From: a virus
Lineage: Duplodnaviria; Caudoviricetes
Reading direction: 5' to 3' (one strand)
IMG/VR virus record: IMGVR_UViG_3300044984_001420
Span: 1-52,860 of that record
DNA length: 52,860 nucleotides
This document shows, piece by piece, positions 1 to 52,860 of the stretch; positions within the stretch are counted from its first letter, which is position 1; each line of letters begins with the position of its first letter. Under the pieces are notes generated by a model that was not told the DNA's origin, made no database searches, and was given only the letters and a program-made list of their open reading frames with translations. Position numbers and translations under genes: made by a program.

Positions 1-86
1 ACACAAACGATTCATGTCGCCTCGGAGCAGCGCCGTATCAAGTAAGCCGCTGGCTCCTGTCCCTGTCCCCGAGAGATCGGAAAACA

Positions 87-578
87 ATGATCGAATCCAT
101 ATTGTTAGCAGCAGTTCTCATGACTAGCCAGAAACCTTTAATGCCAGCACATCCCATGCCAGTCGCGGCGATAAGCGACCCTAATCAAACAGGATTCCAA
201 CGGAGCGCTTATACAGGAAAATATTTCCGGGAATCAATGGAACCGTATCGAAAGTGTGTGGCCTATCACGAGGCTCGATATCAATATTGGACTACAGGCG
301 GGAATGGGAGATATCACTCCACTTACCAAATGACGGGCGCTTTGGTTGAAGGGGCCGCTTGGATGATTACCCCTGAATTGAAAAAGATCTACGGGCGAGA
401 TACAGCCCTTAAAATACGAGACACTCTCATGAGTACCCCGGGCAAGAAATGGTCCCGCTATTACATGGATATGGCCTTCTGGACGGTATTGAACTGGGAG
501 GGAAATGCATCAGGCTTGCATCATTGGGATGCTCAGCGGCACAGATGCCACACAAACATGACTCACTGGGAGCCATAA
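87..578 (+). CDS. secreted lysozyme-like/Rpf-type transglycosylase (putative)
   Basis: Hydrophobic N-terminus. C-x4-E motif (CVAYHEA), then G.Y..TYQ and a terminal G..HW....C, the layout of Rpf/SLT-like domains. Confidence 0.5.
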   Translation: MIESILLAAVLMTSQKPLMPAHPMPVAAISDPNQTGFQRSAYTGKYFRESMEPYRKCVAYHEARYQYWTTGGNGRYHSTYQMTGALVEGAAWMITPELKKIYGRDTALKIRDTLMSTPGKKWSRYYMDMAFWTVLNWEGNASGLHHWDAQRHRCHTNMTHWEP

Positions 579-703
579 TGACGGATCAAAACAAAATAGG
601 TGATTGCAGTCAATGTGGACATATCGAGTGGCAATATCGCATTGACCGGGGTGAATGCCGAATTTGTTTACTTTTCAGCAACGAAAAAGAGCGTACCATT
701 TGA
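578..703 (+). CDS. small CxxC zinc-finger protein
   Basis: ATG overlaps the upstream stop (TAATG); CSQC...CRIC. Confidence 0.55.
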   Translation: MTDQNKIGDCSQCGHIEWQYRIDRGECRICLLFSNEKERTI

Positions 704-705
704 GT

Positions 706-987
706 GTGAGCAAACCACCGAAAAAAGCCGACCAACCTGATAGCGCCTCGTCTCAGGAAGCCAAAATATTGTGGGCTCTCGATGGTTTAATTGATGCTGA
801 AGGACCAGTGATGGTCACGTCGTGGATCGCCATAATCGAATACATTGATCACAATGGTGAATCCTGTTTGGCCCCCTTGTCATCGGAAATGCCTCCTTGG
901 CGAATGGCCGGTATCTTGGAAACAGGCCGCGAAATGTTGTTCGCCGATTATGTTTACACCGAGGAGTACGACGAATATGATGAGTGA
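706..987 (+). CDS. hypothetical protein
   Basis: ORF packed against the previous gene; acidic C-terminus; start uncertain (TTG 700 or GTG 706). Confidence 0.6.
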   Translation: MSKPPKKADQPDSASSQEAKILWALDGLIDAEGPVMVTSWIAIIEYIDHNGESCLAPLSSEMPPWRMAGILETGREMLFADYVYTEEYDEYDE

Positions 988-1058
988 CACTAGCAATATG
1001 TCATTGAAATTATGTTCTAAGTAAGTCACACTCTGTTAATGATCAAAGCGGAGTTTCA

Positions 1059-1346
1059 GTGAAATGGTTGCAGCAAGCATCCTGTAGTGGTGAAGACCCT
1101 GTTTTGTTTGATCACTACGTTTTCCCTGAAGCAAGGGAAGCGTTACGAATATGCGGTAATTGTCTTTTTGTTCAAGAGTGTTTAATGTGGGTTCGCCCAA
1201 ATAAATCTTTTTATGATGGTGTTGCTGCAGGGATTGTTTGGCGTAACGGATATCGTGTGAGACCTGACAACACGACACGAGAAGATCGATTGATACGCAT
1301 CAGAAACGAAAAGGGAGGGAATGTTGATGGCGAGCCAATATCCTAA
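1059..1346 (+). CDS. whiB: WhiB-family Fe-S transcription factor (divergent)
   Basis: W...ASC...DP.LF...A.RICGNC....EC...GVAAG: four Cys and a variant of the G[VI]WGG turn. Confidence 0.8.
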   Translation: MKWLQQASCSGEDPVLFDHYVFPEAREALRICGNCLFVQECLMWVRPNKSFYDGVAAGIVWRNGYRVRPDNTTREDRLIRIRNEKGGNVDGEPIS

Positions 1347-1596
1347 TTTTAAAGGTAATGAGCCATGTCGATCTTCGGATCCTGATTCTTTCTTTTCGGA
1401 TGGACATTTCCCTAGTTTGAATGAGCAGTTGAAACGTATTTGTTCCTCTTGTGAAATGTTGGAGCCGTGCCGGGATTATGCGATTCGGTTTGAGGATATA
1501 GGATTTTGGGGTGGATTGGCTCCGGGTGAACGGCGTCGTATTCGTCGTGAGCAAGGAATACAAATAGGCAGTGAGTTGCGGCAGAGCGCCGCTTAA
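1321..1596 (+). CDS. whiB: WhiB-family Fe-S transcription factor
   Basis: PC...DPDSFF...ICSSC....PC..YA...GFWGGL...ERRRIR. Confidence 0.92.
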   Translation: MLMASQYPNFKGNEPCRSSDPDSFFSDGHFPSLNEQLKRICSSCEMLEPCRDYAIRFEDIGFWGGLAPGERRRIRREQGIQIGSELRQSAA

Positions 1597-1613
1597 ATGA
1601 AAGGAAAGACCCA

Positions 1614-2045
1614 ATGAGTACAACAGTTACATTGACAGGAACGCTCGGGCAAGATCCAGAGTTGCGTTTTACGCAGGCTGGCAAGGCTGTCGTTTCTTTA
1701 AGCATGGTGACGTCTAAGTCTGTTAAGGGCGAGGATGGTAAGTGGCAGGATACTGAGACGACGTGGTGGAGAGTTACGGCGTGGGATCAGTTGGCTGAGA
1801 ATTGTGCTGAGACTTTGCAGAAGGGTGATCCGGTGATTGTTGTCGGTCGTACTTTCATGGAGACGTTTGAGGATAAGTCTGGTGTTGAGCGTCAGTCTTT
1901 GAAAGTGTCGGCGTTTAATGTTGGGCTTGATTTGAAGCGTAGGTCTGCGAGTGTGTTGCGGGATAAGCAACCTGTTTCTGTGAAGGCTCCGGTGGGTGAT
2001 GATCCGTGGGCTGTTCCTGTTCAGGATGACATTCCTCCTTTTTAG
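1614..2045 (+). CDS. ssb: single-stranded DNA-binding protein
   Basis: G.LG.DPELRFT..GKAV...W..V.AW..LAEN.AE.L.KG..VIV.GR and acidic DDIPPF tail; RBS AAAGGA. Confidence 0.97.
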   Translation: MSTTVTLTGTLGQDPELRFTQAGKAVVSLSMVTSKSVKGEDGKWQDTETTWWRVTAWDQLAENCAETLQKGDPVIVVGRTFMETFEDKSGVERQSLKVSAFNVGLDLKRRSASVLRDKQPVSVKAPVGDDPWAVPVQDDIPPF

Positions 2046-2057
2046 TTTGTTTGGGTG

Positions 2058-2107
2058 TACCCCCCTGCAAGTCACTAACGGGGGGTATGCTAAACTAGGG
2101 TTGTAAG
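2058..2107 (+). promoter_or_regulatory. conserved phage promoter/operator, copy 1
   Basis: CTAAC-GGGGGGTATGCTAAACTAGGGTTGTAAG; extended -10 TGcTAAACT; 8-bp inverted repeat 2058-2065/2080-2087. Confidence 0.75.
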
Positions 2108-2141
2108 GACGGGAGATGCCCGTTCAGGGAGGGAGCCCCAA

Positions 2142-2549
2142 ATGAACAACACAGCCACCATCACCAAAACATCACCCCAATATTTCGAAGCGCTTTACGC
2201 GCAAGCCGACGCAGCAGGCAGGCTAGCCGCTGAAGACGCAGTACCAACACCAATAGTTCTCGGCTCAGAGACGGCCCCATTCAACGGAGTCATCGACTAC
2301 TCAAAGCCCACCTACTACGTTTCTGAAGGTCTATGCGGATTCGCGTGGGTCAACTTCAAGGGCAACACCGCCTTCGGACGTTGGGCCAAAAAAGCCGGTA
2401 AAGCAGACAAGGCTTACGGTGGCGGACTGCAAGTTTGGGTCAGCGGCTTCGGACAGTCGGTAACAAGGAAGTCGGCCTACGCCCAAGCGTTCGCCGCAGT
2501 CCTCACCGAAGCGGGAATCACCGCCTACGCAGGATCCCGGTTGGACTAA
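2142..2549 (+). CDS. conserved phage hypothetical protein (CGFAWV motif)
   Basis: First gene after the promoter motif; RBS GGGAG. Confidence 0.8.
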   Translation: MNNTATITKTSPQYFEALYAQADAAGRLAAEDAVPTPIVLGSETAPFNGVIDYSKPTYYVSEGLCGFAWVNFKGNTAFGRWAKKAGKADKAYGGGLQVWVSGFGQSVTRKSAYAQAFAAVLTEAGITAYAGSRLD

Positions 2550-2557
2550 CAAAAACT

Positions 2558-2664
2558 CCGGTGCTGGAGCGTGAAGGGAAGCCGCTGCAGCACCGGGCTC
2601 AACGGCCCGGGGGTTAAGCGACCGTGATCACCCCCCTGATCACATCGACTCGCTACCCCCGGGC
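2558..2664 (+). other. two GC-rich intergenic hairpins (candidate structured RNA)
   Basis: Stems 2558-2566/2588-2596; 2605-2614/2655-2664 enclosing 2617-2621/2650-2654 and 2624-2630/2637-2643. Confidence 0.55.
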
Positions 2665-2685
2665 TCCCCACAAAGGAGGCCAAAC

Positions 2686-2787
2686 ATGAACTACATTTAT
2701 AAGTGTTCCTTATGTATCGAATGTGAAGACGCACCATGTTTCGAGGAAAGTCCTTACTGCGAAAACTGCGCGAAGGAGTCGCTGTGA
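2686..2787 (+). CDS. 33-aa Cys-rich microprotein (not in ORF track)
   Basis: RBS AAGGAGG at 2673-2679; MNYIYKCSLCIECEDAPCFEESPYCENCAKESL. Confidence 0.6.
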   Translation: MNYIYKCSLCIECEDAPCFEESPYCENCAKESL

Positions 2788-2897
2788 AATTAACTCGCAG
2801 AGGAAAAATAGTTGGCCTGACATTTATTTATTTAGTGGCCGGTGCTATCGGTTTGCTGACCGCAAATTGGTGCTGGTATGGGTATTGTGGCCCATGA
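2784..2897 (+). CDS. 37-aa membrane peptide (not in ORF track)
   Basis: GTGA overlap; RBS AAGGAG; MKLTRRGK followed by a hydrophobic stretch. Confidence 0.6.
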   Translation: MKLTRRGKIVGLTFIYLVAGAIGLLTANWCWYGYCGP

Positions 2898-2911
2898 CTT
2901 TAAGGAGAAAA

Positions 2912-3025
2912 ATGTCGCAAAAGAAAGACCTCACGCAATGCCCTCATTGCGGATCAACCGGATCAAAATCAACAAAATACCTTTACCGATGTGACGCACT
3001 GCAAGAGTGCGGACGTTACTACTGA
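2912..3025 (+). CDS. small zinc-ribbon protein
   Basis: RBS AAGGAG; CPHCG...C....C. Confidence 0.55.
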   Translation: MSQKKDLTQCPHCGSTGSKSTKYLYRCDALQECGRYY

Positions 3026-3040
3026 TGGGAGAAAAACAAA

Positions 3041-3184
3041 ATGGAAATTGAATGCGGAGATTGTGAAGGAACGGGTGAAGGCGAAAATGCTCCCTGTGAA
3101 TTTTGTGCAGGCATCGGCTTCATCGAAGTGGATCCTGCGTTGCTCGGTCCAGATACAGGTAAAGAAGCCGACGGCAGTGCATGA
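3041..3184 (+). CDS. 47-aa DnaJ-type CxxCxGxG zinc-finger microprotein (not in ORF track)
   Basis: MEIECGDCEGTG...CEFCAGIG; ATGA overlap with the next gene. Confidence 0.6.
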   Translation: MEIECGDCEGTGEGENAPCEFCAGIGFIEVDPALLGPDTGKEADGSA

Positions 3185-3489
3185 TGGATCATGACTCTTT
3201 GTGCTTGCCCGGTGTTTCACCTGTAACGCCCGATAAATGTATTTACTGCGGTATTGCTCGGGCAGCGCGGTTGGAGGAACGCAACGACATGGCAAACGTG
3301 TCTAACGCCGATTTAGTAATTCAGGCTTATGCGCGTGGTCGCGAGGATGCTGCAGTGGCAGTGCGTGAGTTCCCTGTTCACTCGATTCCTTTTCTGCCAT
3401 CGGACACACCGTTGAGCATGGCTGTTCGTATTAAAGAAATAGTTTCAATTGCCGCTATCGGTTCCCCTGCCAAGGCTGACAATGGTTAG
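3181..3489 (+). CDS. hypothetical protein
   Basis: Translationally coupled ORF; H...C...C.YC motif. Confidence 0.6.
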   Translation: MMDHDSLCLPGVSPVTPDKCIYCGIARAARLEERNDMANVSNADLVIQAYARGREDAAVAVREFPVHSIPFLPSDTPLSMAVRIKEIVSIAAIGSPAKADNG

Positions 3490-4117
3490 CGAGTTAATCA
3501 AAAAAATCTTTGACACGTCAGAGTCGGATCGTTCATTACAGCGCAGTATTGGACCCAGTGAAATTGGGGGCTGCAGGCGTCGAGTGTGGCATCGTTTACA
3601 AAATGATCCCGCCATCAATGAGACGTTAGGCATGGCGGCTTTCATGGGTACAGCGATTCACGAAAAGATTGAGAGACGTTTACGGGATCTTGATGATGAG
3701 CGTTATCTGGTTGAGGTCGAAGTTGAGTTTGATGGTTTGTTGGGTCATGTCGATGTTTATGATCAAGTGGCCCGTGAGGTGATTGACTGGAAAACGATTA
3801 CTTTGAAAAAGGTGCGTTTCTTTCCGGCTGATCAACAATGGTTGCAAGTTCAGATTTATGGTTTGTTGTTGACGGAGAATGGTTACCCGGTTGATCGTGT
3901 TTCGCTTGTGGGTATTCCTCGTGATGGTAGTGAGCGTGATGTTGTGGTGCGTTCGCAGGTGTTTCGACGTGATGTTGCTGAGGAGGGTTTGCGCTGGTTG
4001 GAGTCGGTGCGCGGGGAGTTGTTTGCTCCTGAGCCTGAGAAGCCTGTTTCGTTTTGTCGGAGTTATTGCCAGTTTTGGTCGGAGTCGGGTGTTGGGGGGT
4101 GCCCCGGTAAGTCCTAA
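3482..4117 (+). CDS. Cas4-like/RecB-family PD-(D/E)xK exonuclease
   Basis: IGPSEIGGCRR, GTAIH, GHVD, VIDWKT, QVQIYG and C-terminal C..YC.F...C (four Cys in total). Confidence 0.9.
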   Translation: MVSELIKKIFDTSESDRSLQRSIGPSEIGGCRRRVWHRLQNDPAINETLGMAAFMGTAIHEKIERRLRDLDDERYLVEVEVEFDGLLGHVDVYDQVAREVIDWKTITLKKVRFFPADQQWLQVQIYGLLLTENGYPVDRVSLVGIPRDGSERDVVVRSQVFRRDVAEEGLRWLESVRGELFAPEPEKPVSFCRSYCQFWSESGVGGCPGKS

Positions 4118-4146
4118 ACCGGGGTGTGCTACACTGGGGTTGTAAG
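4102..4146 (+). promoter_or_regulatory. conserved phage promoter/operator, copy 2
   Basis: CTAAACCGGGGTGTGCTACACTGGGGTTGTAAG; inverted repeat 4102-4108/4118-4124. Confidence 0.75.
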
Positions 4147-4163
4147 CAAGGGAGAGGAACCTC

Positions 4164-4352
4164 ATGTCAAACGAAAAGACCACCAAAAGCCAAGTCCGAA
4201 GCAACTTCAAATACGTTCGCGAATTGATGCGTCAAGCGGAAGTCGCCATGAAAAATGACGACATCGAAGAACTGTCAATCATCGCCCATGAACTTATCGG
4301 AAGCGCCAACGTTGCGTTCGCCTACATGGAAGAACGAGGAGGTGCGGTATGA
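4164..4352 (+). CDS. hypothetical protein
   Basis: RBS GGAGAGG directly after the promoter motif. Confidence 0.7.
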   Translation: MSNEKTTKSQVRSNFKYVRELMRQAEVAMKNDDIEELSIIAHELIGSANVAFAYMEERGGAV

Positions 4353-4588
4353 GATCACCAGCCGGATTTATTAAGGCCACGACCCGTGGCTCCGCCTACC
4401 GATCCGTAACGGGCACTCACTGGATCAAGAAGTTGGGGTCTAAATGGCACCTCATCGAAATGCGTGATTCCGGTGAAGGAAGAAAGCCTGTGACGGTTGC
4501 CGTATTCAAAACCCTCACAGAAGCATCACTGTCTTATCTGGAAACAAATCACCCGGAGCGATTCAATTATTTTTACGGAAGGAAGTAA
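4349..4588 (+). CDS. hypothetical protein
   Basis: RBS AGGAGGT; ATGA overlap. Confidence 0.7.
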   Translation: MRSPAGFIKATTRGSAYRSVTGTHWIKKLGSKWHLIEMRDSGEGRKPVTVAVFKTLTEASLSYLETNHPERFNYFYGRK

Positions 4589-4592
4589 CCGC

Positions 4593-4772
4593 ATGAGTCA
4601 GCCATATACAAAAACGGAGATCAGAAATTTCATCAAAGACACTCGCCGCATGTTGCGTTACATGGAAGCCGATCTTCGTGAAGAGAATTGGCATGGAGTG
4701 TATGACTGCTTCTCTGCGATGGGCTCGGAAGATTTTGTAAATCGTTATGAAAGATGGGAGGAGGGCCAATGA
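4593..4772 (+). CDS. hypothetical protein
   Basis: RBS AAGGA; coupled to the next gene. Confidence 0.65.
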   Translation: MSQPYTKTEIRNFIKDTRRMLRYMEADLREENWHGVYDCFSAMGSEDFVNRYERWEEGQ

Positions 4773-5152
4773 TTCTTTACCACTTCACAAGCCTCATTCA
4801 CCTGCCAGTAATTGAGAAGGCTGAAATGCTACGACTAACCGAATCGAACATTCACATAACAATCCCAAACTTTGGCCCGGATGTTGTTTGGTTCACTACC
4901 GAACCGACCGCCTCGCTAGGTCACGGGCTCCAAGGTGTCGTTGACAAGACAGCCATCAGATTCACGGTGGATGTCCCGGATCATTGGGTCAAGCCGTGGT
5001 TACCGTGGGCTGAGGCTCAAGGCATGGATCCAGAATGGATGGGTTACCTTGTTGAAGCGGGTGGCGGAATGGAGGCCGCTGAAACGTGGATGGTGACATT
5101 TCGCCCGGTAAGGAAAGATCGTTGGGTTTCAATCGATATGGGAAACAGGTGA
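4769..5152 (+). CDS. hypothetical protein, possibly ADP-ribosyltransferase-like fold
   Basis: N-terminal LYHFTS...I....L and VVWFTT motifs; RBS GGAGG. Confidence 0.5.
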   Translation: MILYHFTSLIHLPVIEKAEMLRLTESNIHITIPNFGPDVVWFTTEPTASLGHGLQGVVDKTAIRFTVDVPDHWVKPWLPWAEAQGMDPEWMGYLVEAGGGMEAAETWMVTFRPVRKDRWVSIDMGNR

Positions 5153-5156
5153 TGTT

Positions 5157-5399
5157 ATGACAACAGTAAGAGCATTCACAATACCGTTCACCCGCCAACC
5201 TGCAGCGGAATGGGAAACACCATTCTGTAAATATCAGGTTGTCGCTTTCGAAAACAGTGTCACTTTAGGGATTTGCCCGTCTGAGACAGGTGTGTGGCAT
5301 AACGTCCCTGTCGATAATCCAGAGCGGTTTGGCGAGTTCAAGACAACAAAACAATTTCAATCATGGGCTGAAGCCTTTTTTGAGGGTGGAAAGGAGTGA
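5157..5399 (+). CDS. hypothetical protein
   Basis: Tightly packed ORF. Confidence 0.65.
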   Translation: MTTVRAFTIPFTRQPAAEWETPFCKYQVVAFENSVTLGICPSETGVWHNVPVDNPERFGEFKTTKQFQSWAEAFFEGGKE

Positions 5400-5530
5400 T
5401 GGGATGGAATGGGGCACAAGATTATGTTCGCTTAACGAATTGTGTTGAGTGTGACACGGAAGCACAACTTACCGACAGTCTTTGCCACGGTTGCCGAGTC
5501 GCTATGGGTTATGAAAATGAGGAGGAATGA
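5399..5530 (+). CDS. 43-aa CxxC microprotein (not in ORF track)
   Basis: RBS AAGGAG; TGATG overlap; CVEC...CHGC. Confidence 0.55.
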   Translation: MGWNGAQDYVRLTNCVECDTEAQLTDSLCHGCRVAMGYENEEE

Positions 5531-6036
5531 TGAAATTAGGGTTTGATTTATCGACTCCGCAGGGAGCGCTGGAGTTTGCGAATTATGTCCACAAGGATCA
5601 GGTGGACAAAATCGGTGTTCCTTACATTTATCACGTTTCTCGTGTTGGAACCTCTTTGTGGAGGTTTGGTGATGAGTTTGTGATTGCTGGTTTTCTGCAT
5701 GACGTTGTCGAGGACACGGATTACTCGTTGGAGGATCTTTCTGCGATGGGTGCCAGTGATGATGTTGTTTGTGCGGTGGAGTCTGTCACGAAAACGACGT
5801 CTGGAGCCTCTCTCGCAGAGTATGAGGCGAGTGTTCGTAGGGCGATGGATGATCTGATCGGCAGGTTTGTTAAGGCTGCTGATGTGTCTGATAATGGCTC
5901 GCGTGTTGATGATATTCCGTGGGGTTTCTTGCGGTCGAAGATGGCTAAAAAGTATGCGATGGCTGAGCGGGTGATTGCTGAGTACATTCCGGGTTATCGG
6001 CTTGGTTGTGTGTTGGGCCCGCTGCAAGATGCCTAA
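5527..6036 (+). CDS. RelA/SpoT-type HD hydrolase (small alarmone hydrolase-like)
   Basis: A..FA...H.DQVDK.G.PYI.H..RV, AGFLHDVVEDT, V..VTK, VK.AD..DN. Confidence 0.9.
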   Translation: MMKLGFDLSTPQGALEFANYVHKDQVDKIGVPYIYHVSRVGTSLWRFGDEFVIAGFLHDVVEDTDYSLEDLSAMGASDDVVCAVESVTKTTSGASLAEYEASVRRAMDDLIGRFVKAADVSDNGSRVDDIPWGFLRSKMAKKYAMAERVIAEYIPGYRLGCVLGPLQDA

Positions 6037-6064
6037 CCCCGGTATGCTATACTAGGGTTGTAAG
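6022..6064 (+). promoter_or_regulatory. conserved phage promoter/operator, copy 3
   Basis: CTAACCCCGGTATGCTATACTAGGGTTGTAAG; extended -10 TGcTATACT. Confidence 0.8.
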
Positions 6065-6080
6065 GGAGAGGAGACCCAAC

Positions 6081-6251
6081 ATGAACTGTAAATCATGCGC
6101 CAAAAGTATCGAGGCAATCGAAGCATTCCCCGGCCAAATCTGTGTCGAATGCTACGCCGCTAGTCCAGCCGGACAAGCCCCCATCACTGCCCAACAACTA
6201 ACCGCCTTATGGGGCGGACCCGTCACCAAAACCATCAATTGGGAGGACTAA
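6081..6251 (+). CDS. small CxxC protein
   Basis: RBS GAGGAG; CKSC...CVEC. Confidence 0.7.
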   Translation: MNCKSCAKSIEAIEAFPGQICVECYAASPAGQAPITAQQLTALWGGPVTKTINWED

Positions 6252-6619
6252 TGAAAACCACATTTCTCAAAGAAAGCCGAAACCTCAACGTTCAATTTAC
6301 TCTTAACGGTGACTACATCGGGGACAGTGAAGCAATTCCTACACTAAACCTCAGTTTTGTGTTTAGCAAAACCTACAAAGCCTACATAGCCACAGCGTCC
6401 TACGTTGAACTGGAGCCAGCAGGCGGATACTCCATGCAAAAGTGGCAATCCGACTGGCCGATGCTCCGCTTCGGGTTCACCCCCACAGCGCGATACAGCG
6501 AAAAAGGATTGACCGAGTTCGCTAACAAACTGTTAGCAGAAATCGAAAACACAGGATTTTCAAGCCCGACGCTTCAAAATCTGTACAACAGGAAAATCAA
6601 TCAGGAGGTGGCAGCATGA
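6251..6619 (+). CDS. hypothetical protein
   Basis: RBS GGAGG; TAATG overlap. Confidence 0.7.
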   Translation: MKTTFLKESRNLNVQFTLNGDYIGDSEAIPTLNLSFVFSKTYKAYIATASYVELEPAGGYSMQKWQSDWPMLRFGFTPTARYSEKGLTEFANKLLAEIENTGFSSPTLQNLYNRKINQEVAA

Positions 6620-6816
6620 GCGAATATTCAAGAGTCACGGCGGAGGATCTTCTTTCCTACCTTAATCACGTCCATCCGGCTGGAGTTACAGGTGAATGCT
6701 CCTGCTCTATTTGTAAGGCTTACACAATCATCTTGGTTGCAGTAGGCAAGATTGAAAATGATCGCGCAGAAAGGCGAAAGGAAGTCGCCAAGGACATTCA
6801 GGAGGTATCAGCATGA
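6616..6816 (+). CDS. hypothetical protein
   Basis: RBS AGGAGGT; ATGA overlap. Confidence 0.7.
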   Translation: MSEYSRVTAEDLLSYLNHVHPAGVTGECSCSICKAYTIILVAVGKIENDRAERRKEVAKDIQEVSA

Positions 6817-7004
6817 AAACCAAACAATATCCGCTAGTCGACAGAATAATTGCCTTTGAAGAAGGAGGCTTGACTGAAGTCGAAATCATCGCCCTGTTCC
6901 AACATCTCGTAGACACCGGCCTAGCATGGTCACTACAAGGATCCTACGGTCGAATGGCACAACTACTTCTGGAGGAAGAACTCATTACTGCGCCAAACGC
7001 ATAA
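6813..7004 (+). CDS. conserved phage hypothetical protein
   Basis: LFQ.LVDTG.AW.LQG.YGR.A motif; RBS AGGAGGT. Confidence 0.75.
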   Translation: MKTKQYPLVDRIIAFEEGGLTEVEIIALFQHLVDTGLAWSLQGSYGRMAQLLLEEELITAPNA

Positions 7005-7034
7005 CAAGACCTCACACCCCGGTACACTCGTGGA

Positions 7035-7199
7035 ATGGAGAATCACGAGACCGGGGTTCTTGCTGACATGAGCCCGCTGCAACAATGGGCGACTCAGTTG
7101 CATGAAATATATATTTCTATGCTGCAAGCAGGATTTGCCAGTGCGGAGGCTCTGACACTTATCGCTGGGATCACCCGGCAAGTTGACGACGACGAGTAA
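7035..7199 (+). CDS. 54-aa hypothetical protein (not in ORF track)
   Basis: MENHETG...ATQLHEIYISMLQAGF...EAL; fills the gap before the portal. Confidence 0.6.
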   Translation: MENHETGVLADMSPLQQWATQLHEIYISMLQAGFASAEALTLIAGITRQVDDDE

Positions 7200-7209
7200 T
7201 GGGAGACAT

Positions 7210-8688
7210 ATGGCCCGCGTAGATATGCAAGAACTTGGCACCACTGGACTAAAACGAACCAGTGGGTTTGTTTACGATGAATTCCTTACACGGCTCCAAG
7301 GCATCCAAGGCATCAAAACATATCGGGAGATGTCCGACAACGATCCTGTTATTGGGGCGATTCTTTACGCCATCGAGAAAGTGATCACACGTCTGGAATG
7401 GCGAGTCGACCCCTACACGGATAAAACTTCAGATGGCGACAGTGAAACACTCGACATCGAAAACGCACAATTTATTGAATCATGCCTAAACGATATGAGT
7501 GACACATGGGATTCGACACTCTCACAAATCCTGTCCATGTGCATTTACGGTTTCTCGTTCCATGAAATTGTTTACAAGCAAAGAGTTTCACCTGATAATA
7601 AGGATGCTTCGAAGAGATCCAAGTTCACTGATGGTAAAATTGGTTGGCGTAAATGGTCCATCCGTGGACAGGAAACACTTTACCTTTGGACCTTTGATGA
7701 CAAAGGTGGCATCCAAGGGATGCAACAAGTTGACCCCTACACAGGTCATGGCCGCATCGATATCCCTATCGAGAAGGCTTTATTGTTCCGCACCACTGCC
7801 GCGAAAAACAACCCAGAGGGGCGTAGCCTGTTAAGGAACGCCTACAGGCCGTGGTGGTTCAAACGTCGTATCGAAGAAATTGAGGCAATCGGTATTGAGC
7901 GGGATCTTGCCGGATTACCCATCGCCTATGTGCCACCGGAATATTTATCAAGCACAGCAAGCAATGACCAACAGGTCGTGTTGGCTGCCATCAAACAAAT
8001 CGTCACTTCGATTAAACGCAACGAAAACGAAGGTATCGTTTTCCCACAAGTCTTTGATGATTCAGGGAAACCACTGTTCGACTTGAAACTTATGAGTAGC
8101 GGTGGATCACGCCAATTCGATACCGATAAAGTGATCACGCGCCTAGATCAACGTATCGCCATGTCAGTGCTATCCGACTTTATTCTCCTTGGAAATGACC
8201 GCGTAGGATCTTTCTCTCTCGGTGCAACCAAAATGGATCTGTGGTCAATGTCAGTTGATTCGATAGCAAAAACTATTGCCGACACAGTCAACCAATACGC
8301 TATTCCACGTTTGATGCGTTTGAATGGCATGACTGTAGATCGGGCACCTACGCTGCAGTACAGCGAAGTGGCACACATTGATCTTGGCGAAATCGCTGAC
8401 TTTGTTTCGAAGATGACAACCGCTGGAGTGTTGGCACCGGATCCTGCTTTGGAAGATCACTTGCGTGAACTAGCCGGATTACCTCCAGCGAATCACAACA
8501 TTGAAGACACGGGCACAGATGTTATGTCTGCTGAGGATGCGAAAACTTTACTGGGACTACCACCACAGCAACGCCTTGTTGCTGAAAGAACAGGTATTGT
8601 TCCTGATGGTCCTGCAGCCGCTTCGGAGGAAACACCATTTGGTGGCGACGCTCCCGAGCAATCTGGTGCTGACGAACCAGAGGAGTAA
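7210..8688 (+). CDS. portal protein (Mu gp29/DUF935-like)
   Basis: YGFSFHEIVY, NPEGRSLLR..Y..W.FK, IERDLAG.P, GSFSLG; directly upstream of MuF; ATG 7210 follows GGGAG. Confidence 0.92.
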   Translation: MARVDMQELGTTGLKRTSGFVYDEFLTRLQGIQGIKTYREMSDNDPVIGAILYAIEKVITRLEWRVDPYTDKTSDGDSETLDIENAQFIESCLNDMSDTWDSTLSQILSMCIYGFSFHEIVYKQRVSPDNKDASKRSKFTDGKIGWRKWSIRGQETLYLWTFDDKGGIQGMQQVDPYTGHGRIDIPIEKALLFRTTAAKNNPEGRSLLRNAYRPWWFKRRIEEIEAIGIERDLAGLPIAYVPPEYLSSTASNDQQVVLAAIKQIVTSIKRNENEGIVFPQVFDDSGKPLFDLKLMSSGGSRQFDTDKVITRLDQRIAMSVLSDFILLGNDRVGSFSLGATKMDLWSMSVDSIAKTIADTVNQYAIPRLMRLNGMTVDRAPTLQYSEVAHIDLGEIADFVSKMTTAGVLAPDPALEDHLRELAGLPPANHNIEDTGTDVMSAEDAKTLLGLPPQQRLVAERTGIVPDGPAAASEETPFGGDAPEQSGADEPEE

Positions 8689-8690
8689 AC

Positions 8691-9800
8691 GTGGCTTTGA
8701 CATTTGGTGGTCGTCGCCGGAAACGTCCCGGCGGTGGTCCTCCTTCTACTCCTTTAACTCCGCTGGAGCAGCGTCTCACCGACCGACTTGTCGCGGTGTT
8801 AAATTTGTTGTCACAGAGTCTTAAAGTCAGTGAGTACGAAACTGCTATCAACGAGTTGTCACCCGAATTGTTGGAACAACTTTTGGCTGAAAATAATATT
8901 GATCAAATTAGTTCTTTGATTGAAGAAACACTTTCGGGCATTGTGATGTCTGGAGCCTTGAACGAGGCTAAAAACATTATCAGAACATCCCCGAGGATCG
9001 GCCAGAATCCATTCAATGCCCTCGAATATGGTGGGCAGGTACTCCCTAGTGGAATCATTTTACCGAGGCCGCTAATCTCGTTACCGCCTGATGTTGAGTT
9101 TCTTATCGAAAACCCTGTCGAAAGAATGTTTAAGTTCGTTAACCAAAAGGCAGCGGATTACGCCCGTTTACGCTCAGCACAACTGGTGACCTCCATCTCC
9201 GAATCGAACAGGCTTGCGATACGTCAAGTAATCTCGACGGCTTTCACTGGCACTCGCACAGTTGATCAAACTGCTAGGTCTTTACGCGACATTGTTGGGT
9301 TGCATCCTCGTTGGGCTCGCGCAGTGGAAACATTTAAGGAAACAAACACGACTCGGCTTATCCGGGACGGAATGAGTACAGAGAGCGCTGCTCTCAAGGC
9401 TGAAGAGATGACTCAGAAATATCGGAAGAAACTTATTCGTCGCCGTGCTGAAATGATTGCTCGCACAGAGATACAACAGGCACAGAATTTTGGCAGGGAA
9501 GCATCGTGGCAGGCTAGTGATCGCGCTGGTCTCATTGATCCAAGGGCTGAGAAAGAATGGCGCACAGCACCTCGGGGGAGCCGTTACGGGCCACCTTGTG
9601 ACTTATGCACGGAGTTAAGTGGGAAGCGTGTTCCTTGGAACGGTTCATTCTCGAACGGTTACTCAATGCCACCCGCGCATCCTAATTGTCGTTGCACTGC
9701 GGTTCTTGTTCCTCCGACTCGTGGGCTTACTGGTTTACCATCTCAAGATATGGGTTCGTGGATAGATAAGTTGGATCAACTTGAAGCGGAAGAGGTTTAG
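8691..9800 (+). CDS. MuF/SPP1 gp7-like head morphogenesis protein
   Basis: RAEMIARTE, K.W.T, C..C and PPAHPNCRC; no C-terminal toxin extension. Confidence 0.92.
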   Translation: MALTFGGRRRKRPGGGPPSTPLTPLEQRLTDRLVAVLNLLSQSLKVSEYETAINELSPELLEQLLAENNIDQISSLIEETLSGIVMSGALNEAKNIIRTSPRIGQNPFNALEYGGQVLPSGIILPRPLISLPPDVEFLIENPVERMFKFVNQKAADYARLRSAQLVTSISESNRLAIRQVISTAFTGTRTVDQTARSLRDIVGLHPRWARAVETFKETNTTRLIRDGMSTESAALKAEEMTQKYRKKLIRRRAEMIARTEIQQAQNFGREASWQASDRAGLIDPRAEKEWRTAPRGSRYGPPCDLCTELSGKRVPWNGSFSNGYSMPPAHPNCRCTAVLVPPTRGLTGLPSQDMGSWIDKLDQLEAEEV

Positions 9801-9802
9801 TT

Positions 9803-11572
9803 ATGGTTGAGATTCTTTTTGCTCCGGGGCTACGACCCGTTCTAAAGCATGGAAGTCATAACCAGCAAAACCATGCAGCAAAAACAGGTAGTGAAGACAC
9901 AGGTTCAGGTTCTCCAAAATTAACAATTATGGGTAAGAACGATGGCACGAATAAGTTTTTTAATGAAGATACTCGTGTAGTTCGCCATCAGCCAGATGGA
10001 AAAGAACCTACGGATTATGTTTTATATGCTCAAAAAAATTTTGTAGTCGCAATAGTTAAACCTAAAGACGGAACGACAATCAACGGATATAGCGAAGGCG
10101 GAACAAATAAAGGCGAAATTGGGCATTTAGATATTACTGGCGCTGGAAGTAATCCTTGGCGTAGTTCTGCTAAAAACGATAACAAAGCAACAATTACTGA
10201 AGTTGCTGTAGGTAAAGCGCACCAACGCCGAGGCTTGGCTTCAGCAATGCTTCGTTTCCATAGAGATAAATTTCCTGAGTTAGATGTGCAACATTCTGAT
10301 GCTCAATTACCAGACGGAAAAGCGTGGGCTGAAGTTGCCAAGCATGGAAGTCATGATCAAAAAACTCATGCAGGAAGAATCGGAGTTCACACCGGGCGGC
10401 GTACTGATTCTAAAAATCAACAGAAACTTGATCGAAACCTCATTTATGACGCCACAACAATGTCTGCTCTTCCGGCCCCGTTACGGAAAAAGATTGAAGG
10501 CTCCCTTGAGGTTTTGGGTGTCACGCAAAAACAGATGGAAGACAATGTGCAAGCGGTGCTTGATAGAGCGAAGGCCGCTAATGATCCACCTGAGGGTAGA
10601 GATTGGTACGAACAAGCCAATAATGCAGCGCAGTCAATATCGGATAAGTATGGTTTAAGCAGGACTGAGACGGCGGGCATGATTGCAGCGATGAGTCCGC
10701 AGCAACCGTGGGGTGACAATGTTACGGCAGCGGAATATGTGGCAAAATCGTTGTCCGAAAAGCACGCTGTGCAGGTTGACGATTTGATGGGTCAGTCATT
10801 GACAAAAGGGGTTGGGCAGCCTGCTAAGCCTGTCACGAAAACAATGTATGAGTGGGCGCAGGCCGAAACTGATGGAGTTACAGGCACCCGCAAAATGGAC
10901 GGGCAAACGCACAAGATGCCGGATCCCGATGAACTGCGTGGGAAAACTGTTGACCAGTTAGACCCTTATGTAGCGGCAGCGATTATCAAAGCACACGCTC
11001 AGATGGGTTATCGGGTCGCTGGGGTTGGAGATAATGTTGATGGTCAGCAATTAAAAACTATTGACGATCTTACGGGTCTCCCGGCTCCCGTGAAATTTAC
11101 TTGCGGGGTTCACCACATGGGCCGCGCCGTCAGAGTCGCGCAAGGCGAAAGTCCAGATGAGGTTTTGAACGGCCACAAAGTTCGATCCTTCTACAACAAC
11201 ATTTCCGGCGACAAGTCCGTTGGCACTTACTCGGACGATGTCACCGTAGATTCGCATGCTTTTAGTGTGGCGATGGGCGTAAAGTATGGTTCGGGTTCCG
11301 TTGAGTACGGATATTTCGCTGGATCTAGTTGGCCTAACCCGGCGTCAACGAAAGAAAACAGGTTACCGCCGTTGCACAGTGCGGTTGGCAGCGCGACGCC
11401 CGGAGTTGCTGGATCGTATGCCGCATTCGCTGACGCCTATCGAGAGGTTGGTCGGCGTAACGGTTTGTCGGCTCGCGAGGTGCAATCGATTACTTGGGTT
11501 CAGTGGCGGAAAGATAACCCTGATCAAACAAGGGGTGGGCAGATGGCTGCAATGGAGGTAGAAAATGAGTGA
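9803..11572 (+). CDS. modular polyprotein 1: tag-GNAT acetyltransferase / tag-glycosylase-like domain
   Basis: KHGSHNQQNH and KHGSHDQKTH tags; GNAT motif A (VAVGKAHQRRGLASAML); second domain WY...IAAMSPQ..W..N...KVRSFY.NI...VTVDSHA...VQSITW. Confidence 0.75.
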   Translation: MVEILFAPGLRPVLKHGSHNQQNHAAKTGSEDTGSGSPKLTIMGKNDGTNKFFNEDTRVVRHQPDGKEPTDYVLYAQKNFVVAIVKPKDGTTINGYSEGGTNKGEIGHLDITGAGSNPWRSSAKNDNKATITEVAVGKAHQRRGLASAMLRFHRDKFPELDVQHSDAQLPDGKAWAEVAKHGSHDQKTHAGRIGVHTGRRTDSKNQQKLDRNLIYDATTMSALPAPLRKKIEGSLEVLGVTQKQMEDNVQAVLDRAKAANDPPEGRDWYEQANNAAQSISDKYGLSRTETAGMIAAMSPQQPWGDNVTAAEYVAKSLSEKHAVQVDDLMGQSLTKGVGQPAKPVTKTMYEWAQAETDGVTGTRKMDGQTHKMPDPDELRGKTVDQLDPYVAAAIIKAHAQMGYRVAGVGDNVDGQQLKTIDDLTGLPAPVKFTCGVHHMGRAVRVAQGESPDEVLNGHKVRSFYNNISGDKSVGTYSDDVTVDSHAFSVAMGVKYGSGSVEYGYFAGSSWPNPASTKENRLPPLHSAVGSATPGVAGSYAAFADAYREVGRRNGLSAREVQSITWVQWRKDNPDQTRGGQMAAMEVENE

Positions 11573-13052
11573 TGTTCGGATTTCTCCCAATACGGATCCT
11601 GATGAACTTGGGGATCTTGTTGACCCGTGGGATGCGTGGCTGAATGGTGATATTGCAACGGAAGACCTCTCCGATGATTTGCAGAAATATGCTTTAGAGT
11701 TCACAGATTCCACTTCTATGACTTCGCTTGTTTCTGAGCCTGTTGTTATTAAGTTTCAGGCTGGACTTAAACCGATTTTGAAGCATCTTCCGGGACAACA
11801 TGATCAGTCTTCTCACGGGGGCGGCGGTGGACAGTTATCACTCCGAGGTGTTGGTGGTGCTGGTGCTTCAGGTGAATTTTCTGAGTGGGGTGATCGGGCT
11901 CCTGAGTTGATTGCTGCACGAGGTATTGGTCCTAGTCGAGATGAGTTAGAAGCGGCTATTGCCCGTAAGGTTTCTCGTCAAGAAGTGCGCGAAAGTATCG
12001 AATCAACTTTTAGTTACGATATCAAAACTGAAACTGATATTAGAATGCTTAGCAATGCACCGCGTGATATGGATGAAAAACAACGCGCCATCCTAAGAGA
12101 TGAATTGTACGAACGGGCTGTTGATAGATACGTTGAACAGTACGGGTTTGAGGCGCGAAGGCGTCTAATAGATAGAAATAGTACCGATATAGATCTGTCT
12201 TCTATGGAAGATGTTTACAGTGTTACGCATGAAGGTGTGACTCGTAATGGTGTGTCCGTTAGTTTACGTTCTGAAGTTACTTCCGTTGAAAAGTATGGAT
12301 CAAATTCTTTTGATGTGCAAGGACCGATTATAGATAATAAGACTGGAAGTGGGGTTGGTCGATTTAAAAGAAGTTTTGGTGCTGATGAAAATGGAAACCT
12401 GTCAGTCTCACACGAATTCTTAGAGATAAGTGATGACTATCAAGGATCAGGTTTCGCTAAAACATTTAACAGGCAGGCTGAAAATTTCTACATCACCCGT
12501 GGTATCAACGATGTTTATGTTCACGCCGCTTTAGATGGTGGCGGTTACGCTTGGGCTTCTGCAGGATTCGATTGGGATCGCGGAAATCTAAATCAATCGG
12601 TCAATAACATTTCACGCAGGATGGATACTTACTTAACGGATAAACCTAATATTCCAAGGACGATCAGAGCCGATATTCAATCAACTCAAACAAGGTTGAA
12701 GTCACTTCCCGTGGGCAGCCCTAACTATCCGACACCTAAAGAGATCTCTGACCTTGGTCGTATTGAAGGGGTAAATAATTGGCCGGGTAAAGAAATCATG
12801 CGTGGATCTAACTGGTACGGCAAGAAAACTTTACGTCCTGAGGGTGCGCGGGTTTCTACGACTCAAGCCGCTAAGGAATCTGAGAGGGCTCAGCAGCGGG
12901 AAATTCAACAGGAGCGTAATCGTGAGGCTGCTACGAGAGCGCCCGGTGTAGGACAGTTGACGATGGATAACAATTTTCTGGATGGGGCATTACGGCAGTC
13001 TCCTGCTTACCAAACCCCATTAATTGAACCTATCCCCGGTATGGTACAATGA
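11565..13052 (+). CDS. modular polyprotein 2: acidic N-domain / tag-GNAT acetyltransferase
   Basis: KHLPGQHDQSSH tag; ISDDYQGSGFAKTF...GGYAWASAGFDW GNAT signature. Confidence 0.75.
   Translation: MSDVRISPNTDPDELGDLVDPWDAWLNGDIATEDLSDDLQKYALEFTDSTSMTSLVSEPVVIKFQAGLKPILKHLPGQHDQSSHGGGGGQLSLRGVGGAGASGEFSEWGDRAPELIAARGIGPSRDELEAAIARKVSRQEVRESIESTFSYDIKTETDIRMLSNAPRDMDEKQRAILRDELYERAVDRYVEQYGFEARRRLIDRNSTDIDLSSMEDVYSVTHEGVTRNGVSVSLRSEVTSVEKYGSNSFDVQGPIIDNKTGSGVGRFKRSFGADENGNLSVSHEFLEISDDYQGSGFAKTFNRQAENFYITRGINDVYVHAALDGGGYAWASAGFDWDRGNLNQSVNNISRRMDTYLTDKPNIPRTIRADIQSTQTRLKSLPVGSPNYPTPKEISDLGRIEGVNNWPGKEIMRGSNWYGKKTLRPEGARVSTTQAAKESERAQQREIQQERNREAATRAPGVGQLTMDNNFLDGALRQSPAYQTPLIEPIPGMVQ
13042..13050 (+). 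promoter_or_regulatory. extended -10 promoter (TGgTACAAT)
   Basis: Upstream of RBS GGGAGG and ATG 13069. Confidence 0.6.
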
Positions 13053-13068
13053 TTGTGGGAGGAAAACT

Positions 13069-13311
13069 ATGAACAGAGAACAAGAATTAGCGCGAGTTTC
13101 CGACGTCAACGAAAAATGGCTACGGACGTTTAAAGACACACCAAACTTCGATCCAGACAATCCAACACTGGAGCAATCCGATGAAGAGTACCGTTTAACA
13201 AAAGAAGAGTTTGGTCAAGTTGGTGTGGGAGAGTTCGCAGAGTCCGTAGCGAAAATGAGTGAAGAAGAATTAGCGGAATTGCGTAAATCGCCAATTTATC
13301 AAGATATATAG
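13069..13311 (+). CDS. small acidic protein, candidate partner/immunity of the upstream GNAT
   Basis: Own promoter and RBS; Glu/Asp-rich. Confidence 0.65.
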   Translation: MNREQELARVSDVNEKWLRTFKDTPNFDPDNPTLEQSDEEYRLTKEEFGQVGVGEFAESVAKMSEEELAELRKSPIYQDI

Positions 13312-13370
13312 GTCGTAGGTCTTTAATCCCCTATCCTTGACTCGTAGCACTTCGCAGAAGAGGATGGCAT

Positions 13371-16343
13371 GTGAACAAGACTGATACACGACTAGCAGGT
13401 TTGAGCGATGCTCAACTAATTGCTACACACAATGGTCTCGACGATCAGGTATCAGCCGACGCTGCAATCATTGAAGCACACCATTTAGTGGCAATCGAAA
13501 TGTTGAAAAGAAACATTCCTCACGGTCACATTGATGATGCGTGGGTCGATGCTGTAGTCCTGATTGAAAAAGTTGCAGTCGACAGCCCTGAGGATATTGC
13601 TGCACCTGCAGGAATTGAGAAGGCGTGGTCTCAAGCCTTGGTTAAGGGCGGAACTGTTTCTGTTTTGTTGACTACCAATGGTTATGTTTTGAAGGCGGAC
13701 CCAACGGTATCCGACGTGCATGTCGATGCTGTCATGGGCAGTGGGCGTCGCCGTAAACCTCAGGCCAACATTTTTGATCTGCAAAAAACGATTAAGGAAG
13801 AAGACGGGAAATTCACCGTTTACTCGGAGGACGGTGCCCGGAAGTTTGGCACTTATGCGTCTTTAGAAGAGGCTGAGGCCCGTTTGCGGCAGATAGAGCG
13901 TTTCTCTAAGGCCGAGGGTTATTCGGTCCCTAGCGGGGTTCAGGAGGCTGCTAAGCGGGCTGTTGCGTGGATTCAAGATGGCAAGGCGGGCGATGGGTTC
14001 ACTAGCGTCGGTCGTAACAGGGCCAGTCAACTGGCTTCCGGTGGCGTGATTGGTCAGGCGACTCTGGTAAAGATGCGTGCCTATTTTGCACGTCACGGTA
14101 AGCAACGCGGGAATCATGATGCTCTGGTCGATGGTGAGCCAACACCGTGGAGGGTGGCGTGGGATGCGTGGGGCGGTGACGCTGGTAGGGCGTGGGTCAA
14201 CCGTGTTCTAGGTGCCGTGGAGAAGCGTGCTACTCCTGAGCCAATCATTGACTTGCATTTGAATCTTGAGAACCGGCAGCACGCGATTGACGAGTATTTG
14301 TACGGACCGATGAATCCTGATGAACCGGGCGACTATTGGGATCGTCTTGGTGAAGTGTGGGGGGTGTCTGGCGATGAGGCTTCGACGACCCGTTGCGGGA
14401 ATTGTGCGGCTTTCAATGTGAAGTCGGAGATCAAGGATGCAATGGGCGATGCGATTAGCGAGGAGGGCGAGGAGGTAGTTGATCTTGCGGATCTCGGTTA
14501 CTGCGAGTTGTTGCAGTTCAAGTGCGCTGGCAGTCGCTCGTGTTCCGTCTGGTTGACGGGTGGGCCGATTAGTGACGATTTTGAGGGCAGCGACGACGAA
14601 ATTGAGTTGCTGGAATCAATGGATGCTGAGGATTTTGCTGAGTTTGCTGCGTATGCTTATTTGGCTGATGAGATGGAAGAAGAATTTGAGAAGCGCGGTA
14701 ATCCTGAGGCTTTGCGGGACTACTGGCGTAAAGGCGGTAAAGGTAAGATCCCGTGGGGTGCCGGTGGTGATTTCACGGCTTGTGTCGCTGCAGTGGGTAA
14801 GTACATGTCGTCGGAGCAGGCTAAGGGCTATTGCGCTATTCGTCATCGTGAGGTCACTGGTATGTGGCCGGGTGATAAGAGGAATCGCACTAAGAAGTCC
14901 CGTGAGGCGACAGCGAAGTTCACCCTTCCCGGTGGTGCCACTTACGAATATAGCCTCCCAGTGGACTTCACAGGGGATTTAGAGACCATTTTGAAGCACG
15001 GTAGCCATGATCAGAAGGCTCACGCGGGCAAGGGTGGTGCTTCGGGTGATGTTGACCCAGAAATCGCCGCTTCAATTGTTGAACGTGTGCGGGCTAACGG
15101 CGGGTTAAGTGTCAACATGGTTGATGGTTCTGAGCCGCCAAGTGGTTACATGGTTGCTCGTGTTGGAGTTAAGGCAGCAATTGTTGATGCCGATGATTTT
15201 TATGACACTGAAAAAGGACCGGCTGCATTATCGTCTTTTATGAAGGACAATAAAGCCGAATTATCCGGGGGTGACTACCTCGGGGTATGGCACGATACTG
15301 ATGGGGGTAAGGTGTACCTCGACGTATCACAAAATGTTGCAAGCCGATCCACTGCTATACGGTTTGGTGAAGAAAGAAATCAACTCAGTATTTGGGATGT
15401 AGTAGAGGGAATGGAGATACCAACTGGTGGCACAGGAGAACTTGAAAAAGCAAAAGCCTTTAGAGGCGATCAAGTTGCCGGATCTGTCGAAGATGACGGA
15501 CGAGGAGATCGACGCTTACGCGAAAGAGATTTGGTTGAACTTCAGCCAGAAATAAATAAGCACCTAAAAGGTAAGCACGATCAGAGCAGTCACTCTCGTG
15601 GTGGAGGCAGAAGTGATACCACGGTTCAAAGTGGTGGCGCTGGGGCAGTCGAGTATGGCGGCTATAAATTAAATGCGCCTGACAATCCTGCCGGTGAGAC
15701 TGCAAAGCGCGGTGCCGATTCTATTGCCGCAGCAAAAAAAGAACGGGCTAAAGTTGCTTCTATTGAGCCAGAGATTACTCGGGACATGATTGATGTGGCG
15801 AACGCTAATGGTGCAAAAATGGATGGGCTTGATCAACGTTTAAAATCTGAGAAATCATTGGCCCGGAAAATAGATGATGAAAAAGATTCCGACTTTGATG
15901 GTGATGCAACAAAGACCGCTGAAAACATGTCTGACGTTGCTCGTTACACGATGACGTACAAAGACAGTGATTATGTTTCCGGTGCGAATCGAGTGGTTGA
16001 GGATTTGCGGGAAAAAGGCTATGAGATGCGTGTTAAAAATTATTGGCAAGATGGTGACCCGTATCAGGGCATCAACATCAGCGCGGTTCATCCAAACGGC
16101 ACTAAGTTTGAGTTGCAGTTACATACGCCAACGTCTCTTGATTTTAAGGAGCCTACGCACGCAAAGTATGACAAGTATCGTGAGTCAACTAGCCCTCAAG
16201 TTCGGTACAAGGAATACACCAGCATGAGGCGTATTGCTCGACAGATTCCAAAACCACCACCTCCTGATGGATTAAGTGCCATTGGTGATGCTAAGTTCCA
16301 GCCCTTTACCCCGACGCCTGAGTCAGCCCCTGTCGCCATATGA
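13371..16343 (+). CDS. modular polyprotein 3 (990 aa) ending in a RelA/SpoT-like nucleotidyltransferase domain
   Basis: At least 7 modules separated by x-x-K|A/R/H/T sites; two KH..HDQ..H tags; C-terminal RLKSEKSLARKI, DVARYT, VKNYW, YQGIN, FELQLHT. Confidence 0.8.
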   Translation: MNKTDTRLAGLSDAQLIATHNGLDDQVSADAAIIEAHHLVAIEMLKRNIPHGHIDDAWVDAVVLIEKVAVDSPEDIAAPAGIEKAWSQALVKGGTVSVLLTTNGYVLKADPTVSDVHVDAVMGSGRRRKPQANIFDLQKTIKEEDGKFTVYSEDGARKFGTYASLEEAEARLRQIERFSKAEGYSVPSGVQEAAKRAVAWIQDGKAGDGFTSVGRNRASQLASGGVIGQATLVKMRAYFARHGKQRGNHDALVDGEPTPWRVAWDAWGGDAGRAWVNRVLGAVEKRATPEPIIDLHLNLENRQHAIDEYLYGPMNPDEPGDYWDRLGEVWGVSGDEASTTRCGNCAAFNVKSEIKDAMGDAISEEGEEVVDLADLGYCELLQFKCAGSRSCSVWLTGGPISDDFEGSDDEIELLESMDAEDFAEFAAYAYLADEMEEEFEKRGNPEALRDYWRKGGKGKIPWGAGGDFTACVAAVGKYMSSEQAKGYCAIRHREVTGMWPGDKRNRTKKSREATAKFTLPGGATYEYSLPVDFTGDLETILKHGSHDQKAHAGKGGASGDVDPEIAASIVERVRANGGLSVNMVDGSEPPSGYMVARVGVKAAIVDADDFYDTEKGPAALSSFMKDNKAELSGGDYLGVWHDTDGGKVYLDVSQNVASRSTAIRFGEERNQLSIWDVVEGMEIPTGGTGELEKAKAFRGDQVAGSVEDDGRGDRRLRERDLVELQPEINKHLKGKHDQSSHSRGGGRSDTTVQSGGAGAVEYGGYKLNAPDNPAGETAKRGADSIAAAKKERAKVASIEPEITRDMIDVANANGAKMDGLDQRLKSEKSLARKIDDEKDSDFDGDATKTAENMSDVARYTMTYKDSDYVSGANRVVEDLREKGYEMRVKNYWQDGDPYQGINISAVHPNGTKFELQLHTPTSLDFKEPTHAKYDKYRESTSPQVRYKEYTSMRRIARQIPKPPPPDGLSAIGDAKFQPFTPTPESAPVAI
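15442..15555 (+). CDS. nested +1-frame 37-aa microprotein (putative)
   Basis: TTG start after AGGAG; MKKQKPLEAIKLPDLSKMTDEEIDAYAKEIWLNFSQK; stop lies just before the next KH tag. Confidence 0.45.
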   Translation: MKKQKPLEAIKLPDLSKMTDEEIDAYAKEIWLNFSQK

Positions 16344-16356
16344 ACATAACCCGGGT

Positions 16357-16365
16357 TGGTATAAT
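16357..16365 (+). promoter_or_regulatory. extended -10 promoter (TGgTATAAT)
   Basis: Perfect consensus upstream of RBS AGAAAGGA and ATG 16387. Confidence 0.7.
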
Positions 16366-16386
16366 GTCTTTAGAAAGGAATTGACG

Positions 16387-17013
16387 ATGGAAATACGATA
16401 TTTCGTAATGACAGATAAAGACGATCAACCGTTGACGCTTTTGCGTCTCAGAATTGATGACACAGCCGAAGAGTTGTATGAAGAAGAGTGGAAAAATGAT
16501 TGGCAAGAATCCAAACGGCTAATGCTGTACATCACTGACGGTGATCCCAGACTGATTGAGATAACAGAGACTGAGGCCCGTGAAACTTTTCCTTCAGCGT
16601 TTTCGGAAGCGACACTAATTTCGAAGGCTGTCGATGAACGCATGTTCACCCTTGGTCCTATGTATATTCCAAACGTGATGGATGCTCATAACGAGTGGAC
16701 GGATCCTGATGAGTTGCAAAAGGCTGTTTGGGATTATGTGCAAAAAGGTGATCGTCGGATTCGTTTGCAGCATGATCGGGATAAGATCGCTGGCGAGTTT
16801 GTTGAGATCATGACTTGGCCTTATGAGGTTGAGGTTCCTATGCTGATGAAAAACGCGACCGAGAAAAAACTTAAGTTCCCGGCTAACACTGTTTTTCTTG
16901 GGGTTGTTTGGGAGCCGTGGGCATGGAAGATGGTAAAGGACGGTAAACTTAGAGGATATTCGATTGGTGGTCGTGCTGAGAGACTCTTGGCGGATCTTCC
17001 TGATGAGGAGTGA
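16387..17013 (+). CDS. XkdF-like prohead serine protease with an extra acidic N-terminal domain
   Basis: K|AVDERMFTLGPMY.P...DAH...L.KA...RLQH...W.MVKDGKLRGYSIGG; the first ~75 aa are unrelated to the protease. Confidence 0.85.
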   Translation: MEIRYFVMTDKDDQPLTLLRLRIDDTAEELYEEEWKNDWQESKRLMLYITDGDPRLIEITETEARETFPSAFSEATLISKAVDERMFTLGPMYIPNVMDAHNEWTDPDELQKAVWDYVQKGDRRIRLQHDRDKIAGEFVEIMTWPYEVEVPMLMKNATEKKLKFPANTVFLGVVWEPWAWKMVKDGKLRGYSIGGRAERLLADLPDEE

Positions 17014-17333
17014 CAGTGTTTCTTTCTAACGATGACGGCAAGCCTTTAACTATTAAGCCACGGACGGTTGTGAAAGCGTCTTACAAGCAAGGCGATTTTG
17101 CTTCGTGGAATAGTAGCGGTGGTATGGCTCGTGGAACTGTTGAACGTATTCTCACTGAAGGCGTGTTGAATATTCCTGATAGCAGTTTCAAGATCAATGC
17201 TGAGGAAGATGATCCTGCTGTTTTGTTGCGCGTTTACCGTAAGTTCGGTGATGGTTGGCGTAAGACCCCTACTTTGGTTGGTCACAAGATGAGTACGTTG
17301 ACAAAGATTGAACCGTTGAAGATCGGTGAATAG
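17010..17333 (+). CDS. head-associated Tudor/SH3-like (DUF2945-like) protein
   Basis: K.GDFASWNSSGG.ARG.VERI...DPA.L.RVY...VGHKMSTL.KI. Confidence 0.65.
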   Translation: MTVFLSNDDGKPLTIKPRTVVKASYKQGDFASWNSSGGMARGTVERILTEGVLNIPDSSFKINAEEDDPAVLLRVYRKFGDGWRKTPTLVGHKMSTLTKIEPLKIGE

Positions 17334-17523
17334 TCAAGAAAAAAGGCTCCCTGATGCTTTGAGGGCGTGGATTGAGCAGTTGCTGGAGCCTGAGATCACC
17401 CGGTTGTTTGATGTGTTTCCTGATGCTCAGATTGATGTTCGTTTGACGGCTTCCAAGGGAAAGGTTCGCCGTACTCCTTCGATCACGATTAATGGTGGTC
17501 CTGTTGAGATGATTGATCCCTAA
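17326..17523 (+). CDS. hypothetical protein
   Basis: Coupled ORF. Confidence 0.55.
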   Translation: MNSQEKRLPDALRAWIEQLLEPEITRLFDVFPDAQIDVRLTASKGKVRRTPSITINGGPVEMIDP

Positions 17524-17570
17524 CCCCCCTGCATTACTAAACCCCGGGTATGCTATACTGGGGTTGTAAG
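17523..17570 (+). promoter_or_regulatory. conserved phage promoter/operator, copy 4
   Basis: ACCCCCCTGCATTACTAAACCCCGGGTATGCTATACTGGGGTTGTAAG. Confidence 0.8.
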
Positions 17571-17584
17571 GGAAAGGGGAAATC

Positions 17585-18736
17585 ATGACAAAACGAGAAA
17601 TCCAAATCGACCCAAGTCTTGATCTGCAAACCACCAAAATCAAAGCCCAAAAAATAGCCGCCCGCGCCTTGAAAAAGGGATTGTCCGGGGGCTACACCAT
17701 CACCACTGAATTGCGTCAAGAAACCAATTCACAAGGTGTCACTTTTGAACAGGCTTACTTGATCATTGAAGGCGAGCCCGCCAAATTCAACGGCTACACT
17801 TTCGTTGCAGTAGTTGAATGGGTAGGCGGAAACCCAGTAGTCACTGGAAGCCCCTACTACTCTGGAAAGCCCGTTGACCGTTCCGTCTTGGTTGAGGGTG
17901 CCTGCGATGACTGCGGAGTCAACCGCAACCGCAAGGCAGTCGTCATCGTTGAAAACGAAAACGGTGACCGTTTACAGGTTGGCAAGCAATGCCTAAAAGA
18001 TTACTTAGGCAACTTTTTAAGCGCCTCATGGTTCAACACCGAAGACGTCTTCGAAGAATTCGCAGGCTACAGCGGTAGTGGTAAAGAATTCAAAAACCTG
18101 TTGAAAACCTTGGCCGCCGCCTCATCCGTCGTTCGTCAACGTGGATGGGTATCAAAAGCAAACGCCCAGTTAAACGAGAAGGTTTCTACCGCTTCACTGG
18201 TCCAACTGGTTTCCTACCCTCGCCCCGGCGGAACTGCCGATGGCAACGAATGGGACGCATTGCGCGACGGTTTCGACGAGGTGGCCGACAATGAGTTTGC
18301 AGCCGCCGCACTGCAGTTCGGAAAATCTTTACAGGCCGGAAGCGATTACGTCGACAACCTGCAAGCGGTCATCGCTCAAGATGCTTTCGATTCCAAATTC
18401 TTTGGACTTGTCGTCTCTCTGGTGGGCGTGTACCAGAACTCATTGGACAAAAAAGCCGAGGAAGCCGCTGACCCAGTAAGTGAAGAAGAGTTCGGTCAGG
18501 TCGGTGAAAAGGTCACAGTCACCTTAAAGGTTGTTTCAGTTCGATCATTCGAGAGCGCTTACGGCGTCAACTTCGTCAACACTTTCACTGGTGAAGGACG
18601 CAGGTTCAAGTGGATCACTGGTTACGGTTTTGAGCAAGGACAAACGGTCACTTTGAAGGGCACCATCAAGAAATATGACGAATACAACGGCAAATTGTTC
18701 ACCGTGTTGACTAGGTGCAAGGAAGTTGCCGCATAA
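17585..18736 (+). CDS. conserved phage protein with Zn-binding CxxC and a C-terminal OB-fold-like domain (moron in the head operon)
   Basis: CDDCG.NRNRK...QVGKQCLKDYLG; C-terminal G.VGEK...V..FES.YG...KW.T...LKGTIK...EYNG...TVLTRCK. Confidence 0.7.
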   Translation: MTKREIQIDPSLDLQTTKIKAQKIAARALKKGLSGGYTITTELRQETNSQGVTFEQAYLIIEGEPAKFNGYTFVAVVEWVGGNPVVTGSPYYSGKPVDRSVLVEGACDDCGVNRNRKAVVIVENENGDRLQVGKQCLKDYLGNFLSASWFNTEDVFEEFAGYSGSGKEFKNLLKTLAAASSVVRQRGWVSKANAQLNEKVSTASLVQLVSYPRPGGTADGNEWDALRDGFDEVADNEFAAAALQFGKSLQAGSDYVDNLQAVIAQDAFDSKFFGLVVSLVGVYQNSLDKKAEEAADPVSEEEFGQVGEKVTVTLKVVSVRSFESAYGVNFVNTFTGEGRRFKWITGYGFEQGQTVTLKGTIKKYDEYNGKLFTVLTRCKEVAA

Positions 18737-18781
18737 ATTGATTTCGGGGTTGGTTGAAACTCCATCCCCCCTCCATGATTG

Positions 18782-18850
18782 TGCTAATCTACAAGTTATC
18801 GAGACCTGCGGGTTGTTGTTTAACGCATAAGGCGTTAAATGATTGCCCGC
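18782..18850 (+). promoter_or_regulatory. promoter (TGcTAATCT) and leader hairpin of the scaffold/capsid operon
   Basis: Stem 18808-18826/18832-18850 upstream of RBS AGGAGG. Confidence 0.5.
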
Positions 18851-18870
18851 TCTTTCATGTAGGAGGATCG

Positions 18871-19686
18871 GTGGGACGACCGGCTCGCAAGATGGTTAAC
18901 CTTTCCATCGAAGAAACGTCGGGTGTTGATCACCCGGCACACTTGCATGAAGGTTGGCTCGTAATGAAAGCCGCCTCGGAGGACGCAGTTGCAGTTGCAC
19001 TCGATAGTGCCGCTGTAGAGATCCCGAGTGAAGATACAGATAAGTCCACCGAGGAGGATGTCGTGGAAGAAACCACAATTGAGAAGGCTGAAAAGCCATC
19101 TTATGAGGATCTAATGATGGCCCTCAAGAAGGCTGAAGAGCGTCTTGTTGAGATGGAAAAAGAAATGAATGGGATGAAGAAGCCCAAAGAAGCGATGGTA
19201 GATGAAGAAGAAGACATGATGAAGTCTGCTCCTGAGTCTGTTCGCAAGGCATTCGAAGATATGCAAAAGGCTGTTGAAGACGCGAAGGCTCAGGCTGACG
19301 TCGCTGAAACAGAATTGCGTAAAGAACGTGGCGAGCGTGCCGATGCAGATGCAATCGTCAAAGCCCGTACTTCTTTCGCATCTCTTGGTCTTGATGCCGA
19401 GCAGGTTGGCCCAGCATTGCGCCGCCTTGCAGATAATGATTCTGATCTTGCTAAGTCCGTCGAGGATGTTTTGACTGCTGCTAACGCAAAAGTTGAGTCC
19501 GCTGACATTTTTAGTGAGATTGGTAAGTCGACTCGTGTAGCGGGTTCGGTTTACGAAAAGGCTGAGGCTATGGCTAAAGCCGCCGTTGTGGACGGGAAGC
19601 ATTCCACAATCGAGCAGGCGTTGACCGATGTGTTTACTTCGGACAGCGATCTGTACAAGTCATATCTCGCCGAGCAGGGAAAGTGA
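18871..19686 (+). CDS. capsid scaffolding protein with an N-terminal protease-like EtSgVDhPA segment
   Basis: GTG after AGGAGG; acidic coiled coil with many K|A and K|S sites; lies before the capsid genes. Confidence 0.8.
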   Translation: MGRPARKMVNLSIEETSGVDHPAHLHEGWLVMKAASEDAVAVALDSAAVEIPSEDTDKSTEEDVVEETTIEKAEKPSYEDLMMALKKAEERLVEMEKEMNGMKKPKEAMVDEEEDMMKSAPESVRKAFEDMQKAVEDAKAQADVAETELRKERGERADADAIVKARTSFASLGLDAEQVGPALRRLADNDSDLAKSVEDVLTAANAKVESADIFSEIGKSTRVAGSVYEKAEAMAKAAVVDGKHSTIEQALTDVFTSDSDLYKSYLAEQGK

Positions 19687-19696
19687 GTGCCTAAAC

Positions 19697-20095
19697 ATGG
19701 CCTACGAATTCAGTAATTACGCAGTAAAGGCCACGCTTGTTGCAGGCGCGGATCTTTCTGAGAAGCAATACCATTTCGTTAAGATTGACAATGGCACCGG
19801 AAGGGCCGTCATTGTTAGTGGAGCAACTGATCGTCCCGTAGGTGTTCTTCAGAACAATCCTACAAGCGGTCAAGAGGCTGAAGTTTTGATCGTTGGTGGC
19901 ACGAAAGTTGCTGCTGGTGGAACTGCTTCCGCTGGTCAGGCGCTTTTTGCTAATGCATCTGGACAGGGTGTAACTCTTGCATACGGAACCACTGGTTCTG
20001 CTGCATTTTCTGTCGGAACATTTATTACCGCCGGGTCCGCAAGTGCAATTGTGACCGCCGTTATCGACTGCGCTGCTGCAAGTCGCGGACTCTAA
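19697..20095 (+). CDS. capsid cement/decoration protein (DUF2190-like)
   Basis: AGADLS..QY.FVK...GVLQN.P..GQ.AEV...G.TKV.AG; position between scaffold and capsid. Confidence 0.8.
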   Translation: MAYEFSNYAVKATLVAGADLSEKQYHFVKIDNGTGRAVIVSGATDRPVGVLQNNPTSGQEAEVLIVGGTKVAAGGTASAGQALFANASGQGVTLAYGTTGSAAFSVGTFITAGSASAIVTAVIDCAAASRGL

Positions 20096-20108
20096 GGAGA
20101 ACTGAAAA

Positions 20109-21086
20109 ATGCCACAACCAACAATCAGCGACGTCCATATTGACGCGATTCTGACGAACATTTCTGTTGCATACATGCAAAAAGCAGAAAACATGATCGC
20201 AGATAAGGTCTTTCCGGTCGTCCCAGTTGATAAGAAGTCAAACAAATATTTTACTTATGACAAGAATGACTGGTTCCGTGACGAAGCACAGCGTCGCGCA
20301 CCGGGCACTGAGTCTGCTGGTGGCGGGTACAACCTGTCCACAACTACCTATTCGGCTGATGTTTTTGCATTCCACAAGGATGTAGACGATCAGACTCTTG
20401 CTAACGCTGATACGCCACTTAACCCGTTGCGTGAGGCTGCAGAGTTTGTGACAAGCCGTTTGCTTCTTCGCCGTGAGGTTCAGTTTATTTCTGACTTCAT
20501 GACGACTGGAGTTTGGGCAACTGACGCCACTGGTGTTAGCGGATCCCCAAGCAGTGGTGAATTCCGTCAGTGGAACGACTACACCAATTCAGATCCGATT
20601 GAGGATATTGAAGAAGCAAAAGAGGATATCCTTTCAACCACGGGTTACGAGGCCAATACTCTTGTTCTTGGTTATCAGTCGTTCCGCCAGTTGAAGAACC
20701 ATCCTGATGTTGTTGACCGCTACAAGTACACAACTTCAAGCGTGATCACTGAGGAAATGTTGGCACGCTTGTTTGGTGTTGATCGTATCCTCGTGGCAAA
20801 GTCAGTTCGGGCAACCAACAATGAAGGTCTCACTCCTGCTTACGGATTCAATTTCGGCAAGAGTGCATGTCTCCTCCACGTTGCACCAAATCCCGGTTTG
20901 ATGACACCTTCCGCTGGTTACATCTTTGCTTGGACCGGCGTTTCGGGTGGGCTTGGTTCCACTATCGGTACTTCACAGTTCCGTATGGAAAGCCTGCGTG
21001 CCGCTCGCATTGAGGCTGAGGTTGCCTTCGACAACAAAGTTGTTGCAAGCGATCTTGGTTATTTCTTTGCTAGTTGCGTGGCTTAA
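20109..21086 (+). CDS. major capsid protein
   Basis: HID..LTNISVAY...IADKVFP.VPV.K; strong RBS TAAGGAG; followed by a terminator. Confidence 0.92.
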   Translation: MPQPTISDVHIDAILTNISVAYMQKAENMIADKVFPVVPVDKKSNKYFTYDKNDWFRDEAQRRAPGTESAGGGYNLSTTTYSADVFAFHKDVDDQTLANADTPLNPLREAAEFVTSRLLLRREVQFISDFMTTGVWATDATGVSGSPSSGEFRQWNDYTNSDPIEDIEEAKEDILSTTGYEANTLVLGYQSFRQLKNHPDVVDRYKYTTSSVITEEMLARLFGVDRILVAKSVRATNNEGLTPAYGFNFGKSACLLHVAPNPGLMTPSAGYIFAWTGVSGGLGSTIGTSQFRMESLRAARIEAEVAFDNKVVASDLGYFFASCVA

Positions 21087-21106
21087 TTTCATAGCATTAC
21101 CCTTGG

Positions 21107-21149
21107 AGGGGGTCGGCGGGTTTGATTCCTGTCGACCCCCTTTATTTTT
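21107..21149 (+). terminator. rho-independent terminator
   Basis: Stem AGGGGGTCGGCGGG/CCTGTCGACCCCCT followed by TTATTTTT. Confidence 0.8.
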
Positions 21150-21160
21150 AGGAGATAGTT

Positions 21161-21571
21161 TTGACTTGGTCTTATAGCGGGAATCCGGCATCATCGGATA
21201 AAGATAAGGTTCGTTTCCTTATTGGTGACACTGACACCACTGATCAGTTGCTCAGTGATGAAGAGATCAATTACACGATTACGGAATCTGGATCCATTTA
21301 TCAGGCTGCTCACGATAGTGCTTACGCGATTGCTTCTACTTTTGCTCGTATGGCATCTAGTAAGAGTGTTGGAGACTTGTCGCTTTCTTACAATGATAGG
21401 GCTACTACTTACTATCAGGTTGCTGATCGCATGTTGCAGTTGCAGGCTAAGCGTCAACCTCCGACGCCTTGGATTAGCCCCGATAATATTATTCGTGCTG
21501 CAGAGAAAACTATTCCTCCCGCGAATGGAACCGAGTTTTACACGGGTCAACAGGATTATTTGAGGCCGTAG
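21161..21571 (+). CDS. head-tail adaptor
   Basis: W.YSG.P....D.VRFLIGDTD....LLSDEEI; position. Confidence 0.8.
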   Translation: MTWSYSGNPASSDKDKVRFLIGDTDTTDQLLSDEEINYTITESGSIYQAAHDSAYAIASTFARMASSKSVGDLSLSYNDRATTYYQVADRMLQLQAKRQPPTPWISPDNIIRAAEKTIPPANGTEFYTGQQDYLRP

Positions 21572-21573
21572 TC

Positions 21574-21906
21574 ATGGGTATTCCTTCTGAGTTTTTACCA
21601 ATGATGCGAGAGACCGTGGTATTGAAGGCTAATACAACGATGGATGCATACGGTAAGCAATCTTTTGCTGCTTCGGGTGTTTCTTATAATGCGCGTCTTA
21701 TTTTTGATGTTCGAATGGTTCGAGATGCTGATGGGCGTGAAGTTGTTCAGGCGGGTAAAGCAATTATTTATGGCGCTGTTGCTTCGTTGAATCCTTCATG
21801 GCAAATAACTTTGCCTGATAATACTAATCCAAAAATTACTTTTGTTGACACGATTCAGGATGAGGATGGGGATCATCATTCTGTTGTTGGGTTTGGTCAA
21901 GGCTGA
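21574..21906 (+). CDS. head closure/stopper protein
   Basis: D.YGK..F motif; position in the neck module. Confidence 0.7.
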   Translation: MGIPSEFLPMMRETVVLKANTTMDAYGKQSFAASGVSYNARLIFDVRMVRDADGREVVQAGKAIIYGAVASLNPSWQITLPDNTNPKITFVDTIQDEDGDHHSVVGFGQG

Positions 21907-22316
21907 TGGCTCGCACTGTGCGGTTGCGTAATCTTGATCGGTTGCAGGCAGCGTTTATTACTGCAGGTAAGGATGCTCCTCGTTTTGCGGCTCGTGCTTT
22001 GTTGGAGGAGACTCAGGAGGCTTTTATTCTTTCTCAGGAGGTTGTCCCTGTTCGTACTGGGGCTTTAGCAACCTCGGGTATGGTAAATGGTCCTTTTGTT
22101 AAGGGCTCAAAAGTGTCAACCAGTATTGAGTATGGTGGGCCCGCTGCAGGTTATGCGATTTTTGTTCATGAGTTGCCTCCTGCTCGTGCTAGTCATGATT
22201 ACCCTACGCGGTGGAAGTTCCTTGAGAATCCGGTAAGGCTTTACGCTGAGGGCATGGGTGATCGTATGACTACTAGAGTTTTAGACATGATTGCTAAAAG
22301 ATTCGAGATGAGTTAA
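21906..22316 (+). CDS. HK97 gp10-like neck protein
   Basis: SQ.VVPV.TG.L..S, YAIFVHE, KFLENP. Confidence 0.85.
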   Translation: MARTVRLRNLDRLQAAFITAGKDAPRFAARALLEETQEAFILSQEVVPVRTGALATSGMVNGPFVKGSKVSTSIEYGGPAAGYAIFVHELPPARASHDYPTRWKFLENPVRLYAEGMGDRMTTRVLDMIAKRFEMS

Positions 22317-22717
22317 TGGCTACTATTTTGGAAGCGGTCGGCGATTATTTAGTTTCTCAGGGTCAGGGGACTTTGGGTACTAACTTGTTTTTGACTGTGA
22401 TGCCGGAGAGTCCTAATGCTTGTGTTGCTGTGTTTGAGAATGCAGGTGGCCGCCCTTCAATGACGATGGGTTCGGCACCGTGGGCTATTGATCGTCCTTT
22501 GATCCAAGTGATTTGTCGGGGTAATAAGAGTGATTATCTTTCGGCTCGTGATAAGGCCGAGACAATAAGGGCTTTGTTGGGGGCTATCACTGATCAAACT
22601 ATTTCTGGTATCAATATTATGCGAATGGAGTCTCAGGGTTCTGTCATCCCTATGGGGGAGGATGAGAATCAACGTCCGATGATATCGATTAATTTCGATT
22701 GCATGGTGAGACCGTGA
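22316..22717 (+). CDS. tail terminator/minor capsid-type protein
   Basis: GT.GTNLF...MPESP...P.IQV..RG...G.DENQR...SINF. Confidence 0.85.
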   Translation: MATILEAVGDYLVSQGQGTLGTNLFLTVMPESPNACVAVFENAGGRPSMTMGSAPWAIDRPLIQVICRGNKSDYLSARDKAETIRALLGAITDQTISGINIMRMESQGSVIPMGEDENQRPMISINFDCMVRP

Positions 22718-22854
22718 CGGATCCTTATGGGAGAAATGTTGTTACAGATGATAGCCCAAGGTGCTGGAGATGCAATAGGGTATTAGCGTTCTTCGTTTCT
22801 CGACCGTGGTCCGTCCAGTGCTCACGGTGTAAAGCGGAGAACCGTAGCCAGTAG
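22714..22854 (+). CDS. Mu Com-like zinc-ribbon protein, 46 aa (not in ORF track)
   Basis: GTGA overlap; RCWRCNRVLA...VQCSRCKAEN matches the Com-type RCxxC...CxRCK..N pattern. Confidence 0.7.
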   Translation: MTDPYGRNVVTDDSPRCWRCNRVLAFFVSRPWSVQCSRCKAENRSQ

Positions 22855-22865
22855 AGAGGTGCCTC

Positions 22866-23120
22866 ATGGATCTTGACGGTGAGTTAGACGTATTGCTGGC
22901 TTCTGAAGTTAAATCTGGAGCAAGTATTTGTACCATGAGTTCTATTTTAAATAGTTTGCCTGAGGATCAGAGAATTAAATTAGAGGCTTTAATTTCTGCT
23001 GAGATTGTTCCTGCACCAAAGATCGCTGAAGTTTTAAATAAGTATGGTTTCATAATTAAACATAAGTCTATTTCGAGGCATCGTCGACGTTTCAGGGGCG
23101 GTGGATGTTTATGCCCATAG
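22866..23120 (+). CDS. hypothetical protein (HTH-like with C...H...CxC)
   Basis: RBS GAGGT; IA.VL...G......SI.RHRR....CLC. Confidence 0.65.
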   Translation: MDLDGELDVLLASEVKSGASICTMSSILNSLPEDQRIKLEALISAEIVPAPKIAEVLNKYGFIIKHKSISRHRRRFRGGGCLCP

Positions 23121-23371
23121 AAAACAACATCATGATCCTTGCTGTAGATGGTCGTATTTGGATTGATAGTTTTTCTTTAATCTCTTACTTGAGAGATGTT
23201 GAAATTCAAGCGGACACTCATTTGAAAATTGCTGAAGATAAAGGTGACTACAAAAAGGCTATTGCCGCTTACTCAGTTGGGGATTCAATAAGGCAAATTG
23301 CCGATGGCCTTGTCCTGACTTCAATGGTCGCTGATGAAACGATTAGGAGTCGACGTGAGTCTCGAAGATGA
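23111..23371 (+). CDS. hypothetical protein
   Basis: Coupled ORF. Confidence 0.55.
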   Translation: MPIENNIMILAVDGRIWIDSFSLISYLRDVEIQADTHLKIAEDKGDYKKAIAAYSVGDSIRQIADGLVLTSMVADETIRSRRESRR

Positions 23372-24548
23372 TTTGAATTCTTTAAGTGATCCGGGTGACA
23401 GAAGTAATTATCGTCAGAGCGTGATGGCTAAACATCCGTCTGGGTGGGAGCCGGGTGTTGCATGGAATGGTGACTCTGGCACTTTAACGTCTCAGCCTCT
23501 TAATGCTGAGCCGAATGACTGGTCTGAGTTGTTGGCGGTGTGGGATTTGGATCCTGAAGTGTTTGAGGTTGTCGAGCCTGTCCAATATAGGGCTTGGGAT
23601 GCACCTAACCCTGAGGGTGGTCTTCGTAGACTGTTTTACTACAGGGCGACGATTAGAAGGCGCGTAGAGTCGCGAGCGTCGGTGGCTGAGTTGTTAGCCG
23701 TGTTAAAGGAGAAGCGTCCCCGTACAGCCTCTTATGAGGCTTCTGAGGATGGTTTTATGTATGTGGTCCCTGCCGGTGATCTCCAGATAGGCAAGCCTGA
23801 TGGGGATGGTAGTGAGGGAACTATCCGCAGGTTTGTTGAGAAAACTGATTTGTCAGTAATTCGCTTGAAGGAACTTCGGCGTCTTAAACGCCCGATTTCG
23901 GGTGTGATGTTGCCGTGGCTGGGTGATTGTATTGAGGGTTTAGTGAGTCAGGGTGGTGCGTTGGCTGCCGCAGGCCGCCTTGATTTGACTATGAGCGAGC
24001 AGTTGAGAGTGTATCGACGCCTCATGCTGTATCAGATTCAGCAGTTCGCTGGTTTGACGGACAGGATTATCGTGCCGGTGGTGCCGGGTAATCATGATGA
24101 GGTACAGAAAGCGGGCAAGGTTGTCCGGCGCTTTGATGATTCTTGGGCCATAGAAGGGGCTGTAGCGGTCGCTGACGCCCTAAAACTGAGTAGTCAATAC
24201 GATCATATATCTTTTGTTTTCCCCGGCGTAGATGAGTTAACAATCACTTTGGACGTTGCCGGTACTCCTGTAGGTTTCGCTCACGGGCATCAGTTCGGCA
24301 GGGATCCCATGAAATGGTGGGCTGGTCAGGCTCACGGAATGCAAGACATCGGTTCAGCGACTCTCCTGTTAGGTGCCCACCTGCACCATTTAAGGATTGA
24401 ACAGGGTGGCGCTAAGACGTTTATCCAGATCCCCGCTATGGATGGTGGTTCAACGTGGTGGCGTCACAAGACAGGTCAGGATGCTCCTGCCGCTATGGTC
24501 TCAATGCTGATCGGTCACGGCGGATGGACTGACTTGGCTATTATGTAA
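23355..24548 (+). CDS. calcineurin-like metallophosphoesterase (Mre11/SbcD-like)
   Basis: GDLQIGK, LGDCIEG, VPGNHDE, AHGH, AHLHH motifs; GTG after AGGAG. Confidence 0.88.
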   Translation: MSLEDDLNSLSDPGDRSNYRQSVMAKHPSGWEPGVAWNGDSGTLTSQPLNAEPNDWSELLAVWDLDPEVFEVVEPVQYRAWDAPNPEGGLRRLFYYRATIRRRVESRASVAELLAVLKEKRPRTASYEASEDGFMYVVPAGDLQIGKPDGDGSEGTIRRFVEKTDLSVIRLKELRRLKRPISGVMLPWLGDCIEGLVSQGGALAAAGRLDLTMSEQLRVYRRLMLYQIQQFAGLTDRIIVPVVPGNHDEVQKAGKVVRRFDDSWAIEGAVAVADALKLSSQYDHISFVFPGVDELTITLDVAGTPVGFAHGHQFGRDPMKWWAGQAHGMQDIGSATLLLGAHLHHLRIEQGGAKTFIQIPAMDGGSTWWRHKTGQDAPAAMVSMLIGHGGWTDLAIM

Positions 24549-24583
24549 TACGGAATAATTCATATTAAAGGGAGGGGCTTGGC

Positions 24584-24805
24584 ATGACTAGTGAAGAGCA
24601 CGCCGATGATGTGCAAGCGACTGTAGAATCCTTAAGGTCAAGAATTTTGGGTATAGGGGCTGATCAATATGATGATGGTTCTGGTGTTCAGCGTTTTGAG
24701 ACTAAGACGCTGGAACATATTCGTGGAGATGCTATTGAGGAAATTGATGACTTGATCGTTTACCTGTGTCAGATACGAATGCGCCTCTTATCACTTTTGT
24801 TGTAA
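24584..24805 (+). CDS. small all-alpha NTP-pyrophosphatase-like protein (putative)
   Basis: G..QY...EEIDDLIVY (EExxD) motif; RBS GGAGG. Confidence 0.5.
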   Translation: MTSEEHADDVQATVESLRSRILGIGADQYDDGSGVQRFETKTLEHIRGDAIEEIDDLIVYLCQIRMRLLSLLL

Positions 24806-24954
24806 GGCGTAAAAACAAACTCCCTGCCTTCCCTTAAATTGCCTTAGACTAAGGATGTAGTAGATCGTGCCCCTAGTGGGTCCAATCCGTCACTACGTCG
24901 TGATCCGAGTGATCCGTGAGGCGGTGCGGATTCGCGCTGCCATCAGGAGGATAA

Positions 24955-25161
24955 GTGCCTTATCAGGTGCTCACCGGATTGTCATACCCGCCGGACAAGC
25001 GTGCCGAGGTCGGGGACATCGTTGACGATCTTCCATCAAAGTCAATTCAATGGCTAATAAACAGTGGTCATGTTGAAAAAGTGACAGGAAATACTTTTAA
25101 TCCCACACCTGCTTCGATAGCCTCGCCGGAGCCTGAAACTATTGAGAAAGACGGTGAGTAG
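24955..25161 (+). CDS. small virion-associated protein
   Basis: RBS AGGAGG; precedes the tail tube genes. Confidence 0.65.
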   Translation: MPYQVLTGLSYPPDKRAEVGDIVDDLPSKSIQWLINSGHVEKVTGNTFNPTPASIASPEPETIEKDGE

Positions 25162-25163
25162 TC

Positions 25164-25889
25164 ATGCCATTTCGTCACGGTAAATCCACGGGTGTCTTCT
25201 ATAACGGAGCAGACCTGTCGTCCTATTTTAATGAAGCATCCGTTTCCGAAGATGTTGAAACCGCTGAAGTAACTACTTTTGGTAGTGATTCAAAAAGTTA
25301 TATTGTCGGGTTAGCCGATGGAACTATCAGTGCCGCTGGAATGTTTGATGGTAATGAAGGCGCTGTAGACCAAATTTTGTCATCCACTCTTGGCAACGAT
25401 TCTGCGGATACTGTTACGGTGGCTCCCGATGGTGTCACTTTTGGGCGCAGGTCTTTTTCTGCGGCGGCCATCGAAACATCATATGAAATTTCATCACCTG
25501 TATCTGACGTTGTTTCTGCGAACCTTGAAATTCAAGCGACGCAAGGAATCGATTCAGGTGTTCTTCTCGCAGGTCGAGTTACGGTTAGCGGTTCCGCTTC
25601 TGGTTTCAGCGCTACTCTCGATCAAGGAGCATCCTCCACAAACGGGGGAATAGGTTACTTGCACGTCACCTCAAACACCAGAGATGGTGCTTCGACGTTC
25701 AAGGTGCAGGATTCCGCTGACGGTGTCACGTTTGTTGATCGCATAACATTCGCCAGCGTCTCGGCTTCTGCAACTGTCGGCAGCAAAGTTGCCGTCACGG
25801 GTTCGGTCGATCGTTATGTCCGAGCCTTGCATGACCCCGGAGTATTTACCGGGTCCGTCACATACACACTGGCGTTTGCCCGTAAATAA
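25164..25889 (+). CDS. tail tube-like protein 1 with an extra C-terminal domain
   Basis: N-terminal ~130 aa paralogous to 25903..26331 (HGK, ETAEVTTFGS..K.YI.GL.DGT). Confidence 0.8.
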   Translation: MPFRHGKSTGVFYNGADLSSYFNEASVSEDVETAEVTTFGSDSKSYIVGLADGTISAAGMFDGNEGAVDQILSSTLGNDSADTVTVAPDGVTFGRRSFSAAAIETSYEISSPVSDVVSANLEIQATQGIDSGVLLAGRVTVSGSASGFSATLDQGASSTNGGIGYLHVTSNTRDGASTFKVQDSADGVTFVDRITFASVSASATVGSKVAVTGSVDRYVRALHDPGVFTGSVTYTLAFARK

Positions 25890-25902
25890 GGAGTAAAAAA
25901 AA

Positions 25903-26331
25903 ATGGCATTTATTCATGGTAAGAAGTCACTGTTCAAGATTGACAACAGCGCCGGAGCACTCATTGACATTTCTGCTTTCTGCGAAGAAGTCAGCCTGTC
26001 ACGAGATATCGAAACCGCTGAAGTCACCACTTTTGGTAGTGGCACAAAGGCATACATCACGGGACTTTCTGACGGTACTGTCAGTATTTCAGGTAAGTTC
26101 GATTCAGTTAACGCTTCAGCAGTGGATCCAGTTTTGACGGGGATCCTTGGTCAAGATGCGACTGTTTCATGGGCATACCGTGTCAACAGTGCTTCAGTGA
26201 GTTCCACCAATCCTGAGTACCAAGGTGAAGCAATCCTCACTTCGTATGAGGTTTCCGGTGCTGTCGGAGATGCCGTGACTTTCTCGGCTGAACTGCAATG
26301 CACAGGTGCTATCACTCGGGCCACTGCTTAA
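25903..26331 (+). CDS. major tail tube protein 2
   Basis: RBS TAAGGAG; ILTSYEVS..VGD.VTFSAELQ.TG; directly before the chaperone genes. Confidence 0.85.
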   Translation: MAFIHGKKSLFKIDNSAGALIDISAFCEEVSLSRDIETAEVTTFGSGTKAYITGLSDGTVSISGKFDSVNASAVDPVLTGILGQDATVSWAYRVNSASVSSTNPEYQGEAILTSYEVSGAVGDAVTFSAELQCTGAITRATA

Positions 26332-26393
26332 TCTAAGATAGACAGGAAGTCCTAATCGTGGGTCAAGCACCCCCTATGGAAAAGAGAAAAAAA

Positions 26394-26765
26394 GTGTCCC
26401 TACGCGAAAAGATCCTTGCAGCAGATGACATTGCATCAGAGATGGTTGAAGTTCCCGAGTGGGATGTCACCGTTGAGGTGCGAGGAATGAACGGTGCAGA
26501 TCGTTCACGCATTCTGGAAACTGCTGCATCAAGTGAGGATGGCAAGATTGGTATCGGCACTATGTACGTCGAGACCGTGATTGCCAGCACCTACGACCCA
26601 GAAACGGGTCTGCGGGTATTTACCGACGCTGATCGTGATGATCTTATGTCCAAGAGTGCTTCTGCTATTGATCGTCTCGCGACGATTGGTATGCGGTTGT
26701 CTGCGATGGATGGTAAGGCGGCTGATGACGCGAAGGTCACGTTTCCTGAAAAACCCGCATCGTAG
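26394..26765 (+). CDS. tail assembly chaperone (gpG-like)
   Basis: LREKIL..DD...E.VEVPEW...VEVRGM.G..R; between tube and tape measure; start uncertain. Confidence 0.85.
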   Translation: MSLREKILAADDIASEMVEVPEWDVTVEVRGMNGADRSRILETAASSEDGKIGIGTMYVETVIASTYDPETGLRVFTDADRDDLMSKSASAIDRLATIGMRLSAMDGKAADDAKVTFPEKPAS

Positions 26766-26928
26766 GTTCCTGTTCGAATTAGCAGAAAAGTTAGGTCGAA
26801 CAGTAGGTGAATTGCTTTATGGGTCAACTTCTCATAGGCCGATCACTTCGTCCGAGTTGACGCAGTGGTCGGCTCTGTGGGAATTGAGGGCTTACGAAAT
26901 GGAGCAAGCGTCCAAGAAACGTAGATAG
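26743..26928 (+). CDS. frameshift extension of the tail chaperone (gpT-like)
   Basis: FLKNPHRRFLFELAEKLGRTVGEL...ITSSELTQW in the +1 frame, with no plausible start of its own. Confidence 0.7.
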   Translation, partial: FLKNPHRRFLFELAEKLGRTVGELLYGSTSHRPITSSELTQWSALWELRAYEMEQASKKRR

Positions 26929-26943
26929 GTTGGAGGTGTCGGC

Positions 26944-29900
26944 ATGGCTGTTGTTAGCACTGTTGAGGCGCGATATGTAGCCGACACTTCCGCCTATGTC
27001 CGTGGTTTGCAACAGGCAACTCAAGCAACCAACAAGTTGGCTAATGCCATACCAATGGTTGAAATTGCTAACCGCAGTGCAACAGTTTCTGGTTTAGCAC
27101 TTGGTGCCGCAGTCGGTACATTAGGTGCTCAGGTTTTCGCAAAGGCAACTGGCGCGGTAATGAAATACGCGCAACAAGGTATTGCTGCGGCTAAACAGTA
27201 CGAGCAAACTGTTATTTCCATTGAAGGTATTTTTGCTGGTACTGGAATGGAAATAGAAGAGGCTGCTGCCAAAACCCAGACTTATCTTGGTGAGTTGCGT
27301 GACTTTGCGGCGAGGACTCCGTTCGAGTTACCTCAAACTCTTGACGCGGTCAAGCGTCTTCTCTCTATTGGTTACGCGGCTGATGATGTCAAAGATCGAA
27401 TGTTGCCTGCCATCGGTGACATCGTTTCCGCATTAGGTCAGCCACCTGCTGCGATTAGTGCCATTGTTTATGCCTTTGGTCAGATGAAGTCTGCCGGTCG
27501 TGTCATGTCACAAGACTTAATGCAGATCGGTAATGCTCTTCCGGGCTTCAATGCCAAGATGGCTCTTGCTACCGAGTTGTTCGATGGCGACATGATGGCC
27601 TTAACCAAGGCGACAGAATCAGGTTCTTTGGATTCCGTCAAGGCTATTGACACACTCATTACTGCCATGACTAAATTTGGTGGTGCCGCTGGGGCAATGG
27701 ATAGGCAATCCAAAACACTCGCCGGAACATTGTCTACTTTCAACGACACGGTAAACAATGCTCTTATTGATGGTTTGATGCCGAGTCTTCCTGTTCTCAG
27801 CGACACTTTAAATCAAGTTATGCCTGCTGTCGAGGCATTGGCGACATCGTTTGCTCAGGCTCTTGGTCCCGCTTTGATTGATGGTGCCGATGTTTTGGGT
27901 CAGTTGGCTCCTACGTTATCGGCTTTACTTCCTCCTGTTATTGATTTGGCTTCGCAACTTCTTGTTTTTAGTGATGTTATTGTCGCGCTTTCTCCTGTAT
28001 TAGAATTGATGGCTGACAGTATGGGTGCTGTTGCTAATGTTTTGAAAATGCTTCCTGACCCTATTTTTGCTGGCATTGCAGCGCTCATCGTTTTCCGAAT
28101 GGCGATGAAGAAACTACAAATCGATAGCACTGTTGCTGCTACTGGTGTGCTCGGTGCTTTCTTGCGAATGAAAGCGTCTGCCATAAGCACCAGTATTGAA
28201 ATTCGTTCTGCTTTCGCTTTTGCCGGTCTTTCTTTGAAGGCTTTTAGTATGGCTGGAATGACGATGGCTGCCACTTTCCGCGCCGCAATGGTTTCAATAA
28301 AAATTGCGGCAAGAAGCATGATGGCTTCGCTTGGCCCTGTTGGTATAGCAATTGCTATAGCAACTGTTGCAATGGAATTCTTTATGAATTCGTCTAAAGA
28401 CACTACTCACATTGTGGATGCTTTAAAAGATAGTGTTGATGAAACAACCGATTCTTTCGGTAGGTTGTCTGCTTCTGTTGCTGCTGAGAATTTCCGTGCA
28501 GACTTGTCGCCTGAGGGTTTGAAGGATCTTTCAGAGGCAGGGATTTCTGTTGCAGAAATTTCTTCTGCTGCACTTGCAGGGGGTGATGCTGCAGAACAAA
28601 TGAAAGTAAAACTTTACGAGTTGAGTCTTACAAAAGCGGCCCTTGTCGGTTTCGCGGATACTTTCATGGATGTTGCAACTTCCGCTGTTACGGCGCAAAA
28701 ACAAATTGCCGTTGAAACTGCTGCCACTGCTGATGCTGCTGTAGTTGCCGCCGAAATGCATGCGCGTGCAGGTGAATTAACACAGCACACAAACAAGGTT
28801 ACTGCTCAAGAAACAGTTAATGCTCGAAACAAAATGACGGCTGCAGAGAGGGCTGCCGCAGATTTTGTTGTTAAGGCAGAGGCCGCAATGGAGCGGGCTC
28901 GTCTAAAAGGTAAAGGCGCTATTGAGGCTGTCAATTCTGCTTTACAAAATCTTAGTAAGGCTTTGGAGTCTGAAGCAACTTACGACAATGCGCGTAAGGG
29001 TATTAATGATTTAAATAAAGAATTGGCTGAAGGCAAGAAAAATATCAAAGGTTATTCTGACGAGGCTATGACTAATCGTGCCGCTATTCGTGATGCGGCA
29101 CAAGGTTACATTGAATACGCGAACAATCTTACAGATCCTATTGAAAAACAAAAGGCTTTAGAAGAGGGACAAGAAAAAATTCGTAAATCCTTGAAGAAGG
29201 CTGGGATTAAGGCTAAAGATACCGACATTTTTCAAATTTTTAAAGAACAGACTGAGCAATCAGGTAAGACTGTTGATGAGTTTGCTGGTCAAAGATTAGC
29301 CGCTTTAAGTTATGGTAATCAAGTTGGTGTCAATTTCATTGACGGAATAATTAAAGAATTAGAAGCCGGTAAAAAAGAAATTGAAACCACTGCTACCGAA
29401 GTTGGTGCAACACTTCCTGCAGCGGCTAATGCTGCGATTGATGCTTCGTCACCTTCAAAAGAAGCAATGAAGGTCGCCAAAAACTTTATTGACGGTTTAA
29501 CTATTGGTTTAAATAACGGTAAGAAGAGTGCTGGGGGTGCTGCGGCAACTGTTGGATCTTCTCTGCTGTCTGGTATTAAAACAGCGCTGACAAGTGGTAG
29601 CGATATTTCTAGTGTTCTTTCAAACGTGTTTGGTTCAATGCCTTCTATGCCTACCCCACTGGAATCGGCTTTGGGTAAAGATGGTGCCGAGAAGTTTTTG
29701 AAGAAGCATGAAAAAGAATTACTTGTTTTGCAAAAGGCTTTCGCTGATGTTGATGTGATTGTAAATACTATTCGTAGTGCTAACAGTGCTCTTTCTGAGG
29801 TTGGTGCGGCTTCCAAGCAAATATCTGGAACTTACAAAGATGGGATTGTTTCTGCACCTTCAGCAATCATGAATGCTCTCGGTGGTGAGGGTGATCTTTC

Positions 29901-31482
29901 TTCCGCTATTTCTATGTTGGATCAGTTGGCGGCTTCAGCAAATACCGCTCTGGATGCTTTGATTTCTATTTCTTCTGGTAAGGAAAGGAAACAACTCAGG
30001 GGTAGAAAGAATGATCTTAGAGGTTATTTAGATGGTATGAGGGATGAGATTGCGGGTTACATGATTCGCCGTGATCAGATTACTTCTGAACTAAGTGCTT
30101 TAGAAGATACTTACAGTAAAAAACTTGATGAAATAAACGAGCATTACGATGGTCTTGATAAGGCTGCAGGTATTGCTGTCTCAGGTATTGAGAGTAAATT
30201 TAATGGAATTATCCCCGGTCTTAAGTCAGCATTAGATGCTGCGAATCAAGCATTTGATAAAGAGAATGCTGTTCTTGAAAAATTGATTAGTGAGCGTGAC
30301 GGTTTCCTTAAGCGTGTGGGAGATGGTTTAAAATCTTTCGCAAATGATTTGAGTAGTACAAATAAATCTGTCCGTACAATCGTCAAGAACATTGGTAACG
30401 GGATAACGATCACAACGCAGGAAGAGGTTGTAGAACCGGGTTCTTTCCGTGCTTCTCTTGAGAGTCGTCTGGCAACTGTTAGAGAATTTACTTCTAACAT
30501 ACAGAATCTTTTGGCTCGCGGTTTGGATCCTTCACTGGTTCAGGATTTCATTTCGGCAGGTGTTGGTTCGGCTGGTGGGACGGTTGCTGCTCTGGCTGCT
30601 GGTTCGTCTGAGGATCTTGCTGCGATAAATGCTTTGCAGTCTAGTTTGGCTTCTGAGATTTCATCGTTCCAGCAGTCTACTTCGGCACAGTATTTTGATT
30701 TGGGTATTGCTCAACAGGAGGCTGTTGTTGGGCCTTTGCGTGCGGCTGCTGCTAACGCTCAGGCCGCGTTGGCTTTGGCTGAGGAAGCAAGAACCACTGA
30801 ATTAAATGCTGCTCTGGCTCATCAGCAAAAATTGAAGGATGATCGTGATAAGGCTATAGCAGATGAGAATGCTGCCTACAAGACTCAAAGGGACGTTTTG
30901 ACGGCTGAGGCTGTTCTCATTGATGCTGAATTAAGTAAGCGTGCCGCTGCCGTTCAAAAGTATTTCACTGACTTGATGGATCCTGTCACTGGTGTTCCAG
31001 CGGACATGTTCAAGTTAGGTAAGCAAGCGGTCAACGGAATCATCAACGGTATGAAGGATAGAGAGAAAGCCTTAATAGCCTACGCTACTGAATTAGGTAA
31101 CGTCATTAGAAATACTTTAAGGGATTCCTTGCAGGTTTCTAGCCCCTCGAAGGTTACTCGTACCATTGGTGAACAGATTGCTCAGGGTCTTGTTGATGGG
31201 ATGAGGGCGAGTGAGGATTCTGTTGCTAGGGCTGCAGATAGTCTTGCGAATCAAGTCATGTTGCCTTTGGAGACACCGAATTTTTCTGGTGTTTCGGCTG
31301 CCCCATCAGTAAGTGTGAATGGTGGACCCAGTGCCGGTTTCCGGGCAAGCGTTGTAAACAATTACACGGTGAACGTGCAATCACTGGCTGGAGATAAACG
31401 CCAGATTGGCCGTGAAGTTGTTGAGGCTATTAAAGCATTTGAGAAGTCTTCTGGTCCTGTGTATCAGCAGGTGAGTGTGTAA
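26944..31482 (+). CDS. tape measure protein
   Basis: 1512 aa, Ala-rich and helical; FAARTPFELP tape-measure domain; SSPSK motifs. Confidence 0.95.
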   Translation: MAVVSTVEARYVADTSAYVRGLQQATQATNKLANAIPMVEIANRSATVSGLALGAAVGTLGAQVFAKATGAVMKYAQQGIAAAKQYEQTVISIEGIFAGTGMEIEEAAAKTQTYLGELRDFAARTPFELPQTLDAVKRLLSIGYAADDVKDRMLPAIGDIVSALGQPPAAISAIVYAFGQMKSAGRVMSQDLMQIGNALPGFNAKMALATELFDGDMMALTKATESGSLDSVKAIDTLITAMTKFGGAAGAMDRQSKTLAGTLSTFNDTVNNALIDGLMPSLPVLSDTLNQVMPAVEALATSFAQALGPALIDGADVLGQLAPTLSALLPPVIDLASQLLVFSDVIVALSPVLELMADSMGAVANVLKMLPDPIFAGIAALIVFRMAMKKLQIDSTVAATGVLGAFLRMKASAISTSIEIRSAFAFAGLSLKAFSMAGMTMAATFRAAMVSIKIAARSMMASLGPVGIAIAIATVAMEFFMNSSKDTTHIVDALKDSVDETTDSFGRLSASVAAENFRADLSPEGLKDLSEAGISVAEISSAALAGGDAAEQMKVKLYELSLTKAALVGFADTFMDVATSAVTAQKQIAVETAATADAAVVAAEMHARAGELTQHTNKVTAQETVNARNKMTAAERAAADFVVKAEAAMERARLKGKGAIEAVNSALQNLSKALESEATYDNARKGINDLNKELAEGKKNIKGYSDEAMTNRAAIRDAAQGYIEYANNLTDPIEKQKALEEGQEKIRKSLKKAGIKAKDTDIFQIFKEQTEQSGKTVDEFAGQRLAALSYGNQVGVNFIDGIIKELEAGKKEIETTATEVGATLPAAANAAIDASSPSKEAMKVAKNFIDGLTIGLNNGKKSAGGAAATVGSSLLSGIKTALTSGSDISSVLSNVFGSMPSMPTPLESALGKDGAEKFLKKHEKELLVLQKAFADVDVIVNTIRSANSALSEVGAASKQISGTYKDGIVSAPSAIMNALGGEGDLSSAISMLDQLAASANTALDALISISSGKERKQLRGRKNDLRGYLDGMRDEIAGYMIRRDQITSELSALEDTYSKKLDEINEHYDGLDKAAGIAVSGIESKFNGIIPGLKSALDAANQAFDKENAVLEKLISERDGFLKRVGDGLKSFANDLSSTNKSVRTIVKNIGNGITITTQEEVVEPGSFRASLESRLATVREFTSNIQNLLARGLDPSLVQDFISAGVGSAGGTVAALAAGSSEDLAAINALQSSLASEISSFQQSTSAQYFDLGIAQQEAVVGPLRAAAANAQAALALAEEARTTELNAALAHQQKLKDDRDKAIADENAAYKTQRDVLTAEAVLIDAELSKRAAAVQKYFTDLMDPVTGVPADMFKLGKQAVNGIINGMKDREKALIAYATELGNVIRNTLRDSLQVSSPSKVTRTIGEQIAQGLVDGMRASEDSVARAADSLANQVMLPLETPNFSGVSAAPSVSVNGGPSAGFRASVVNNYTVNVQSLAGDKRQIGREVVEAIKAFEKSSGPVYQQVSV

Positions 31483-32723
31483 TGGCTGGTTTTGATCCAC
31501 GCACCTTTTATGAAGGCACACAACTTTATGAGTCCGGCGGCTTGTATGACGGTTGGGATTATCGGGGTGAGAATCCGGGACCGTGGTATGTGGAGTTGGG
31601 TGCGGATTTGTCTGCTAATGGTATTGGTGATTGGTTTACTTTAGATGATCCTGTTAAGGGTGAATTGAATAACATAGTTTATTTGTTGACGGGTGATTTG
31701 TTTGTTGATATTACTCGTTACGTTCGTAGTTTAAGTGTGAAGCGTGGAAGGTCACGTTTTCTGGAGAAGTTTATTACGGGGGCGTGTGAGATCGTTCTTG
31801 ATAACAGGAACAGATTGTTTGATCCTACTTTGACAGGTGCTCCTTTTACTGGACAAATTATTCCCCGTAAACCTTTAAGAATTTTTTATGATACGTTCCC
31901 TGTTTTTACGGGTAACGTGCAGGACTGGGATTTTGATTACTCTGTTAAGGACGCTACTGCTACCGTCAAATGTTTGGATGCTTTTTCTACTTTGGCTACG
32001 CAAACGGTTCCTGCTCAAACTATGACTACTCAGTTGACTGGTGCAAGAGTGAATTATGTTTTAGATCAGGTTGGTTTCCCTGCGGAATTGCGTAGCGTTG
32101 AGTCGGGTACGGCTTCTGTTGCGGCAGATACTGTGGGAGACAGTGTTAATGCTTTAGCCTATTTGCAAAAAATAGAGGTAAGTCAAAACGGTTTATTTTT
32201 TATGTCTGCTGATGGTTTGATCACGTTTGAGGATTCTTTCACTGGAACACCAACCCCGGTTGAGGTTGGTGATGGGGGTGTGCCTATTAGCGATTTAGAT
32301 GTGGTTTTTGGGGCTGAAGAATTAACTAACAGGGTCACAGTAAATTATTATTCTGGATCTGTTCAAACTTCTCTGATCATTGATTCTACGCCTAGTCAAG
32401 ATAAATATGGCTTGTTTGATACCTCAGTGGACACATTATTGAGTGGTTCTGTTTCGGCAAGTGCCTTGGGTGTTCTTCTCGTGAATCGGTATGAAGAACC
32501 TCAGTATAGGATTGATTCAGCGGTTTTTAATGTTGCGGGTTTGGATACTTCTGGGCAAAACCAAATTCTGTCGCTGGAGTTAGGTGATCAAATTTTATTA
32601 AAGTTTCGCCCTTTAGGTGTTGGTGAGACTATTGAACGTAATGTTCTCGTGGATGCGATTGACCATTCTGCGGCACCTAAGACGCACACGGTATCGTTGG
32701 CTTTGACTGACCTCGGGATTTAA
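31482..32723 (+). CDS. minor tail/baseplate hub protein
   Basis: Follows the tape measure; DIT.YVRS.S.KRGRSR, LDNR.R.FDP. Confidence 0.8.
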   Translation: MAGFDPRTFYEGTQLYESGGLYDGWDYRGENPGPWYVELGADLSANGIGDWFTLDDPVKGELNNIVYLLTGDLFVDITRYVRSLSVKRGRSRFLEKFITGACEIVLDNRNRLFDPTLTGAPFTGQIIPRKPLRIFYDTFPVFTGNVQDWDFDYSVKDATATVKCLDAFSTLATQTVPAQTMTTQLTGARVNYVLDQVGFPAELRSVESGTASVAADTVGDSVNALAYLQKIEVSQNGLFFMSADGLITFEDSFTGTPTPVEVGDGGVPISDLDVVFGAEELTNRVTVNYYSGSVQTSLIIDSTPSQDKYGLFDTSVDTLLSGSVSASALGVLLVNRYEEPQYRIDSAVFNVAGLDTSGQNQILSLELGDQILLKFRPLGVGETIERNVLVDAIDHSAAPKTHTVSLALTDLGI

Positions 32724-32744
32724 TGATGATAGATTGGAGTTGGA

Positions 32745-33785
32745 GTGCCTAACTTTACGGCAAATACTACGTTGTCTGCTGCCGCTTTAAACACGGCTTT
32801 TAATCAGGCAGATGTAAACGTACAAACATCAACCACTTATACGCTTTTGTTGGCGGATCAAGGGAAACTAATTTCTTTGGATAATGCAAGCGCGGTGACT
32901 TTAAGTATTCCTCTTAACTCTTCAGCCGCTTTTCCAACTAATACGGTGATTGGATTGCTGAATAAGGGTGCTGGATTAGTAACTGTTACTCCTATATCCG
33001 GGGTTACTTTGAATCCTGCCGTGAGGGTTCTTGCACAGAATGAAGCGGCATCTTTAATCAAAACTGACACGAATACTTGGTATTTTGTTCAAGGTGGTGG
33101 CCTCCCAAAAGCAATAGTCTCGTCTAGCACAGCCGCTTCAGTTACAGCGGTGACGGTAGGCGGGCTGCCCGCGAAGGTTTACAAGTTTACTGGTACAGGT
33201 TCAATCACTTTATCAAAGGCTGGTCTTGTGGATGTGATTGCTCAAGGGCCGGGTGGTATAGGTTCATTCGGTTCCGGTGGTGCCGGGGGTTTTATCGAGA
33301 AATCAAACGTGTTTGTTGCTGCTGGTTCTAACGCTGTTTACATTGGTGCGGGTGGAAGCGTTTCGCTGGCTCAAGGGACTGCGGAGTCATCGCACTTTAA
33401 TGGAATTGCTGCAACGGGTGGAGGATCTGGGGCGCAATACACGGACAGGCAACCGTCAGGTGGGGCTTGCGGTGGAGGCTCTGGCCCATTCGCTTCCGCT
33501 AACTCGGGCGTAGGCGCAAGGTTCCAAGGTCTTATTGTTGTTTCGGCTGGCGTGACTCGCGGCGGTAACGGTGCAGGCGTGAACGGTGGCGGGGGTGGTG
33601 GCGTGAACGGTGACGGTTCTGGCGGTACGGGCGGCGCTGGCACTACCCCGGACGCGACTTGGGGTTCACCCGGAACTTTAGGTCGTGGTGGAGGTGGTGC
33701 TTCTATGACGGCTAATACTGGTAACGGTGGCAACTTGGGTGCAAATGGTAATAGCGGAATAATTTTGATAAGGGTGATGGACTAA
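32745..33785 (+). CDS. Gly-rich tail fibre/receptor-binding protein
   Basis: TYTL.LADQGK N-domain plus Gly-rich domain ending GNSGIILIR. Confidence 0.75.
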   Translation: MPNFTANTTLSAAALNTAFNQADVNVQTSTTYTLLLADQGKLISLDNASAVTLSIPLNSSAAFPTNTVIGLLNKGAGLVTVTPISGVTLNPAVRVLAQNEAASLIKTDTNTWYFVQGGGLPKAIVSSSTAASVTAVTVGGLPAKVYKFTGTGSITLSKAGLVDVIAQGPGGIGSFGSGGAGGFIEKSNVFVAAGSNAVYIGAGGSVSLAQGTAESSHFNGIAATGGGSGAQYTDRQPSGGACGGGSGPFASANSGVGARFQGLIVVSAGVTRGGNGAGVNGGGGGGVNGDGSGGTGGAGTTPDATWGSPGTLGRGGGGASMTANTGNGGNLGANGNSGIILIRVMD

Positions 33786-34090
33786 TGGCTCATTTTGCAA
33801 AAGTTATTGACGGAATCGTTGAGTCGGTTATTGCGCTCGATAACAAAGACTGCGGGGGTGGGGACTTCCCTGATTCTGAGCCTATCGGCAACGAGTTTCT
33901 TAACGATAACGGGTTTACTGGCGAGTGGTTGCAATGCTCGTATTCAAACTCTTTTAGATATTGGATGCCTGCCCCCGGCTACACATGGAACGGTGAAGCC
34001 TTTGTTTGCCAATCACCGGGCAACGGTTGGACTCTTGACGAGGAAACGTGGCAGTGGGTTTCTGGTTCAGGCTCTCGGATACCAAGTTAA
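33785..34090 (+). CDS. small partner of a Gly-rich fibre (MAHFA family)
   Basis: MAHFAKV.DG.V..VI...W.Q.SY...FR; paralogue of 38248..38499. Confidence 0.7.
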   Translation: MAHFAKVIDGIVESVIALDNKDCGGGDFPDSEPIGNEFLNDNGFTGEWLQCSYSNSFRYWMPAPGYTWNGEAFVCQSPGNGWTLDEETWQWVSGSGSRIPS

Positions 34091-34108
34091 GGACGGTACA
34101 ATTACATT

Positions 34109-35398
34109 ATGGCTTCTACATATCCCGGCACGGTTGATAACCTAACTAATCCAACAGCGGTCGATCCGTTATCTAGTCCTGCTCATGCGGGGCAACACAC
34201 TAACGCTAATGATGCGATTGAGGCCATAGAAACAACTCTTGGGGTGAATCCTCAAGGGGCTTATGCAACTGTCGCTGCTCGCATGGCGGTCGTTGATAGT
34301 GCTGCCGCTTCAGCCGCCGTATCCGCTTCTGCCGCTGCCGTTTCTGCTTCAGCCGCTTTAGTCAGCCAACTGGATGCGGCACAGTCATCTAGTGACGCTC
34401 AGGAATGGGCAATCAAACTTGTTGATCCGGTGTCGGGTTCGGATTATTCAGCAAAATTTAACGCTAACCTTGCGGCTACTTCGGCTTCTCTCGCGGCTAG
34501 TCTTTACGATCAATTTGATGACAGGTTCTTGGGAGCAAAATCGGTGCCTCCCACCGTCGACAACGACGGAGATCCTCTGGTTGCTGGGCAATTGTATTTT
34601 GACACCGTTTATGTCGCTATGAAAGTTTACACGGGTTCAGCGTGGATAGATGCCGCTACTTCTCTTTACTCGTGGACTGGTCCGGTGACTATTGCTGCTT
34701 CTGGTTCCGTTACTGCGTTGCGTGTAACGCAAACGGGTACGGGTGATGCTCTGCTTATTGAGGATTCGGCTAACCCTGATGCGACACCGTTTGTGGTGGA
34801 TGCAAGCGGCAATGTTGGTATTGGTGAGAGTAGTCCTTCAGAGAAATTTCAAGTTTCAGGAAATATTAAAACTACAGCAGATGTGAATTCAGTAATGTTG
34901 GTCGGTAGGTATAGCGCAGGAGTTCCCGGCTCATACATTGATGCGTACTCACCATCAACGTATTTGGCTTTCCAAGTTCAAGCCTCAGAACGTATGCGTA
35001 TCACTTCCGCTGGCAATGTTGGTCTGGGCGTACAAGCGCCAACACAAACGATTCACGCTTACACGGCTGTGACAGGCGGCTCCCCCGCCGCTTCAGGATC
35101 GGGAAATGATCCGAACGCTACTGCTCGTTTCCAAATGTCGAGCGTTGCGCTAGATGTTGGCACGACTGCTGCTGGTGGGGCATGGCTTCAATCCAGACAG
35201 TTCAATAACTACGCCACCAATTTCCCTCTGCTTCTAAATCCGAATGGCGGCAATGTCGGTGTAGGTACAACGACACCGGGTTACAAATTGGATGTTAACG
35301 GTACAGTTAATGCGTCAGCCGTGTTTGTTAATGGCGCTCCTGTTAGTGCCGGTGGTGGCGCTGGTTTGCAGGATGTTTTCTTTTTAATGGGCGCTTGA
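34109..35398 (+). CDS. tail fibre protein
   Basis: Repeated GNVGIG/GNVGLG/GNVGVG...KLDVNG beta-repeats; YDQFDDRFLGAK..P.VDNDG motif. Confidence 0.8.
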   Translation: MASTYPGTVDNLTNPTAVDPLSSPAHAGQHTNANDAIEAIETTLGVNPQGAYATVAARMAVVDSAAASAAVSASAAAVSASAALVSQLDAAQSSSDAQEWAIKLVDPVSGSDYSAKFNANLAATSASLAASLYDQFDDRFLGAKSVPPTVDNDGDPLVAGQLYFDTVYVAMKVYTGSAWIDAATSLYSWTGPVTIAASGSVTALRVTQTGTGDALLIEDSANPDATPFVVDASGNVGIGESSPSEKFQVSGNIKTTADVNSVMLVGRYSAGVPGSYIDAYSPSTYLAFQVQASERMRITSAGNVGLGVQAPTQTIHAYTAVTGGSPAASGSGNDPNATARFQMSSVALDVGTTAAGGAWLQSRQFNNYATNFPLLLNPNGGNVGVGTTTPGYKLDVNGTVNASAVFVNGAPVSAGGGAGLQDVFFLMGA

Positions 35399-35422
35399 CA
35401 ATTACTAACTGAAAGGCTCAAA

Positions 35423-35755
35423 ATGGCAACGGCATACAAATATTCACAGGTACAAGGAACAGCAAGCACTGGCACTTACGCCACGTTGTACACCACCCCT
35501 GTAGCAACTCAAGCAGTGATCTCTTCACTCGTTATGACCAACCAGTCTTCGTCTGCGGTTACGGTACGGATTGGTATGGACACTACGGCTGGTACACCGG
35601 GTGCTAGTGAGTTCCTTGTGTATGACGCTGCTATCGCTGGTAACGATACGGTTGCACTTACACTGGGTATTACTATGCCTGCAAGCAATTTTATTCGTGT
35701 GGCCTCGTCAGCAAGTACTTGTAACTTTACTGCGTTCCTATCAGAGATTTCGTAA
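35423..35755 (+). CDS. virion structural protein (fibre-associated)
   Basis: TLYT.P....AVISS....N motif; position. Confidence 0.7.
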   Translation: MATAYKYSQVQGTASTGTYATLYTTPVATQAVISSLVMTNQSSSAVTVRIGMDTTAGTPGASEFLVYDAAIAGNDTVALTLGITMPASNFIRVASSASTCNFTAFLSEIS

Positions 35756-35757
35756 CT

Positions 35758-36510
35758 ATGGCAATAAACAGTTTCAAGAGGGCAGGTTTAGCAAACACTA
35801 ATACTGCTCAAATAATAAACGCAAACTTTTCTGACACTGCTACTGGAACTTATACCGATACTTACAATTACAAGTATTTGACTTTTAATGCTTCTGGTAC
35901 TTTAACGGTAACAACTGCCGGTAACGCGGATCTACTCGTAATAGCGGGAGGTGGGGGTGGAAACAGCAACGGTAACTTTACTTCCGGTAGTGGTGGTGGA
36001 GGTGGATACGTTGAACAAACAATTTATTTGACCGTGGGAACTTGGACGGTAACCGTTGGTGGTGGAGGTTCTTCCGGTTCTGCTGGTACTGATTCTTTAT
36101 TTGTTGCTGGTACGACTGGGCTTCGTCCGGGTATAGTGGCACGAGGTGGTGGACAAGGTGGAACAGGCGACAGTGGCGGTGGTGGGGGTAATGGTGGAAC
36201 CGGCGCTTCAGGTGGTGGAGCGGGTTACGCGGCTGCAAGCGGAGGAACCGCACTTTATTCTGGTTCTCAAGGATTTAATGGTGGCGCTGTATCTGGATCT
36301 AATCGTGGCGCTGGTGGTGGCGCTGGTGGCGCTGCTTCCGGTGCTACTGCCGGTGTAGGTAAAGCATCTTCAATAACAGGCACAGCGGTAACTCGTGCTG
36401 CTGGTGGCCCCAGTTCTGGTGCAGGAACCGCTAATACTGGAAATGGCGCTGGTGCTGGTACAAATGCTGGTGGTTCTGGCATAGTAATCGTTCGAGTGAG
36501 GACAAACTAA
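35758..36510 (+). CDS. Gly-rich fibre protein
   Basis: F.ASGTL...D.LVIAGGGGG...ANTG.G...GGSGIVIVR. Confidence 0.75.
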   Translation: MAINSFKRAGLANTNTAQIINANFSDTATGTYTDTYNYKYLTFNASGTLTVTTAGNADLLVIAGGGGGNSNGNFTSGSGGGGGYVEQTIYLTVGTWTVTVGGGGSSGSAGTDSLFVAGTTGLRPGIVARGGGQGGTGDSGGGGGNGGTGASGGGAGYAAASGGTALYSGSQGFNGGAVSGSNRGAGGGAGGAASGATAGVGKASSITGTAVTRAAGGPSSGAGTANTGNGAGAGTNAGGSGIVIVRVRTN

Positions 36511-38222
36511 TGACTATTACTAAACTTTCAACTGCTCTCGGTGCAGGGTCAGCAATCCCAACAGCGGGTCGTTTCGCACAAATTAGTAGCGGTGGAACTG
36601 TTACGAGTTATACGGATTCTGGTATCACCTATGAAGTGAGGACGTTTACTTCTAGTGGTTCGCTGGTGGTGTCTTCTTCCGGTGTCGTTGATGTTTTGGT
36701 TGTTGCCGCAGGCGCAGGCGGCGGTGGTGGCGCTCGTGGTGGTGGAGGTGGTGCGGGTCAAGCCTTAGTTTTTAACAGTTTGTTTTTGACGGCTGCAACT
36801 CACACTGTAACGATTGGCGCTGGTGGAACTGGTGGAAGTTCAAACAACGTTGGACTTTCCGGGTCGGGTTCTCGTTTAGGTTCTTTAGAATCTTGCGGTG
36901 GTGGTGGTGGTGGTTCTAATTACGTGACAGCAGGCACCATCTCTGCAATGGTTACAAAGGGCAGGGATGGCGGTAACGGTGGCGGTGGCGGTGGTGATGC
37001 TTCTTCAGCCGGTGGCCTAGCGTTAGTTACTTCAGGTTTTGCTGGTGGAACTGCGGCTAACCCTCAAGGTTCCGGCGGTGGCGGTGGCGGAGCAGGCGCT
37101 GTTGGTAGCGCCGGTTCAGGAACAGCCGGTGGTGCTGGCGGCGCTGGGATTTCCTCGTCCATAACTGGTTCTTCAGTTAGTTATGCCGGTGGAGGTGGTG
37201 GCGCGGGTGTTACGACAACTGGTTCTGCTGGCGCTGGCGGGGCTGGTGGCGGTGGTGCTGGAAATATAACTAGCAGCGGAACGGCGGGGTCGGCCAATTT
37301 TGGAGGTGGTGGCGGTGGTGCTGTTGCCACTGGTGGAGCCGGTGGCTCTGGTGTTGTGATCGTCCGAACAATTACTGCCGGTTCAGCAGCGGGTGTAAAT
37401 GCTACTGGTGGAACGGTTACGACTTACACGGGTGATGGTACGAATGGTGTGAACGGTCAGTTGTATCGTGTTCATTCGTTTACTTCGAGTTCTTCGCTTG
37501 TTGTGAGTGGTGCAGGGTTTGTGGACTGCCTCGTTGTTGGTGGCGGTGGTGGCGGTGGAAGCCTTCAAGGTGGGGGCGGTGGCGCTGGTGGTCATTTATA
37601 TTTGACAAACGCTTACTTGGCCGCTGGCACAGCAACAGTTGTGGTGGGTGCTGGAGGCGCTGGAGCAACTGCCGATCTTAGTTTTCAACCGTCTGGTGCT
37701 AATGGCGAAACATCAAGCGTTGGTTCCTATTACGGAGTAGGCGGTGGTGGCGGGGGTGGTGGTATAGGTGGCGCTGGAAGTCGCGGCAAAGGTTTTGCCG
37801 GTGGGTCTGGTGGCGGTAGCGGTAGCCCTGTTGTAGCCACAGGAGGTTCAGGCATATCAAATCAAGGAAACACTGGTGGGACATCAAACAGCAGCGTGGG
37901 TGGCGGTGGAGGTGGAGCCGGTGCGGTTGGAAGTAATGGCGCAGCAAGCGTAGGTGGTGCTGGTGGTGCAGGTCTAGCCAATCTCATCACAGGAACTAGC
38001 GTGACTCGTGCTGGTGGTGGTGGTGGAGGTTTATCTGCTGGAACAGCGGGTGCGGGTGGAACTGGTGGCGGTGGTGCGGGAACGACAAACAACACCACAG
38101 CAACCTCGGCAACTGCAAACACTGGTGGCGGTGGCGGTGGTGGTGGCTACACATCACCCGGTGCTGGTGGTTCTGGCGGCGCAGGCGGTTCCGGCATAGT
38201 AATCGTTCGCTATCCAATCTAA
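36510..38222 (+). CDS. Gly-rich fibre protein with two tandem domains
   Basis: Two units FTSS.SL...D.LVV.(A/G)G.GG...GGSG(V/I)VIVR. Confidence 0.75.
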   Translation: MTITKLSTALGAGSAIPTAGRFAQISSGGTVTSYTDSGITYEVRTFTSSGSLVVSSSGVVDVLVVAAGAGGGGGARGGGGGAGQALVFNSLFLTAATHTVTIGAGGTGGSSNNVGLSGSGSRLGSLESCGGGGGGSNYVTAGTISAMVTKGRDGGNGGGGGGDASSAGGLALVTSGFAGGTAANPQGSGGGGGGAGAVGSAGSGTAGGAGGAGISSSITGSSVSYAGGGGGAGVTTTGSAGAGGAGGGGAGNITSSGTAGSANFGGGGGGAVATGGAGGSGVVIVRTITAGSAAGVNATGGTVTTYTGDGTNGVNGQLYRVHSFTSSSSLVVSGAGFVDCLVVGGGGGGGSLQGGGGGAGGHLYLTNAYLAAGTATVVVGAGGAGATADLSFQPSGANGETSSVGSYYGVGGGGGGGGIGGAGSRGKGFAGGSGGGSGSPVVATGGSGISNQGNTGGTSNSSVGGGGGGAGAVGSNGAASVGGAGGAGLANLITGTSVTRAGGGGGGLSAGTAGAGGTGGGGAGTTNNTTATSATANTGGGGGGGGYTSPGAGGSGGAGGSGIVIVRYPI

Positions 38223-38247
38223 AACAAATAACGAGAGGAAAACAATA

Positions 38248-38499
38248 ATGGCACATGCAGCAAGAATTGAAGATGGAATTGTTCGGGAAGTAATCGTTGT
38301 TCCTGATGATTTGGATGCAACTGAATCGGATGCAGCGATTGAGGCGTACATTCACGGTATTGGTTTGAGCGGTACTTGGATTCGTACGAGTTACAACGCT
38401 ACTAATGGTTTCCGTGGGTGCTATGCGGGGATCGGTTACGCTTATGATAGCGAAGCAGATGTGTTTGTTCCGCCCGTGGTTGAGGTAGTAGAAGCATAA
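38248..38499 (+). CDS. small partner of a Gly-rich fibre (MAHAA family)
   Basis: MAHAARIEDG.V..VIVV...WIRTSYN...FRG.YAGIGY.YD...D.F. Confidence 0.75.
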   Translation: MAHAARIEDGIVREVIVVPDDLDATESDAAIEAYIHGIGLSGTWIRTSYNATNGFRGCYAGIGYAYDSEADVFVPPVVEVVEA

Positions 38500-38537
38500 C
38501 CGGTCGGAACAATACCTTTTTCAGTATAGTTGTGCCC

Positions 38538-38574
38538 GACAAAAGTCGCATTGAAGCACTGACAAAAGTCGCAT
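38538..38574. repeat. 14-bp direct repeat GACAAAAGTCGCAT x2
   Basis: Copies at 38538-38551 and 38561-38574, intergenic. Confidence 0.8.
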
Positions 38575-38701
38575 AGACGGGGCATAAACCCTGTTTATGT
38601 GCGCTATCGTATCCCTTAAATACGTTTAAGCACACAAACATTCTTATGTGACCATGTAATCTACATTTAAGGTTTACGATTTACATGGAAGAGGGGCATG
38701 A

Positions 38702-39379
38702 ATGAGGATTGCACTTGTCACGGCTTGTTTCGGTTCGTATGATCCGATTCGGGCTTTGCCTGCTGATCATGGTTTCGATGACGCGGTACTTGTGACTAAT
38801 GACCGATCTTTCGCAACAGATACGGTATCGCGTATCGGGTGGCGGGTTCATCTGGAGAGTCCTAAGGAGTCGCCAAGGTTGGCGGCTAAGCGACCGAAGA
38901 TGATGCCGTGGCTTTATACGGATTGTGATGCGGCGGTGTGGTTGGATGCTTCGTTTGAGATTATTGGGGTGGGCTTTCGTAATTGGGTTGAGGATCATTT
39001 GACCCGAAATGATTTCGTGGTGTGGGCTCACCCGGAGGGGAGGATTTGTATCCGTCAGGAGGCTGATGTGTGTTGGGACTTCCCGAAGTACAAGGGCCAG
39101 CCTATCCGGGAGCAGGTAAATGCTTACGGGCTTGAAGGATTCCCGGGGTTTTGGGGGCTTTTTGCGGCGGGAACTGTCGGGTACAGGTTTACTGACGAGG
39201 CTAAGCGTTTCGGGGCTCTGTGGCACGCTGAGAACGTTAAATGGAGTGTTCAGGATCAAATCTCCTTGCCGTATCTTTTGTGGCGTGAGGGTAAGCCTTT
39301 CGGTTTGTGGGCTGGCAATGAGTACGCGAATCCGTATGTTCGAGTCCGGTGGGATCAGCGGCCTAATAATGCGTTGTGA
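38702..39379 (+). CDS. glycosyltransferase (DUF616-like GT-A)
   Basis: TACFGSYD, K.PKMMP, VWLDAS, HP.GR.CI.QEA, QDQISLPY.LW. Confidence 0.8.
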   Translation: MRIALVTACFGSYDPIRALPADHGFDDAVLVTNDRSFATDTVSRIGWRVHLESPKESPRLAAKRPKMMPWLYTDCDAAVWLDASFEIIGVGFRNWVEDHLTRNDFVVWAHPEGRICIRQEADVCWDFPKYKGQPIREQVNAYGLEGFPGFWGLFAAGTVGYRFTDEAKRFGALWHAENVKWSVQDQISLPYLLWREGKPFGLWAGNEYANPYVRVRWDQRPNNAL

Positions 39380-40041
39380 ATGTGTTCGTGTAGCCTGATT
39401 TTTGGTTCCCATTCGGGCAGTCGTTCTAAAGGGTAGACAAGTTCGGCGTCAGGGTATCCGACGAACTCAGGGACTTTTAAGCCGTATCTGGCGGCTATAT
39501 CTAATGGGCTGGATGATTTACCCCACCCCGCCATGTAGACACCTCTGGGACTGTCTAATGCAACCAAACAGGCGGCTGCCACATCTTTCACATGAATGAA
39601 GTCTCGTGGTTCTTTCGATAGCCCGATTAAGGGTTCCCCTGTTTTAATGGACTGAATTATTTGGGGGATGATTCCTCTACCCACCCGTGCTCCGTCACCA
39701 TAAATTGAGTAGGGAATGATGTGGACTGCGCTGAACATTCTTGTCTGCCGCTCTTTTAATTTTGTGTAAAGCACTTCACGACAGTTGCCTTCGGAGATTT
39801 GCCACCATGAACCGACAATAACAATTCTCTGTAATTTTGATTCTGTCAGATATTTCTGGATTTCTTGGTTAAATTCTTCGAATTGAATTACTGTACTATC
39901 GTCACGATAATTGGGTGCTGCCGCATGAATGAGTCCGGTTAATTCAATATCTGGCATTGTTCGCCCAATCGGGTAGGCATCCGGGATGAGATCCATTAAG
40001 GCTTGCCCTAGATGTCCTGATGCACCCGTTACCCCGATCAT
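39355..40041 (-). CDS. NAD-dependent epimerase/dehydratase
   Basis: GVTGASGHLG, IHAAA, YTKLK (YxxxK), IYG, RDFIHVKDVA. Confidence 0.9.
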   Translation of the reverse strand: MIGVTGASGHLGQALMDLIPDAYPIGRTMPDIELTGLIHAAAPNYRDDSTVIQFEEFNQEIQKYLTESKLQRIVIVGSWWQISEGNCREVLYTKLKERQTRMFSAVHIIPYSIYGDGARVGRGIIPQIIQSIKTGEPLIGLSKEPRDFIHVKDVAAACLVALDSPRGVYMAGWGKSSSPLDIAARYGLKVPEFVGYPDAELVYPLERLPEWEPKIRLHEHIHNALLGR

Positions 40042-40757
40042 TGCAGGGACTCAATAAAGCGATAAGACTCTTCATGACAATCATGGAGGGTTGCTGGATC
40101 TGTTTCTCGGAGCAGACGGGTGAGGCTTTTTCTTTCGTCTTGCAGGTCGTCTAGGTGGCAAAGTATTTCAGGTGTGTAGGCCATAAGTTCAGGGTGTGCA
40201 GCGACCGTGGCGTAGTTGATTAACACGTTAGGTCCGACCCCTGATTCAAAGGCTTGCGGGGATAAGTGACGCATAAGCGACCATGATTCAACAAGGGCAT
40301 CTCGGCGTATGAGTGCCGTCACGGGGCTGACGGAGAGGATTCCTTGACGCACGGCTTGCGGTATTGGAATGTCAGGTGTCCACGAGTTGTAAACAGGTTG
40401 GCCTGTCCATGCAAAGGTTGACCCGCATTGTGACACCAAAGTGGTATCGCTTGCGATACTCAGGAGTCGTTCGCAACATTCGGGTTCAAGCCAATCATCA
40501 TCAAAAACATATTTGATCCAATCCCCTTTGGATGCCATGAAACCAAGCATCCAGTTCCATGTGATGTTGACTTTTTTATCCGACCTAAGATAAGTGATGC
40601 GCTCGTCCGTTAATGAAAGAACATATTCCATTGTTCCATCATTCGAGTTATTATCGGACACGATTATTTCAACGGGCACGGTCTGTTGAAGGCATGAATG
40701 TAAGGCTCTTTTAAATGCTTCACCCCTGTTATGAGTGGGGATTATGCAAGAGATCAT
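40038..40757 (-). CDS. GT2-family glycosyltransferase
   Basis: ISCIIPTHNR, EIIVSDNNSNDGT, FDDDWL.P. Confidence 0.9.
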   Translation of the reverse strand: MISCIIPTHNRGEAFKRALHSCLQQTVPVEIIVSDNNSNDGTMEYVLSLTDERITYLRSDKKVNITWNWMLGFMASKGDWIKYVFDDDWLEPECCERLLSIASDTTLVSQCGSTFAWTGQPVYNSWTPDIPIPQAVRQGILSVSPVTALIRRDALVESWSLMRHLSPQAFESGVGPNVLINYATVAAHPELMAYTPEILCHLDDLQDERKSLTRLLRETDPATLHDCHEESYRFIESLQ

Positions 40758-41398
40758 TTCATGCTCTTTACGATTTCGGCCCAATGTTGCTCATCTACGC
40801 CGTTGCTGATGTTGTGATCTGCGAGGTTGTAATAATAGTCGCTGCGTCCGGTGGGTATAAAACGTGCTTTTTGTTTTGCACACCCAATCCAGAAAACCCA
40901 ATCCTCAAAGATCATATCCTCAAACTTATTGTTTTCCCACAATGTTTTTCTAAATGGGGAGCCAGAAAAGATCAAATTGTGTTCCGACTCAAGAATCGTC
41001 TCGTGAGTAAAGGATGTTGGTAGCAGGCTTTGTGTTTGTCCGTCCCTGTCCAGCGTTATACCGAACATAATTACATCTGCCTCAGTTGACAAATCGTTGA
41101 AGGCGTGAGGGTAGATGCGGTCGTCGGCATCCATTTTGCAGATCCATTCCGTTTTACATTCAGCAATTGCTTCATTAACGAGAACTTGAGGGTGATGCTT
41201 CCAAGTCGTGTCGGATTGAATGACCGTTCCCTCTATGTTGAGTTTGCTTGTCGCTTCGGCTATGTGATCATCGAGACGGTCTGTAACAATGCAATAAAAG
41301 TCGGGTGCGGTTTCGAGTTGGGATACCGATTGCGCCCAATTGGGTAAAAAGGCGCGATAAGTGTCCCCGTGAGCCACTGTCACGATTCCGACGTTCAT
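40754..41398 (-). CDS. GT-A (GT2-like) glycosyltransferase
   Basis: N.AI....TEWI.KMDADD...P; EDW.FW. Confidence 0.8.
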   Translation of the reverse strand: MNVGIVTVAHGDTYRAFLPNWAQSVSQLETAPDFYCIVTDRLDDHIAEATSKLNIEGTVIQSDTTWKHHPQVLVNEAIAECKTEWICKMDADDRIYPHAFNDLSTEADVIMFGITLDRDGQTQSLLPTSFTHETILESEHNLIFSGSPFRKTLWENNKFEDMIFEDWVFWIGCAKQKARFIPTGRSDYYYNLADHNISNGVDEQHWAEIVKSMK

Positions 41399-41440
41399 AA
41401 GGGTAGTATTTCACGGAAGCCAACTTTTTAGGGGATCTGC

Positions 41441-42493
41441 GTGCCAAGTGCCGGTTTTATTTCCACGGATTTTGCTACCACTGTGGATCCACCTGTCCCA
41501 AATGGGTGTACTTGGTATCGAATGGTGCTGCCTTCCCGTCAATTGAGTGCTTTGGGGTGGGATATCGCAGTTGGTTTGCCTCGCGTCCATCCCGAGAAGG
41601 GTTTTGGTGTTGCTCATGAGGATGGAGCCTTTTTTGGTTGGGATGTTAATGTTTTTAAGTTACTGATGCACGAGTCAACATCCGAGATTTTTAAAATCAT
41701 GCAGCAAAATGGAGATAAAATTATTGTTGACGTGGATGATTTTCATTTTGGTATTCATGAAGAAAATATTGCTGCAAGCAAAACGCACCCTAATTTGAAC
41801 ACGGAAAACAACCGCATGTTTTTTGAAATGGGTATCAGGCAAGCCAACACTGTCACGGTGTCCACCCAATTTTTGGCTAATTTTTATGAGAGACGTTGTC
41901 GAGATGTCCGTATCGTGCGTAACGCTGTTGATGTCGAGCGCTTCACAATACAACCTCAACCTGAAACCCCTATTTTTGGTTGGGTAGGCGGGACCATGTG
42001 GCGCTCAGGTGACATAGAATTATTGTCACAGTGGCTTCCTAGTTTCGTGGAAGATTTTGATGTGCAAGTTCACCACTCAGGTCACATACCAAATGATTCT
42101 CGACATTTTGCTGTCCGCGCTGGGTTAAAAAAAGTAACCACTGTGCTTATGAGTCCCGTTCCTGACTACCCCAAATTATTGAATCATTTTCATGTCGGGC
42201 TTGTGCCTTTGACAAGAAATCTTTTTAATGAGGCTAAAAGTAATCTTAAAGGGCTTGAATATGCTGCAGCAGGGATTCCCTTTATTGCTACTCCCACGGA
42301 GGAATACAGGCTTCTTCATGAGGCAGGGGTTGGAAGGTTGGCTACTTCTCCTGACGAATGGCGGGATCATGCCATTGCTTTATTGGATCCTGCGATACGA
42401 CAATTTGAGGCTAAAAAAAATTGGGAGATTGTTAATGCTGAATTTAATATGGCTACGAAAGGAAACGAATGGGCTTCCGCACTACTTGGTTAG
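41441..42493 (+). CDS. GT-B (GT4-like) glycosyltransferase
   Basis: DVDD, VTVST..LA, RNAVD, GLVPL....FNEAKSNLKGLEYAAAGIP.IA. Confidence 0.88.
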   Translation: MPSAGFISTDFATTVDPPVPNGCTWYRMVLPSRQLSALGWDIAVGLPRVHPEKGFGVAHEDGAFFGWDVNVFKLLMHESTSEIFKIMQQNGDKIIVDVDDFHFGIHEENIAASKTHPNLNTENNRMFFEMGIRQANTVTVSTQFLANFYERRCRDVRIVRNAVDVERFTIQPQPETPIFGWVGGTMWRSGDIELLSQWLPSFVEDFDVQVHHSGHIPNDSRHFAVRAGLKKVTTVLMSPVPDYPKLLNHFHVGLVPLTRNLFNEAKSNLKGLEYAAAGIPFIATPTEEYRLLHEAGVGRLATSPDEWRDHAIALLDPAIRQFEAKKNWEIVNAEFNMATKGNEWASALLG

Positions 42494-43074
42494 AGCATGA
42501 GGGTTTCTTGTCTGTTCACACTGAAGATTTTCTTCATGCCATTGATCGTATAATTCCAGAAAAACCGATTGATATTTTACTTCTTGGGGTTGGCAACGGT
42601 GGAGACATAGAGGTTTGGAAAAAAACATTGCCTGAAGGTTCTAGCGTTACGGCTGTAGACGATAAGGCTTTAACTTCTGACCTTAATCTTCAAGTTATTG
42701 TTGCTGATTTAAACAATAAAAGCCTGATGCGAAGTTTTCTTTTTGGATCTTGGTTTCATGTGATCATTGATGCTACTGGAACTTTCATGCCTCATGTTTG
42801 GCCGTTTCTCCGAGCGGGGGGAGTTTTCGTCGTAGAGAACTATCAACACGATATTTTAACGAAACTAGTTCGCGACCTTGCAGAAGATAATGACTCTGTT
42901 TTACCCACGGAAGAAATAATGTTTATGTCTGTCTTTCCTAATGTCGTTAGTCTTGAGAAAAGAAATCCTAGAGTTGTTCCTTACCTCGCAATTATTACAG
43001 GTAAGAATGATCCCGTTGTTAAAGAAAAAATTTATCAGGAACAAGGAGCAAAAAGAGTGGTTGTCCAATCATAA
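42469..43074 (+). CDS. class I SAM-methyltransferase-like protein (divergent)
   Basis: ILLLGVGNGG...W, F.VIIDA, L..GG.FVVE. Confidence 0.65.
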   Translation: MGFRTTWLEHEGFLSVHTEDFLHAIDRIIPEKPIDILLLGVGNGGDIEVWKKTLPEGSSVTAVDDKALTSDLNLQVIVADLNNKSLMRSFLFGSWFHVIIDATGTFMPHVWPFLRAGGVFVVENYQHDILTKLVRDLAEDNDSVLPTEEIMFMSVFPNVVSLEKRNPRVVPYLAIITGKNDPVVKEKIYQEQGAKRVVVQS

Positions 43075-43176
43075 ACTACCCTTTAGTCATCTGGAGGTGG
43101 CAAAATAGGGGTACTTGACTTGCAATTATGGCAACTCAAGGGGCTTTGCTTCCCATCCCTACTTCGAAAGTAAATT

Positions 43177-43536
43177 ATGCCGATTCAAGACATCTTGGCT
43201 TTTGCCGTTGGAGGCATCGCCATCCTTACTTTTATGGGTCTTGTTCATAAAATGTTTTTAAACAAAATTTTTGTAGAGTTCAGAGAAGCGCTTTTATGGT
43301 TCCGTAAGTTTCAAAGGGATTGGGACGGCGAGGATGCAAGCCCCGGGAGAGACTCCGTACCGGGGGTTATGGAGCGCCTCAACAGGATTGATGGGGAGTT
43401 AAAGCGCAACGGTGGCTCGACCTTGAAGGATAAAGTTTTTGAGACATGGGAAAAAGTTGAGAATCTTGATGAACGGGTTGATTCAATAGAGGCAACGCAA
43501 TTGGCGATACAAAAGTCTATTCAAAAGGATAAATAG
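43177..43536 (+). CDS. membrane protein of the lysis region
   Basis: N-terminal TM segment; W.GE...PG...PGVMERL...EL..NGGS.LKD. Confidence 0.7.
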   Translation: MPIQDILAFAVGGIAILTFMGLVHKMFLNKIFVEFREALLWFRKFQRDWDGEDASPGRDSVPGVMERLNRIDGELKRNGGSTLKDKVFETWEKVENLDERVDSIEATQLAIQKSIQKDK

Positions 43537-43552
43537 GGGTTAGACTCCAACA

Positions 43553-43867
43553 ATGGATAAAAAACCGTTAGTAAAAAAGACTGTCGCTGCAGACCCCGTT
43601 CCAACGGTTCGACGCTCAATTTTGTCGCTGGAATTGAAGCATCCTTTGGCTCAAGGAGATATTGGTGGTCAGGTGCATAAAGCACAGGATGCACTTTCAA
43701 AACTTGGCTTCGATGATTTTAAAGTCAATGGACGTTTCGGCTCAGTAATGAGTAAGGCAGTTCGTCGTTTTCAGGAATCACGAGGTTTAAGAATCACGGG
43801 AGAAATTGATTCCCGGACGTGGGAGTCTTTGTTTCAACCCGATTCAAAAACAAAAATAAAGGAGTAA
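43553..43867 (+). CDS. stand-alone peptidoglycan-binding domain protein
   Basis: L.QGD.G..V...Q..L..LGF....G.FG.....AVRRFQ..RGL.ITG.ID..TW..L. Confidence 0.85.
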   Translation: MDKKPLVKKTVAADPVPTVRRSILSLELKHPLAQGDIGGQVHKAQDALSKLGFDDFKVNGRFGSVMSKAVRRFQESRGLRITGEIDSRTWESLFQPDSKTKIKE

Positions 43868-43869
43868 TT

Positions 43870-44073
43870 ATGCCCGCAATTCCTGCTGTTTGGAGAAAAT
43901 GGCTTTACGTCGTTGGTATTGCTTTTGTTCCCGTTACTCAGGCTTTTGGTTGGATTGATGACAATAAAGCCATTGCTATAACCGGCCTTGTCTATGCCGT
44001 ATTTATGGGGGGATTGGCTGCCGCTAATGTGCAGACGGTTCCCGTTGATCAGTTTCAGGAGGCCGCAGAGTGA
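43870..44073 (+). CDS. holin (putative)
   Basis: Two TM segments, RKWLY.V...GLAAANV; adjacent to the endolysin. Confidence 0.75.
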   Translation: MPAIPAVWRKWLYVVGIAFVPVTQAFGWIDDNKAIAITGLVYAVFMGGLAAANVQTVPVDQFQEAAE

Positions 44074-44723
44074 AGGTTTCACCACAGCGTCTTGAAAATC
44101 ATTTGAAGAAATGGAAAATTGATTACAATTTGGTGAAGGGCTGGGATTCCCCGAGCATTGATCCTTACAAGGGAAACAGTGTTTTTTCTGGGGTTTTGTT
44201 GCATCATACTGCCGGGACCAACAGCGAGCATTACATTTGTTTCACGAATCCTTATGCTCCCGTTCGGGCGGCACACTTCCTCGTGAATCGTGATGGTTCT
44301 GTTTCAGTGTGTTCGGGTTCTGGTGCTTATCATGCTGGGCTCGGTGGTCCTTGGACTTTTACTAAAACGGTGACCGTGCCGAAGGATCAAGGGAACTCGC
44401 GTCTTTACGGTATTGAGATTGAATCTTTGGGCACCAGTGCCACGATCAGTGGAACGCAAAAGGGAATGACTTTAGAGCAAGTTATATCTACCGCTACCTT
44501 GTCGGTGGCCTTGCTTGATGCAATGGTCAAAGGTCCGTTGATGTTGGGCGTCGAGCGGGTAATTCGTCACCGCGATTGGACCACGAGGAAGCCCGACGTT
44601 AAACAAGATTTGGACTGGTGGCGACAGGTCATAAATTTGGCTCGCAAGGCCAAGGGTGATCCGGCTTTAACTCGGACGTTGATCACGGAATATGTAAATC
44701 GATACCCCAAGGGAAAAATTTAA
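44070..44723 (+). CDS. endolysin, N-acetylmuramoyl-L-alanine amidase (Amidase_2)
   Basis: LLHHTAG, AHFLV.RDG, AYHAG.G, GIEIE, IRHRDW...K.D. Confidence 0.92.
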   Translation: MKVSPQRLENHLKKWKIDYNLVKGWDSPSIDPYKGNSVFSGVLLHHTAGTNSEHYICFTNPYAPVRAAHFLVNRDGSVSVCSGSGAYHAGLGGPWTFTKTVTVPKDQGNSRLYGIEIESLGTSATISGTQKGMTLEQVISTATLSVALLDAMVKGPLMLGVERVIRHRDWTTRKPDVKQDLDWWRQVINLARKAKGDPALTRTLITEYVNRYPKGKI

Positions 44724-44735
44724 TCTCAAGAGACG

Positions 44736-44764
44736 AAATCCCCCTCACGGGGGTTTTTGTTTTT
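44736..44764 (+). terminator. rho-independent terminator after the lysis genes
   Basis: CCCCC-TCAC-GGGGG followed by TTTTTGTTTTT. Confidence 0.75.
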
Positions 44765-44877
44765 GGGGGCGGAGGAGCGCCGTAAGACCCCAAACAACGC
44801 TCCTCCGCGTGGCATCGGAGACTCTAGGGGAGAGGATGAGTCATCGACGATGTTACAGATATTGTGTCATAACTTGG

Positions 44878-44938
44878 ACCCCCTCAACACAGGACTAAAG
44901 GGGGGTGTATGATTCATACAACCCCAAGCAAGGAGAGG
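44878..44938 (+). promoter_or_regulatory. variant promoter/operator of the recombination-replication operon
   Basis: CTAAAGGGGGGTGTATGATTCATACAACCCCAAGCAAGGAGAGG; near-palindrome 44902-44925; related to the 47.6 kb site. Confidence 0.6.
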
Positions 44939-44942
44939 CGCA

Positions 44943-45500
44943 ATGAGCGAAAATATTAATGACTACGATGATGACGGTGAAACAGTAGTAAGAGACATGC
45001 TGCGTTTCACAGTTAAAGATGACGCGGAAGCGTCATGGGCCATGAGAAAACTCCTCAACATAAAATCGAAAATGTTGGAAAACGAGGAGATGGCAAAAGC
45101 CGAGCGAGCAAGAATTGACAATTGGTTGGTTCGAGTTAACGGCAGATTTGAAACAGAGGTTTCATATTTCGAGGCCATACTCACGCAATATGCTCGGACG
45201 CAAAGACAAAATGAAGGTCGTAAAACCATTGATACTCCTTACGGAACTGTCAAGTCGCGAGCAACACACTCAAAATTCAAGGTAGAGAACGTAGAAGAAT
45301 TTCTACAGTGGGCTAGTATCAACGCCCCAGAACTGGTCAACATCAAAACAAGCCCGAACCTTGCGGCTTTGAAAGATTTTGCCAGCATAGAAGAAACACA
45401 AACCCTCGGATCAGTAGCCATGACAATTGATGGGGAAATTATTCCCGGTGTCATTGTGGATCCGGCTGACATCAATTTCACTGTGGAGGTGGCATCATGA
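44943..45500 (+). CDS. Mu Gam-like host-nuclease inhibitor
   Basis: F.V.DD..A.WAMRKL...I..W...L..Y...KTI.TPYGTV..R. Confidence 0.8.
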   Translation: MSENINDYDDDGETVVRDMLRFTVKDDAEASWAMRKLLNIKSKMLENEEMAKAERARIDNWLVRVNGRFETEVSYFEAILTQYARTQRQNEGRKTIDTPYGTVKSRATHSKFKVENVEEFLQWASINAPELVNIKTSPNLAALKDFASIEETQTLGSVAMTIDGEIIPGVIVDPADINFTVEVAS

Positions 45501-46135
45501 GTTTGACTCAAGAACAAGTAAAAGAATTACTCAAGCCAATTGACCCTGCCCGGGTAAGTAAGGACGGGAAAGGCTTTTCGCACGTTGAAGCGTGGGATAT
45601 CCGCCGGACCATGAATCAGATTTTTGGGTTCGGTAACTGGTCGTCTGATGTTCATCGCATGGAACTCGTTGCTGAGCGCGAGGTTCAAAGCAAAGATGGA
45701 AAGACACGATGGAACGTGATTTATCGTGCTCAATGCTCTTTGCGTATTGGCGAGATATTTGGCGACACTTCCTCGTATACGGAGTGGGCGGCTGGAGATG
45801 CCACCAACCCAACTCTTGCCGATGCTCATGATCAGGCAATTAAGACAGCCGAATCACAGGCGTTCAAGCGTTGCGCTGTGAACCTTGGCGATCAATTTGG
45901 TTTATCTCTGTACAAGAACGGATCGACTGTTGCATCGGTTGGCGAGATTGTTGGTCAGGAACATGAGCATGCTGCCAATGTAGCCACTTGGGTTACGGAT
46001 TTGCTGAACGCTGAAACCGAAGAGGCTTTGGCTGAGGTGGTGTCCCAGATCCGTGGTGCAGATATTTCCTCGCGTGATCGCGCAATCTTGACGCAAGGAT
46101 ACAAGAGGGCTCAAGCACGAGTTAATCCTTCATGA
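45497..46135 (+). CDS. Rad52/Sak-like single-strand annealing protein
   Basis: SHVEAWDIR..MN.IFGF.NWS...A.KTAESQAFKRCAVNLGDQFGLSLY. Confidence 0.9.
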   Translation: MSLTQEQVKELLKPIDPARVSKDGKGFSHVEAWDIRRTMNQIFGFGNWSSDVHRMELVAEREVQSKDGKTRWNVIYRAQCSLRIGEIFGDTSSYTEWAAGDATNPTLADAHDQAIKTAESQAFKRCAVNLGDQFGLSLYKNGSTVASVGEIVGQEHEHAANVATWVTDLLNAETEEALAEVVSQIRGADISSRDRAILTQGYKRAQARVNPS

Positions 46136-46893
46136 GCGTGAGAGTGATGTCTCAAGTCTGGGATATCGATTTGCCTACGAGCGAGAAAATGGTTCTTCTC
46201 GTCATTGCTGATCACGCTGATGATGAGGGCACAAATTCGTGGCCGAGCATGGCAACCATCGCTCGTAAGGCAAGTATCTCTTCGCGTCAGGCTCAACGAT
46301 TGATTAAGTCGCTGTCTGATGCCGGTCTGTTATCTGTCGAGGATCAGGCGGGAGGTCATCGTGAAATGCGTGATGATCGTCGTCCCAATCGTTACACAGT
46401 CACTTTGAGCGGGGCGACACGGACGACATCCCGTAAGGTAGAACGGGGTGACAAGGAACCCGCACGGGGTGTCACCCATGACGTCGACGGGGTGTCACCC
46501 ATGTCACCCAAACCATCCTTAGAACCATCCTTAATAGAACCACCCATTAATATTGATCATCGGCGGGCTCTCGGTGCCTATTTTGAAATCTTCTGGCAGA
46601 CCTACCCGCGCAAGGTTGGGAAGGCTGCAGCCGAGAAGGCATTCAAAAAGATTATTCAAACCGTGGACCCGTCTGTCATTCTTGATGGCGCTTTGCGTTA
46701 TGCGATGGATCCAAATCGAGATGACGAATTCACGGCTCATCCGACAACTTGGTTGAACGCTGGCCGCTGGGAAGATGAACCAATGCCAATGCGGGGGCGT
46801 CAATCGGGCACTAGAGCCTATTTGGAGGCTTCTAAGGCTCTTTCATCACCGTTCGGGTATCTGGAACTGGAGTCACCCAATGAACCCTTCTGA
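46132..46893 (+). CDS. replication initiator (N-terminal wHTH)
   Basis: EKMVLL.IADHA...G..SWPS..TIA; C-terminal FE.FW..YPRKVGK..A.KAF...HP.TWLN..RWED; internal iterons. Confidence 0.9.
   Translation: MSVRVMSQVWDIDLPTSEKMVLLVIADHADDEGTNSWPSMATIARKASISSRQAQRLIKSLSDAGLLSVEDQAGGHREMRDDRRPNRYTVTLSGATRTTSRKVERGDKEPARGVTHDVDGVSPMSPKPSLEPSLIEPPINIDHRRALGAYFEIFWQTYPRKVGKAAAEKAFKKIIQTVDPSVILDGALRYAMDPNRDDEFTAHPTTWLNAGRWEDEPMPMRGRQSGTRAYLEASKALSSPFGYLELESPNEPF
46410..46533. repeat. iteron-like repeats, probable replication origin
   Basis: ACGGGGTGTCACCCATG at 46464 and 46487; CGGGG(T/C)GACA at 46444 and 46410; AACCATCCTTA at 46511 and 46523. Confidence 0.75.
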
Positions 46894-47242
46894 GGCCGCT
46901 GAATTGCTCGCTGTTGCTTCTGCGTTAGATCCACGACTACGACCCCCATCGGTGGAAGATGCACGCGCCCGGGCCACGTTGTGGTCACAAACGCTCGACA
47001 CGGACATGCCAGTGTCAGTAGCCGGAAAACTGGTCACTTGGCACTACAAGGAATCTACTGATGGGGTGATGCCTGCTCACATCAATAGACTCTGGAGGCA
47101 ACACAGACGAAATGAGTCTGAGGCAAACAGGGCAGCCATCGAACAAAAACAGGCCAGTGACGTTGCGGCCCTGAGCGTGCCGATGCCTCCCGAAGTGAAA
47201 GAGAAACTAATGAAGACACTTAAAACGACCAGAACACCATGA
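46880..47242 (+). CDS. replication accessory protein (helicase loader/inhibitor-like)
   Basis: EAA.LLA.A...D.R...W...L...A...V..HY......MPAHI; follows the initiator. Confidence 0.65.
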   Translation: MNPSEAAELLAVASALDPRLRPPSVEDARARATLWSQTLDTDMPVSVAGKLVTWHYKESTDGVMPAHINRLWRQHRRNESEANRAAIEQKQASDVAALSVPMPPEVKEKLMKTLKTTRTP

Positions 47243-47667
47243 GCACAGCAGCGCGAGAACGGATCATCGAAAGAGCAAACGGTGCCTGCGAACTGTGCTA
47301 CGGACCGCTAACAATCATGAGTTTGCATCACAGGCGACCACGAGGAATGGGAGGAACAAAATCACCGTGGATCCATGACCCCGAAAATCTGTTGGCCTTG
47401 TGCGGAACAGGGACCAGTGGCTGTCACGGGAAAGTAGAATCATTCCGGGACATGGCTTACCGTTACGGCTGGCTTGTACGTTACGGAACTATCCCTCACG
47501 GCATCATTTTTGCGGATCTTCACGGAAAATGGTGGCTGCTGCATGAAGAACAAAAAATGGAAGTAATTTTACCGTTCGAATATCTTAACCCAAGTTCAAT
47601 CAATCCACACCCGAGTGTAGGATTAACTACCACCCCACGAGAGGAAAACAATGAGCACGCCTACTGA
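47239..47667 (+). CDS. HNH endonuclease-like protein
   Basis: RA.G.CE.C, HHR.PRGMGG, NL..LCG.GT.GCHG. Confidence 0.85.
   Translation: MSTAARERIIERANGACELCYGPLTIMSLHHRRPRGMGGTKSPWIHDPENLLALCGTGTSGCHGKVESFRDMAYRYGWLVRYGTIPHGIIFADLHGKWWLLHEEQKMEVILPFEYLNPSSINPHPSVGLTTTPREENNEHAY
47613..47637 (+). promoter_or_regulatory. promoter variant upstream of the HTH gene
   Basis: GAGTGTAGGATTAACTACCACCCC resembles GGGTGTATGATTCATACAACCCC at 44.9 kb. Confidence 0.45.
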
Positions 47668-47899
47668 AATGTTGAAAGCCCCTGAATATCCTGAACTGGT
47701 CGACATTAAAACGTTAACAGACATGATCAGGAATCATCAACGAGCCATCGAAGAAATATCACAGACACGAAAAGTAAACATCTTGTCGCTGCGGCGCAAA
47801 AGAATTACTTACAGGGAAATCGCTGCAGCAATGGGAGTGACCGAACAATCCGTGTACAAGATTCTTCGCGACACAATCAAGGCACAAAAATCGTTGTGA
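47651..47899 (+). CDS. HTH DNA-binding protein
   Basis: ITYREIAAAMGVTEQSVYKIL. Confidence 0.85.
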   Translation: MSTPTEMLKAPEYPELVDIKTLTDMIRNHQRAIEEISQTRKVNILSLRRKRITYREIAAAMGVTEQSVYKILRDTIKAQKSL

Positions 47900-48303
47900 A
47901 ACTTGAACTGACGGTGATGGGCGACCCAAAACCACAAGGATCTAAAAGAGGTTTCGTCACAAAAACGGGGAAAGTTGCTTTAGTTGAAATGGCAGGCAAT
48001 CCCCTGAAATTGTGGCGTGAATCGATAGCATTGATAGCACAAGCCGAAGCGAAGAAACAAAACTGGGAAGTGACAGATCAACCTGTTTCGATGGAAATAA
48101 TCTTTTACATGAAGAAACCACAAAAACCTAAATTTTCGCTCCCGGCGGTACGCCCCGACATAGACAAACTGTTACGGGCACTACTCGACGGACTAACGCA
48201 AGCCAAAACCGTGTATTTGGATGACTCACAAGTATGTATCTTGCAGGCCAGCAAAATGTATGGCGAGCCCCGCGTGGAGATAAAACTATGGACGACCCTT
48301 TAA
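47896..48303 (+). CDS. rusA: RusA Holliday junction resolvase
   Basis: G.PKPQGSKR, PDIDKLLRALLDGLT, DDSQV...K.Y. Confidence 0.93.
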   Translation: MKLELTVMGDPKPQGSKRGFVTKTGKVALVEMAGNPLKLWRESIALIAQAEAKKQNWEVTDQPVSMEIIFYMKKPQKPKFSLPAVRPDIDKLLRALLDGLTQAKTVYLDDSQVCILQASKMYGEPRVEIKLWTTL

Positions 48304-48422
48304 TACCCTGCCAACGATGTGGACTAGATGGGGGGAAAGCATTCAACGGTTGGGCTTTAATTTGCCAACCCTGCCAAGACAAAGACCTCAATGAACTATT
48401 TGATGACAGGGGGGAATCGTGA
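48288..48422 (+). CDS. small CxxC protein
   Basis: RBS GGAG; CQRC...CQPC. Confidence 0.5.
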   Translation: MDDPLIPCQRCGLDGGKAFNGWALICQPCQDKDLNELFDDRGES

Positions 48423-48868
48423 ACGCAATATTGGAAACAGCCCTAGACAGGGACAGGGAAGAACTCACCATCATGCGGATCACACACAGGACAGGGTCAC
48501 AAGCCCACAGGCTCCCATCGTTTAGTGTCGCTGACTACATGATCACAGGTGAAAACACAGTCAAATCTTTCGTGGAACTCAAAATCAGGAAAGAAACAGA
48601 AGAACAAGTGCGCTCCTACGGTGGCATCATGTTCAAACACAAAAAACTCCAAGCACTCCAACAACTCAGCGCACTCACAAACACACCCGTCATCATCGTG
48701 TTTGCTTTCGAAAACGGAACAGGAACTATTCGAGGTGCAGCCGCGTCTAAGATCCCGAACTACACACCCGAAACACCACCACGTCGACGCAACTATCGTG
48801 GACTCCCAACAGATGAAGAGCCAGTAATTTACCTTGACTGGGAAAAAGATTTGCCTTACAGATGGTAG
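48419..48868 (+). CDS. PD-(D/E)xK nuclease-like protein
   Basis: ADY...FVELKIR motif; R....DEEPV. Confidence 0.65.
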   Translation: MNAILETALDRDREELTIMRITHRTGSQAHRLPSFSVADYMITGENTVKSFVELKIRKETEEQVRSYGGIMFKHKKLQALQQLSALTNTPVIIVFAFENGTGTIRGAAASKIPNYTPETPPRRRNYRGLPTDEEPVIYLDWEKDLPYRW

Positions 48869-48877
48869 AATAAACCG

Positions 48878-49423
48878 ATGTCAAATTATTGGACCAAACG
48901 ATCTTTTGCGGAACTTTCAACCGAACCGATAGATCTTTCAAGGCGCGGCTTGGTTTATCAAGCATCGGTGGACAGGACTCTTGGGAACGGGGCTAGTGCT
49001 TCCGCTCAAATGCAGACGGGTTCAGTAAGTACAGTTGTATATCTTCGTGAGGGAACGGCAACACTTGATTCTATCGCGTTTAAGTTATTTGAGGTTTCTG
49101 CAACGAGTGGCGTTTCAGGTTCAGCGCATGGTCAAAACTTGAATCGTCTGGTAACGAATAGTGCTTCAATTAGTCAGGCAGTTTTTTCGGCTTCTGTGAC
49201 TGGAGCAAGTGTTACTAATTTATTGGCTTATGACATTATTCCCGGCGGGAACAAATCTGGTGGGACTTCTATTTGTAATAAAGTTCGGACGTTACAACCG
49301 GATACTAAATATCTTTTTGAGTTTAAGAATCTGGGGAACGCAACTACTTTGGTTCACGCGACCCTAATCTTCTCTGAAGGAGAACCAGACACTTACAACA
49401 TCATCACGCAAGTGGAAAACTAG
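48878..49423 (+). CDS. hypothetical Ser/Thr-rich beta protein (possibly virion)
   Basis: Composition resembles the structural proteins (SAS motifs). Confidence 0.55.
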   Translation: MSNYWTKRSFAELSTEPIDLSRRGLVYQASVDRTLGNGASASAQMQTGSVSTVVYLREGTATLDSIAFKLFEVSATSGVSGSAHGQNLNRLVTNSASISQAVFSASVTGASVTNLLAYDIIPGGNKSGGTSICNKVRTLQPDTKYLFEFKNLGNATTLVHATLIFSEGEPDTYNIITQVEN

Positions 49424-49447
49424 ACCCCCGTAAGGTAAACTAATCGC

Positions 49448-49801
49448 ATGATCCCAAACCATGCACAAGCACTAGAACGCCTAGCCGAACTCTCACGAAT
49501 GCTCGACAAAGCAACAGAAGAAGTCGCCTTCATTGACGAGCAAGCCGTACACGCTAAACAATCCTACGAAGTTGCCTACGCCAGAGCCTTCCTCGACTCC
49601 ATCGGAAGCATGGACCTACGCAAACAAATAGCCATATACGAAACACAAACCGAAAACCTCACAGCAGAACTCGCTGCAGCACAACTCAGGGCCATCAAAG
49701 AAAGAATCCGCACACTAGGCACACAAATCGAGGTAGGCAGATCACTCGCCTCAGCACACAAAAACCAGTACCTAGCCGAAACAGCCGGACAATACACTTA
49801 A
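49448..49801 (+). CDS. hypothetical coiled-coil protein
   Basis: Long helical ORF. Confidence 0.65.
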   Translation: MIPNHAQALERLAELSRMLDKATEEVAFIDEQAVHAKQSYEVAYARAFLDSIGSMDLRKQIAIYETQTENLTAELAAAQLRAIKERIRTLGTQIEVGRSLASAHKNQYLAETAGQYT

Positions 49802-49810
49802 GATAACCCC

Positions 49811-50296
49811 ATGACGACTAAACCCCCCGCTCGTAAACAAGGACGCAACACGCTCCTCACAGACCTACGAAAAGAAACCATTTGCACCATGCTCCAAGCC
49901 GGATCCTACGTCGACGACGCCTGCAGGGCAGTAGGAATACACAGATCCACTTTCTACAACTGGATGCAAAGAGGAAACATTCAAAGGGAACGCCAAGGCG
50001 CAGGTCTGCCAGTAGAAGAGAACGAAGCCCAATATCTCGACTTTCTCGACACAATAGAAGTTGCTGACGCTGAAGGAATCATCAGTCACCTCATGAATAT
50101 TGATAATGCTGCCAAGAATGGTGCATGGCAAGCGTCAGCATGGATCCTCGAAAGGAAACAACCTAAAAAGTGGGGACGCTACGACAGAACCGAGATCAGT
50201 GGACCTGACGGTGGAGCCATCCAAATCAATGTGACCACGGAAGAACTGGAACGCAAAATCAGTCACATCCTGAAGACCCGTGAAATCGAAGCATGA
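49811..50296 (+). CDS. terS: terminase small subunit
   Basis: HTH (AC.AVGI.RSTFYNW), WQASAWILER..P..WGR, EISGPDGG.I; coupled to TerL. Confidence 0.88.
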   Translation: MTTKPPARKQGRNTLLTDLRKETICTMLQAGSYVDDACRAVGIHRSTFYNWMQRGNIQRERQGAGLPVEENEAQYLDFLDTIEVADAEGIISHLMNIDNAAKNGAWQASAWILERKQPKKWGRYDRTEISGPDGGAIQINVTTEELERKISHILKTREIEA

Positions 50297-51918
50297 GACT
50301 CGTAGACCAAATACTTGAAGCGTCAAGGGAAGAACGCTACAACATTTACTCGAAACTCAACCCTGACGAAAAAGCATCCCTCAACATGCTTTTGGAGGCG
50401 GAACAAAATAATCCGTGGGCACGCTACGAAACCGATCCTGTCGGATTTATTAACGACGGGTTAGGGGAGACTCTTTGGTCGAAGCAAATCGAGATTGCTC
50501 ACTCGGTGGTCAACAATCAGCGTACCGCTGTAGCAGCGTGCCACGCACCCGGAAAGTCTCACCTGTCAGCCCGTATCGTTTCATGGTGGATCGCCTCCCA
50601 CGCCCCGGGTACAGCCCTAGCAATCACCATCGCCCCGACACACAGGCAGGTCCGCAACATTATTTGGCCCCACATCCGCAGATGCCATTTCATGGCTAGG
50701 TTGCCCGGGGAAGTCCTCACACAAACATGGAAGATCGGCGGGGACGTTGTCGCCTACGGTTTCAGCCCGTCACCTTACGATGAAGCGGCCACACAGGGCA
50801 TCCACGCACCAAACCTGTTGATCGTGGTGGATGAGGCCGGTGGTATCGGTGAAGTGGTAGGTCAAGCCCTAGAAGCCCTCATGACGGGTGGCAACACCCG
50901 GTTGTTACTGCTCGGTAACCCACCGACAGATCACGAGGATTCATGGTTTGAAAGATGCTACGAGTCACCGTTGTACAACACGATCACCATCGGGGCTTAT
51001 GACACACCAAACTTCACAGGTGAAACAGTCGGTATCTGCAAAACGTGTCCACCACAAGTGGGTCAACACTTGATCACAAAGCACCTTGTTGACGATAGGT
51101 GGGTCCAAGACGTCATCACCGAGTTTGGTGCAGATTCACCTTTCGTCGAGGCCCGGGTGTACGCACGATTTCCACGCTCAACAGCCAACAAAGTCATCCC
51201 GTTCAGTTGGTGCGAGAAAGCATCAAACAACGAGGAACCAATCATGGGCAACCATATTCGCCTCGGAATCGATATCGCTGCAGATGGCGGCGACGAATTC
51301 GTGATAGCAAAAGCCGACGGATACAAAGTAAACATCGTTCACCGCTCCAGTGGTAAAGCCAACGAGAATGCTGTCGATGTCGCTAACGTGTGTTTGCATC
51401 ACATCAGGGAGGCTGAGGAAACTCACATGGCCCGCGAGTTGACGGAACCTCCACGCATCAAAATCGACACAATTGGTGTCGGTTGGGGTGTCGTGTCGAT
51501 TCTACAAAAATGGGGTCAGGAAGGAAAACACAGATCCCAAATCGTTCCCGTCAATGTGGCCGAGCGTGCAAAAGATCCCGAGAAGTTCCGCAACATTAGA
51601 TCCGAATTGTGGTGGAACGGCAGAGGACTTTTGCAGCCCGATCAAGATGGACGCCAAAATCTTGCTCTGGACACTGAACGCAAAGTCATGTCGCAGTTAG
51701 CCGGACCAACTTTCAAAGCAGATTCTGCCGGACGCATCCAAATCGAAACCAAAGTCGAAATGAAACGCAGGGGAGTGTCCAGCCCGGATCAGGCTGAAGC
51801 CGTACTTCTAGCAATTTATGAGCCACCGGGCAAAAACATTCCCAACGTGTCACCGATTGGATTCAGTCAATCAAACGAATTTAGTAGCATCAATTTCGGT
51901 AATAGCCTCGTTTTTTAG
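50293..51918 (+). CDS. terL: terminase large subunit
   Basis: Walker A variant ACHAPGKS, Walker B IVVDEA, LGNP, GIDIA..G.D, SPDQAEA. Confidence 0.95.
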   Translation: MRLVDQILEASREERYNIYSKLNPDEKASLNMLLEAEQNNPWARYETDPVGFINDGLGETLWSKQIEIAHSVVNNQRTAVAACHAPGKSHLSARIVSWWIASHAPGTALAITIAPTHRQVRNIIWPHIRRCHFMARLPGEVLTQTWKIGGDVVAYGFSPSPYDEAATQGIHAPNLLIVVDEAGGIGEVVGQALEALMTGGNTRLLLLGNPPTDHEDSWFERCYESPLYNTITIGAYDTPNFTGETVGICKTCPPQVGQHLITKHLVDDRWVQDVITEFGADSPFVEARVYARFPRSTANKVIPFSWCEKASNNEEPIMGNHIRLGIDIAADGGDEFVIAKADGYKVNIVHRSSGKANENAVDVANVCLHHIREAEETHMARELTEPPRIKIDTIGVGWGVVSILQKWGQEGKHRSQIVPVNVAERAKDPEKFRNIRSELWWNGRGLLQPDQDGRQNLALDTERKVMSQLAGPTFKADSAGRIQIETKVEMKRRGVSSPDQAEAVLLAIYEPPGKNIPNVSPIGFSQSNEFSSINFGNSLVF

Positions 51919-51931
51919 GTAGGATCATTTC

Positions 51932-52705
51932 ATGCTACTTACACAAAACAGGGAGATGCGAGCCGATGGGGTATGGAACTTCACACTTCCTGCGTGGGTA
52001 GTCGAATTGCCGGATGGCTCACACATGAACGTATGCCCTAATGCTGGGGCTTGCGCTAAATTCTGTTACGCACGAAACGGCACATATTTGTTTCCAAAAG
52101 TAAAAGGGAAACACCTCAACAATTTGCTTCTCGTGCGAGATGACCCTGACTGGACAAAAGTCATGGCAACGGAATTGATGCTAAAAAAGTTGCAACCAAA
52201 AAATCTTTCTCGCATCATCCCCGGCCTAAATTCTGTTGATCATTTGAATTCTTGGATCCAGCAATGGATCACCTATGGGGGGCAAGCCGTCAGGATCCAC
52301 GACTCAGGTGACTTTTTCAACCGCGACTATCTGTACGGTTGGATTCGTTTAGCGTTCAAATTCCAAGACATTTTGTTTTACGCTTACACAAAAGAAGTCA
52401 AAATGTTGGAGGAAGTGAAACCTGATCTTCCCCCAAATTTTCAAATCGTTTATTCGATGGGTGGAAAGCAAGACATCCTTGTGAACAAAGAAACGATGCG
52501 TCACGCCGACGTATTCCCGGACCTTGAATCAATCGAGGCAGCCGGATACATGAGTCAACACGAATCAGACCTGTTAAGCGTCTTACTTCCCACAACACGA
52601 GTAGGGATCCCACAAAACAATATTCCGCATTTCAAGAAACGCTTAGATGGGCGAACATTTTCACAGGCACAGAAGGACCGTAAAAAGTCGACGTCATCGC
52701 CCTAA
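51932..52705 (+). CDS. Gp88-like protein
   Basis: CP.AG.C...CYA, VRIHDSGDFF, FYAYTK, P.NF...YS.GG. Confidence 0.8.
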   Translation: MLLTQNREMRADGVWNFTLPAWVVELPDGSHMNVCPNAGACAKFCYARNGTYLFPKVKGKHLNNLLLVRDDPDWTKVMATELMLKKLQPKNLSRIIPGLNSVDHLNSWIQQWITYGGQAVRIHDSGDFFNRDYLYGWIRLAFKFQDILFYAYTKEVKMLEEVKPDLPPNFQIVYSMGGKQDILVNKETMRHADVFPDLESIEAAGYMSQHESDLLSVLLPTTRVGIPQNNIPHFKKRLDGRTFSQAQKDRKKSTSSP

Positions 52706-52860
52706 GGCGACAGCCATCCTTGACCAAGCCAATGGTGTAGCCCCATCAGGTTGATAGCCTCCCGCACCACCAAACAAAATCGGTGTCGTGGGGAACTTGT
52801 CACGAACAGCCTCCATAGCGGACTCCATGCCATCGACCGTGTAATTGATGCTGGACAGTG
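52694..52860 (-). CDS. C-terminal fragment of a Zn-dependent HDAC/AcuC-family deacetylase (runs off the window; not in ORF track)
   Basis: Minus-strand translation LSSINYTVDGMESAMEAVRDKFPTTPILFGGAGGYQPDGATPLAWSRMAVALGR* matches the (DP)L..l.....G...P.l..ggGGY.......W end of HDAC folds. Confidence 0.65.
   Translation of the reverse strand, partial: LSSINYTVDGMESAMEAVRDKFPTTPILFGGAGGYQPDGATPLAWSRMAVALGR

What the first reader, a model, noticed from the sequence alone, without database searches (positions are those of the whole stretch)
9803..16343. Tagged effector array between MuF and the head protease: five K-H-x-H[DN]Q-x-x-H leaders, each heading a different enzyme domain
Seen: the tag recurs at 9845-9874 (KHGSHNQQNH), 10340-10369 (KHGSHDQKTH), 11781-11816 (KHLPGQHDQSSH), 14994-15023 (KHGSHDQKAH) and 15558-15593 (KHLKGKHDQSSH). 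Each is followed, usually via a Gly/Ser-rich linker, by an unrelated domain: GNAT, glycosylase-like, GNAT, unknown, RelA/SpoT-like. Two tags also share an upstream segment (EILFAPGLRPVLKH vs VIKFQAGLKPILKH). The Lys sits in the same hydrophobic-x-K context as the K|A and K|S sites in the scaffold and protease. Known: MuF-linked toxins and polyvalent proteins, and T4 capsid-targeting sequences with protease processing, are precedents for capsid-delivered enzymes. Inference: the prohead protease cuts after K and releases separate enzymes that all start with a His-rich tag, used for packaging or ejection (possibly via MuF/portal or metal binding). That would be a plug-and-play system for injecting host-takeover or anti-defence effectors. 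I do not know of a description of this tag.
Basis: partly seen in the sequence, partly recalled or inferred. Interest (0 to 1): 0.92.

Follow-up and report, generated by a model that had tools for sequence, protein, structure and literature searches.

The report
Conserved tag heading phage cargo enzymes
A short histidine-rich peptide really does sit in front of unrelated enzyme domains in this phage's head-gene cluster and in over a thousand related viral proteins; it most likely marks where enzymes packed into the virus head are loaded and cut apart, and I found no description of it in print.

Summary
The five K-H-x(2,4)-H-[DN]-Q-x-x-H tags are the only such motifs in all six frames (5 seen, 0.28 expected). 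They lie in three ORFs between MuF and an XkdF-type prohead protease. The full motif is about 18 residues and bipartite: hydrophobic-x-K-H, a spacer of 0 or 2 residues, then G-x-H-D-Q-x-x-H-G-x-W-A-x-G.

A profile of it finds 1122 protein clusters among 1.84 billion, with up to 20 tags in one protein. Tags are spaced one domain apart and lie near N-termini but almost never near C-termini. AlphaFold2 puts them in low-confidence linkers. They precede at least 81 module families (ART, GNAT, an alarmone-synthetase-like module, DUF7178 and others) and follow MuF, portal, protease or Tudor-like head proteins. Conservation is at the protein level.

Best reading (about 0.5): a portable processing and loading signal that the prohead protease cuts after V-x-K, freeing cargo enzymes inside the capsid. 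Cleavage, the scissile bond and the binding partner are all untested. "Glycosylase-like" has no support. The RelA/SpoT-like and one GNAT call are confirmed.

I found no description of the tag in print. It is a new variant of a known kind: T4 capsid-targeting sequence, giant-phage propeptides, polyvalent proteins.

The parts
5527..6036 (+). HD-domain small alarmone hydrolase-like gene, a possible antidote to the packaged alarmone-synthetase-like module
   Evidence: Pfam HD_4 E 3.9e-07; best PDB match 7smg '(p)ppApp hydrolase', E 1.3e-11; phrog_990 metal-dependent phosphohydrolase. The antidote role is inferred.
7183..8688 (+). Portal protein
   Evidence: Pfam Portal_Mu E 7.8e-39; phrog_113 portal E 3e-87
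8691..9800 (+). MuF-like minor head protein, a separate ORF that ends 2 bases before ORF1
   Evidence: Pfam Phage_Mu_F E 1.4e-09; several head-morphogenesis PHROGs
9803..11572 (+). ORF1 (589 aa): leader, tag 1, GNAT-like module, tag 2, DUF7178 module
9803..9844 (+). Type-A leader (MVEILFAPGLRPVL) directly before tag 1
   Evidence: Same leader type at many ORF starts in relatives
9845..9874 (+). Tag 1, KHGSHNQQNH (short form, Asn variant)
9893..10339 (+). Module 1, weak GNAT-like
   Evidence: Acetyltransf_1 E 0.0028, below cut-off; 91% identical module behind a different leader in L040
10340..10369 (+). Tag 2, KHGSHDQKTH
10388..11569 (+). Module 2, DUF7178 (viral family of unknown function)
   Evidence: PF23802 E 1e-35; Atlas DUF7178 clusters score 0.96; no PDB relative
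11565..13052 (+). ORF2 (495 aa): 72-aa N-terminal part, type-A leader, tag 3, helical plus GNAT-fold module
11781..11816 (+). Tag 3, KHLPGQHDQSSH (long form)
11835..13049 (+). Module 3, GNAT-fold acetyltransferase-like with an N-terminal helical subdomain
   Evidence: AF2 pLDDT mostly >90; Foldseek GNAT hits probability 1.00; 40 module hits in the loci
13371..16343 (+). ORF3 (990 aa): untagged N-terminal region, tag 4, unknown module, tag 5, alarmone-synthetase-like module
13371..14993 (+). N-terminal 'anchor' region (phrog_2859 at residues 6-286, phrog_6439 at residues 436-509); in relatives it always lies upstream of a tag
   Evidence: 29 module hits in the loci
13698..13727 (+). DPTVSDVHVD motif, shared with the N-terminus of the major head protein and with protease C-tails of relatives
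14994..15023 (+). Tag 4, KHGSHDQKAH
15042..15563 (+). Module 4, compact alpha/beta domain of unknown function
   Evidence: AF2 pLDDT >90 for residues about 40-165 of the model; no PDB fold match; tblastn similarity to an 'internal virion protein' of Synechococcus phage P60
15558..15593 (+). Tag 5, KHLKGKHDQSSH (long form)
15612..16340 (+). Module 5, RelA/SpoT-like small alarmone synthetase, Apk2tox-like
   Evidence: Profile A5 against PDB 8vx3 SaSAS, E 1.6e-25; tblastn to C-termini of MuF-type head proteins of Pasteurella, Mannheimia and S. pneumoniae phages
16276..17013 (+). XkdF-type prohead serine protease (the likely start is the ATG at 16387)
   Evidence: Pfam Peptidase_S78_2 E 2.2e-12; 42 distinct homologues in the loci
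17010..17333 (+). Hva1_TUDOR small head-module protein; in relatives it carries a tag plus an acidic tail, in frame or by a -1 shift
   Evidence: Pfam PF11160 E 6.4e-08
18754..19686 (+). Scaffold-like coiled-coil protein
   Evidence: phrog_13547; position and composition read by eye, function not tested
20109..21086 (+). Major head protein, whose N-terminus carries the PTISDVHIDAIL motif
   Evidence: phrog_1005 major head protein E 1.9e-101

Best explanation
The three ORFs between MuF and the XkdF protease are 'polyvalent' virion cargo proteins. They are chains of independent enzyme modules that are packed into the procapsid and delivered with the DNA. Each module is headed by a conserved, intrinsically disordered, bipartite peptide: [hydrophobic-x-K-H], a spacer of 0 or 2 residues, then [G-x-H-D-Q-x-x-H(-G-x-W-A-x-G)]. 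I propose that this peptide is the processing signal of the head module. The prohead protease recognises it inside the procapsid and cuts at the V-x-K|H step. That separates cargo modules from each other and from their carrier (MuF, portal, protease, Tudor-like protein or the ORF3 N-terminal region). The long conserved part after the Lys would serve as the recognition or docking element, and possibly also as the loading signal for ORFs that have only a short leader. Shown: the motif, its global recurrence, its position at module starts in predicted low-confidence (likely disordered) linkers, its head-module linkage, the module diversity and the protein-level selection. Inferred: cleavage, the protease responsible, the scissile bond, packaging and ejection.
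For: 1. Far beyond chance in the window: 5 matches against 0.28 expected.

2. Global spread. A 35-position profile finds 1122 representative proteins at E<=1e-3, 345 at E<=1e-10 and 34 at E<=1e-30 among 1.84e9, with up to 20 tags in one protein.

3. Positions not fixed by my search pattern are conserved: V at -6 51%, G+6 87%, W+8 75%, A+9 73%, G+11 73% (the independent set agrees).

4. One tag per domain-sized unit: 103 of 117 spacings in the loci and 263 of 346 in the global set are 100-300 residues.

5. Asymmetry. The Lys of the first tag lies within 30 residues of the N-terminus in 91 of 201 ORFs and never within the first 5. Only 3 of 193 last tags lie within 60 residues of a C-terminus. 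So the tag belongs to the module that follows it.

6. AlphaFold2 gives both tags of model A4 and the tag of model A6 pLDDT <50, next to domains with pLDDT >90.

7. Modules are diverse: 140 representatives at 40% identity and 81 downstream families. The Pfam tally is ART 16, GNAT 5 or more, DUF7178, DUF3626, zeta toxin, topoisomerase I, HAD, HNH and SprT. Upstream carriers are MuF 5, XkdF 4, Tudor 3, portal 1 and S78 1. P0005 has nine ART domains and nine tags.

8. Leaders and modules are shuffled: one module family occurs behind leader types A, B, C and others.

9. Head linkage. 98 of 119 loci carry a window-like head gene. In 22 loci with both MuF and XkdF, 51 of 56 frames of >=150 aa between them are tagged. 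Other lineages with Phage_portal, S78 and HK97-type capsid genes also carry tags.

10. Tags sit exactly where protease-scaffold fusions of other phages are known to be cut: L041 is XkdF-tag-acidic coiled coil and L038 is S78-tag-X-tag-Y. That such fusions are cut there is recalled knowledge.

11. The residue two before the Lys is V/I/L/M in about 80% of tags and Pro is common three before it. A fixed P1 with constrained P3/P4 positions resembles the SPN3US protease motif at P3-P2-P1 with Val preferred at P4, and that phage also has 20- and 24-residue N-terminal propeptides (PMC10052503, passages).

12. Synonymous codons vary freely at the invariant residues, so selection acts on the peptide.
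Against: There is no direct evidence of cleavage or packaging for any tagged protein. No cultured phage with the tag was found, so no virion proteome can be consulted.

Eighteen conserved residues, mostly on the C-terminal side of the Lys, are more than protease sites usually need. That fits a docking or functional peptide at least as well.

At ORF starts, a cut after K would remove only 11-25 residues, so separation of domains cannot be the whole purpose there.

A second short motif (DPTVSDVH[VI]D) is shared by the protease C-tail, the major head protein N-terminus and ORF3. It could be the real protease or assembly signal.

The window's own five tags lack the G-x-W-A part.

Most loci are relatives of one phage lineage, so the head-module statistics are not independent samples.

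Some tagged proteins carry zincin-like peptidase domains (PF07737, PF10263) that could do the cutting instead. The window has no HExxH in ORF1-3.
Confidence: 0.5

Rival explanations
1. Cargo-loading (docking) peptide that is not itself cut. The tag binds a fixed site inside the procapsid (major head protein inner face, scaffold, portal or MuF), as encapsulin cargo-loading peptides and the T4 capsid-targeting sequence do. Multiple tags give avidity or load several copies. Any cleavage happens elsewhere in the linker or not at all.
For: The conserved stretch is long (about 18 residues) and includes an aromatic W-A pair, typical of a docking motif. The tag is retained at ORF starts where there is nothing upstream to be separated from (91 of 201). 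It lies in a low-confidence, probably disordered, segment. [quoted passage not shown]
Against: Tags are internal as often as N-terminal. They also stand between protease and scaffold-like tails, where a docking role is less obvious. A 7059-aa protein with 20 tags or a nine-ART chain is hard to picture working uncut. The window's tags lack the W-A part. The invariant K with a hydrophobic residue two before it has no obvious reason in a pure docking motif.
Confidence: 0.25
2. A processing site for something other than the prohead protease. Candidates are a zincin-like peptidase carried by some polyvalent proteins, a host protease acting after injection, or metal-assisted or autocatalytic cleavage of the His/Asp/Gln-rich peptide.
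For: Some tagged proteins carry PF07737 (ATLF-like) or PF10263 (SprT-like) peptidase domains. Iyer et al. propose zincin-like peptidases as processors of polyvalent proteins (PMC5512222, abstract and passages). The motif is rich in His, Asp and Gln.
Against: ORF1-3 of the window have no HExxH, HExxxH or HxxEH, yet they carry five tags. Tags co-occur with S78/XkdF proteases in two protease families. The first core His is replaced by Gly in 16 of 20 tags of P0002. Ser/Thr after the Gln are not invariant, which argues against a fixed autocatalytic chemistry.
Confidence: 0.12
3. A functional N-terminal peptide that acts in the infected cell, for example by binding a metal or a host factor, or by acting as a localisation or stability signal. 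It would have no role in assembly.
For: The motif heads each enzyme module. It has three His and one Asp in the commonest form. The candidate hosts are a narrow group: all 3 hits in bacterial genome bins are Actinomycetota MAGs.
Against: Tags also occur on protease-scaffold fusions and on a Tudor-like head protein with an acidic tail, which are assembly proteins rather than effectors. The linkage to the MuF-protease slot is tight. The Gly variant of the first His is tolerated.
Confidence: 0.08
4. A passive linker or recombination joint. The motif persists only because modules are copied together with it and has no biochemical role of its own.
For: Leaders and modules are shuffled around the tag. 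Gly/Ser/acidic linkers follow it.
Against: Invariant residues are kept across 1122 clusters at 50% identity while synonymous sites vary freely, so there is strong purifying selection on the peptide. DNA identity, which recombination would need, is not conserved.
Confidence: 0.03

Closest known systems
T4 capsid-targeting sequence (CTS) of internal proteins
   Same: A short conserved N-terminal peptide is the only thing shared by otherwise diverse proteins that are loaded into the prohead and injected. It can carry foreign proteins (PMC3012670, passages). The logic matches the tag, which heads at least 81 module families.
   Different: The T4 CTS stands once at the N-terminus of separate small proteins. 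Here the tag is repeated up to 20 times inside polyproteins, is longer and bipartite, and occurs in phages with XkdF/S78 proteases. No sequence comparison with T4 was made. Removal of the T4 CTS by the T4 protease is recalled, not taken from a call.
Propeptides and prohead-protease sites of giant phages (SPN3US gp245, phiKZ)
   Same: Many head and ejection proteins are cut by the prohead protease at a short motif read at P3-P2-P1, with Val preferred at P4. Two substrates have 20- and 24-residue N-terminal propeptides, and the protease trims itself (PMC10052503, passages). Compare the V-x-K context and the 11-25-residue leaders here.
   Different: The motif and P1 residue differ. The giant-phage sites are short, not an 18-residue conserved block, and do not delimit chains of enzyme domains.
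Polyvalent proteins of phages and conjugative elements (Iyer, Burroughs, Anand, de Souza, Aravind 2017)
   Same: Multidomain virion or transfer proteins that combine ART, GNAT, MuF, NUDIX and peptidase domains in head-gene neighbourhoods. Tagged proteins carry PF18760 ART-PolyVal. The window's ORF1-3 fit the class.
   Different: That paper proposes zincin-like peptidases as the processors. In the passages I searched (terms cleavage, processing, histidine, linker, motif, low-complexity, spacer, disordered, short motif) it does not describe this junction motif. The window has no zincin signature. The paper's supplementary alignments could not be seen.
MuF polymorphic toxins, Apk2 family
   Same: The last module of ORF3 is similar to the C-terminal domains of MuF-type head proteins of Pasteurella, Mannheimia and S. 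pneumoniae phages. Those are the organisms whose Apk2 toxins make (p)ppApp, with hydrolase immunity proteins (PMC12226406, abstract). The window also encodes a (p)ppApp-hydrolase-like protein.
   Different: Here MuF is a separate ORF, and the toxin-like domain sits behind a different N-terminal region and a tag. The tag is nearly absent from bacterial genomes (3 hits in representative genomes of 185,579 species), whereas MuF toxins are described on temperate phages. Jamet et al. 2017 contains none of the words 'linker', 'cleav...' or 'conserved motif' (PMC5576092).
Encapsulin cargo-loading peptides (recalled, not from a call)
   Same: Short disordered peptides that dock diverse enzymes to the inner face of an HK97-fold shell.
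   Different: Encapsulin peptides are usually C-terminal, single, unrelated in sequence and not linked to a protease. No test was done here.

Membership tests
Polyvalent proteins (Iyer et al. 2017) | Two or more unrelated effector or structural domains in one polypeptide | tested here: met
   ORF1 is GNAT-like plus DUF7178. ORF3 is an N-terminal region, an unknown domain and an alarmone-synthetase-like domain.
Polyvalent proteins (Iyer et al. 2017) | Encoded by a phage or conjugative element among virion or transfer genes, often with MuF | tested here: met
   The window is a virus record. The ORFs lie between MuF and the prohead protease.
Polyvalent proteins (Iyer et al. 2017) | Characteristic domain repertoire (ART, GNAT, NUDIX, peptidases, ART-PolyVal) | tested here: met
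   for tagged proteins at large. In the window itself, a GNAT fold and a RelA-like module.
Polyvalent proteins (Iyer et al. 2017) | Embedded zincin-like metallopeptidase as the predicted processor | tested here: not met
   No HExxH, HExxxH or HxxEH in ORF1-3. PF07737/PF10263 occur in some other tagged proteins. This is a common theme of the class, not a requirement.
MuF polymorphic toxins (Apk2) | N-terminal MuF domain fused to the C-terminal toxin domain | tested here: not met
   MuF is a separate ORF (8691-9800), and the toxin-like module ends ORF3 behind a different N-terminal region. MuF is fused upstream of a tag in 5 of 140 representative modules elsewhere.
MuF polymorphic toxins (Apk2) | C-terminal adenosine 3'-pyrophosphokinase (RelA/SpoT-like) domain | tested here: met
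   By similarity only: PDB 8vx3 E 1.6e-25; tblastn 31-39% identity to the named phages. Nucleotide specificity was not tested.
MuF polymorphic toxins (Apk2) | Cognate immunity (hydrolase or binding protein) | tested here: inconclusive
   A (p)ppApp-hydrolase-like gene lies at 5527-6036. It is not adjacent to the module, and the pairing is inferred.
MuF polymorphic toxins (Apk2) | Carried by temperate phages or prophages | tested here: inconclusive
   A strict tag pattern hit only 3 contigs in representative genomes of 185,579 species, all Actinomycetota MAGs. No integrase search was done in the window.
T4-type capsid-targeting sequence | Short conserved N-terminal peptide shared by otherwise unrelated packaged proteins | tested here: met
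T4-type capsid-targeting sequence | Necessary and sufficient for loading into the prohead; removed by the prohead protease | not testable with these tools
   Needs virion or procapsid biochemistry.
T4-type capsid-targeting sequence | Sequence relatedness to the T4 CTS | not tested
   No T4 sequence was fetched. The T4 head module and protease are of a different type.
Prohead-protease (S78 / S78_2) substrate site | A prohead protease of this superfamily encoded in the same module | tested here: met
   Peptidase_S78_2 in the window. XkdF homologue in 55 of 119 loci. S78 in L038.
Prohead-protease (S78 / S78_2) substrate site | Site lies in an accessible, unstructured segment | tested here: met
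   pLDDT <50 over the three modelled tags. This is a prediction, not a measurement.
Prohead-protease (S78 / S78_2) substrate site | Peptide bond actually hydrolysed by the protease | not testable with these tools
   No proteomic data exist for any tagged protein.

The most novel reading that the evidence does not exclude
The tag is a self-contained, portable 'load-and-release' signal of a large clade of (probably actinobacterial) phages. Any domain placed behind it is taken into the procapsid, cut free by the prohead protease and injected with the DNA. Evolution would have used it as a plug-in socket for at least 81 module families, stacking up to 20 cargos on one carrier to multiply the payload per docking site. 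It would be a natural, sequence-defined counterpart of the T4 CTS that works in polyprotein format and could be reused to load chosen proteins into capsids.
Probability: 0.3. Interest if true: 0.9.

Novelty: new variant of a known kind. Interest (0 to 1): 0.78.

Why it matters
How tailed phages choose, load and release the proteins they inject is known for only a few model phages (T4, P22, P1, giant phages). For polyvalent proteins it rests on prediction.

A sequence-defined signal found in more than 1000 protein clusters would do three things:
- It would make the question testable with a simple protease-plus-substrate or tag-reporter experiment.
- It would give a search handle for listing injected effectors in uncultured phages: ART, GNAT, alarmone synthetase, zeta-toxin-like, nuclease and many unknown modules.
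- It would explain why such effectors are strung into giant polyproteins.

It also offers a possible tool for loading proteins into HK97-fold capsids. If the tag turns out to be only a docking or only a cleavage motif, it is still a new and widespread short linear motif of phage head assembly.

Tried and rejected
Complex prediction of the window's XkdF protease (alignment A8, 38 rows) with the tag (alignment A7, 120 rows) gave 'no answer': score 0.01 against a mark of 0.32, and the controls were not run. This is no evidence either way.

Search of the PDB sequences with the tag profile A2 found no match at E<=10, so no solved structure contains the motif.

Cultured phages:
- megablast of the whole array found no match.
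- tblastn of a 46-aa tag segment found no match at E<=1. A single tag is too short to reach that E-value in 2.3 Gb, so this does not exclude tags in cultured phages.
- tblastn of ORF3 and of its middle part found only domain homologues, with none aligned over a tag.

The first homologous-protein search, with a 61-residue region, returned only one near-identical protein. It was unproductive because of the E-value scale.

A combined alignment of the two-module region (A3) was misaligned by the shared tags and was not used. I made separate alignments instead (A4, A5).

Fold of the unknown module: Foldseek against the PDB found nothing at E<=0.001.

Readings considered and rejected:
- A DNA/RNA-level element or recombination site is rejected because synonymous codons vary freely.
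- A strict three-His metal site is weakened by the Gly variant.
- Ser/Thr-based autoproteolysis is unlikely because those positions are not invariant.
- A covalent isopeptide anchor to the capsid was considered only in thought. It is disfavoured because cargo could not then be ejected.

Literature. Six literal tag strings, matched anywhere in the text, found 0 papers. Topic searches and term searches inside PMC5512222 and PMC5576092 found no description of the motif. The library holds only CC-licensed PMC papers and bioRxiv.

Full report
**The observation.** The window is an IMG/VR virus record of 52,860 bases, estimated 88% complete. Between a Mu-type portal (7183-8688), a MuF protein (8691-9800) and an XkdF-type prohead protease (16276-17013) lie three ORFs of 589, 495 and 990 residues. 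The core H-[DN]-Q-x-x-H occurs five times in all six frames, only in these ORFs and always after K-H. The DNA pattern gives 5 matches against 0.28 expected, and 0 of 100 shuffles reach 5.

**The motif is global.**
- These loci (972 kb) hold 373 core motifs, in 115 of the 119 loci.
- Positions that my pattern did not fix are conserved: V two before the Lys, and G, W, A, G after the third His.
- A 35-position profile of 150 tags (A2) found 1122 representative proteins at E<=1e-3, 345 at E<=1e-10 and 34 at E<=1e-30 among 1.84 billion, with up to 20 tags in a 7059-residue protein.
- A second database search found 743 proteins among 8000 scored candidates. Of the best 120 listed, all come from metagenomic sources (two are also held by NCBI) and the only names given are 'hypothetical protein' or acetyltransferase/hydrolase-type names from JGI.
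- The motif is bipartite: hydrophobic-x-K-H, then 0 or 2 residues, then G-x-H-D-Q-x-x-H-G-x-W-A-x-G.
- In P0002, 16 of 20 tags have Gly instead of the first core His.
- The window's own tags lack the W-A part.
- Caveat: the K, H, G, H, D, Q and H positions of at least one tag per locus were fixed by my pattern.

**Anatomy.**
- Tags are spaced one domain apart. Spacings are 100-300 residues in 103 of 117 cases in the loci and in 263 of 346 cases in the global set.
- The Lys of the first tag lies within 30 residues of the start in 91 of 201 ORFs with a complete 5' end, and never within the first five residues. Only 3 of 193 last tags lie within 60 residues of a stop. The tag therefore belongs to what follows it.
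- Leaders before N-terminal tags fall into a few strand-like types. The window's two related leaders are the commonest type.
- AlphaFold2 models with 33- and 29-row alignments give pLDDT <50 over all three modelled tags and their leaders, next to domains with pLDDT >90. This is what a short linear motif in a disordered linker looks like.
- Synonymous codons vary freely at the invariant residues. The exception is Asp, which uses GAC in 85% of tags against 37% in the background. Selection is therefore on the peptide, not on DNA or RNA.

**What the tags join.**
- I cut tag-bearing proteins at the tags into 387 modules, which gave 140 representatives at 40% identity.
- The Pfam tally was: ART exoenzyme 16, GNAT 5 or more, DUF7178 2, DUF5872 2, DUF3626 2, and one each of zeta toxin, topoisomerase I, HAD phosphatase, HNH and SprT.
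- The upstream modules included MuF 5, XkdF protease 4, Hva1_TUDOR 3, portal 1 and S78 protease 1.
- By the first 150 residues there are 81 downstream families. One family occurs behind several leader types.
- P0005 has nine ART domains and nine tags; P0003 has six ART domains and eight tags.
- Tagged proteins also carry PF18760 ART-PolyVal, which links them to the polyvalent proteins of Iyer et al..

**Link to head modules.**
- 98 of 119 loci carry at least one homologue of the window's head genes: MuF 55, XkdF 55, scaffold 49, Tudor 46, portal 44, major head protein 40.
- In the 22 loci that hold both MuF and XkdF, 51 of 56 same-strand frames of >=150 residues between them carry a tag. The slot spans 2.8-7.8 kb.
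- The 21 loci without window-like genes include other head-module types: Phage_portal 6, MuF 4, Phage_capsid 3, plus terminases. A few are T7-like replication regions that are probably chance pattern hits.
- In L041 an XkdF protease is followed by a tag and an acidic coiled-coil tail. In L038 an S78 protease is followed by tag-X-tag-Y directly upstream of an HK97-type capsid gene, with no MuF.
- In 30 of 32 loci a start-less frame holding a tag and a conserved acidic tail begins just after the Tudor-like ORF. That ORF stops 11 bases before the tag's Lys codon, the tag frame is -1 relative to it, and an A9 run (29 loci) or A7 run (3 loci) lies at the junction. In L023, L024 and L043 the same extension is in frame.
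- Most loci are relatives of one lineage, so these counts are not independent.

**The window's modules.**

| Module | Coordinates | Call | Evidence |
|---|---|---|---|
| 5 | 15612-16340 | RelA/SpoT-like small alarmone synthetase | PDB 8vx3 E 1.6e-25 |
| 3 | 11835-13049 | GNAT fold | |
| 1 | 9893-10339 | only weakly GNAT-like | |
| 2 | 10388-11569 | DUF7178; nothing supports 'glycosylase-like' | |
| 4 | 15042-15563 | confident but unmatched fold | |

- Module 5's closest cultured relatives are C-termini of MuF-type head proteins of Pasteurella, Mannheimia and S. pneumoniae phages. Those are the organisms whose Apk2 MuF toxins make (p)ppApp (PMC12226406, abstract).
- The window also encodes a protein at 5527-6036 whose best PDB match is a (p)ppApp hydrolase.
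- Module 4 is similar to an 'internal virion protein' of Synechococcus phage P60.

**How it most likely works.** The facts fit a processing signal of the head module.
- Carriers (MuF, portal, protease, the Tudor-like protein, the ORF3 N-terminal region) bring chains of cargo into the procapsid.
- The prohead protease then cuts at the tags.
- In favour of a cut after the Lys: K is invariant, the residue two before it is hydrophobic in about 80% of tags, and Pro is frequent three before it.
- This recalls the SPN3US protease motif at P3-P2-P1 with Val preferred at P4, and that phage's 20-24-residue propeptides (PMC10052503, passages).
- The position of tags at protease-scaffold junctions points the same way.
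- The long conserved block after the Lys suggests an added docking or loading role, as in the T4 capsid-targeting sequence (PMC3012670, passages). That would explain why ORFs with only a short leader keep the tag.
- Every step from 'is cut' onwards is inference.
- A rival signal exists. DPTVSDVH[VI]D is shared by protease C-tails in about 30 distinct sequences, by the N-terminus of the major head protein (window 20109 onward) and by ORF3 (13698-13727). It may be the assembly or targeting mimic, or the true protease site.

**Novelty.** Neither Iyer et al. 2017 (term searches) nor Jamet et al. 2017 describes the motif. Six literal tag strings occur in none of the roughly 8.4 million texts searched. 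No Pfam family covers it and no PDB sequence contains it. Supplementary files could not be read. The concept itself has precedents in protease-processed, capsid-targeted injected proteins. I therefore rate it a new variant of a known kind, of high interest because it is widespread, sequence-defined and directly testable.

Noticed in passing
window 5527-6036 (+): HD-domain protein whose best PDB match is a (p)ppApp hydrolase (7smg, E 1.3e-11). Together with the packaged alarmone-synthetase-like module at 15612-16340 it looks like a toxin plus hydrolase-antidote pair carried by a phage.
   Followed up: partly
L021 6120-6141 and 29 further loci (for example L001, L005, L007, L011): Candidate programmed -1 frameshift or transcriptional slippage. 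The Hva1_TUDOR ORF ends in CTA-AAA-AAA-AAG-TAG. The -1 frame continues without a start codon into a tag and a conserved acidic tail of about 60 residues. This holds in 30 of 32 loci, with an A9 run in 29 and an A7 run in 3. The extension is in frame in L023, L024 and L043. The window's own Tudor gene (17010-17333) has no such extension.
   Followed up: yes
window 13698-13727, 20109-20160; protease C-termini in about 30 loci (for example L021 5630-5700): A second short shared motif, DPTVSDVH[VI]D. It occurs at the C-terminal tail of XkdF proteases, at the N-terminus of the major head protein and inside window ORF3. The window's own protease lacks it. It is possibly a mimic of the head protein's N-arm used for incorporation, or a protease site.
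   Followed up: partly
P0002 (7059 aa), P0005 (2201 aa), P0003 (1880 aa): Giant tagged polyproteins: 20 tags in one protein, nine ART domains with nine tags in another, and six ART domains plus a GNAT with eight tags in a third.
   Followed up: partly
tags in all loci: The invariant Asp of H-D-Q uses GAC in 85% of tags against 37% of Asp codons elsewhere in the same ORFs. The other invariant residues show no codon preference. The window uses GAT in its four Asp tags. Unexplained.
   Followed up: no
window 18754-19686; L041 3737-4984; L038 6036-7670: By eye, the N-terminus of the window's scaffold-like protein (…SGVDHPAHLHEGWLVMK…) resembles the last strand motif of the protease domains in L041 and L038 (…SLVDRPANPNAKL… / …SLTPNPANPNAY…). 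This suggests descent from a protease-scaffold fusion. Not tested.
   Followed up: no
window 15042-15563: The unknown module has tblastn similarity (29% identity, E 3e-4) to an annotated 'internal virion protein' of Synechococcus phage P60 and to hypothetical proteins of Rhodococcus, Mycobacterium, Gordonia and Fusobacterium phages.
   Followed up: no
L120-L122 (genome contigs): A strict tag pattern hit only three contigs among representative genomes of 185,579 species, all in metagenome bins labelled Actinomycetota. This is a weak hint at the host group, and it suggests the tag is rare in prophages.
   Followed up: no
window 16276-16343: The end of ORF3 and the upstream extension of the protease frame overlap by 68 bases and are open in both frames. 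L021 has the same arrangement (4949-5000). It is probably only a start-codon ambiguity; not examined.
   Followed up: no

Follow-up and report, generated by a model that had tools for sequence, protein, structure and literature searches.

Toxin domains are already known from phage head proteins, namely the MuF toxins and the polyvalent proteins, and the question addressed here is whether, and by what means, such head toxins do no damage to the cell that produces them and act only once they have been delivered. The Apk2 toxins of temperate phages are described as (p)ppApp synthetases; their MuF-fused forms are reported to be followed by a Tis1-like immunity gene, in some cases together with an Aph1 hydrolase (PMC10083569; PMC12226406). 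SaEAS from Streptomyces albidoflavus is reported to make (p)ppGpp and (p)ppApp and to be toxic in the cytoplasm (PMC12691689), and Iyer et al. (2017, PMC5512222) describe polyvalent proteins as multi-domain, head-associated proteins whose modules include RelA/SpoT domains and zeta-like kinases. The locus analyzed here suggests a concrete and testable answer, in which the putative neutralizer lies within an enzyme that is active, and then discarded, in capsid maturation; a second toxin family occurs in the same arrangement. The window is the whole 52.9-kb tailed-phage record, in which three multi-module 'polyvalent' proteins sit between the portal/MuF genes and the scaffold/capsid genes, and its relevant features are the following:

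5527..6036, + strand: small alarmone hydrolase-like HD protein (Aph1-like; PDB 7smg, Pfam HD_4)
7183..8688, + strand: Mu-type portal protein (Pfam Portal_Mu, E 7.8e-39; phrog_113)
8691..9800, + strand: MuF/SPP1 gp7-like minor head protein, a separate gene (Phage_Mu_F, 39.1 bits vs 29.6; PHROG head morphogenesis families)
13371..16343, + strand: 990-aa multi-module (polyvalent) head-associated protein (open reading frame; PHROG matches)
15558..15608, + strand: inter-module linker KHLKGKHDQSSHSRGGG before the toxin module, one of five H[DN]Q..H linkers and a candidate processing site
15690..16340, + strand: RelA/SpoT-type (SaEAS-like) pyrophosphokinase, probable toxin domain, aa 774-990 (8VX3 match; invariant motifs)
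16357..16365, + strand: extended -10-like sequence TGGTATAAT in the 43-nt gap (single genome match)
16387..16605, + strand: putative immunity N-domain, aa 1-73 of the protease gene (coupling to RSH; complex model; AF2)
16606..16644, + strand: linker, aa 74-86, with invariant S79-K80 ('ISK|A'; pLDDT, conservation)
16645..17013, + strand: XkdF-type (Peptidase_S78_2) prohead protease domain, aa 87-208, plus stop codon (Pfam, PHROG, position)

The 990-aa protein combines several unrelated modules in one head-associated polypeptide, as judged from PHROG matches and repeated linkers, and is in this sense a polyvalent protein. Six PHROG families match along its length, with phrog_2859 placed at aa 6-286, 6439 at aa 436-509, 17808 at aa 588-686, and 7625/2841 at aa 768-958; at full length it matched no Pfam family at E<=0.1, and the MuF (Phage_Mu_F) domain is absent from it. 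Its modules are differently fused in other phages. The H[DN]Q..H linkers occur five times across three consecutive genes, and the 227 distinct instances in related loci have the consensus K-H-(x2 or x4, ending G-x)-H-D-Q-x-S/T-H-G-x-W-A. Position 15558, from which the original prediction counted its feature, is the first codon of the KHLKGKHDQSSH linker. The KH..HDQ..H motif is conspicuous and may mark sites at which polyvalent proteins are processed.

The last ~215 aa of this open reading frame form a RelA/SpoT-type synthetase (RSH) domain, and among solved structures the exported alarmone synthetase SaEAS is closest to it: searched against the PDB, a 261-aa module matched SaEAS (8VX3) at E 1.2e-15, and a 14-sequence profile of the domain did so at E 9.6e-33. 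The motif RLKSEKSLARKI lies at aa 823-834 (nt 15837-15872), followed by DVARY at 855-859, YQGIN at 898-902, and FELQLHT at 913-919, and R823, K825, S829, K833, D855, R858, Y859, Y898, G900, N902, E914, Q916, H918, and T919 are the same in every one of the 14 relatives. Because of the two 8VX3 matches and this invariance, the motifs are more than chance resemblances. The scheme R.K...S...K; D..R; Y.G.N/H; E.Q..T, which we take to represent the synthetase motifs, is present in full. D855 aligns with the position of D121A in the inactive SaEAS crystal construct (PMC12691689). The domain also matched the C-terminus of XopAD in NCBIfam (E 7e-25), while Pfam RelA_SpoT (PF04607) reached 19.5 bits, below its cut-off of 27 (E 0.0012), in an alignment that spans profile positions 1-108 of 113; two relatives likewise stay under this cut-off, and the RSH profile gave no Tas1 or Apk match in the PDB at E<=0.01. 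We conclude that the sequence comparisons confirm aa ~774-990 as a RelA/SpoT-type domain with intact synthetase motifs, which are located where the original prediction had placed them, in the last module of the protein.

The protease gene starts 43 nt after the stop codon of this frame, at ATG 16387 with AGGA 7 nt upstream, and encodes a 73-aa acidic domain, a low-confidence linker, and the XkdF protease. The acidic opening domain of ~75 aa that had been predicted thus corresponds to the first 73 aa, with 19 D/E vs 9 K/R. A perfect TGnTATAAT promoter had also been proposed for this gene; the sequence is indeed there, and TGGTATAAT is the sole TGNTATAAT in the genome, but its role as a promoter is unproven because shuffled genomes contain the pattern at a similar frequency (mean 0.95; at least one copy in 61 of 100 shuffles) and a -35/-10 promoter scan did not call it. 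Pfam Peptidase_S78_2 (XkdF, PF14550) matches aa 76-199 with 48.2 bits vs a cut-off of 24, PHROG head maturation protease families match as well, and the surrounding genes encode portal, MuF, scaffold-like, and major capsid proteins. H129 and S192 (GYSIGG) are invariant in homologs; the model of the protease domain has a pLDDT of only 72 and weakly matches the herpesvirus proteases 1vzv and 1nkk (probability ~0.5). The N-domain and the protease are joined across ISK|A as originally described: the K80 codon occupies 16624-16626, and S79-K80 is unchanged in 38/38 and 40/40 homologs in two homolog sets. These two residues fall inside the Pfam match, which begins at aa 76, and within aa 74-84, where pLDDT is <50 in the full-length model. 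An invariant pair in such a low-pLDDT stretch is compatible with a processing site but is no proof of one, and none of the analyses supports the originally proposed release by autoproteolysis at ISK|A.

To describe the genomic setting of the N-domain, we used a sample of 73 distinct RSH domains from viral contigs and the span within 400 nt downstream of each. An N-domain lies in this span for 63 of the 73 (before deduplication, directly 3' of the RSH domain in 66/80 loci); it is fused to XkdF in 43 of these 63 lineages, in-frame in 2, free-standing in 13, and fused to other modules in 5. Conversely, every one of the 57 distinct N-domains that could be tested is immediately preceded by an RSH domain. 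Among 81 testable distinct XkdF domains, 39 carry the N-domain, in each case after an RSH domain, 14 follow a Pfam Zeta_toxin domain and have unrelated N-domains, and 28 follow neither toxin and all lack this N-domain. Discordant pairings were not found among the 81. XkdF proteases thus do not carry this N-domain as a matter of course; had they done so regardless of the upstream gene, it would have counted against the immunity reading, as stated beforehand in the original prediction. Of 61 upstream C-termini scanned, 18 matched Pfam Zeta_toxin, all of them adjoining other N-domain types, and the proteases that follow Zeta toxins are closely related to the RSH-type XkdF, yet their N-domains are unrelated. 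In a quick XkdF tree of 128 columns only, the RSH and Zeta labels require 9-10 changes, at least five of which are forced by well-supported branches. Two loci, L028 and L115, have the order Zeta | other-N-domain-XkdF-RSH | free N-domain; therefore, the N-domain follows the toxin and not the protease. Free-standing homologs after RSH-like domains, for which the original prediction had proposed a search, thus exist in 13 of the 73 distinct RSH lineages, and they are genuine genes of 70-99 aa that have their own start codons, unrelated genes after them, and, in most of 12 examined, purine-rich SD-like sequences upstream. Altogether, 18 of the 63 N-domains are free or on non-protease modules and still come directly after RSH (as in P0130, P0133, P0145, and P0132). 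In the remaining 10 of 73 cases no N-domain follows, and the RSH domain lies inside a longer open reading frame that continues for 63 to 995 aa; therefore, either some RSH modules do without this immunity or it is encoded elsewhere.

We also modeled the toxin domain together with the N-domain. The complex scored an ipSAE of 0.87 (three runs: 0.88, 0.86, and 0.87), compared with 0.01 for the best control, with at least 82% of contacts shared between runs and a partner pLDDT of at least 88. The pass mark for this score was reached by 116/157 solved complexes and 2/215 mismatched pairs, counts that are only rough for the present complex because its alignments were self-made; the pass could also partly echo likeness to the solved Tas1-Tis1 complex. 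The predicted interface includes the invariant D82, Y125, N129, E141, Y160, and R164 of the toxin domain (D855, Y898, N902, E914, Y933, and R937 of the protein), and the model thereby supports placement of the N-domain over the catalytic D855 and E914. Multimer modeling of this pair had been suggested at the outset, and its outcome, with controls, supports binding over the active site. By itself, the N-domain is modeled by AF2 with a pLDDT of 91.2 as a beta-rich fold with short helices. In a comparison with 48,161 chains, Tis1 (6ox6_B) ranked third (Z 4.1, rmsd 3.7 over 60 residues) but tied with unrelated entries, and among Atlas clusters that have a Pfam family, the closest one carries Tis1_ImmP (score 0.77). 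Foldseek returned nothing at E<=0.001, 0 of 19 N-domain family members matched Pfam Tis1_ImmP (PF24154) even at E<=10, and the N-domain profile had no sequence match in the PDB. The predicted fold thus weakly resembles Tis1.

The computations establish the toxin family with its intact motifs, a strict genomic coupling between N-domain and RSH, and a control-backed binding model. Based on these data, we consider it probable that the RSH domain is a SaEAS/Apk-like toxin delivered by the phage head and that the protease gene provides its cognate immunity domain as aa 1-73, which would block the active site; the coupling survey, the free-standing copies, and the complex model all support the antitoxin role originally proposed for the N-domain. 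The RSH domain would be carried in the head, enter the next host with the DNA, and there use ATP to synthesize (p)ppApp and/or (p)ppGpp at a toxic rate. In the producing cell, the N-domain would lie across the synthetase active site (D855, E914) and block the putative toxin during production. In this lineage the immunity gene appears to have been fused to the XkdF prohead protease, and such a fusion might secure equal amounts of toxin and immunity, tether the protease to the toxin protein during assembly, or remove the immunity domain as the protease is lost at maturation. The HD protein at 5527..6036, whose top PDB match is 7smg '(p)ppApp hydrolase' (E 1.3e-11) and which scores 30.3 bits against Pfam HD_4 (cut-off 27.2), is possibly a second protective layer or has an unrelated function in host takeover. 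Because homologs occur in 2/5 RSH-type and 1/5 Zeta-type phage records, this Aph1-like hydrolase has no specific linkage to RSH-type phages.

We considered three other readings of the N-domain. It could mainly be a docking or loading adaptor, with enzyme inhibition incidental, that brings protease and cargo into the prohead jointly or holds the protease on its KH..HDQ..H linker substrate. Such a role would agree with the fusion to XkdF as the commonest form (45/63 N-domain-bearing lineages), with the same pattern in Zeta-type modules that have other N-domains, with the occurrence of XkdF and modules of the 990-aa protein as a single polypeptide in other phages, and with the predicted binding itself. 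However, a protease adaptor does not explain the 13/73 lineages in which a free 70-99-aa N-domain comes without a protease, the predicted interface covers D855 and E914 as an inhibitor would, and a small gene directly after a toxin domain is described as the standard immunity layout (PMC5576092); we therefore regard an adaptor role as unlikely. Slightly less likely still is that the RSH module is a moderate host-takeover enzyme that sets early alarmone levels, with the N-domain as a regulatory subunit or chaperone. Nucleotide signaling by the RelA/SpoT domains of polyvalent proteins has been proposed (Iyer et al. 2017, PMC5512222), the partner is missing for 10/73 RSH modules, and an alarmone hydrolase-like gene is present in the same genome; but SaEAS, the nearest characterized relative, is reported to be very fast and highly toxic in the cytoplasm (PMC12691689), MuF-RSH Apk2 domains are reported to be toxic in E. 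coli (PMC12226406), and Zeta toxin domains occupy the same slot in sister phages.

Finally, the N-domain could be an ordinary, fast-evolving pro-region of the protease whose co-variation with the toxin reflects adjacency and joint exchange. It does evolve much faster than the protease domain, and toxin and N-domain lie ~40 nt apart with conserved sequence on both flanks. Because this spacing permits joint recombination, co-variation alone is no proof of a functional link, and recombination between the conserved KH..HDQ..H linker and the protease could move the two together. Against a pro-region stand the 18/63 N-domains that are directly after RSH without being attached to a protease, the loci L028 and L115, where the N-domain follows an RSH located after XkdF, the absence of any such domain from the 28/81 XkdF domains without an adjacent toxin, and the control-backed binding model, and we consider this explanation highly improbable.

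If the N-domain is an immunity domain, a further and distinctly tentative idea is that the polyvalent protein/prohead protease slot is a swappable toxin-immunity cassette, its contents so far being RSH or Zeta toxins, and that capsid maturation arms a phage-delivered toxin. The immunity half, welded to the XkdF protease, would serve as a safety catch, keeping the toxin covered and attached to the protease throughout synthesis and loading of the two. Once the shell had closed, the protease would cleave the KH..HDQ..H linkers and disappear together with its immunity domain, leaving free toxin nowhere but inside the sealed capsid, from which it would be ejected into the next host; capsid maturation would thus be the arming step. 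The locus defines a new putative immunity family for SaEAS-like alarmone synthetases, which would aid the purification and study of these very toxic enzymes, and it yields natural cognate and non-cognate pairs for specificity studies.

In the literature searched, we found no toxin with an immunity domain fused to a capsid-maturation protease. Like the polyvalent proteins of Iyer et al., the 990-aa protein is multi-domain and head-associated and has a RelA/SpoT module; the text of PMC5512222 mentions neither XkdF (0 matches for 'xkdf') nor Tis1-type immunity, and its available portions contain no immunity-protease fusion or KH..HDQ..H linker. As in the Apk2 systems, a phage head-module protein ends in a C-terminal RSH domain, a small, putative immunity element of the binding type lies immediately downstream (here 43 nt after the stop), and the genome has an Aph1-like HD hydrolase (best PDB match 7smg); the relatives L057, L058, and L082 have the exact MuF-RSH plus small ORF layout. 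Here, in contrast, MuF is a separate gene and the toxin domain lies at the C-terminal end of a 990-aa polyvalent protein, the RSH domain resembles SaEAS and has no Tas1/Apk profile match at E<=0.01, the putative immunity domain lacks a Pfam Tis1_ImmP match (0/19) and is joined to the prohead protease, and the hydrolase lies ~9.5 kb away and is not specifically linked. SaEAS (8VX3) is the closest solved sequence relative and shares the motif set including Y.G.N, but carries a Sec signal peptide and lacks an immunity gene, whereas the phage domain is free of a signal peptide, is a head-protein module, and has a dedicated predicted partner domain. Tas1-Tis1 (6OX6), a type VI effector with its immunity protein, likewise pairs an RSH toxin with a neutralizer of ~76 aa, to which the N-domain model aligns over 60 residues (Z 4.1), and the predicted interface of the phage pair covers the active site; the N-domain has no detectable sequence similarity to Tis1, delivery would be by the phage head rather than the T6SS, and the immunity domain rides on an assembly enzyme. 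The toxSAS systems (FaRel/ATfaRel, PhRel of phage Phrann, and the fused CapRel) are also described as toxic small alarmone synthetases with an adjacent or fused neutralizer, but as defense or TA modules acting within one cell (PMC7229694, PMC11782079), while the phage toxin domain belongs to a structural-module polyprotein and its putative neutralizer is carried not on the toxin but on another essential protein.

The C-terminal module of the 990-aa polyvalent protein is a RelA/SpoT-type synthetase (RSH) domain, and all features described in the original prediction were located at the positions it had given. The synthetase motifs lie in the last module of the protein as RLKSEKSLARKI (aa 823–834), DVARY (855–859), YQGIN (898–902), and FELQLHT (913–919), and the motif residues are invariant in 14 of 14 phage relatives. 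The module matched the solved alarmone synthetase 8VX3 (SaEAS) with E 1.2e-15 and a profile of the 14 relatives did so with E 9.6e-33. D855 aligned to the position of the D121A change, which, according to the SaEAS paper, inactivates SaEAS for crystallisation (PMC12691689). Because Pfam RelA_SpoT scored 19.5 bits, under the threshold of 27, we base the RSH assignment on the PDB relative and the motifs. The module (window 15675–16290; aa 39–244 of P0001) also resembles the C-terminus of XopAD/skwp type III effectors (NCBIfam NF041399, E 7e-25), with a score far under the cut-off of that full-length model, and PADLOC assigned neither the toxin module nor the protease nor the 990-aa protein to any family.

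The module is encoded among the head genes of a tailed phage. The window, 52,860 bp long, is the complete virus record of this phage and has the following gene order:

49.8–51.9 kb, terminase genes
7183..8688, Mu-type portal
8691..9800, MuF/SPP1-gp7-like gene, separate from the toxin gene
9803..11572, 11565..13052, and 13371..16343, three multi-module genes
16387..17013, XkdF protease gene

Scaffold-like genes, the gene of the major capsid protein (20109..21086), and tail genes follow 3' of the XkdF gene. The 33 ORFs scanned included no integrase or repressor. A DNA query spanning 13371–17013 had no match in the phage collection, and searches of genome contigs with the RSH and XkdF alignments confirmed no relative. 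The 589-aa head-module protein (9803–11572, + strand) contains DUF7178 (E 3.4e-35), has a stretch with weak GNAT likeness that scores below the cut-off, and carries two copies of a His-rich linker. This linker, K-H-(x2 or x4, ending G-x)-H-D-Q-x-S/T-H-G-x-W/G-A/G, lies between modules of three consecutive head genes; it occurs five times in the window, and related loci contain 227 distinct copies.

First codons of H[DN]Q..H cores in the window: 9857, 10352, 11799, 15006, 15576

Four sister phages (G007–G010) had 13–18 partial RSH-profile matches each, all in the linker-bearing N-terminal part of the profile. We found no mention of the KH..HDQ..H motif in the literature; it may serve for processing or for binding metal. 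The 990-aa protein has as its N-terminal modules (13371–14600) an FTSVGR...WDAWGG domain and a Cys-rich CGNCAAF...GYC...FKCA domain; in many other phages (loci L043 and L046–L083 were compared) these modules are joined directly to XkdF, and the boundaries of the head-module genes are therefore fluid. An ORF that overlaps the protease stop codon (17010–17333, + strand) matched Hva1_TUDOR (33 bits; cut-off 24.1), and a homologous domain lies 5' of the XkdF polyprotein in the related locus L076.

The protease gene has AGGA 7 nt 5' of its ATG at 16387 and opens with an acidic N-domain of 73 aa; Pfam XkdF spans aa 76–199. A perfect TGnTATAAT promoter had been proposed in front of this gene; the motif TGGTATAAT is indeed present at 16357. 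One such site is close to chance level (0.95 expected), which leaves it a candidate promoter. In the full-length structural model, aa 74–84, which connect the N-domain (aa 1–72) to the protease (from aa 87), have pLDDT <50; this stretch includes the invariant S79-K80 and also falls inside the Pfam XkdF model. This linker is compatible with a candidate processing site, as originally suggested for this lysine.

The N-domain had been proposed as the antitoxin of the RSH module, and an alternative is that it is a general part of XkdF proteases regardless of the upstream gene. Among 120 listed homologues, the protease domain is 66–100% identical, and the N-terminal 70–100 aa are 26–81% identical to those of the window or have no detectable relation to them. 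As a single-protein search yielded only 3 loci, we used an alignment as query, retrieved 83 XkdF loci from viral contigs, and inspected the upstream gene. The RSH module of the window was matched by 19 of 71 upstream C-termini (BLASTP E 4e-34 to 3e-102) and Pfam Zeta_toxin was found on 18 of the 61 scanned (E 4e-6 to 1e-28); other upstream genes ended in MuF, or XkdF itself was the tail of a larger polyprotein. An HMM census over all loci gave 81 distinct XkdF domains with enough upstream DNA for testing. The window-type N-domain is present on 39 of these, all preceded by an RSH domain; it is absent from all 14 that follow a Zeta domain and from all 28 that follow neither. With 0 discordant cases in 81, the N-domain is not general to XkdF. 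In a quick protease-domain tree (128 columns; careful search unfinished), RSH and Zeta labels are interleaved, with 9–10 changes required, of which well-supported branches force at least 5.

We also considered that the N-domain might be a general capsid-targeting leader common to protease and cargo. With the 79-aa domain as query, a sensitive search gave 34 representatives, which include free-standing proteins of 72–90 aa as well as N-domains fused via the KH..HDQ..H linker 5' of ART-like and HExxH-bearing modules, and it was the fusions to ART-like modules that prompted this idea. Such linkage to the next polyvalent protein is seen in the homologues P0130, P0133, P0145, and P0132 and the loci L087–L090, L099, and L156; by eye, three of the listed proteins have ADP-ribosyltransferase-like motifs and one has HExxH. 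Because the N-domain alignment lacks a conserved stretch, we used the RSH alignment as query against viral contigs (IMG/VR) and then ran an N-domain HMM on the DNA downstream. An N-domain match lies directly after RSH in 66 of the 80 loci kept as the best of 317 relatives. After removal of identical copies and addition of earlier loci and the window, 63 of 73 distinct RSH domains have an N-domain start no more than 400 nt downstream, in these forms:

Separate gene fused to XkdF, 43 lineages
In-frame RSH-N-domain-XkdF, 2 lineages
Free-standing N-domain, 13 lineages
N-domain fused to other modules, 5 lineages

The 10 RSH domains without an N-domain all lie inside a longer ORF, in which other modules take up a further 63 to 995 aa. 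In the reverse test, an RSH domain is directly upstream of 57 of 57 testable distinct N-domains (two more were excluded because the contig end was too near), and the capsid-targeting idea was dropped for this reason. Free-standing homologues after RelA-like domains, which the original prediction had singled out as informative, thus do occur; they have their own start codons, unrelated genes downstream and, in most of 12 looked at, a purine-rich SD-like sequence upstream. On one contig (L028/L115), the order is Zeta, other-N-domain-XkdF-RSH, and free window-type N-domain. Here, a single ORF (L028 5739–7608, equal to L115 2067–3936) carries the toxin on the C-terminus of the protease, and the window-type N-domain follows the RSH module located 3' of the protease. 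We conclude that the N-domain goes with the toxin and not with the protease.

The N-domain model is confident (pLDDT 91.2) and shows a small fold that is rich in beta structure and has short helices. Modeled together with the RSH module, it gave an ipSAE of 0.87 (0.88, 0.86, and 0.87 in three runs) versus 0.01 for the best control. Of solved complexes, 116 of 157 reached the mark used, as did 2 of 215 mismatched pairs; these counts hold approximately here because we supplied our own alignments. The runs had at least 82% of contacts in common and partner pLDDT was at least 88. Likeness to the solved Tas1-Tis1 complex may account for part of this result. The modeled interface takes in the invariant D855, Y898, N902, E914, Y933, and R937, which would place the N-domain over the active site. 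In a search independent of Foldseek over 48,161 representative chains, Tis1, which confers immunity to the (p)ppApp synthetase Tas1, ranked third with a weak match (Z 4.1, rmsd 3.7, 60 residues aligned, 15% identity), and an Atlas lead from the N-domain to Tis1_ImmP was also weak (0.77). Foldseek with the N-domain and full-length models gave nothing at E≤0.001, and neither the N-domain profile against PDB sequences nor Pfam Tis1_ImmP on the N-domain gave a match. We therefore treat the N-domain as a putative new family that would work like Tis1 rather than as a member of the Tis1 family.

Zeta_toxin occupies the RSH slot in sister phages (loci L010, L012, L016–L018, L028–L031, L033, L035, L036, L038–L042, L044, and L045), whose XkdF genes start with several unrelated acidic N-domains of 75–100 aa without a Pfam family. 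Pfam gave no match for seven of nine such domains, chance-level matches (E 0.16–0.19) for two, and no Epsilon antitoxin; these domains are probably Zeta-specific immunity domains. In the window, the first ~70 aa encoded by the 495-aa gene form an acidic domain, and the KH..HDQ..H linker comes next (11565–11800, + strand), and a small acidic ORF (13024–13311, + strand) lies between the 495-aa and 990-aa genes. Because each directly follows the C-terminal module of the preceding gene, both may be further immunity-like elements. A small HD protein (5527–6036, + strand; Pfam HD_4) has the (p)ppApp hydrolase Aph1 as its best solved relative (7smg, E 1.3e-11). Its homologues were found in 2 of the 5 RSH-type records and in 1 of the 5 Zeta-type records, where no RSH domain is present, which weakens the idea of a dedicated second immunity.

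The computed RSH family, motifs, genomic coupling, and binding model support the main interpretation that the module is a toxin with the N-domain as its immunity; its toxicity, its product, its packaging, and what the fusion is for are inferred. The module would belong to the known MuF/polyvalent class of toxins carried in phage heads and be neutralized by an N-domain whose gene, in the lineage of the window, would have become fused to the prohead protease. The pair does not need this fusion, since free forms occur. Nevertheless, the XkdF fusion is the commonest form (45 of 63) and is mirrored by the Zeta cassette, suggesting an advantage such as equal amounts of both partners, joint loading, or loss of the immunity domain along with the protease when the capsid matures. 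Standard toxin-immunity experiments can test this reading.

Our literature searches returned no fusion between an immunity domain and a prohead protease, and 'xkdf' does not occur in the main texts of the comparative papers PMC5576092 (Jamet 2017) and PMC5512222 (Iyer 2017). These two papers describe polyvalent and MuF proteins that contain RelA/SpoT and zeta-like modules. Among the closest known parallels are the MuF-fused Apk2 toxins, (p)ppApp synthetases that, according to PMC10083569 and PMC12226406, are accompanied by a Tis1-like immunity protein encoded downstream and an Aph1 hydrolase.
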